DNA of 32,000 bases. Source: Xanthomonas campestris pv. campestris str. ATCC 33913 (GTDB lineage: Bacteria > Pseudomonadota > Gammaproteobacteria > Xanthomonadales > Xanthomonadaceae). Every line of letters begins with the position of its first letter. Within the stretch, counting starts at the first letter, position 1. Positions 1-32,000 of the stretch are shown here, one piece after another. Made by a program: the position numbers and the translations under genes. The DNA lies in NCBI RefSeq assembly GCF_000007145.1, contig NC_003902.1, positions 1,597,436-1,629,435 on the forward strand, in the 5' to 3' direction. Below the pieces are notes generated by a model that ran no database searches, was not told where the DNA came from, and worked only from the letters and a program-made list of their open reading frames with translations.

Positions 1-358
1 TGGCCAGCGCACACAGGCCGGCGCGGCGCCAGATGCGCTCGTGCAGCGGATGCGTTTTGAACGTGCTGCGCACGCCGTGGACCATCGAAAAGCCCAGCGC
101 CAGGCTCAAGGTCGCATTGAGGCCGAGCATGGTCAGTGCCTGGCCCAGGTTGTCGATGCGGCGCCGGCTGGCGTACAGCGGGGAATTGGCCACGCGCAAC
201 ATGCGTGCGCTCAACGCCATGTCCATGCCGATGACGTTGGCCGTGGTGGTCATGTCGACGTCGGGGTCTTGCGCCAGCTCGATGATGCGCAGCGCCACGC
301 CCGGCGGCGAGGGCAGGTTGCGGCAGTAGTGCAGGGCGGCCTGGAGGTCTGGTTGCAT
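1..358 (-). CDS. HDOD domain signalling protein, N-terminal 119 codons (3' end lies beyond the window)
   Basis: Minus-strand ATG at 358 (cat at 356-358). The frame is open to position 1, so it is absent from the ORF track. Translation MQPDLQAALHYCRNLPSPPGVALRIIELAQDPDVDMTTTANVIGMDMALSARMLRVANSPLYASRRRIDNLGQALTMLGLNATLSLALGFS fits the HDOD pattern (LP.lP....i..l..dp......la.vI..D.aLsarlLr.aNSplY......i.nl.qAl..LG). Confidence 0.6.
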   Translation of the reverse strand, partial: MQPDLQAALHYCRNLPSPPGVALRIIELAQDPDVDMTTTANVIGMDMALSARMLRVANSPLYASRRRIDNLGQALTMLGLNATLSLALGFSMVHGVRSTFKTHPLHERIWRRAGLCALA

Positions 359-590
359 GGTTCATCGCCGACAGTGATCGCAAGCATACAGCCGCGGTCG
401 TTGAGTTGGGCACGCCACGCAGTGCAGTCGCCGCGCTGCAACGCAGGCGCAATGGGCGCTGGAAAGCCTGGTCGGCATCTCGTTTTTAGCGGCAGCGGCA
501 CGCGCATCTGTAGCGTTGCGGCCGGTTGCATACGCCGCGCATGCAGGCGGCCTGGCGGCAAACAGCGCTGCGCCAGCGCGTAGTGCGGGC

Positions 591-623
591 AAAAAAAAAG
601 CCGCGGCATGCCGCGGCTTTTTT
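591..623 (-). terminator. Rho-independent terminator downstream of tsf (symmetric A9/T6 flanks, potentially bidirectional)
   Basis: AAAAAAAAA-GCCGCGGCATGCCGCGGC-TTTTTT. GC palindrome at 600-617, located 20 nt past the tsf stop. Confidence 0.8.
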
Positions 624-642
624 CGTCATCGAACGCGGTGAA

Positions 643-1521
643 TCAGGCCAGTCCGGCCTGCTTCATCACTTCGGCAGCGTAGTCTTCCACCACCTTCTCG
701 ATGCCTTCGCCAACGGCCAGACGCTGGAAGCCGATCACTTCGGCGCCGGCGGCCTTGACCGCCTGCTCGACGGTCTGGTCGGTGTTCAGCACGTACGGCT
801 GGCCGTACAGGGTGACTTCGTTGACGATCTTGCTGATCTTGCCGCTGATGATCTTTTCCAGGATTTCGGCCGGCTTGGCCTTGTCCTTCTCGGACATCTT
901 GGCCAGCTCGATTTCCTTTTCCTTGGCAACGAACTCGGCCGGGACGTCGGAGGCCTTGACGTGCGGCGGGTTCATCGCAGCGATGTGCATCGCGATGCCA
1001 CGGGCCAGCTCGGCGTCGCCGCCCTTGAGCTCGACCAGCACGCCGATGCGGCCGCCGTGCACGTAGGCCGCGACGTTGTTGGCGCTGTCGATGCGGACCA
1101 GGCGACGTACCTGCAGGTTCTCGCCAACCTTGGCGATGACCGCAGCGCGACGCTCTTCGATGGTCTCGCCGCTGTCCAGCTTGACGCTCTTCAGGGCGTC
1201 GGCATCGGTCGCGTCAGAGTTCAGCGCAGCGTTGGCGACGACGTCGGTGAAGGCCAGGAAGTTCTCGTCCTTGGCGACGAAGTCGGTCTCGGAGTTGACT
1301 TCGACCAGCACTGCCTTGCCGCCAGCCTGTGCGGTGGCGATGCGGCCTTCGGCGGCAACGCGGTCGGCCTTCTTGTCAGCCTTGGCCAGACCCGACTTGC
1401 GCAGCCATTCGGCCGCGGCGTCGATGTCGCCTGCGTTTTCGACGAGTGCCTTCTTGCACTCCATCATGCCGGCGCCGGTGCGCTCGCGCAGTTCTTTAAC
1501 CAGGGAAGCAGTGATTTCCAT
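643..1521 (-). CDS. tsf: Translation elongation factor Ts
   Basis: ORF 643..1569 trimmed to the internal ATG at 1521, which is preceded by [63 protein letters not shown] is the canonical EF-Ts N-terminus. Lies immediately downstream of rpsB. Confidence 0.96.
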
Positions 1522-1691
1522 GGAATTACCTCGTATGGACGAATACGTGCGGCGGAAGTGTTCCGCCAATGAGGAGACGGTGCAGCGTGCTGGCCGCCCC
1601 CGTGGGTGTCTTCAATGGCCCGAGCGACGCGACGCGAGGGTCCCGTCGGGGCTGCGGCCGCACAGCATGGTGCGGCCGCATTGCATGCCGA

Positions 1692-2519
<828 letters not shown>

Positions 2520-2734
2520 TGAAAAAACTCCTGATAGCGGAATTGCCGTGCGCGGCTGTGGTTTGAAAACCTGCGCATGACTGTGCGAGCCCTGGCGGGG
2601 ACGCACGTAATTCCGGGGTTGGGCTTCCCTGTCGCCTCCGTGACGAACCCCTTGCGGGGCACCCCGGCACGGATGGCGGCGGCAGGTGTGAATTCGTCGA
2701 TGACGTCCGACGTGGACGGCGCGCTGCGCATGAA

Positions 2735-2768
2735 ACGCAAAACAGCCGGCGGAGTATAGCCGCCGGGG
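2735..2768 (-). terminator. Candidate intrinsic terminator of the pilus operon
   Basis: Stem CCGGCGG (2747-2753) / CCGCCGG (2760-2766). On the minus strand it is followed by CTGTTTTGCGTTTC. Lies about 50 nt past the stop of the last chaperone gene. Confidence 0.5.
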
Positions 2769-2816
2769 CAGGGCGATGCAATGTGACTCAGGGGCCGCGG
2801 TGCGTGCAGCGCCGGA

Positions 2817-3533
2817 TCATGGCTCCAGCACCAGGGTGCTCTCGGTGTCGCCATTGATACGGGCCACGAAGCGGCCCTTGCCGGCGGGCAGGCTGGCCGG
2901 CAGCGTCCAGCGTCGGGTCTGCCCGGGCAGGACGTAGCCGGCCAGGTCGTTGCGAATGCTCAACCGGGTACCGCTGGCATCGATATAAGCCAGGTCGGCC
3001 AGGCGGGCATGGCCGATGCCGGCATTGTGCACGCTCAAGGCCCGGCCGGCGCCGGACGGGGCCAGGCTGGCGTGCAACTGCGGGTGCACCTCGCCCGACT
3101 GGCTGGGCAGGGCGAATACCGGCGTGGAGTAGCGCAGCAGTTCTGGCTCATCGCCATTGGCGTGCTGGGTCACCACCAGGCGGTAGCTGTCTTCGGTGGT
3201 GGCCGGGCTGGGGCCGAGCCGGATCACCCGCAGCAGCTGGCGGCCCTGGCTGGGAATTTCGAACTGGCTGGGGCTGACGGTGGCAGTGATGGCCGGTTCA
3301 AGCACCTCGCGCTCGCCGTCCTGACGCCAGCGATACAGCTTTGCCTCTGCACGCCACGGTTTGCCGGCCTGGTTGTACAGCCACACGGTGGCCTGGTCGG
3401 CATCGGCGGGGATGCGCGCCGTGGTCGGTGCGATTGTGATCTCGGCGGCAACGGCCTGGGTGGACGTGACCAGGAGCATGCCAGCGGCCAGAACCGTGGC
3501 AAGCCAACGCGTCAGTGGCCAGGCGCCGGCCAT
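2817..3533 (-). CDS. Periplasmic pilus chaperone (PapD-like), second copy in the cluster
   Basis: ORF 2817..3818 trimmed to the ATG at 3533. Signal peptide MAGAWPLTRWLATVLAAGMLLVTSTQAVA/AE. Shares blocks with the other chaperone: LYRWRQ..., GRQLLRVIRLGP, SYRLVV, LRYSTPVF, GYVLPGQTRRWTL, ARINGD. Confidence 0.85.
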   Translation of the reverse strand: MAGAWPLTRWLATVLAAGMLLVTSTQAVAAEITIAPTTARIPADADQATVWLYNQAGKPWRAEAKLYRWRQDGEREVLEPAITATVSPSQFEIPSQGRQLLRVIRLGPSPATTEDSYRLVVTQHANGDEPELLRYSTPVFALPSQSGEVHPQLHASLAPSGAGRALSVHNAGIGHARLADLAYIDASGTRLSIRNDLAGYVLPGQTRRWTLPASLPAGKGRFVARINGDTESTLVLEP

Positions 3534-3534
3534 C

Positions 3535-3873
3535 TCAGAAAGCCACCGTGGTGATACGGGCAGCACCGGTCGGCGCCGGGCCGGCCAAGGCGCTGGCGAC
3601 CTGGCCGGTTGCGCTGGCGGCAGTGCCAGCGGTGCCGGGGGCAGCACTGGCAGCCGGTTCGATCGCCGCCGGGGTGCCCTTGGAGCAGTTGGCGCGTGCC
3701 GGCGAGGTGCGCAGTTCGCAGCCGCTGAGCACGCGCAAGCCGATATGCAGTGTGGAATTTTCCAGGCCTTGGCTGGTGCCGGCCGCCTCGGCAGTGGAGG
3801 CGGCGCAGGCCAGCGCAAGTAATGCAGAGCACTTCAGAAGGTTGAACGGCGTCATGAAGGCAATCGTTTGCAT
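3535..3873 (-). CDS. Small secreted Ala/Pro/Gly-rich protein, possible minimal or degenerate SCPU-type pilus subunit
   Basis: Same strand as the operon. Signal peptide ...MTPFNLLKCSALLALACAASTAEA/AG. Carries a Cys pair (SGCELRTSPARANCS) and a pilin-like C-terminal strand ARITTVAF-stop. Its TGA (3535-3537) lies 1 nt before the chaperone ATG at 3533. The start is ambiguous (ATG 3873 or 3855, TTG 3888) and has no clear SD. Confidence 0.5.
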   Translation of the reverse strand: MQTIAFMTPFNLLKCSALLALACAASTAEAAGTSQGLENSTLHIGLRVLSGCELRTSPARANCSKGTPAAIEPAASAAPGTAGTAASATGQVASALAGPAPTGAARITTVAF

Positions 3874-3921
3874 TGGAGACGTAGCCAATAACGACGTGCC
3901 CGATGCGAACTTAATTAACCA

Positions 3922-4956
3922 TCAGTAAGTGATCGAGACGGTCACCGTATCGGTATAGGCGCCAGCGGCCGGTAGCTGTGGCGACGGCGCACGCCCATAG
4001 ACGGTGACCGTCTGGGCGACGCCGTTGCCGGTGCCATTCAGGGTGTCGGTGCCGATGGTGGTGCCCCAGCGGTTGCTGCGCGCCGCATCGCGGTAGAGCT
4101 CGTAGGTGATGTAGTTGCTGCTGCTGGCCTGGCGCATTCGGCGGGTGCTGCCGCTGGCATTCACGCCGTTGCCCAGGCCGATGTTCCACGCGGTCCGGTT
4201 GGTGCACGACAGGCTGACGGTGGAGGTGCGGTCGATGTTGCTGGTAATGCTGCCGGCGATGGTGCCGAAGTCCAGGTCGGTGGTGACGTAGGTATTGCAG
4301 CGGGCGGGCACGTTGGCCGAGGCGGTGAACGGGAAGGCGTTGCTGGCGGTCTTGGCGCCGCTGCCGCCGGCCGTGCAACTGCTGGGGGCCGGCGGAATGC
4401 CGATGAGGCTTTCGGTATAGGCATACCGCAGCACGGTGTCGGCGCCACTGAAAGTGCTGGTGTGGTTGCCCACCGACAGGGTCTGATTGGCTGGAATGCG
4501 GCCGTACAGCGTGACCGACGTGGTCTGCGAGCCGCCGGTGATCAGCGGTACCCCGTACGAAAGTGTCAGTACGCGCGGCGAGGGCGTCGTCGAGCCAGTG
4601 GCCCCCCAGACCTGGGTACGGGTCGCCTCGGAGTAGATCTGGAAATCCAGGCTGTCGCTGGTGGGGTTGAGCATGCGGCGCGGCGCATACAGTCCGGCAC
4701 TGGCGCTGCCGGGGCCCAGATCCAGGCACAGGCTCACGTGCGCATAGCCCAGGACGCTGAGCGCGGCAGTTGCACAAGACACGTTGAGCGTTGCCACCGC
4801 GTCGGTGGTGCCGTTGGCGGCCACGTTGCCAAACGCCAGCGGCGTGCCGAGCGTGACGGTGCAGTTTGTGTCCGCGTGCGCGCGCTGGCTTGGGGCCAGC
4901 CACAGCGTGGCAATCGCCAGCGCGAACAACAAACGGCCAAGGCCTGTCAGGCTCAT
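3922..4956 (-). CDS. Two-domain SCPU (spore coat U / Csu-type) fimbrial protein, likely tip adhesin (CsuE-like)
   Basis: ORF 3922..5340 trimmed to the ATG at 4956, which overlaps the usher stop as ATGA. Signal peptide MSLTGLGRLLFALAIATLWLAPSQRAHA/DT. Two successive modules each have NCTV/RCNT...LDFG...C...Y.LY...W and a C-terminal TVTLYGRIP / TVTVYGRAP motif. Ends DTVTVSITY. Confidence 0.8.
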   Translation of the reverse strand: MSLTGLGRLLFALAIATLWLAPSQRAHADTNCTVTLGTPLAFGNVAANGTTDAVATLNVSCATAALSVLGYAHVSLCLDLGPGSASAGLYAPRRMLNPTSDSLDFQIYSEATRTQVWGATGSTTPSPRVLTLSYGVPLITGGSQTTSVTLYGRIPANQTLSVGNHTSTFSGADTVLRYAYTESLIGIPPAPSSCTAGGSGAKTASNAFPFTASANVPARCNTYVTTDLDFGTIAGSITSNIDRTSTVSLSCTNRTAWNIGLGNGVNASGSTRRMRQASSSNYITYELYRDAARSNRWGTTIGTDTLNGTGNGVAQTVTVYGRAPSPQLPAAGAYTDTVTVSITY

Positions 4957-7358
4957 GGCGCCGGCTCTGCGATGCACGGCAGCGGGCCGACGCGCGGGAT
5001 GTCGGTGGGATTGACCGGGTAGGTGAACTGCGCGCTGCAGCGGCCGTCGGGCAGGTCGACCAGGATGCGGTTCTCCTGCTGCAGATTCTCCAGATAGGTT
5101 TCGCCGTCGTACCCGACCACCACGCGTTCGGCATCGCCCTCGCGCCATACCACGCTGCCGACCGGCAACGGCACACCTTGCGCGTCGTGCAGCACGATCA
5201 TGGCTGCACGCACGGGCGTAATGCCGAAGCGCACCGCCACGCCGGATTGCTGGCGCGGGGTCACCGTGGTGTCTACCCGGTCCACGCGCAGGTTGGCCGG
5301 CAGTGCCAGCGTATCGATCGACAGCTGATTGCGTTGCCACGACTGCAGCGGGGTCACCAGCAACATGCCCTTGGCGTCGGTCACGCCGATCAGGCGGTTT
5401 TCCAGGCGCACCGGGATGCCCGGCTGGCCATCGGTGGAAACCACCGCGAACGCATCCTGCACGTCACGCGCGGCGAAACCGCGCCCGTTCATCCAGACCA
5501 GGCTGCCGCTGGCGCTGGCATAGCCGAAGGTGTCGCCGTCCTGCGTGGCAGCGCCCAGGCTGTAGCGACCGACGCGGTTCAACCAGCCCAGTTCCGCCAG
5601 CCCGCCGCTGGCGTCGTCGCCGGCGCGTGCCTGCAGGCGCCAGCCCACACCGCCCAGGTCGCCGTCACCCGGCAGCGGTTGGCTGACATCGGCCACAAAG
5701 CCGGTGCGGTTGCCGTTGCGCTGCATCGAAGCGCTGGCCTGGCGGATTCCGCCGAAGGTGGTGGAGAGCGACAGATACAGGCTGCGGTCGCGGCGCAGAT
5801 CCAGGTTCTGGTTGCCGGACAGGTTGGCGGCCCAGTTGCGGCCGAAGCTGCGCGACCAGAACACGCTGGCGTAGCGCGAGGTGTCGCCCTGCGGATAGCT
5901 CAGCCGGACGTAGCTGGTGCCGAGCGAGCCGAGCGGGTTGACGTTGACACCGAACACCGCGCGGTCGCTGACGCTCGCCGGCAGGCTGCCCTGCAGGGCG
6001 CCCAGGTCACGATAGTCGCCATGGGTGCGCTGGGTGGCGAAGTTGAGATTGAAGCGGCGGTTGTTCCAGGCGTAGCCCAGCACGTATTGGCCACCGTGCA
6101 AGCCGCCCATCTGGCTGTGCGCGTAGGCCACGTTGAACACGCCGCCGACACCAAGCAACCAGATGCCACCGGCGCCGGCATTGACCAGGCCGCCGCCGGC
6201 TTCGGCATGCGCCTCGATGGTGAAATCCTCGCGCACGCCCTTGCGCAGGCTGGCACTGGCCACCGGCCGGCTGTCGTAAGAAAACGAGCGCACGCCGTAA
6301 TCGCGACGCACTTGGCCGATGCCAGCCGACCACTCGGAGATGCCGCGCGCCAGCAGCTGCGGAGTGCCGTAGAACGCGAAATCCAGCCGGCGCACGCGGC
6401 CGAACGCATCGGTCACCACGATCTGCGCCTGGCCGGTGCCGCTGATGCCGGGCTGTGCGGCGAGCTGGAACGGGCCGGCCGGGACCTGGCCGCTGTATTG
6501 GCGCAGGCCATCGACGTACAGCTCCACCGTCGACGGCACCGCGGCTTCGCCGAGAAAGCTGGGCGTCGGGGTCAGCACGCGATACGGCTGCAGGGCGTAG
6601 TTGCGGCCGATCTGGATACCGCCCAGGCGGATCGACCGGCTCCAGTCGACGAAGCCGCTATAAAAATCGCCCACCCGCAGGCTGGTGGCGGTGTCGGGGA
6701 AATCCATCTGCCAGGCGCTGTCCAGGCGTACGGCTTCGCCGCGCCAGCCGCGGTCTTGCGCGCGGTTGTAGGTCTGGAACACGGCCGTGCTTTCGACCAT
6801 GCCCCGGCCCAGACCGAAGCCGCGCAGTTCGGTGGCCAGCGAGACGCTGCTGGCCCCCGCGTTGCGGTTGGCATACAGGTCGTAGTTGAGCAGCGCGCCC
6901 GGCGAGGCGGTGGCACTGGGCGGAGCGACTTCCTCACTCTTCAACACCGTGGTGGACAGCGAGAGCTGCGCCAGCGGGACCTGCAGGGCCAGCCGCTGCA
7001 GGGCGGCGTCATAACGCACTTCGACGTCGGGCATGCGGTCCAGGTCGACCAGCGCCTCGGGCGCTTGACCGTCCAGGATGAAGCCGAGTTTGCGCAAGGT
7101 CTGCACCGACGCACGCAAATTTCCATCCACCAGCTCGAACGGTGCCAGGCCGCGATCGGCTTGGTTGACGCTGACATCCAGATACAAGGTCTGCGCGGCC
7201 AAGACACCGGTCTGCGGTGCAGGATCCGGCAAGGACGCCACATCTGCCAGATCGGCGGCTGCCGTGTTCTGCAGACCGATGGCGGCGGCAAGCAGCGTCA
7301 TCGTCAGCCGCGCCACATCACGGCGCGGCCAGCAGGGTGCGTTCGTCAGCCTCACCAT
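4953..7358 (-). CDS. Outer-membrane fimbrial usher
   Basis: About 800-aa ORF. The N-terminal domain LYLDVSVNQADRGLAPFELVDGNLRASVQTLRKLGF and the long beta-barrel-like Gly/Tyr/Arg-rich body are typical of PapC/FimD-family ushers. Start is ATG 7358 (AAGGA upstream, basic n-region, overlaps the chaperone by 41 nt) or ATG 7301. Confidence 0.85.
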   Translation of the reverse strand: MVRLTNAPCWPRRDVARLTMTLLAAAIGLQNTAAADLADVASLPDPAPQTGVLAAQTLYLDVSVNQADRGLAPFELVDGNLRASVQTLRKLGFILDGQAPEALVDLDRMPDVEVRYDAALQRLALQVPLAQLSLSTTVLKSEEVAPPSATASPGALLNYDLYANRNAGASSVSLATELRGFGLGRGMVESTAVFQTYNRAQDRGWRGEAVRLDSAWQMDFPDTATSLRVGDFYSGFVDWSRSIRLGGIQIGRNYALQPYRVLTPTPSFLGEAAVPSTVELYVDGLRQYSGQVPAGPFQLAAQPGISGTGQAQIVVTDAFGRVRRLDFAFYGTPQLLARGISEWSAGIGQVRRDYGVRSFSYDSRPVASASLRKGVREDFTIEAHAEAGGGLVNAGAGGIWLLGVGGVFNVAYAHSQMGGLHGGQYVLGYAWNNRRFNLNFATQRTHGDYRDLGALQGSLPASVSDRAVFGVNVNPLGSLGTSYVRLSYPQGDTSRYASVFWSRSFGRNWAANLSGNQNLDLRRDRSLYLSLSTTFGGIRQASASMQRNGNRTGFVADVSQPLPGDGDLGGVGWRLQARAGDDASGGLAELGWLNRVGRYSLGAATQDGDTFGYASASGSLVWMNGRGFAARDVQDAFAVVSTDGQPGIPVRLENRLIGVTDAKGMLLVTPLQSWQRNQLSIDTLALPANLRVDRVDTTVTPRQQSGVAVRFGITPVRAAMIVLHDAQGVPLPVGSVVWREGDAERVVVGYDGETYLENLQQENRILVDLPDGRCSAQFTYPVNPTDIPRVGPLPCIAEPAP

Positions 7359-8061
7359 TGATCCTTGCGGTGATGGCGCCGCGGCCAAACTGTGCCAGCG
7401 GCGCGCCGAGCGACCAGCGCATGGTCTGGCCGGGCAGGACGTAGCCCACCAGTCCGTTCAACTCCGTCTTGGCCTTGCCATCGATCAGGTGCCGCAGATC
7501 GGCCACCTGTGCATGGCCGTTGCCGGTGTTGCGGATCTGGATCTGCGCGTTGCCGTCGCTGCCGGCCACCAGTTGCGTGTCCAGCCGCGGCGTGGGCGCG
7601 GCGATGCCGGGCGGTAGCACGAAGATCGGCACCGAGTAACGCAGCACGAACTGCATGCCGTTGCGGTCTGCGTCGACGCTGGGCAGTTCGTCGACAATGA
7701 TGCGGTAGCACACCTCTTCACCACGTGGCGGCGGCCCGGCGCGGATCACGCGGATCAACTGCCGCTCGCCAGCGGCCAGCGTGCGCATGGGTGGGCTGAT
7801 CAGCAGTTCCTGGGTGGGATCGAGCTGATCCTGGCCTTCGCGCTGGGTCCAGCGGTAGGCGCGGGTCTGCACCTGCACCGGCGCGCTGCCGCTGTTGCTC
7901 AGCCACAATCCATCGGCGCTCTGCTGGGCGGTCAGCGTGAGCGAGGTGGGCGCCAATTGCAGGCTGGCGGCGCGCACTGTGGTCGACTGGGTAGCCAGGC
8001 AAAGGCCGGACAAAGCCAGCAACAACAACGGACGCAGTGGCGAAAGCAGCGATAGCGGCAT
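7318..8061 (-). CDS. Periplasmic pilus chaperone (PapD-like), first copy
   Basis: ORF 7318..8223 trimmed to the ATG at 8061, 8 nt after the pilin stop. Signal peptide MPLSLLSPLRPLLLLALSGLCLATQSTTVRA/AS. Motifs AYRWTQ, GERQLIRVIRAGP, CYRIIVDELP, LRYSVPIFV, GYVLPGQTMRWSL. Confidence 0.85.
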   Translation of the reverse strand: MPLSLLSPLRPLLLLALSGLCLATQSTTVRAASLQLAPTSLTLTAQQSADGLWLSNSGSAPVQVQTRAYRWTQREGQDQLDPTQELLISPPMRTLAAGERQLIRVIRAGPPPRGEEVCYRIIVDELPSVDADRNGMQFVLRYSVPIFVLPPGIAAPTPRLDTQLVAGSDGNAQIQIRNTGNGHAQVADLRHLIDGKAKTELNGLVGYVLPGQTMRWSLGAPLAQFGRGAITARINGEADERTLLAAP

Positions 8062-8069
8062 GCGTGGGC

Positions 8070-8594
8070 TCAATAGATGATCGTGGCGGTGATGGTGTCT
8101 TGGTAGGTACCAGTGGCTGGGTTGCCGGCGGACGGGTTGGTCACGCGGCCGTACACCGGGTAGATCTGATTGATGCCGGTGGCGGTGCGGCTCAGCGTAT
8201 TGGTGCCGCTGGTGCTGCCCCACACTGTGCTGCGGCCCAGGTCCTGGTAGAGCTGATAAGCGACGAAGTTGTTGGTGGTGACCAGTGCATCGGTGTTCTT
8301 CATGCGGCGGGTGGTCACATCGTTGGCCGTCCCGGCATTGCTACCCGCGCTCAGGGCGATGTTGTAAGGCGTCAATGCGGTGCACTGAGCGGTGACGCTG
8401 CCGTTTGCATCGGCATTGGCGGTAGAGGTGGATAGCACCGAGCCGAAGTCGACGTCCGTGGCCGATGCCGCGGTGATGGTGCAGGCCTTGGTCACGGCAA
8501 TCTTGACGTTGAAGGTGGTGGTGTCTGCTGCTGTCGCGATGCCGACGGTCGAGAGCAGGCCGAGAGAGAGTAAGACAGGGCGGACATTACGCAT
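8070..8594 (-). CDS. SCPU-domain (Csu A/B-like) major fimbrial subunit
   Basis: ORF 8070..8672 trimmed to the ATG at 8594, with AAGGAA 6 nt upstream (ATG 8600 is an alternative). Signal peptide MRNVRPVLLSLGLLSTVGIATA/AD. Mature sequence has TFNVKIAVTKACTIT...VDFGSV...AQCT...AYQLYQD...VWGS...IYPVYGRV...YQDTITATIIY. Confidence 0.85.
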   Translation of the reverse strand: MRNVRPVLLSLGLLSTVGIATAADTTTFNVKIAVTKACTITAASATDVDFGSVLSTSTANADANGSVTAQCTALTPYNIALSAGSNAGTANDVTTRRMKNTDALVTTNNFVAYQLYQDLGRSTVWGSTSGTNTLSRTATGINQIYPVYGRVTNPSAGNPATGTYQDTITATIIY

Positions 8595-8654
8595 GGACAT
8601 TTCCTTGACCGAATAGGTCATTGATGACGCGACCAAGTCGTCGCCCTCCTCGTA

Positions 8655-8672
8655 ATGCATCCGCCGTGCCAA
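8655..8672 (-). promoter_or_regulatory. Candidate sigma54 (-24/-12) promoter for the pilus operon
   Basis: Minus strand reads TTGGCACGGCGGATGCAT, against consensus TGGCACG-N4-TTGCW. GG-N10-GC spacing is exact with one mismatch. Lies about 60 nt upstream of the pilin ATG. Confidence 0.45.
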
Positions 8673-8891
8673 AGATAACCATGAATCGGTTAGCTATCCC
8701 GCTGTTTTTTTTGGGTCTTTAGCAAAAAATGCGATGTCCTACGGATGACTCCGTTTCACGCAGTTTTGACGCGTGAAGACCTTCGTCACAATTCCGGTCC
8801 CCTTGCGCCGGATTTCCGCCGGCGAGCGCGAGCGTGCCGCGCAAAGCGTGGAGTCATTCAGATTCGCTCGGAATCGGCGATAATCCGCCAC

Positions 8892-9668
8892 ATGAGCGTC
8901 AATCTGAAAACCAAAGAAGAAATCGAACTGATGCGCGTCGCCGGCCGTCTGGCCGCCGAGGTGCTCGACGTGGTGGCCCCGCATGTGAAACCAGGCGTGA
9001 CCACTGCCGAGCTGGACCGCATCTGCCACGACCACATCGTCAATGTGCAGGGCACCATCCCGGCCAATGTCGGCTACCGCGGCTTTCCCAAGAGCGTGTG
9101 CACCTCGGTCAACAACGTGATCTGCCACGGCATCCCGAGCGCGGCCAAGGTCCTGAAGGAAGGCGACATCGTCAATATCGATGTCACCGTCATCAAGGAC
9201 GGCTGGCATGGCGATACCAGCCGCATGTATTACGTGGGCACGCCGTCGGTGATGGCCAAGCGCCTGGTGGAAACCACTTACGAGGCAATGTGGCGCGGCA
9301 TCCGTGCGGTCAAGCCGGGCGCGACGCTGGGCGATGTCGGCCATGCCATCCAGAAATTCGCCGAGGCCGAGCGCTTCAGCGTGGTGCGCGATTACTGCGG
9401 CCACGGGATCGGCAAGGTCTATCACGACGAACCGCAGGTGATGCATTACGGCCGGCCGGGCGAGGGCCTGGTGCTCAAGCCGGGCATGACCTTCACCATC
9501 GAGCCGATGATCAACGAAGGCACCTATCACCATAAGACCCTGCCGGACGGCTGGACCGTGGTGACCAAGGACCGCAAGTTGTCCGCGCAGTGGGAACACA
9601 TGGTGGCGGTGACCGAAGACGGCGTGGATGTGCTGACGCTGTCGCCCAACGCCTCCGCGCCGGCATGA
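8892..9668 (+). CDS. map: Methionine aminopeptidase, type I
   Basis: ORF 8745..9668 trimmed to the ATG at 8892. MSVNLKTKEEIELMRVAGRLAAEVLD..., HGIP...L.EGDIVNIDVT..DGWHGDTS, DYCGHGIG, FTIEPM and EHMV are the canonical MetAP metal-ligand blocks. Confidence 0.96.
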   Translation: MSVNLKTKEEIELMRVAGRLAAEVLDVVAPHVKPGVTTAELDRICHDHIVNVQGTIPANVGYRGFPKSVCTSVNNVICHGIPSAAKVLKEGDIVNIDVTVIKDGWHGDTSRMYYVGTPSVMAKRLVETTYEAMWRGIRAVKPGATLGDVGHAIQKFAEAERFSVVRDYCGHGIGKVYHDEPQVMHYGRPGEGLVLKPGMTFTIEPMINEGTYHHKTLPDGWTVVTKDRKLSAQWEHMVAVTEDGVDVLTLSPNASAPA

Positions 9669-12274
9669 CCGCAACGCCGGCGGACCGACCCGATCCGGGC
9701 GTCGCCGGCGACGCCGACTGGGCCGCCGAGGCCCGGCCGCTGCTGGTGCATGCGGACATGCGACTGTGCAAGCGCTTCGACCAGGGCGAGCCGACCGAGC
9801 GCCTGCTCGCCTTGCGCGCGCGCGCCGTCGATCAATTGATGCGCAATGCGTGGACGCGCTGTATCCCCGCCGACGCCGGGCTGTCCTTGCATGCGGTGGG
9901 TGGCTACGGGCGCGGTGAACTGTTTCCGCGTTCGGATGTGGACCTGCTGGTACTGGGCGAGACCGCTGCGCAACAACGCCACGAGCAGGCGCTGGCGCGC
10001 TTGTTTGCGTTGTTGTGGGACGTGGGCCTGCCAATCAGCCATGCGGTGCGTTCCCCCGCGCAATGCACGAGTGCGGCCGCTGACCAGACCGTGCTCACCG
10101 CACTGATCGAATCGCGCCCGCTGGTGGCCGATGCGCAGGCGCGTGCGGCGCTGGCCGCAGCGATCGCGCCGCAGCAGGTGTGGCCGCCGCGCGCGTTCTT
10201 CCAGGCCAAGCGCGAGGAACTACACGCGCGGCATCAGCGCTTCGGCGACACCGCCGACAACCTGGAACCGGACATCAAGGACGGCCCCGGCGGCCTGCGC
10301 GACCTGCAGACGCTGGGCTGGATGGCCTTGCGCGCGTTCGGGGTCAAGGACCTGGAAGCGCTGGTCGGGCTGGGCCATGTCGGCATGGACGAAGCGGCCG
10401 CATTGCGGCGCGAACGCGAAGAGCTCGCGCGCCTGCGCTACGGCTTGCACCTGGTCGCCAACCGGCCGGAAGAACGCCTGCGCTTCGATTACCAGAAGAC
10501 CCTGGCCGAGCGGCTGGGCTTTGCCGACGACCCGGAAAGCCTGGGCGTGGAAAAGATGATGCAGCGCTTTTATCGCAGCGCTGCGTTGATTCGCCGGATC
10601 AGCGACCGCCTGCTGCAGCGCTTCGAAGAGCAGTTCGATGGCGAAGCGGTGCCGGTGCAACTGGACGCCGGTTTCAGCCTGCGCCGCGGCTATCTCACCG
10701 CCGATGCCGACACCTGGCCGGATGGCGATGTGGTGCAGGTGTTTGCGTTGTTCGCGCAATGGGCGGCCCACCGCGAGGTGCGCGGGCTGCATTCGTTGAC
10801 TGCGCGCGCGCTGGCCGAAGTGTTGCGCGATCTACCTGCGTACGACGTTGCCGACGCCATCGCGCGCGACCGGTTCATGGCGCTGCTGCGCGGCCCGCGT
10901 GCGGTGGAAACACTCAATCGCATGGCGCGGCTGGGCGTGCTTGGCCAGTGGATTCCCGCGTTCGCCAGTGTGTCCGGGCGCATGCAGTTCGACCTGTTCC
11001 ATGTCTACACGGTAGATCAGCACACCTTGATGGTGCTGCGGAACATCGCGCTGTTTGCCGCCGGCCGCGCCGACGAGCGTTTTTCGATCACCCATGAAGT
11101 CTGGCCGCGCCTGCGCAAGCCGGAGCTGTTGTTGCTGGCGGGGTTGTTCCATGACATTGCCAAAGGCCGCGGCGGCGACCATTCCGAACTCGGCGCGGTG
11201 GATGCGCGCGCGTTCTGCCTGGCGCATCGGTTGAGCGAAGGCGATACCGAGCTCGTCACGTGGCTGGTGGAGCAGCACCTGCGCATGTCGGTCACCGCGC
11301 AGAAGCAGGACATCTCCGACCCGGAGGTGATTCACCGCTTTGCCACGTTGGTGGGCACGCGCGAGCGCCTGGATTACCTGTATCTGCTGACCTGTGCCGA
11401 CATCGCCGGCACCAGCCCCAAACTGTGGAATGCCTGGAAGGACCGGTTGCTGGCGGATCTGTATTTCGCCGCACGCCGCGCCTTGCGCGAAGGTCTGGAA
11501 CACCCGCCGCCGCGTGAGGAACGCCTGCGCGAAGCGCGCGAATCCGCACGCACGCTGATGCAGGCGCAAGGCCATGACGATGCCACCATCGATCGCCAGT
11601 TTGCGGGCATGCCGGACGAGAATTTCCTGCGTTTCCGGCCCGAGCAATTGGCCTGGCAAGCGGCCTCGTTGATCGAGGTGCAGATCGGCCAGACGCTGGT
11701 CAAGGCGCGCCGCGCGGTGCCCGACAACGACGCGCTGGAAGTGTTCGTGTATTCGCCCGACCGCGATGGATTATTTTCGGCGATCGTGGCCACGCTGGAC
11801 CGCAAGGGCTACGGCATCCACCGCGCCCGCGTGCTGGACGCGCCACACGATGCGATCTTCGACGTGTTCGAAGTGCTGCCGCAGGACAGTTCCGCCGATG
11901 GCGACCCGCAGCGCCTGGCCGCCGCCCTGCGCCAGGTACTGGCGGGCGATCTGCTCAAAGTGCGCCCGTCACGGCGCGCGGTGCCGCGTCAGTTGCGGCA
12001 TTTCCGCTTCGCCCCGCGGGTGGAATTCAGCGAAAGTGCCGGTGGCAGGCGCACCCGCATCAGCCTGGTGGCGCCTGACCGCCCGGGCCTGCTGGCCGAC
12101 GTGGCGCACGTGTTACGCATGCAGCACCTGCGCGTGCACGACGCCCGCATTGCCACCTTCGGCGAGCGCGCCGAAGACCAGTTCCAGATCACCGACGAGC
12201 ACGATCGCCCGTTGCCCGATGCTGCCCGGCAGGCGCTACGCGATGCGCTGTGCGCCTGTCTCGACCCCACCTGA
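9665..12274 (+). CDS. glnD: Bifunctional [protein-PII] uridylyltransferase / uridylyl-removing enzyme
   Basis: ATG at 9665 overlaps the map stop (ATGA). 869 aa. Contains the nucleotidyltransferase motif [21 protein letters not shown], an HD domain ([17 protein letters not shown]) and two C-terminal ACT-like regions. Confidence 0.95.
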
Positions 12275-12294
12275 GTTCCTCCCGGAGAGCCCCC

Positions 12295-13467
12295 ATGAGC
12301 ACCAAGAAGCCTGCGCGCACGCCGCGCGCGACTCCCGCCAGCGCAGCCGCCAAGCGCGCATCTTCCGCAACGCCCAAGCGCGCGGCCGCGTCCAAGGCTG
12401 CAGCCCCCAAGAAGCCGGCAACCAAGCCGGCCGCCAGCACCGCTGCCGTCGCCAAGCAGAGCGCGCGCCGTAACGCCACCGCCGCGCCAGCGCAGCCGAA
12501 GCAAGCGGCCACCAAGGCGCCGCGCGTTGCCAAGAAGGCGACCACCGTGGTGGCTGCACCGGCCGCCAAGAAGGCCGCAGCGGCCAAGAAGCTGCCGATC
12601 GCCAAGAAGGCCGTGCAGCCCACCGCGCAGGTCAGCAGTGACGAACTCAAGTTCGGTATCGAAAGCGCGTTTGAACGCCGTGCGGCATTAACCATCGACG
12701 AGATCGAAGGCTCCACGCGGGCAATCGTCAATCGTGTCATCGATGGACTGGAAAGCGGCGAGTTCCGTGTTGCCGAGCCGGACGGGCAGGGCGGCTGGAC
12801 CGTCAACGAGTGGTTGAAGAAGGCAGTGCTGCTGTACTTCCGCGTCAACGAGATGGCCGTGATCGATGCGCAGCCGGCGCCGTTCTGGGACAAGGTGGAG
12901 TCGCGCTTTGCCGGCTTCCATGAGGCCGAGTTCCGCCAGGCCGGCGTGCGTGTGGTGCCCGGGGCGGTCGCACGGCGCGGCAGCTATTTCGGCAAGGACG
13001 TGGTGCTGATGCCCAGCTTCACCAATATCGGCGCGTATGTCGGCGAAGGCACCATGGTCGATACCTGGGCCACGGTGGGCTCGTGCGCGCAGATCGGCAA
13101 GCACTGCCACCTGTCCGGCGGTGCCGGCATCGGTGGCGTGCTCGAACCGCTGCAGGCCAGCCCGACCATCATCGAAGACCATTGTTTCATCGGTGCGCGT
13201 TCGGAAGTGGTGGAAGGCGTGGTGATCGGCCATCACAGCGTGATCGGCATGGGCGTGTTCATCAGCCAGAGCACGCGCATCTACAACCGCGCGACCGGCG
13301 AGATTTCCTACGGCTACGTGCCGCCGTACAGCGTGGTGGTGTCCGGCCAGCTGCCATCCAAGGATGGCTCGCATTCGCTGTATTGCGCAGTGATCGTCAA
13401 GCAGGTGGATGCGCGCACGCGCAGCAAGACCAGCGTGAATGAATTGCTGCGCGGTCTTGCCGATTGA
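12295..13467 (+). CDS. dapD: 2,3,4,5-tetrahydropyridine-2,6-dicarboxylate N-succinyltransferase with a Lys/Ala/Pro-rich N-terminal extension
   Basis: Residues from about 122 onward ([17 protein letters not shown] ... [71 protein letters not shown] ... [25 protein letters not shown]) are collinear with E. coli DapD as I recall it. ATG 12295 has GGAGAG 6 nt upstream. The only alternative start near the catalytic domain is the in-frame GTG at 12613. Confidence 0.85.
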
Positions 13468-13937
13468 GTACAGCACACGCACACGCCGGCACCCTGCTGT
13501 CGCGTCCGGCCAGTGGCTGGATCCGATGGGGCATCCCGGCCCTGTGGCTGTGTTGGGTTGCGGTCTACGTGGCGGGCTCGCTGGTGCGCGACGGCGTCCC
13601 GCAGCAATTGGATGCGTTGCGCTGGCTGGCGCCTGTCGCGATGGTGGGGCTGACTGTGCGGTACCTCGTGTTGTGCAGGCGATGGGCGCAGGTGCGCGAT
13701 GCCGGCGATGCGCTGGAGATCGTGCAGCAGGGACGATCGCAGCGTGTGGACCTTGCGCAGTTGCGTGCGGTCGATCCCGCCTGGGTGATGCCGCCGGCGC
13801 GGCTGGCATTGAAATTCCACGGTGAGCGCATACCGGTGGTGTTCCTGCCTGCGCACGGGCGAGGCTCCGCCGCGTTGGCTACTACCCTGCTGGCGCGTGC
13901 AGACGCGCGCCAGGCAGTTGAAGAGATGACGACATGA
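13464..13937 (+). CDS. Hypothetical small membrane protein (two predicted TM helices plus a soluble C-terminal domain, possibly bacterial PH-like)
   Basis: 157-codon ORF with high third-position GC. The TTG start overlaps the dapD stop (TTGA) and its stop overlaps the next ATG (ATGA). Hydrophobic segments are [20 protein letters not shown] and [17 protein letters not shown]. No alternative start is available. Confidence 0.55.
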
Positions 13938-14290
13938 CCACGGTATATGGATTGAAGAACTGCGATACCTGCAAAAAGGCCACCAAGTGGCTGGATCGCT
14001 TTGGCGTTGCCTACACGTTCGTGGATTACCGCGAGCACACGCCCGCACCGGACACCTTGCTGGAATGGGCCGGTAAAGCCGGTGGATTCGATGCCTTGAT
14101 CAACAAGTCCTCGACCACGTGGCGGCAGTTGCCCGACAACAAGAAAACGCCCGGCTCGGAGGCAGAGTGGAAGCTGCTGCTCCGCGAGTACCCGCAATTG
14201 ATCCGTCGGCCGGTGGTGCTGACCGACGATGGCACGCTGAGCCAGGGGTTCTCCGACAACGGCTTCAAGGCGCGCTTCGCCGTGGGTTGA
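13934..14290 (+). CDS. ArsC-family reductase, YffB-like (Spx/ArsC fold)
   Basis: [34 protein letters not shown]...TTWRQL...LIRRPVV matches the YffB pattern, as I recall YffB. yffB lies directly upstream of dapE in E. coli too. Confidence 0.85.
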   Translation: MTTVYGLKNCDTCKKATKWLDRFGVAYTFVDYREHTPAPDTLLEWAGKAGGFDALINKSSTTWRQLPDNKKTPGSEAEWKLLLREYPQLIRRPVVLTDDGTLSQGFSDNGFKARFAVG

Positions 14291-14398
14291 ACCTGCGCGG
14301 CAACATCGCTTCGCCTGGCGGCCCGCGCGGTGGTGCGCGTTGCCGCATGCTGCACTCCCACGCATGCGCTGCATGCAGTCCCTTGCCAAGAGACCCTG

Positions 14399-15529
14399 AT
14401 GACCAGCGACGTCCTGCAACTGACCTGCGACCTCATCGCACGCGCCTCGGTGACGCCTGCCGATGCGGGCTGCCAGGCGCTCATCGCCGATCGCCTGAGC
14501 GCTGCCGGCTTCGCGTGCGAACACCTGCGGCTGGGCGCCGTCGATAACCTGTGGGCCACGCACGGCAGTGGCGCGCCCGTGCTGGTGTTGCTGGGGCACA
14601 CCGACGTGGTGCCCCCCGGGCCGGCGAGCGATTGGGCCAGCGACCCATTCGCGCCGCAGGTGCGCGATGGCGTGTTGTACGGACGCGGTGCGGCCGATAT
14701 GAAAGGCAGCGTGGCTGCGTTCGTGGTGGCTGCCGAGCAGTTTGTGGCTGCCCATCCGGAGCATCCGGGCACGCTGGCGGTGCTGCTGACCAGCGACGAG
14801 GAAGGGGACGCCATCGACGGCGTGCGCCATGTGGCCCGGCTGTTTGCCGAGCGCGGCCAGCAGATCGACTGGTGCATCACCGGTGAGCCATCGTCCACCG
14901 AGCGGCTGGGCGATCTGCTGCGGGTGGGCCGCCGTGGCAGCCTGTCCGGCAACCTGATCGTCAAGGGCGTGCAAGGCCACGTGGCGTACCCGCACAAGGC
15001 GCGCAATCCGATCCACCTGGCGGCGCCTGCGCTGGCCGAATTGATCGCGCGGCAATGGGACGATGGCTTCGAAAGCTTCCCGCCTACCAGCCTGCAGATT
15101 TCAAATATCCACGCCGGCACTGGCGCCAATAACGTGATTCCCGGCGAGCTGCAGGTGGCCTTCAATCTGCGCTACACGCCGCACTGGAATGCCGAAACGC
15201 TCGAGCGCGAGATCGTCGCGCTGCTGGAGCGGCATGCGCTGACTTACACGCTGGCCTGGCATCGCAGCGGCGAGCCGTTCTACACGCCCGAAGGCACGCT
15301 GCGGCGCGTGGCCCGCGAAGTGCTCGGCGCATTTGTCGGTGCACCGCCGGAGGAGAGCACCGGCGGCGGCACCTCCGATGCGCGCTTCATCGCACCGCTG
15401 GGTGCGCAATGCATCGAGGTCGGCCCGGTCAATGCATCGATCCATCAGGTGGACGAGCACGTGCGCGTGGCCGATCTGGAAGCGCTGCCGGCGCTGTACC
15501 GCACGCTCGTCGAGCGTCTGCTGGTCTGA
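14399..15529 (+). CDS. dapE: Succinyl-diaminopimelate desuccinylase
   Basis: ORF 14330..15529 trimmed to the ATG at 14399. [26 protein letters not shown]..., [26 protein letters not shown] and GGTSDARF are M20-family DapE blocks. Confidence 0.93.
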
Positions 15530-15722
15530 GGTGTTGCAGACGCTTCAGGCCGACATTGTGACGCGCGCGGTGCGCGACGCTCGTCACTGCCGGCAGCGAT
15601 GCGTGGCAGTTAGATCCCGGTGTGCGCGTCAAGCAGTGTGCGCTGCGGACTTGGTGCTGCAGCGGCATCTCGGTTACACCGCGCCATGCTGTCGCGCCGT
15701 ACGAATGCACCAGCGAGAGTGC

Positions 15723-16595
15723 CTAGTCGAAGGTCCAGAACGGCGGTTTGATCGCCTCGCGCCAATGCGATGCGTCGGCGATGTAAAACCGCTGTGCGGA
15801 CGCCTTGGCAAACCAGATCGCCGCGGTTTCCTCGTCGCGCGTTACCCCACTGCTGCCGCGTCCCAGCAGTAGGGCGTAGAAATATTGCCCATACACATTG
15901 CCCTGGTCGGCCGCGCGTCGATACCAGCGCAGCGCTTCGGCACCATCCCTGTTCATACCGCCCATCCCCTTTTCGTAGAGCGCGCCAAGATCGACCTGCG
16001 CCTCGGCGTCACCGCCACGCGCACGGCGTTGGATGTCGCGCACCAGCGGATGGATGTCGCCGTCGCGTGGCGCGATGGCGGCGGGAAGCCCTGACGGTCC
16101 GGAGGCGGCGCGCTCGTAGATCGCGACGCGCAGATCCCAGCGCAACGCGGCGGCCGCTTCGCCGCGCTCACGGTGGAATTTGGCGAGCTCGCGAATGGCA
16201 TACGGGTTGCCGTGCATGGCCGCCGCCAGATACCAGCGCTCGCCCTTGCGTGGCGATGCCCGCAACGCCGCGCGCTGGTCGATGTAGGGGCTGTCTGCAT
16301 GCGTAAGCGTGCCGCTTGCCCAGATCCGGCCCAGTGCCAGCTCGGCAAGGGCATTGCGGAAGGTCCACGGCGTGGTTGCGGCGGCACGCTCATACCAGCC
16401 GATGGCGCGCGGATCGTTGCGGCTCTCCAGTTGGCTGGCGACCTCCCAGATGCTGTCAAAACTACCATCGGCAGCCGTCTGCTCCAGCTGTCGCAGTTTG
16501 GCAGGTTCGGTGCGCGGCGCCGTCGTGCTGCACCCTTGCAGCAGCACGAGTGGGATAAGGGCCGCAAACGCCAGGCGTCCGATGCGTGGGGTCAT
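15723..16595 (-). CDS. Sel1/TPR-like repeat lipoprotein
   Basis: ORF 15723..17213 trimmed to the ATG at 16595 (GGAAG 8 nt upstream). Lipoprotein-type signal MTPRIGRLAFAALIPLVLLQGC/S. Has Sel1-like repeats (A..WYERAA, AEAQVDLGALYEKGMGGMNRDGAEALRWYRRAADQGNVYGQYFYALLL). The upstream 206 codons of the track ORF run across the asnB leader and are not credible. Confidence 0.75.
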   Translation of the reverse strand: MTPRIGRLAFAALIPLVLLQGCSTTAPRTEPAKLRQLEQTAADGSFDSIWEVASQLESRNDPRAIGWYERAAATTPWTFRNALAELALGRIWASGTLTHADSPYIDQRAALRASPRKGERWYLAAAMHGNPYAIRELAKFHRERGEAAAALRWDLRVAIYERAASGPSGLPAAIAPRDGDIHPLVRDIQRRARGGDAEAQVDLGALYEKGMGGMNRDGAEALRWYRRAADQGNVYGQYFYALLLGRGSSGVTRDEETAAIWFAKASAQRFYIADASHWREAIKPPFWTFD

Positions 16596-16741
16596 TGCAG
16601 AGGCTTCCGACGACGGGGGCGACATTATCCGCGCAACGCGTCCGCGATCGCGCGGCGGCCTTGGAATGCCGGGCTTGCCGGCCCTGCTTGGTTGCCATCG
16701 CAACAGTTGCGTCGCCGCTGAAAGCGGGATACGGTCGGCCC

Positions 16742-16834
16742 ATGACATCGTTTCTGTCCAACGTCGCCAACGCCAATCACCGCAGCAATCTGCGCGCGAA
16801 TAATCGTGCGCGGCCGATGCGGGTCTGCGACTAG
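16742..16834 (+). CDS. Candidate Asn-rich leader peptide (30 aa) of an asnB attenuator
   Basis: atg aca tcg ttt ctg tcc AAC gtc gcc AAC gcc AAT cac cgc agc AAT ctg cgc gcg AAT AAT cgt gcg cgg ccg atg cgg gtc tgc gac tag. 6 of 30 codons are Asn. The ORF runs through the antiterminator 5' segment. RBS is weak or unclear. Confidence 0.35.
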   Translation: MTSFLSNVANANHRSNLRANNRARPMRVCD

Positions 16835-16883
16835 GCGAAGTACCAACACACACGCCCAGTTTCCAGAAAACCCGCATCGGCCG
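16811..16883 (+). promoter_or_regulatory. Candidate antiterminator helix of the asnB leader
   Basis: 14 nt CGGCCGATGCGGGT at 16811-16824 is an exact direct repeat of 16878-16891. It is therefore fully complementary to 16870-16883, which contains the whole 5' arm of the terminator. Confidence 0.45.
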
Positions 16884-16898
16884 ATGCGGGTTTTTTTT
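16867..16898 (+). terminator. Intrinsic terminator inside the asnB 5' leader (attenuator)
   Basis: AAAA-CCCGCATCGG/CCGATGCGGG-TTTTTTTT. The 20-nt palindrome is at 16871-16890 and the T8 run at 16891-16898. It ends 67 nt upstream of the asnB ATG, and no plus-strand gene lies upstream for it to terminate. Confidence 0.75.
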
Positions 16899-16964
16899 AT
16901 GGGTGATGTCTTGCACCGTGTTGATCCTTCGGCCGCCCATCACGACTTTTCCAGGAGTGTTTCC

Positions 16965-18659
16965 ATGTGTTCCATCTTCGGTATCTTCGGCCTGCAACCC
17001 GGCGACGACCTGCAGGCCCTGCGCCGGCAGGCCCTGGAATGTTCGCAGCGGCAACGCCATCGCGGGCCGGACTGGAGCGGCGTGTACGTCGATGCCGGTG
17101 CCATCCTGGTGCACGAGCGTCTGGCCATCGTCGACCCGGCGGGCGGTTCGCAGCCGCTGTTGTCGGAGGACGGCAGCCTGGCGTTGGCAGTCAACGGCGA
17201 GATCTATAACCATCGCGAACTCAAGGCCGAGCTATTGCAGCCGTACGCTTTTCAGACCGGCTCGGACTGCGAAGTGATCAATGCGCTGTACCGCGAAGAT
17301 GCACCGGCCTCCTATCTCAACCGCCTCAATGGCATCTTCGCCTTTGCGTTGTGGGACAAGGCCGCGGGGCGGGTGATCATCGCGCGCGACCCGATTGGCG
17401 TGGTGCCGTTGTACTGGGGACACGACCGCGAAGGCCGCCTGCGCGTGGCGTCCGAACTCAAGTCGCTGGTGGACGATTGCGCCGATGCCGCGCAGTTTCC
17501 GCCTGGCCATTGGTACGACAGCGCCACCGGCGCATTGAGCCGCTACTACGAGCGCTCGTGGCGCGAATACAGCGAAGTGGAAAATGTGCAGGTGCCGCTG
17601 CAAGAGCTGCGTGAGGCGTTCGAGCGCGCGGTGCATCGCCAGCTGATGACCGATGTGCCCTACGGTGTGCTGCTGTCCGGTGGCCTGGATTCGTCGTTGG
17701 TGGCGGCGGTGGCCGCACGCTACGCGCGGCACCGCATCGAAGAGAACGACACCACCGAAGCCTGGTGGCCGCGTCTGCATTCGTTCGCAATCGGCCTGAC
17801 CGGCTCGCCGGATCTGGCCGCTGCCGAAGTGGCCGCCGCCGCGCTCGGTACCGTGCACCATGGCTTCGAATACAGCTTTGAAGAAGGCCTGGATGCGTTG
17901 CCGGAAGTGATCCGCCATATCGAAACCTATGACGTGACCACGATTCGTGCGTCCACGCCGATGTTCCTGCTGGCGCGGCGCATCAAGGCGATGGGCGTCA
18001 AGATGGTGCTGTCCGGCGAAGGCAGCGACGAGATCTTCGGTGGCTACCTGTACTTCCACAAGGCACCGAACGCACGCGAATTCCACGAAGAACTGGTGCG
18101 CAAGCTCGATGCGCTCAACAACTACGATTGCCTGCGCGCCAACAAGTCGATGATGGCCTGGGGCGTGGAACCGCGCGTGCCGTTCCTGGATCGCGAATTC
18201 CTGGACGTGGCGATGCGCATGGACGCGCGCTTCAAGATGATCGACAAGACCAGCACCGGTGCCACCCGCATCGAGAAGGGCATCTTGCGCGAGGCATTTG
18301 CCGGCTATCTGCCGGAATCGATCCTGTGGCGGCAGAAGGAGCAATTCAGCGATGGCGTTGGTTATGGCTGGATCGACGGCCTCAAGGCACATGCCGCCGC
18401 GCACGTGAGCGATCGCGAACTGGCGGCGGCCGATCGGCGCTTCCCGGTGAACCCGCCGCAGACCAAGGAAGCGTATTTCTACCGCAGTCTGTTCGAGCAA
18501 TTCTTCCCCAGCCAGGCCGCTGCGGAGACGGTGCCGGGTGGCAAATCCATCGCGTGTTCGTCGCCGACGGCCATTGCCTGGGACGCGAGCTTTGCGGCGA
18601 TGGCCGATCCGTCGGGCCGTGCGATTGCCGGCGTGCACGCGCAGGCGTTGGCGTCCTGA
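16965..18659 (+). CDS. asnB: Asparagine synthetase B (glutamine-hydrolysing)
   Basis: ORF 16806..18659 trimmed to the ATG at 16965 (AGGAG 7 nt upstream). MCSIFGIFG... provides the N-terminal Cys nucleophile. Also has HRGPDWSG, LAVNGEIYNH and the SGGLDSS PP-loop. Confidence 0.96.
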   Translation: MCSIFGIFGLQPGDDLQALRRQALECSQRQRHRGPDWSGVYVDAGAILVHERLAIVDPAGGSQPLLSEDGSLALAVNGEIYNHRELKAELLQPYAFQTGSDCEVINALYREDAPASYLNRLNGIFAFALWDKAAGRVIIARDPIGVVPLYWGHDREGRLRVASELKSLVDDCADAAQFPPGHWYDSATGALSRYYERSWREYSEVENVQVPLQELREAFERAVHRQLMTDVPYGVLLSGGLDSSLVAAVAARYARHRIEENDTTEAWWPRLHSFAIGLTGSPDLAAAEVAAAALGTVHHGFEYSFEEGLDALPEVIRHIETYDVTTIRASTPMFLLARRIKAMGVKMVLSGEGSDEIFGGYLYFHKAPNAREFHEELVRKLDALNNYDCLRANKSMMAWGVEPRVPFLDREFLDVAMRMDARFKMIDKTSTGATRIEKGILREAFAGYLPESILWRQKEQFSDGVGYGWIDGLKAHAAAHVSDRELAAADRRFPVNPPQTKEAYFYRSLFEQFFPSQAAAETVPGGKSIACSSPTAIAWDASFAAMADPSGRAIAGVHAQALAS

Positions 18660-18862
18660 TCAAATCGTGTGTGCTACAGCATGGCCAGCAGCTGAGGGTT
18701 GCTGGTCATGCCAGTGCGTTGCTTCGAGCGGCGTAGAAAACATAGTCAGCAACCACCAGGTAGGTGCGGACGGTGCGGGGAACCAAAGCGTACGTATACC
18801 TGCAGATTCCGAGCACCGGCCGCGCCCGCCTGGTGGCTGCGTAGCGGTTTTGATCGCTGCGC

Positions 18863-19912
18863 TTACTCGTGGCGCACGCAGTAGCCGTAGCGCTGCGGCT
18901 CGATATCCACGCCGGCCACATCGGCCTGGTTGTTACGCCACACGTTGGGCTTGAAGTCGGCCGCGCTGCAGTTGGCCGCACGGTCCACGCCGATGGTGTA
19001 GGTAAACGGGTTGCTGGCGAAACGGTTGTTCTCGAACAGGTTGTCCTGGCTCATGCTGTTGTCCCAGCACATGATTTCCGGTGTGCGATAGCGGATGGCG
19101 CATGCCAGGAAGATGCCCGCCACCTTGTTGCCATCGAACTGATTGTTGGTGAAGCGGTTGCGCCGCGCATCCGACAGATAGATGCCCTGGCTGCCATTGC
19201 GCTCGAAGCGGTTGTCGCGAATCTCGCTGTCTTCCAGATGCTCGGTGGTGAGGCCGGCAGCCACGTTGTCGTGGATGTAGTTATTCATCATCGTCACCTT
19301 GGCGGTGCGATTGAACGACACGCCGTCCCAGATGGCACCGGAGACATCATTGCGTTCGATGGTGATCTCGCGCGTGTCGTATTCGCTGAGCAGGCACGCA
19401 CTGCGGCACTTGTTGACCTGCAGGCCGGCCAGGCGAATGCCTTGGCCCGAACGCACCACCACCGCGCTGTTGCTCAGGTACGGGCGCTCCGGCATGAATT
19501 CCTTGTCGCCGGTGCTGGCCACGATCTGCATGTCTTCAATGCTGACGTTGCGGATCACGCCGGTGGGCTGCTGGTTCTCGTAATCGCCAACCACCAGCAC
19601 CGGCTGTTGCACGCCATCGGCCATGCGCAGCACGGTGGCCGGGCCTTTACCGCGCACGGTGAGGTTGCCGCGGTGGATCGATACCAGCCCGTTGAGCGGG
19701 AACTCGCCTTTTTCCACGCACAGCACGGCAGGCGTATCGCTTTGCGGCAGCTTGTCGATGGCTTTTTGCAGGTCCTGGCCCGGACGCACCTTGGCGGTGC
19801 AGCTGGCGACAGGCGCCGCAGGTGGGCCGGCAGGCGCTGGCGGTGCAGCCGAGCAAGCGGTCGCAAAGACCAGGGGCAACAGGGCGGAAACGGAGCGGGC
19901 AAGCAGAGGCAT
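18863..19912 (-). CDS. Right-handed parallel beta-helix repeat protein, probable lipoprotein
   Basis: ORF 18863..20023 trimmed to the ATG at 19912. Signal MPLLARSVSALLPLVFATAC/S. Repeated turns of the type I.IERNDVSG / MMNNYIHDN / IRDNRFERNGSQGIYL / FTNNQFDGNKVAGIFL / FENNRFASN. Confidence 0.78.
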   Translation of the reverse strand: MPLLARSVSALLPLVFATACSAAPPAPAGPPAAPVASCTAKVRPGQDLQKAIDKLPQSDTPAVLCVEKGEFPLNGLVSIHRGNLTVRGKGPATVLRMADGVQQPVLVVGDYENQQPTGVIRNVSIEDMQIVASTGDKEFMPERPYLSNSAVVVRSGQGIRLAGLQVNKCRSACLLSEYDTREITIERNDVSGAIWDGVSFNRTAKVTMMNNYIHDNVAAGLTTEHLEDSEIRDNRFERNGSQGIYLSDARRNRFTNNQFDGNKVAGIFLACAIRYRTPEIMCWDNSMSQDNLFENNRFASNPFTYTIGVDRAANCSAADFKPNVWRNNQADVAGVDIEPQRYGYCVRHE

Positions 19913-20201
19913 GCGGATTCCGGTCAGTGAGGGGAGGGGGGCGATGGGTGCGATGCAGCGTCCAATCGCGACGGCCTCTAGTGTGTCGCACCAGGCGTTA
20001 AGTTCCAGCCGACATCGGCCCACATGGTCGGCGCAGGTTCATGGCGGTCAACGTGGCGGTGAGCCAACTGTGCGCGGTTGCGCACTCTGGTGCTGCACCG
20101 TTGGCGCTGTGATGCGGCAGGGGCGCGATTGATGATCAGGTAGCGCAGCGATGCGCGTACAGCGCCGTGCGATGCAGCGCATCTGCGATGTTGATCGTAG
20201 C

Positions 20202-20237
20202 GCGCTGCTGCGCGGCTCCGTGGCCGCGCAGCAGCGC
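20202..20237 (-). terminator. Strong GC hairpin just after the TonB-dependent receptor stop (no U-tract)
   Basis: Perfect 15-bp stem GCGCTGCTGCGCGGC (20202-20216) / GCCGCGCAGCAGCGC (20223-20237) with loop TCCGTG. Confidence 0.5.
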
Positions 20238-20249
20238 TGTGCAGCAGGC

Positions 20250-22391
20250 TCAGAAGCTGTAGGCCAGCTGCGCGTAGATGCGACGTGGCTCGCCGGGGAA
20301 GTGGCCGGTGCGTTCGGTGAAACCGCTGGCCGCATACACCTTGTCGAACAGGTTCTTGACGTTGACCTGCAGTTTCCACGCATCCCACTGGGTCTGCCAG
20401 CTGATGTCGAAGATGGCGTACGGTTTGACGCGTTGACCTTCCAGGCTCAGACGCTCGCCGACGTAATCGGCGCCGAACGCAACGGCCGAGTTCCACGCCG
20501 GTAGCTCATAGCGCGTCCACAGCCCGAAGGTATTGCGCGGTGCATTGGCAAAGCGATCGCCGGAGGCATTGGTGATGCCGTTGGTGCCGGCATCCAGCAC
20601 GCGCGCGTCGTTGTAGGCGTAGGTCAGGTTGAGCACCCAACGCTCGGTGAGGTCGGCCAGCAGATCCACTTCCAGGCCTTCGCTGCGGACCAGGCCCAGC
20701 GCCGAGAGCTGGTTGACGCCATCGACGATGCTGCCGTTGGCCTGCACGATGTTGCTGCGCTCGATGCGATACAGCGCGGTGTTGAGCGTGAGCCCGCCGT
20801 CGTTGAGCGCGGTCTTCAGGCCCACTTCCCACTGCGTGCTGCGCTCGGGATCGAACGGGCCACCGACGCTGCTGTCCTGGTTGGCCGCATCCTGCGGCAG
20901 GAAGCCGCTGGCGTAACTGGCATAGGCGTTGATGCCCTCGCGCAACACCACGGTGCTGCCGACGCGCCAGCTGAGGTCGTTGCCGGTGATGCGCGAGCCA
21001 TCCAGGCGGTTGTCGTCGTTGAAGCCATCCCAGCGCAGCCCGGCCATCGCGAACCAGCGCTCGGTGAGCGTGAGTTCGTCCTGCAGGTAGGCGCCATAGC
21101 GTTGGCTGCGGGTGCTGGTGGCGCGCCAGGGCAGCGTGTCCAGGCCGTAGTCGTAAAAGCCGCTGCGGCCGTAGACCGGATTGAACAGATCGATGCCGGG
21201 CACCGGCCCGCGCGTGCGCCCGGTGTCGGCGGTGTTGGCGGTTTGTGCGCGGAAATCCGCATCCAGGCGGTAGTAGTCCGCGCCCATCAGCAGCTTATGG
21301 CCGATCGCACCGGTGCTGGTGCGGAACACCGCGTTGACGTTGCTGGAAAGCGCGTCGTTGTCGCGGTACTGGTTACGCAACTGGCGGGTCATCCACTCGG
21401 CGATGCCGTTGCCATCGCGGTCGATCAGGCCCATGGGCTCGTGGTAGATCTGGTGCTCGTCGTTCTTGAACCAACGCAGCGCCATGTCCACGTCCCACGC
21501 ACTGGAGGGGGCGAATTTGTACTGCGCGAAGGCGACCTTGGCGCGCATGTCCAGGAAGTCGGTGGACTCGTTGTGATTCCAGCGCCGGTTGGTCAGGAAG
21601 TTGCCGTCATCGTCCACCGGCACGCCGCGCAGGCGGTTGCCGCCCAGGTTCTGGGTGATGTCGGTGTATTGCAACGTGAGCTCGCCGGTCTCGCCGATAT
21701 CGAATGCCACCGACGCATCGCCGATCTGGCTTTCGCTGTCGGTGTTCCAGCGGAACCCGTCCTCGCCGTCGGCATAGGCGCCGATGCGGTAACGGATGCG
21801 GCCATCCTCGCGCGCCGGGCCGGTGGCTTCGAACGATGCCGCGCCAAACGATTGGTTGCCCAGTTGCAGCTCCACCCGCCGCAACGCCTGATGGCTGGGT
21901 TTACGCGTCACGTAGTTGATGACACCGCCCGGCTCACCGCCGCCATATAGCGCGCCGGCAGGGCCCTTGAGCACTTCCACGCGTTCGATATTGAACAGCT
22001 GCGGCACCGAAAACCCGGCGTACGGGTCGCCACGCAGCCCGTCATACAGCACGTTTTCCTGGCGGAAGCCACGCAAGGTGACGCCGGCATAGCTGAAGAA
22101 ACTGATGCCGCTGATGCTGCGATACAGATCGGTGATCTGCCGTGCCGCCTGGTCGTCGATCAATTCGCGCGGCAGCACCTGCACCGACTGCGGCACCAGC
22201 GCCAGCGGCGTATCGGTGCGCGTGGCGACTGCTGCGTCTTCGGACTTGTAGAGCGTCTGCGCACGGCCCACAACATTGACGCCATCGAGTTCGGTGACGG
22301 CAGGCGAGGTGCTGGTCTGCTGAGCGAAAGCGGATGGCGCGGGGAGGGCGAGCGCAACGGCGAGCGCGGTGACAAGAAGCGTGGGGCGCAT
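20250..22391 (-). CDS. TonB-dependent outer-membrane receptor (siderophore-receptor-like size and plug)
   Basis: 713 aa. Signal MRPTLLVTALAVALALPAPSAFA/QQ. Plug motifs LDGVNVVG, TDTPLALVPQSVQVL, IERVEVLKGPAGALYG. Ends in a C-terminal beta-barrel with ...YAQLAYSF. Confidence 0.92.
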   Translation of the reverse strand: MRPTLLVTALAVALALPAPSAFAQQTSTSPAVTELDGVNVVGRAQTLYKSEDAAVATRTDTPLALVPQSVQVLPRELIDDQAARQITDLYRSISGISFFSYAGVTLRGFRQENVLYDGLRGDPYAGFSVPQLFNIERVEVLKGPAGALYGGGEPGGVINYVTRKPSHQALRRVELQLGNQSFGAASFEATGPAREDGRIRYRIGAYADGEDGFRWNTDSESQIGDASVAFDIGETGELTLQYTDITQNLGGNRLRGVPVDDDGNFLTNRRWNHNESTDFLDMRAKVAFAQYKFAPSSAWDVDMALRWFKNDEHQIYHEPMGLIDRDGNGIAEWMTRQLRNQYRDNDALSSNVNAVFRTSTGAIGHKLLMGADYYRLDADFRAQTANTADTGRTRGPVPGIDLFNPVYGRSGFYDYGLDTLPWRATSTRSQRYGAYLQDELTLTERWFAMAGLRWDGFNDDNRLDGSRITGNDLSWRVGSTVVLREGINAYASYASGFLPQDAANQDSSVGGPFDPERSTQWEVGLKTALNDGGLTLNTALYRIERSNIVQANGSIVDGVNQLSALGLVRSEGLEVDLLADLTERWVLNLTYAYNDARVLDAGTNGITNASGDRFANAPRNTFGLWTRYELPAWNSAVAFGADYVGERLSLEGQRVKPYAIFDISWQTQWDAWKLQVNVKNLFDKVYAASGFTERTGHFPGEPRRIYAQLAYSF

Positions 22392-22468
22392 TGGTTACTA
22401 ATGGGAATGGTTATCAAATGCATCTTAGCATGCGATACGTGCGTCGTTGAACGGATGGCCAGCCTTGC

Positions 22469-22528
22469 GGATGCATGGATGCATGCGCGTGCAAATGTGC
22501 AGAAATGCAGAAATGCAGAAATGCAGAG
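22469..22528. repeat. Short tandem octamer repeats: (GGATGCAT)x2 and (TGCAGAAA)x3.9
   Basis: GGATGCATGGATGCAT at 22469-22484. TGCAGAAATGCAGAAATGCAGAAATGCAGAG at 22498-22528. Confidence 0.9.
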
Positions 22529-22583
22529 CATCCCTTCTCCCACCGGGAGAAGGTGCCCGGAGGGCGGATGAGGGTACGGGCGA
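22528..22583 (+). repeat. REP-like palindromic intergenic element, copy 1
   Basis: GCATCCCTTCTCCCACCGGGAGAAGGTGCCCGGAGGGCGGATGAGGGTACGGGCG. 9-bp hairpin CCTTCTCCC/GGGAGAAGG at 22533-22553. Confidence 0.65.
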
Positions 22584-22665
22584 AGCCTCGTGTTCGTCCG
22601 CGCCTAGCGCTGTTGGACTCGAATGGATGGAGCCGGAGCCGTGCCGCGCGCAATCCAGCATTGCT

Positions 22666-22725
22666 CGATACCCGTACCCTCACCCCAACCCCTCTCCCGG
22701 CGGGAGAGGGGCTTCTCAGGCATCC
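22666..22725 (-). repeat. REP-like palindromic intergenic element, copy 2 (partly inverted relative to copy 1)
   Basis: CCCGTACCCTCA (22671-22682) is the reverse complement of TGAGGGTACGGG in copy 1 (22569-22580). 10-bp hairpin CCCCTCTCCC/GGGAGAGGGG at 22689-22711. Confidence 0.6.
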
Positions 22726-22735
22726 CGCGCTCGCT

Positions 22736-22793
22736 GTCCTTCTTCCATCGGGAGAAGGCGCCCGAAGGGCGAATTCTTCAATGCCTGTACCCG
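22736..22793 (+). repeat. REP-like palindromic intergenic element, copy 3
   Basis: GTCCTTCTTCCATCGGGAGAAGGCGCCCGAAGGGCGAAT... is collinear with copy 1. Hairpin at 22738-22758. Confidence 0.6.
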
Positions 22794-22817
22794 ACAGAGC
22801 AGACAACGCCGGCGTGC

Positions 22818-25229
22818 CTACTCCGGGCGCAATTCCAGCGTATAGCGCGTAGCAGTCGGCAAAAACGGGGTGGGCCGGCCATGCACCCAATCGTCATGCC
22901 CGGCGCCCCAGAACGGCGACAGCGGATGCCCGCTCTGGCCGCCCGGCATGTGCACGATGCCGTCGCGCTCGTGGCCGGGCGAGACCACCATGCGTTCGGA
23001 GGCGCCGAAGGCGGGGCCTTGCACGCGTGGCATGTCGCGATCGCCCGGGAGTTGGTCGGGCGGCATGCACAGCCAGTGCTTGGCGAGGGCGGGCAAGGCG
23101 CGCGCAATCGGATGACAGATGGCGGCGGTATTGCGTGCGCCCCAGGTGCGTTCGGCAGGCTGCTCGCCTTGCGCGGCCAGATCCATCTGCGCATCGCGTG
23201 CGGCATCGGCTAGCAGTTGCTCCCAGCTTGTCACGTTCGGTGGCAACAGATTGGCGGGGCGTTGCTGCAGCATCGGCCATACAATGCCTTCCAACTGTGC
23301 GCGACGCGGCGGCAGGAAGTCCTCGCCCAGCGCAGCTTTGGCCGGCGCCAGCAGTCCGGCTTGCACGGCATCGATGGTCATGCTGCGAAAACCGCGCACG
23401 ATGCGATAGCTCGCCGAGCCGGTGGAGGCGTGCCCGTCCCACTGCCGCGTGGCGATCTCGATCTGCTGCAGCGCAGGGTCATTGCTGTGTTCGACCACGC
23501 TACGCAACAACTGCCACCACCGCGTGAGCAGCACGGCGCGATCGTCGAGCTGGATGGCGAGCAGATCGCGTTCGTTGAAGCGCTGTCTGGCGAACAGATC
23601 GTCGCGGATCTGCTGCGCGCGTGCGCCCAGGTCGTAGCCGGCATTGCCCAGCGTTGCCAGCTGCTGTGCATCGACGATGCGGCTATTGGCGGTCCAGAGT
23701 CGATGCGATGGGGGATCGATCAGGGCCGGCGCCTCGTCGCTGCGCACGGGCCATGGCAGACAGCCGGTCGGCGCCGGTTCTGATGCCGCCGCTCCGGCAG
23801 CCGCAGGCAACGCCTGGTTCGACGCCTGCGGCGACGTTGCAAGTTCGGCAATGCCACTGGGGCTGCACCCGGCATTGCGCAGCGGGCGCGCGCCGATCAA
23901 CCGCCAGGCGATGCGCCCGCTGCGATCGGCCAGCAGCAGATTCTGCGCAGGAATGCCCGAGCGATCCGCCACCGCAAATGCCGCCTGCAGATCGGCCGCG
24001 CTGCTCATCTGCGCGAAATCCAGCCGGATCGCGCCGGGCAGCTGCGCGGCCCAGCGCAGTGCGAGCAAGCTGCCGTCGGCATTCTCGTGCAGTATCGGCC
24101 CCCAGGCCGTCTCGCGGACAGGAAAACTGACCGGCGCGGCGCCGGCCACGCGAATGGTTTCGACATGCGTGGTGAGCGCTTGCGGATGTCCCGGTGTGGC
24201 GGGCGGAATCTGCGCAAAGTCGGCCGTGTCGATATAGCTGTTGGTGAACGCCCAGGCCACATGCCCGTTGCTGCCGACGACTATTGCCGGCAGGCCGGGC
24301 AGGGTGAAGCCGGTGGCGTCCACCTTGCCGTCGGGCGCGCGTGCATCCGGATAGCGCAAGCGCGCGCGGAACCAGATATTGGGTGCGCGCAGGCCCAGGT
24401 GCATGTCGTCGGCGACGATGGCGCGGCCATCGGCGGTGAGGCTGCCATCCACGGCAAAGTTGTTGCTGCCGGGCGTGGGGGCCTCGGCGCCGGGCGCGGT
24501 GGACGGGTGCGGGAGGCGGCGCAGGTCGACGGCGTCAGCATCCGGCAACACCGCATCGCCGAGCGCCGGGCCGAACAGCGGTGCATCCCAGCTGGAGCCC
24601 TGATGATCGAGCAGGGCGGCCAGTGCCGGCGGTACCACCGCGCGGATGCGCGCAGCGGCCAGTTCGGTCTGGTTGTCGTTGTCCTGCAGGTCGGCGTACA
24701 TCGCCATGCCGGTCAGGATGCAATCGTCCAGGGTCCAGGCGCGCGGGGTCTGCCGCAGCAACAGATACGGCCATGGCCGCACGCGCAAGGCCGCCAGCCC
24801 AGCGTTTACGCCCTCGGTATAGGCCTGCAGTGCCGCACGTTCGCTGCCGGCGGCCACATCCAGGCTGGCGTGCACACGGGCGCGCAGGCGGTGCACGCGG
24901 TTGCGTTTGTCCAGATCCAGCGCAGCAGGGCCGAACAGTTCGGACAGTTCGCCAGCTGGCGCGCGGCGCATCAGGTCCATTTCGAAATAGCGCTCCTGCG
25001 CATGCACGTACCCCAGCGCACGCAGCGCATCGCGTTGGCTGGTGGCGTCGATGGTGACCACGCCGCCGGCATCGCGGAGCACGCTGACCGGCGCGCCCAG
25101 GCCACGTAGCGCAGTCTCGCCGTCCAGCCGTGGCAGGCTGCCACGCACCGCCAGGTAGAGCCCCAGCGTGACCAGCAGGGTGAGCACCACCAGGGCCAGC
25201 AACAGCCGGCGCAGCCATTTGCGCATCAT
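22818..25229 (-). CDS. Penicillin-acylase-family Ntn hydrolase (PvdQ/QuiP/PGA-like), membrane-anchored or secreted
   Basis: ORF 22818..25304 trimmed to ATG 25229 or 25226 (AAGGAA upstream). N-terminal hydrophobic helix LLLALVVLTLLVTLGLYLAV. ALGYVHAQERYFEMDL is the alpha-subunit block. PGSNNFAVDG carries the predicted autoprocessing Ser nucleophile of the beta subunit. Confidence 0.88.
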   Translation of the reverse strand: MMRKWLRRLLLALVVLTLLVTLGLYLAVRGSLPRLDGETALRGLGAPVSVLRDAGGVVTIDATSQRDALRALGYVHAQERYFEMDLMRRAPAGELSELFGPAALDLDKRNRVHRLRARVHASLDVAAGSERAALQAYTEGVNAGLAALRVRPWPYLLLRQTPRAWTLDDCILTGMAMYADLQDNDNQTELAAARIRAVVPPALAALLDHQGSSWDAPLFGPALGDAVLPDADAVDLRRLPHPSTAPGAEAPTPGSNNFAVDGSLTADGRAIVADDMHLGLRAPNIWFRARLRYPDARAPDGKVDATGFTLPGLPAIVVGSNGHVAWAFTNSYIDTADFAQIPPATPGHPQALTTHVETIRVAGAAPVSFPVRETAWGPILHENADGSLLALRWAAQLPGAIRLDFAQMSSAADLQAAFAVADRSGIPAQNLLLADRSGRIAWRLIGARPLRNAGCSPSGIAELATSPQASNQALPAAAGAAASEPAPTGCLPWPVRSDEAPALIDPPSHRLWTANSRIVDAQQLATLGNAGYDLGARAQQIRDDLFARQRFNERDLLAIQLDDRAVLLTRWWQLLRSVVEHSNDPALQQIEIATRQWDGHASTGSASYRIVRGFRSMTIDAVQAGLLAPAKAALGEDFLPPRRAQLEGIVWPMLQQRPANLLPPNVTSWEQLLADAARDAQMDLAAQGEQPAERTWGARNTAAICHPIARALPALAKHWLCMPPDQLPGDRDMPRVQGPAFGASERMVVSPGHERDGIVHMPGGQSGHPLSPFWGAGHDDWVHGRPTPFLPTATRYTLELRPE

Positions 25230-25379
25230 CGATTCCTTGAGCGATTCATCTGTGACCAGTGTCGCGCCGGTGCGTGACCGTTGCCGGTCCGCCTGCAAGC
25301 GCAACTGAAAGTGATTCCGATTAGATCATTGCCCGCCCGCTTCGGGCACCATGCGCGCATTGCGTTGCTGGAGCACACC

Positions 25380-25865
25380 ATGAAAGGCCATCCCGAAGTC
25401 GTCGATTACCTCAAGCAGCTGCTGCGCGGCGAGCTGGCGGCACGCGACCAGTATTTCCTGCATTCGCGTCGCTACGAGGATCAGGGCCTGATGGCGCTGT
25501 ACGAGCGCATCAACCACGAGATGCAAGAGGAAACCGAGCATGCCGACGCCCTGCTGCGGCGCATCCTGTTCCTGGAAGGCGACCCGGACATGCGCCCGGC
25601 CGAATTTTCGCCCGGCAAGACCGTGGTGGAGATGCTCGAGCGCGACCTCGTTGTCGAATACGAAGTACGTGCTGCGCTCGCCGCTGGCATGAAGCTGTGC
25701 GAAGACCACGGCGATTACGTCAGCCGCGACATGCTGCTCAAGCAGTTGCAGGACACTGAAGAAGATCATGCATGGTGGCTGGAGCAGCAGCTTGGCCTGA
25801 TCAAGCGCATTGGTCTGGAGCTGTACCAGACCTCGAAGATCGACAAGGGCCACGTGGCCGGCTGA
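25380..25865 (+). CDS. bfr: Bacterioferritin-family ferritin (Thr at the Met52 haem-ligand position)
   Basis: ORF 25281..25865 trimmed to the ATG at 25380 (GGAG upstream). [31 protein letters not shown]... aligns ungapped with E. coli Bfr over residues 1-60. Ferroxidase ligands E18, E51 and H54 are present. Codon 52 (25533-25535) is ACC (Thr). Confidence 0.9.
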
Positions 25866-25938
25866 AGCCGGGCGACTCAACGCTGCGCCGCCGCCATGCT
25901 GGCGCAGCGTGTGCCTGGAATCGACAGGTTGCACGGAT

Positions 25939-25967
25939 GTACTGCGGTTTTTTGTACTGCGGTTTTT
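25939..25967. repeat. Tandem direct repeat GTACTGCGGTTTTT(T) x2
   Basis: GTACTGCGGTTTTTT at 25939-25953 and GTACTGCGGTTTTT at 25954-25967. Confidence 0.9.
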
Positions 25968-26029
25968 GCGCGTGGTCTGCATCGCCCGCCGGCTGTTCGT
26001 TGCGGCTGGTTGCCTGACGCGTTACGCAG

Positions 26030-26068
26030 TTTTGTAAAACCACCGCACGGCGAAATGCCGCGTGGTTT
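26030..26068 (-). terminator. Candidate terminator of tpm
   Basis: Imperfect hairpin AAACCAC-CGCA-CGGC-GAAAT-GCCG-C-GTGGTTT at 26037-26068. On the minus strand it is followed by TTTTACAAAA. Lies about 80 nt past the tpm stop. Confidence 0.45.
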
Positions 26069-26145
26069 GATCGACTAGCGGCGCACCACTCGCGCGAAAC
26101 AGGTCGCCGCCTGCTGGAGCGGCGTGCAATGTTCACTCGCGGTAG

Positions 26146-26802
26146 TCAATCGCGTTGCAAGCGATACACGCCGGTCGACAATGCAGTGACGCCATCGGCA
26201 CGGAAGCGCGGCTCCTGATCGAGAATGTCGCGATGCTCCAGTTCCTGCACTTTCCACTGCGTGCCGAACAATGCGTGTACCTCGGCAGCATCCACCGAGA
26301 AGGGCGGCCCGGCTTTTTCGGCTTGCGGATAGTCCAGCGTGATCAGCAGACCGCGACACCCTGCAGGCAGACGTGCATAAACGGTTTCCAGATAGCGCTG
26401 GCGCAACGCCGCAGGCAAGGCGACCAGTGCGGCGCGGTCGTAGACGGCGGTGCAGTCGCCCAGCACGCTCGCATCCAGCGTAAAGGCGTCGCCGCAGATG
26501 ATTTCGATCGGGCCGGCGATACAGTGCTCGCCTGCGCGGCTGGTGTGTCGCTGCGGTTGCAGGCCTGCGTCATCGAAGAATTGCGTGACGGCCAATGGCG
26601 ATATCTCCACACCGAGCACGCGGTGGCCTTGCGCGGCCAGCCAATGCAGATCCAGCGTCTTGCCGCACAACGGCACCAGTACACGGGCATGCGCTGGCAA
26701 TTGCAGTGCCGGCCAATGCTTTTGCAGCAGCGGCATCACCTCGTCCTGATGGAAGCCGGTCTGACCGTCCTGCCAACGTTGCAACCAGAAATCTGTATCC
26801 AT
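26146..26802 (-). CDS. tpm: Thiopurine S-methyltransferase
   Basis: ORF 26146..26934 trimmed to the ATG at 26802. [30 protein letters not shown]...[33 protein letters not shown]...[10 protein letters not shown] is the bacterial Tpm family signature. Confidence 0.9.
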
Positions 26803-26950
26803 GATGTTGTCTTGTTGCCTTGCATTGACGAGTGAGGTGATGTCGGGGATGGCAGTGACATTGCAGATCGAGAAGGAGCCGATCAAACAGCAACGCATCG
26901 GACAGCCGCGACGTGCACTGCTTGCACCATGCACACCGACCCTCTCGACT

Positions 26951-27057
26951 GGTCCTTGCCGGCCTACCGTCGCGGGACCTTACGCGGCATGGATGCTGCG
27001 TAAGAGCTTACAAGGACGTACTTGCAGCGTGTCCCGCGATGGTGGCCGGCAAGGGCC
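26951..27057 (+). ncRNA. Candidate structured RNA or palindromic element (27-bp closing stem plus two internal hairpins)
   Basis: 26951-26978 pairs with 27031-27057 (one bulged T at 26965). Internal hairpin 1 is 26979-27004 (10 bp). Internal hairpin 2 is 27006-27028. All three wobble pairs are G.U only in the plus sense. No promoter or terminator was identified. Confidence 0.3.
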
Positions 27058-27189
27058 CTGCAGCCAAGCCGCAGATCATCTGCTCTACAACCGACGCATC
27101 CACACCGTTCGATGACCGCTCAATGAGACACAGAGCTTGAGCTTCAGCCTCGTTTGCATATTTCAGGCCGAACTAACCGAGGGCGCGAC

Positions 27190-27270
27190 GACAGCATCAA
27201 ACGCGCCGCCGCACGCCGGATGCGTGAATCATCCTTACTGCACTTCCAGTCCATCCACTTTCTGCCGCGC
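27190..27270 (-). repeat. Ghost copy of the parC 3' end (last 10 codons, stop and about 45 nt of 3' flank)
   Basis: About 90% identical to 27291-27375, offset by 101 bp. The minus strand still reads QKVDGLEVQ-stop (27235-27264). Confidence 0.85.
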
Positions 27271-27335
27271 CTCAGTCAAACCAAGGCGCTGACAGTGTCG
27301 AACGCGCCGCCGCGCGCCGAATGCGTGAATCATCC

Positions 27336-29579
27336 TTACTGCACTTCTAACCCGTCCACTTTCTGCCACCCGCGCGGCAACAACGCGCCACGGCTTGCAC
27401 GCGCGCCCACATAGGTGTCCAGATCCTTGAACGACAGGCTCATCACGCGTGCGCCGCTGCGCACCAGCAAGGTGTTGCCCGGGGCGACCGCGGCCACGGC
27501 GACCACGCGCTCGGTGCCGAGCTTGGCCTTGGGGATCTCGATGAGCTTGTTGCCCTTGCCCTTGTCCAGTTCGGGCAGGTCCGAGGCCGTGATCGCCAGC
27601 AGGTTGCCGGCGCTGGTCACCGCCACGATGCGGTCGGTCTGCGGGTTGAGCACCTGCGCTGGCGTCAGCACATGCGCGCCGGTGGTCAGGTTGAGCATTG
27701 CCTTGCCGGCCTTGTTGCGGCCGGTGAGGTTTTCGAAGCGGGTGACAAAGCCATAGCCGTGCGAGGACGCCAGCACGAAGCGGGCATTGTTCTCGCCGCT
27801 GGCCAGCACCTGGAACGAGGCACCGGACGCCGGTGAAAAACGCCCGGTCAATGGTTCGCCGTTGCCGCGCGCCGAGGGCAGGGTGTGCACCAGCGTGGAG
27901 TACGCGCGGCCGTCCGAATCCAGGAACGCCACGTGGTAGGTGCTGCGGCTGCGCACGGCGGCCAGCAGGCCGTCGCCGTCGCGGTACGACATGCCGGCCG
28001 GATCCACCTCGTGGCCCTTGGCTGCACGCACCCAGCCCTTCTCCGACAGCACCACCGTCATCGGTTCGCTGGCAACCATCTCGGTCTCGTCGATCGCCTG
28101 GGCGGCACCGCGCTGCACCAGCGGCGAGCGGCGCGCATCGCCGAACTTCTTGGCGTCGGCAGTGAGCTCGTCCTTGATCAGCTTCTTCAGCTTGGTCTTG
28201 CTGCCGAGGATGGACAGGATCTGCTCGCGTTCCTTGGCGAGGGCTTCCTGCTCGCCGCGGATCTTCATTTCTTCCAGGCGCGCCAGCTGGCGCAGCTTGG
28301 TTTCCAGGATGTATTCGGCCTGTTCTTCGCTCAGCGCAAAGCGGGCGATCAGCACCGGCTTGGGTTCGTCCTCGCTGCGGACGATGCGGATGACTTCATC
28401 CAGGTTGAGGAAGGCGATCAACAAACCTTCCAACAGGTGCAGGCGGCGCTCGACCTTCTGCAGGCGATGGTTGAGCCGGCGGGTGACGGTGTCGCTGCGG
28501 AAGGTCAGCCATTCGCTCAGCAGATGCTTGAGGTTCTTGACCTGCGGGCGACCATCCAGACCGATCACATTGAGATTGACGCGGTAGCTGCGTTCCAGAT
28601 CGGTGGTGACGAACAGATGGCCCATCAACTGCTCGGCATCCACGCGGTTGGAGCGCGGCACCAGCACCACCCGCACCGGGCTGGTGTGGTCGGATTCGTC
28701 GCGGATGTCTTCCAGCCACGGCAGCTTCTTGGCGCGCATCTGCTGGGCGATCTGCTCGATCACCTTGGACGGCGAGACCTGGTAGGGCAACGCGTCGATG
28801 ACGATGTTGGCGTGTTCTTTCTTGTACGTGGCGCGGGCGCGCACGCTGCCGTGGCCGGTCTCGTAGATGGCACGTAGATCGGCAACGGGGGTGATGATTT
28901 CCGCGTTGGTCGGGTAGTCCGGGCCCAGCACGTGTTCGCACAGCTGCGCCACCGTGGCGTCCGGGTCGTCGAGCAGGTGCAGCAGCGCGCTGACGATCTC
29001 GTTGAGGTTGTGCGGCGGCACGTCGGTGGCCATGCCCACTGCGATGCCGGTGGTGCCGTTGAGCAACAGGTGCGGCAGGCGTGCCGGCAGCCAGGTGGGT
29101 TCTTCCAGGGTGCCGTCGAAGTTGGCCGCCCAGTCGGTGGTGCCCTGGCTGATTTCGCCCAGCAGCACTTCGGCGATCGGGGTGAGCTTGGATTCGGTGT
29201 AGCGCATCGCCGCGAACGACTTGGGGTCGTCGGTGGAGCCGAAGTTGCCCTGGCCTTCGATCAACGGATAGCGGTAGGAGAACGGCTGCGCCATCAACAC
29301 CAACGCTTCGTAGCAGGCGCTGTCGCCGTGCGGGTGGTACTTACCGATCACATCGCCCACGGTACGCGCGGACTTCTTGGGCTTGGCGGCCGCGTTCAAC
29401 CCCAGCTCGCTCATCGCGAAGATGATGCGCCGCTGCACCGGCTTCAGGCCGTCGCCCAGGAACGGCAGGGCGCGGTCGAGCACCACGTACATCGAATAAT
29501 CGAGATAGGCGCGTTCGGCGTACTCGCGCAGCGGCAACTGCTCGAAGCCATGGAAGGTGGGGCGGGTCAGATCGGTCAT
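27336..29579 (-). CDS. parC: DNA topoisomerase IV subunit A
   Basis: 747 aa. [56 protein letters not shown]... [41 protein letters not shown] carries the catalytic Tyr. Called ParC rather than GyrA from the N-terminus and length. Confidence 0.93.
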
Positions 29580-29594
29580 GCGAAGCCAGGTCCT

Positions 29595-29624
29595 ACGAAA
29601 GAAGAACCCGCGCCAGCGCGCGGG
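29595..29624 (-). terminator. Candidate terminator of the AraC-family gene
   Basis: Stem CCCGCGC (29607-29613) / GCGCGGG (29618-29624). On the minus strand it is followed by TTCTTCTTTCG. Lies 16 nt past the AraC-family stop and just upstream of the parC ATG. Confidence 0.45.
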
Positions 29625-29639
29625 CTCGAAGAGCGCCGA

Positions 29640-30503
29640 TTATCCGGATGCGGCGGGGGATGCCAAGCCGCGCGCGTGGCCGCCGGCCAGATAACGGGCC
29701 GGCGGGGCACCAAAATGCCGGTGGAAGACGCTGACGAAGGCGCTGGGGCTGCTGTAGCCGAGCTGGTCGGCCACCTGCGCCACTGCGGTGCCCTGGCTGA
29801 GCCGGCGCAGGCCCTCGGCCAGGCGCGCTTGCTGCCGCCATTGCGCAAAACTGAGCCCGGTCTCGTCGCGGAAGTGCCGGCTCAGGCTGCGCGGCGACAG
29901 CCCGCCCCAGGTGGCCCAGGCCTCGAGTGGGCGCGGGTCGGCGGGGGTGTCGAGCAGCTGCCGGGCGATGCGTAGCAGCCGCCGGTCGGCCGGCATCGGT
30001 AGGTGCAGGTGCTCGATCGGCGCCTGGCACAGCTCGTCCAGCAGGACCGCCGCCAGGCGCTGCCGGGCCGGATCCACGGGTTCGGCCAGCATCGCGCTCA
30101 GCGGCCAGCTGGCCGCCCGCATGATCACCTCGCGGGCCAGCCCGCTCAGGCGGATCACCCCGCTGCGCGCCGGCAGGCCGCTGCAGGCATCCGGCCGCAC
30201 CACCACGCCCCAGCCACGCAGCGGCCCGGCCAGCTCCACGGTGTGCTGCTGGCCGGGCGGCATCCAGCCGGCACAGCCGGGCGGCAGCGAGGAGGTGCCG
30301 TGTTCGGTGTGCACGGTCAAGACGCCCTGTTCGACATACATCAGCTGGCCGCGCACATGCGCATGCCAGGCGGTCTCCGGCGCCCACACCGCGCGCAGGT
30401 CGGCGCGGAAGGCGACCACCACCGGGCCATCCGCCCATTCGAAGCTGGCCCGCGCGCCAGGCGGCAGCGCATCGATCTCGGTTGGCCGGTTTTCGTTATT
30501 CAT
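29640..30503 (-). CDS. AraC-family transcriptional regulator with N-terminal cupin-like domain
   Basis: ORF 29640..30644 trimmed to the ATG at 30503. The C-terminal HTH region is LEAWATWGGLSPRSLSRHFRDETGLSFAQWRQQARLAEGLRRLSQGTAVAQVADQLGYSSPSAFVSVFHRHFGAPPARY. Confidence 0.85.
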   Translation of the reverse strand: MNNENRPTEIDALPPGARASFEWADGPVVVAFRADLRAVWAPETAWHAHVRGQLMYVEQGVLTVHTEHGTSSLPPGCAGWMPPGQQHTVELAGPLRGWGVVVRPDACSGLPARSGVIRLSGLAREVIMRAASWPLSAMLAEPVDPARQRLAAVLLDELCQAPIEHLHLPMPADRRLLRIARQLLDTPADPRPLEAWATWGGLSPRSLSRHFRDETGLSFAQWRQQARLAEGLRRLSQGTAVAQVADQLGYSSPSAFVSVFHRHFGAPPARYLAGGHARGLASPAASG

Positions 30504-30582
30504 TGGCCAGATTGTATTACCGGGCCAGCTGGCGGGGCGCGTATCGTCCTCGATCCTTGCAATTGGCTTTATCCCGGATGAC

Positions 30583-30602
30583 ATATTTGCGTTGACAAAT
30601 AT
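30583..30602. promoter_or_regulatory. Inverted repeat ATATTTG-N6-CAAATAT overlapping a TTGACA hexamer (candidate MarR/AraC operator)
   Basis: ATATTTG at 30583-30589 and CAAATAT at 30596-30602, with TTGACA at 30592-30597. Sits in the 121-bp AT-rich divergent region between the AraC-family gene and marR. Confidence 0.35.
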
Positions 30603-30624
30603 ATTTTTCGGAACAAAATAACCC

Positions 30625-31068
30625 ATGATCGACTCCACAGCCACAACGCCGCCGACCTTCGGCTTGCTGTTGCGCCAGGTGCGCGACGCGCTGATGCGCC
30701 AGCTTGATGCCGAAATGAAGGGCGAGCTGCCCGACTTCGGCTTCAGCCATTACGTGGGCCTGAAGGTGCTGGCAGTGCGCTCGCCGTGTACCGCCAACGA
30801 GCTCGCCCAGGCGCTGGACCAGACCCCGAGCGCGGTCACGCGCCTGCTCGACAAGCTCGAGGCGCTGGGCGCAGTGCGGCGCGAGCCACATGCGCAGGAT
30901 CGCCGCGCGCTGCAGATCGTCATGACCGAACAGGGCGTAGCGCTGTGGGAGCGCCTGCGGCTGCGCGGCGAACGCGCCATGGAGCATGGCCTGCGCGACC
31001 TGTCGGCGCCTGAGCGCGAGCAACTCACCTCTCTTCTCATCCGTGTCCGCGATGCACTCAACTCATGA
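30625..31068 (+). CDS. MarR-family transcriptional regulator
   Basis: 147 aa. The winged-helix region is ANELAQALDQTPSAVTRLLDKLEALGAVRREPHAQDRRALQIVMTEQG. Confidence 0.9.
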   Translation: MIDSTATTPPTFGLLLRQVRDALMRQLDAEMKGELPDFGFSHYVGLKVLAVRSPCTANELAQALDQTPSAVTRLLDKLEALGAVRREPHAQDRRALQIVMTEQGVALWERLRLRGERAMEHGLRDLSAPEREQLTSLLIRVRDALNS

Positions 31069-32000
31069 ACGCTGCTAGTTCCTTCCTTCAGAGGCGGCAC
31101 CCGCGCGCAGTGCGCAGGCTGCGGCCGATCCTTGTGACCACGCTGGCACTGGCGCTGGCCGCCTGTGCCAGCAGCCGCGGCCTGGCGCCGCAAGGCACCG
31201 TGCTGGAGCCCGGCGCCGTGCATGCCGAGCGCACCTTCGGGCAGGCGCAGCTGAGCCCGGCCGCCTGGCCGGCCAGTGACTGGTGGCGCGCTTTGGGCGA
31301 CCCGCAGCTGGACGCGCTGATCGCCGAAGGCCTGCAGCACAGCCCCAGCCTGGCCGCTGCCGATGCACGGCTGCGCCAGGCGCAGGCGCGCACCGGCACT
31401 GCCCAGGCCGATCGCGGCCCCAGCCTGTCGGTTTCCGGCGGCTACGCCGGCTGGCAATTGCCCGAATCGATGGTGGGCGAGGAGCGCGGCGGCAGCTATG
31501 CCGGCAGCGCGCAGGTGGTGCTGGACTTCCGCTATGGCGTGGACCTGTGGGGCGGCAAGCGCGCCGCGTGGGAAGCAGCCGTGGACCAGGCGCATGCCGC
31601 CGAGGTGGACGCGCAGGCGGCACGCCTCAACCTGTCGGCGGCCATCGCCGAAGGCTACGCACAGCTCGCCTACGCCTGGGATCTGCAGGACGTGGCCAAC
31701 GATGAGCTGGCACGTGCGCAGAAAACCCTGGAGTTGACCCAGCGCCGCCGCGGCGCCGGCATCGACAGCGAATTGCAGGTGCGTCAGGCGCAGGCCCGCG
31801 TGCCCGCCGCGCAGCAGCAGGTGCAATCGGCGCAGCAGCAGATCGACGAAGCACGCAATGCCCTGGCCGCGCTGGTCGGGCAGGGCCCGGACCGCGGGCT
31901 GGACATCGCGCGCCCGGTGCTGAGCCAGAGCCTGCCACCGCAACTGCCCAGCGCCTTGCCAGCGGATCTGCTCGGCCGTCGCCCCGATGTGGTGGCGGCG
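31065..32000 (+). CDS. Efflux-system outer-membrane lipoprotein, NodT/OprM family (5' 312 codons, runs off the window)
   Basis: ATG 31065 overlaps the marR stop (ATGA). The frame is open to 32000, so it is absent from the ORF track. Lipobox LALALAAC/AS. WWRALGDPQLDALIAEGLQHSPSLAAADARLRQA... and LLGRRPDVVAA are typical of NodT-family OMFs. Confidence 0.85.
   Translation, partial: MNAASSFLQRRHPRAVRRLRPILVTTLALALAACASSRGLAPQGTVLEPGAVHAERTFGQAQLSPAAWPASDWWRALGDPQLDALIAEGLQHSPSLAAADARLRQAQARTGTAQADRGPSLSVSGGYAGWQLPESMVGEERGGSYAGSAQVVLDFRYGVDLWGGKRAAWEAAVDQAHAAEVDAQAARLNLSAAIAEGYAQLAYAWDLQDVANDELARAQKTLELTQRRRGAGIDSELQVRQAQARVPAAQQQVQSAQQQIDEARNALAALVGQGPDRGLDIARPVLSQSLPPQLPSALPADLLGRRPDVVAA

Follow-up and report, generated by a model that had tools for sequence, protein, structure and literature searches.

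A predicted asparagine-codon leader-peptide attenuator ahead of asnB in Xanthomonas and related Lysobacterales

The asnB gene of Xanthomonas campestris pv. campestris is preceded by an element that is best read as a ribosome-mediated, leader-peptide transcription attenuator, which would make the expression of asnB depend on how much Asn-tRNA(Asn) is available. The probability of this reading is put at about 0.85. All of the testable sequence-level predictions of a classical attenuator find support, repeatedly and in diverged relatives; the promoter, the leaderless start, translation of the open reading frame (ORF), actual termination and the response to asparagine or Asn-tRNA charging are inferred. 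The window is the whole 32-kb stretch of DNA that was analysed. The features listed next are all on its plus strand.

16691 to 16704, plus strand: inverted repeat GTTGCcatcGCAAC, directly 5′ of the predicted -35 element; a possible transcription-factor site, noted from its conservation
16707 to 16735, plus strand: predicted sigma-70-type promoter with -35 TTGCGT (16707-16712), 17-nt spacer and -10 TACGGT (16730-16735), from the stack of leaders
16742 to 16834, plus strand: leader ORF of 30 codons and TAG, peptide MTSFLSNVANANHRSNLRANNRARPMRVCD, read from the sequence and with Asn-rich homologues in 49 loci
within 16780 to 16822, plus strand: candidate 1:2 protector or pause hairpin of 10 bp, CUGCGCGCGA (16790-16799)-AUAA-UCGUGCGCGG (16804-16813), from prefix folding
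16811 to 16826, plus strand: region 2, putative antiterminator 5′ strand CGGCCGAUGCGGGU(CU), in the last ORF codons (RPMRV), from complementarity and covariation
16870 to 16883, plus strand: region 3, ACCCGCAUCGGCCG, comprising the terminator 5′ arm and loop, with region 2 or region 4 as partner, from pairing
16867 to 16898, plus strand: predicted intrinsic terminator, stem CCCGCAUC/GAUGCGGG (16871-16878 / 16883-16890) with loop GGCC, from energy and conservation
16953 to 16957, plus strand: Shine-Dalgarno sequence of asnB, AGGAG, 7 nt 5′ of the ATG, read directly from the sequence
16965 to 18659, plus strand: asnB, glutamine-hydrolysing asparagine synthetase B of 564 aa, from Pfam and 1CT9 matches

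In the proposed mechanism, transcription would begin at or adjoining the A of the leader AUG, so that a 70S ribosome could load on the emerging 5′ end. With plentiful Asn-tRNA, the ribosome would pass the six Asn codons and reach the UAG at 16832, where its footprint is expected to cover the 3′ half of region 2. Region 3 would then be without a partner, the terminator (16871-16890 plus U8) would fold, and polymerase would halt 66 nt 5′ of asnB. With scarce Asn-tRNA, the ribosome would stall at Asn codons, mainly those at 16787-16801, thereby melting the 1:2 hairpin with its AAU AAU tip and freeing region 2. Pairing of region 2 with nascent region 3 would form a 14-16 bp antiterminator, prevent the terminator and permit readthrough into asnB. 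Such a circuit requires direct charging of tRNA(Asn) by AsnRS, because charging by way of GatCAB would no longer depend on free asparagine.

The asnB locus

The gene 3′ of the leader is a genuine AsnB. Its product matches Pfam Asn_synthase (3.7e-88) and GATase_7 (4.9e-41), and E. coli AsnB (1CT9) matches it over the full length with E = 5e-218. Since the following gene is on the minus strand, asnB is monocistronic. The leader ORF ends 130 nt ahead of it on the same strand. The closest upstream gene encodes a Sel1-repeat lipoprotein (15723-16595) and is divergent, on the minus strand, while the next plus-strand gene upstream of the leader ends at 15529; the leader hairpin therefore terminates no upstream gene. 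A role for the hairpin as the terminator of a neighbouring gene was ruled out on this account.

The first-pass annotation had likewise seen no upstream plus-strand gene for the terminator to serve. Its other structural claims also held: the 30-codon ORF with six Asn codons and a tandem AAT-AAT lies at the coordinates given, the 14-mer present twice can form a perfect 14-bp helix between 16811-16824 and 16870-16883, and the palindromic terminator with T8 stands ahead of asnB, with 66 nt counted to the ATG.

Promoter and leaderless start

When 49 leaders are stacked without gaps on the leader ATG, they display a conserved geometry of TTGCGN-17-TAnnnT-6-ATG. T occupies -35 in 84% of the leaders, within TTGC at -35 to -32; a TAnnnT-like hexamer lies at -12 to -7, with T at -7 in 61%; and C is found at -2 in 76% and at -1 in 48 of the 49. 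The distance between promoter and ATG is fixed in all 49. This geometry leads to the prediction of a leaderless leader mRNA whose transcription would start at or adjoining the first base of the leader ATG (16742). Many mRNAs of Xanthomonas are leaderless, and there is no Shine-Dalgarno consensus (PMC3300014). No Shine-Dalgarno sequence stands in front of the leader ATG, so translation of the leader depends on the predicted leaderless start, and the ORF is probably read from a 5′-terminal AUG.

A generic scan returned no promoter, and the simple promoter/terminator scan did not list the leader hairpin, which was verified by pairing and energy instead. Because both elements were missed in this way, direct pairing, energy calculations and the ATG-anchored stack were used. 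The inverted repeat at 16691-16704 is kept in Xanthomonas, Stenotrophomonas and Luteimonas and in part of the Pseudoxanthomonas loci; among the stacked leaders, those of Rhodanobacteraceae and Lysobacter lack it. The attenuator model does not need this palindrome.

Asparagine codons of the leader ORF

The six Asn codons of the window leader are AAC at 16760 and 16769 and AAT at 16775, 16787, 16799 and 16802. Given the triplet composition of the window, finding at least six AAY among 29 triplets has P ~7e-6. The UAG stop codon at 16832 begins 8 nt past the first copy of the 14-mer. For comparison, the window leader was joined with 49 loci from one-genome-per-species contigs, giving 50 leaders. 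The first-pass annotation had suggested examining leader conservation ahead of asnB across Xanthomonadaceae, and homologous Asn-rich ORFs occur in these 49 further loci.

Asn accounts for 308 of the 1648 codons in the 50 leaders (18.7%). The AsnB proteins contain 1.6% Asn, and 1912 background small ORFs contain 2.0% on average, with only 0.2% of them reaching 15%. Tandem Asn codons are present in 47 of the 50 leaders, and of the AAY triplets 308 are in frame and 6 out of frame. Gap runs have a length divisible by three in 17 of 19 cases inside the ORF versus 5 of 69 past the stop. The peptides themselves, 19-42 aa long, are divergent in sequence, and the only features kept across clades are the Asn runs and the residues encoded by region 2. 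In these comparisons the Asn enrichment is kept while the remaining peptide drifts, and selection acts at the level of codon and frame. The frame bias and the indel lengths, along with the constant spacing of ATG and promoter, speak indirectly for translation of the ORF.

It could be argued that the ORF is incidental and that a trans-acting factor, such as Hfq or another protein on (A-A-N)n, a small RNA or a metabolite, sets the terminator and antiterminator. The AAY repeats formally match (ARN)n, the motif of the Hfq distal face, the U-tailed hairpin at the end of the element resembles Hfq-dependent sRNAs, and the leader ATG is without a Shine-Dalgarno sequence. Yet the in-frame A-R-N triplets are nearly all AAY, 308 versus 11 AAR (Lys) and 39 AGN, a predominance that is expected of amino-acid identity and not of Hfq binding; the Hfq (ARN)n reading in particular was rejected on the AAY:AAR ratio. 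A factor acting in trans also fails to account for an ATG whose spacing from the promoter is constant in 49 leaders, for a frame that stays open up to a stop just past region 2 in spite of lengths ranging from 19 to 42 codons, and for ORF indels in threes. The lack of any riboswitch, T-box or other Rfam match adds to the case against it, and this explanation is considered very unlikely.

A second possibility is that the ORF is translated and does control termination, as a gauge of translation capacity or coupling in general, like the pyrBI or erm leaders, instead of Asn-tRNA(Asn). Overlap of an ORF with an antiterminator does not by itself prove amino-acid specificity, and the leader peptides are also rich in Arg (15.8%) and Ala (16.9%). 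These two residues, however, are at the level of GC-rich random frames, whereas Asn is about nine-fold over background. Asn runs are moreover the sole clade-spanning peptide feature besides the residues encoded by region 2, and the regulated gene produces asparagine. We hold a sensor of general translation to be quite improbable and favour one specific for Asn-tRNA(Asn).

Terminator, antiterminator and protector hairpin

The GC-rich hairpin followed by U8 is predicted to be an intrinsic terminator. Its palindrome spans 16871-16890 and is lengthened by A/U pairs to 16867-16894; the T8 tract lies at 16891-16898, leaving 66 nt between the T-run and the asnB ATG. Two copies of the 14-mer CGGCCGATGCGGGT occupy 16811-16824 and 16878-16891, and 16870-16883 carries its reverse complement. 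These three matches in the window compare with 0.13 expected, and none of 100 shuffles reaches three; a repeat search returned identical 14-mer arms. The leader region folds better than 200 of 200 shuffles (z = -3.7), with the antiterminator as its minimum free energy structure.

The earlier claim that the antiterminator is the stronger of the two structures was correct for isolated helices, where the antiterminator duplex has -31.4 kcal/mol versus -18.4 to -20.3 kcal/mol for the terminator hairpin. It did not hold for the whole leader (16742-16905): in the comparison of alternative structures that had been proposed alongside it, the two states are nearly isoenergetic, at -65.0 kcal/mol for the antiterminator and -68.6 kcal/mol for the terminator.

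The tip of the candidate protector hairpin is formed by the tandem AAU AAU codons. It is stacked on a CCGCA (16780-16784):UGCGG (16818-16822) helix, and the 5′ half of region 2 is thereby occupied. The hairpin appears in folds of co-transcriptional prefixes, and its positions are 91.5% paired in 18 leaders of the Xanthomonas group versus 23-49% in slid controls, with modest covariation. RNAalifold favours another local hairpin, 16809-16815:16822-16829, and clades outside the Xanthomonas group show other pairings in this region. There are two candidate protector hairpins involving region 2; the first-pass annotation had neither these nor the probable leaderless start and the order-wide distribution.

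Distribution among relatives

The leader architecture is found ahead of asnB in Xanthomonas, Stenotrophomonas, Pseudoxanthomonas, Luteimonas and Thermomonas, as well as in Lysobacter, Arenimonas, Rhodanobacter, Dyella and Dokdonella, and in a few Gemmatimonadota and Rhodothermales MAGs. In the phylogeny, its presence coincides with one AsnB clade. The comparison points to a distribution across the order Lysobacterales. One species (L020) has lost region 2 and retains the ORF and the terminator. The terminator finder mis-picked the hairpin in one leader (L038) and missed it in another with a weak T-tract (L037).

The element is always directly 5′ of asnB and co-oriented with it, despite differing upstream neighbours, which include dapE in two loci (L004 and L005) and the Sel1 gene in the window. 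This arrangement bears on a third explanation, namely that the ORF is an independent small gene, for a protein or an sRNA, that ends at its own terminator, with the asnB promoter downstream of 16898. Many Stenotrophomonas genomes indeed annotate the leader peptide as a 'hypothetical protein', and the gap between terminator and asnB varies from 25 to 220 nt and contains mobile REP-like elements in some species. A stand-alone gene would nevertheless have no purpose for a conserved antiterminator overlapping its terminator. It would also be at odds with a peptide that is unconserved except for Asn and those residues that region 2 encodes, and with the constant position and orientation of the element before asnB amid varying neighbours. 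An independent gene is held to be highly unlikely.

Covariation and the ribosome-footprint model

The core of the antiterminator is 87% paired in 49 sequences, as opposed to 27-45% in slid controls. Double-sided changes occur at 6 of its 8 pairs, and 0 of 500 shuffles reach the observed values; one pair, for instance, is U-A in the Xanthomonas group and C-G or G-C in Rhodanobacteraceae. In the terminator, pairing reaches 94% and 3 pairs covary, and a GC-rich hairpin with a T-tract is equivalently placed in the 49 loci. The Asn codons and the stop codon likewise keep their position relative to region 2. Spurious long ORFs and GC-rich hairpins are frequent at 66% GC, and a chance combination within a GC-rich intergenic region might be suspected. 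The fold, Asn-codon and 14-mer statistics, together with recurrence in 49 other species with covariation, leave that explanation next to no probability, and the comparative data effectively refute it.

The effect of ribosome position was modelled in 48 leaders by folding the transcript up to and including region 3 while a 30-nt stretch was masked as the ribosome. With the mask at the stop codon, the median modelled probability of the region 2:region 3 helix, P(2:3), is 0.02 and exceeds 0.5 in 3 of 48 leaders, so that antiterminator pairing is blocked in the other 45. When the mask sits on one of the four final Asn codons, all 48 leaders have P(2:3) above 0.5 (Wilcoxon p = 7e-15). When no ribosome is present, the model gives P(2:3) above 0.5 in 31 of 48 leaders, about two thirds. 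The first-pass annotation had proposed that a ribosome at the stop codon leads to the terminator and one stalled at Asn codons to the antiterminator, and the footprint model agrees in 45 and 48 of the 48 leaders, respectively.

When the full window leader is folded at equilibrium, the terminator has a probability of 0.94 with a ribosome at the stop codon, and the antiterminator has one of 0.71-0.75 with a ribosome at the second- or third-last Asn codon. With the last Asn codon in the A site, region 2 is partly covered and the terminator probability is 0.90. In most homologues, equilibrium folding with the complete terminator favours the terminator at any ribosome position. The model was ended after region 3 because this full-terminator equilibrium is uninformative for most homologues. 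Given that the terminator wins at equilibrium, the switch would have to be kinetic.

Relation to known systems

Leader-peptide attenuation has a canonical set of amino acids, namely Trp, His, Phe, Leu, Thr and Ile/Val. The asnB leader shares the plan of the classical enterobacterial attenuators (trpL, hisL, pheL, thrL, leuL, ilvL/ivbL): a small ORF in which codons for the end product abound, a predicted intrinsic terminator ahead of the structural gene, a mutually exclusive antiterminator with its 5′ strand at the ORF end, a stop codon placed so that the finishing ribosome would block the antiterminator, and, if the candidate 1:2 hairpin forms, regulatory codons in it or adjoining it. It differs from them in that it would sense Asn and has a single gene as its target, in the absence of sequence or covariance-model similarity to them, and in having no Shine-Dalgarno sequence on an mRNA that is predicted to be leaderless. 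In contrast to trp superattenuation, an untranslated asnB leader is predicted to favour readthrough in most homologues. As in trp, a kinetic switch would be needed.

Leaderless leader peptides of the Deinococcus/mycobacterial type similarly combine a 5′-terminal AUG, here a predicted one, with enrichment of the cognate amino acid and a metabolic gene downstream. They belong to other phyla, and Asn is not among the cases in the main text of the source paper. Asparagine supply is controlled elsewhere by Asn-specific T-box leaders in Firmicutes and by AsnC acting on asnA in E. coli, both of which raise asparagine synthesis or charging when it is low. T-boxes bind uncharged tRNA directly, have a conserved fold and rely on terminator/antiterminator competition, and AsnC is a DNA-binding protein. 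The asnB leader would serve the same physiological purpose as both, with the translating ribosome as its proposed sensor.

Rfam at gathering thresholds has no match in the whole 32-kb window, be it to a T-box or riboswitch covariance model or to a leader family such as Thr_leader, Leu_leader, His_leader or Trp_leader, and a permissive search of 16550-17000 (E <= 10) returned only sub-threshold terminator look-alikes. The best scores were those of Thr_leader (RF00506), 20.9 bits versus a threshold of 55, and Leu_leader (RF00512), 19.0 versus 50, both for the terminator part only. Six representative leader peptides had no NCBIfam match at E <= 10 and no relevant Pfam match. The full-text literature searched, including PMC2965389, PMC4007540, PMC3300014, PMC13054055 and PMC3771888, describes no Asn leader of asnB. 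The earlier statement that an Asn-sensing asnB leader is undescribed agrees with all of these searches. We judge the asnB leader to be a well-supported new family of an established mechanism.

Wider implications

A more far-reaching reading, which is unlikely to hold in full, would make this element the founding Asn-specific leaderless attenuator and the main asparagine-responsive control of asparagine synthesis across Lysobacterales. It would further entail horizontal transfer together with asnB into Gemmatimonadota (L052, L053), which is doubtful in equal measure, and, just as tentatively, an analogue in Rhodothermales and Longimicrobiaceae (L056, L066). The abundant terminated product of about 155 nt would then carry in-frame (AAY)n, equivalent to (A-R-N)n, and a U-tailed hairpin, and might also act in trans as an sRNA that binds Hfq and signals that asparagine is sufficient; both of these proposals are speculative and share the low probability of the whole.

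If the simpler reading as an Asn-sensing attenuator is true, one more amino acid joins the canonical list, and the control of asparagine synthesis would be explained for a whole order to which major plant pathogens (Xanthomonas) and Stenotrophomonas maltophilia, a hospital pathogen, belong. In X. oryzae pv. oryzicola, a link of AsnB to virulence and to resistance against oxidative stress has been reported (Qian et al. 2013, as cited in PMC13054055). For the study of transcription-translation coupling on leaderless mRNAs, the element would also be a useful case from Gammaproteobacteria: clean, compact, strongly conserved, and with a leader peptide that is probably leaderless. 'Hypothetical protein' labels could be replaced in thousands, and the leader may constitute a new Rfam RNA family.

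The asnB leader and its proposed mechanism

The product of the asnB ORF (16965-18659, + strand) carries the Pfam domains Asn_synthase and GATase_7, matches E. coli AsnB (1CT9) over its full length (E = 5e-218) and is 97% identical to AsnB of Xanthomonas sp. Leaf131; judged by sequence, it is a genuine asparagine synthetase B. The following elements lie around its 5' region in the window, whose G+C content is 66%.

Elements of the asnB leader
15723-16595, - strand: Sel1-repeat lipoprotein gene, divergent neighbour 5' of the leader
16707-16712 and 16730-16735, + strand: predicted promoter from the ATG-anchored stack, TTGCGT, 17-nt spacer, TACGGT, then 6 nt to the leader ATG
16742-16834, + strand: leader ORF MTSFLSNVANANHRSNLRANNRARPMRVCD, ATG 16742, TAG 16832-16834; 30 codons, six Asn, tandem AAT AAT at 16799-16804
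16811-16824 and 16878-16891: 14-mer CGGCCGATGCGGGT, with its reverse complement at 16870-16883 (direct sequence reading and repeat search)
16871-16890: palindrome, followed by T8 at 16891-16898; putative terminator stem and T-tract
16965, + strand: asnB ATG, with AGGAG just upstream

Every feature listed in the first-pass annotation was recovered in place, namely the 30-codon ORF with its six Asn codons and tandem AAT-AAT, the two 14-mers and their complement (the same arms returned by the repeat search), and a terminator serving no upstream gene. Because the Sel1-repeat neighbour on the minus strand is divergent, the predicted terminator at 16871-16898 ends no gene. Counting its reverse complement, the 14-mer has three matches in the window against 0.13 expected, a number reached by none of 100 shuffles.

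These elements are consistent with control of asnB by a leader-peptide attenuator set by Asn-tRNA supply. A ribosome would load at the 5'-AUG of the leader transcript and, with Asn-tRNA abundant, would reach the UAG and mask the antiterminator 5' strand (region 2, 16811-16826). The terminator would then form and halt transcription 66 nt before asnB. With Asn-tRNA scarce, stalling in the Asn run would melt a protector hairpin and free region 2, which would capture the terminator 5' arm (region 3, 16870-16883) and let polymerase continue into asnB. The steps of the first-pass annotation are thus retained, with 5'-AUG loading and protector melting added, and are supported by comparative data and a ribosome-footprint model.

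Selection on the leader peptide

One-genome-per-species contigs were scanned with the AsnB protein, yielding 80 loci, and small ORFs with at least three Asn codons were sought upstream of each asnB. Besides the window, 49 such loci supplied leaders. The 50 leader peptides, of 19-42 residues, share almost nothing beyond Asn runs and the residues encoded by region 2, and the latter differ by clade (RPMRV, WRA(R/G)A, LPQAGD, PRVDD). Conservation of the Asn run upstream of Xanthomonadaceae asnB had been proposed as a check, with orthologues lacking the ORF or its enrichment counting against attenuation; both are present across the 50 leaders, where Asn accounts for 308 of 1648 codons (18.7%) versus 1.6% in AsnB proteins. 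The mean is 2.0% in background small ORFs of the same loci (n=1912), and an Asn content of at least 15% is found in 78% of leaders but 0.2% of this background. Inside the leader ORFs, AAY occurs 308 times in frame and six times out of frame, and in-frame AAR (Lys) occurs only 11 times. When 18 Xanthomonas-group sequences are aligned, gap runs within the ORF are multiples of three in 17 of 19 cases, versus 5 of 69 past the stop. These patterns point to translation of the ORF and to selection on Asn as an amino acid rather than on an RNA motif.

The sensor strongly prefers AAT, the rare synonymous codon, which makes up 47% (144/308) of Asn codons in leaders versus 17% in the matching asnB coding sequences; plausible causes are slower decoding or a tip that has to stay A/U-rich and unstructured. 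The usual spacers between Asn codons are Arg (mostly CGC) and Ala, as in NNRNN, NRNRN or NNNRANNNANR, and may be GC-rich filler that supplies stem nucleotides only.

Alternative pairing and ribosome position

In every clade, the last ORF codons hold a stretch complementary to the terminator 5' arm, and the two change together.

Region 2 and terminator 5' arm by group
Xanthomonas group: GCGGGU; ACCCGC
Rhodanobacteraceae: GGCGGGCC; GGCCCGCC
Lysobacter (L019): GCAGGCCGG; CCGGCCUGC
Lysobacter (L035): CGCGGGC; GCCCGCG

The compensatory changes that the first-pass annotation had suggested looking for are thus present: across 49 aligned sequences, pairing in the antiterminator core (eight pairs) is 87%, and six of its pairs are changed on both sides. 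None of 500 shuffles matched either its pairing or its covariation score, and pairing falls to 27-45% when the partner is slid by 1-3 columns. The terminator is 94% paired. Within the Xanthomonas group, two leaders (L008, L015) carry a C to G change in region 2 matched by G to C at the paired terminator loop position.

A third predicted structure is a candidate protector, a 10-bp hairpin (16790-16799/16804-16813) with AAU AAU at its tip, stacked on 16780-16784/16818-16822, which would tie up region 2 ahead of region 3 synthesis. Pairing of this hairpin reaches 91.5% in the Xanthomonas group, with few compensatory changes, and RNAalifold favours over it another local hairpin within region 2 (16809-16815/16822-16829).

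None of 200 dinucleotide shuffles folds as stably as segment 16730-16905 (z = -3.7), whose MFE structure is the antiterminator. The earlier claim that the antiterminator is stronger than the terminator holds for isolated helices (-31.4 versus -18.4 to -20.3 kcal/mol) but not for the whole leader, whose states are nearly isoenergetic (-65.0 and -68.6 kcal/mol), as should be expected of a switch.

Ribosome position was modelled at the decision point in 48 leaders, using the transcript through region 3 and a 30-nt footprint kept unpaired. The median predicted probability that region 3 pairs with the ORF 3' end is 0.02 for a ribosome at the stop codon (above 0.5 in 3/48); for a ribosome at any one of the four final Asn codons modelled, this probability exceeds 0.5 in 48/48 leaders. 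The geometry proposed for attenuation is borne out in silico. At equilibrium, the full-length window leader is predicted to adopt the terminator (0.94) with the ribosome at the stop and the antiterminator (0.71-0.75) with it at the second- or third-last Asn codon. The last Asn codon lies so near region 2 that stalling at this codon would leave part of region 2 covered. Once the complete terminator is included, equilibrium folding favours it in most homologues; under this model, the choice must therefore be kinetic, as in trp. In the decision-point model, about two thirds of leaders are predicted to form the antiterminator when no ribosome is placed.

Four other readings, in which the leader is a riboregulator controlled by a trans-factor or Hfq, a sensor of general translation, a small gene in its own right or a product of chance, all run against the codon-level and positional evidence and are improbable even jointly. 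Attenuation set by Asn-tRNA supply has a probability of roughly 85%; the finding is real, and this reading has the support that sequence analysis can give.

The start of region 2 (16807-16817) is also 91% complementary over 11 nt to 16929-16939, between terminator and asnB SD. This match, at chance level and kept within Xanthomonas only, could be another long-range pairing in the readthrough transcript.

Predicted promoter and leaderless start

The leader ATG is not preceded by a Shine-Dalgarno sequence. An ungapped stack of 49 leaders anchored on the ATG shows TTGC at -35..-32 (T at -35 in 84%), a TAnnnT-like hexamer at -12..-7, and C at -2 in 76% and at -1 in 48/49. This geometry points to a sigma-70 promoter with +1 at the A of the leader ATG, so the leader mRNA would be leaderless. 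In Xanthomonas, 14% of mRNAs are reportedly leaderless and there is no SD consensus (PMC3300014). For Deinococcus deserti, too, there is a proposal of leaderless leader peptides (PMC4007540).

Segment 16691-16712 of the window holds the inverted repeat GTTGCcatcGCAAC and, after it, a third GTTGC, which supplies the predicted -35. The repeat is kept in leaders of Xanthomonas, Stenotrophomonas and Luteimonas and in some of Pseudoxanthomonas, is absent in Rhodanobacteraceae and Lysobacter, and overlaps the stop codon of an upstream dapE-like gene at two loci (L004, L005). It may be a transcription-factor site providing a second control layer.

Relation to known systems

Functionally, the asnB leader resembles trpL, hisL, pheL, thrL, leuL and ilvL. 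It belongs to no Rfam leader family (best scores 19-21 bits against thresholds of 50-55, terminator part only), and its peptides match no NCBIfam or Pfam model; the S. maltophilia peptide occurs on >1000 contigs under the sole name 'hypothetical protein'. The first-pass annotation knew of no described Asn-sensing asnB leader. Likewise, the full-text literature yielded no account of an Asn-rich leader or asnB attenuator, a status that is provisional because subscription-only papers lay outside the search, and a genome-wide attenuator survey (PMC2965389) includes neither asnB nor asparagine. Regulation of Xanthomonas asnB by DSF/Clp is credited to Qian et al. 2013 as cited in PMC13054055; no other regulation was met in the literature searched. 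By sequence, the leader is a new family inside a well-known mechanism, set apart by its specificity for Asn, its probably leaderless start and its conservation across a whole order. The family, for specialists more satisfying than startling, is defined well enough for direct tests and for RNA-family databases.

Distribution and variants

The architecture occurs at all loci of one AsnB clade with enough upstream contig, except two. This clade comprises Xanthomonas, Stenotrophomonas, Pseudoxanthomonas, Luteimonas, Thermomonas, Lysobacter, Arenimonas, Rhodanobacter, Dyella, Fulvimonas, Frateuria and Dokdonella, together with two MAG contigs labelled Gemmatimonas/Gemmatimonadaceae (L052, L053). 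Among the 80 loci, no such element was found in Shewanella, Aeromonas, Alteromonadales or other more distant AsnB lineages. A looser version, with three Asn codons and a 5' UTR, is present on one Rubricoccaceae (L056) and one Longimicrobiaceae (L066) contig.

The two exceptions, L030 ('Rhodococcus sp. RD6.2') and L051 (a 'Deltaproteobacteria' MAG), have no leader within 700 nt of asnB. Their asnB genes, 74% identical to that of the window, are nested among the Lysobacterales AsnB sequences and could reflect horizontal transfer with leader loss, or contamination or mis-binning.

Predicted Asn-leader attenuators thus also lie outside Gammaproteobacteria, on the L052, L053, L056 and L066 contigs. 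The first two are Arenimonas-like, promoter and leaderless geometry included, which suggests transfer or mis-binning. The latter pair, unrelated in sequence and carrying only three Asn codons and a 5' UTR, are possibly independent inventions.

In Luteimonas cellulosilyticus (L020:2342-2465), the ORF is shortened to 20 codons and region 2 is deleted, with the Asn run and terminator kept; the model predicts a leader locked in the terminated state unless other pairing substitutes. REP-like palindromic repeats, such as GGCCATGGATGGCCGGTATGCCGG..., lie between terminator and asnB at six loci (L025, L027, L033, L035, L036, L043) and shift the leader upstream, to a distance of up to about 400 nt, while leaving it intact. 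In Xanthomonas, the Sel1-repeat gene separates a dapE-like gene (14330-15529) from the leader. The leader directly follows dapE in Pseudoxanthomonas and some Stenotrophomonas, which suggests that glnD-dapD-dapE-asnB is the ancestral order and that the Sel1 gene was inserted.
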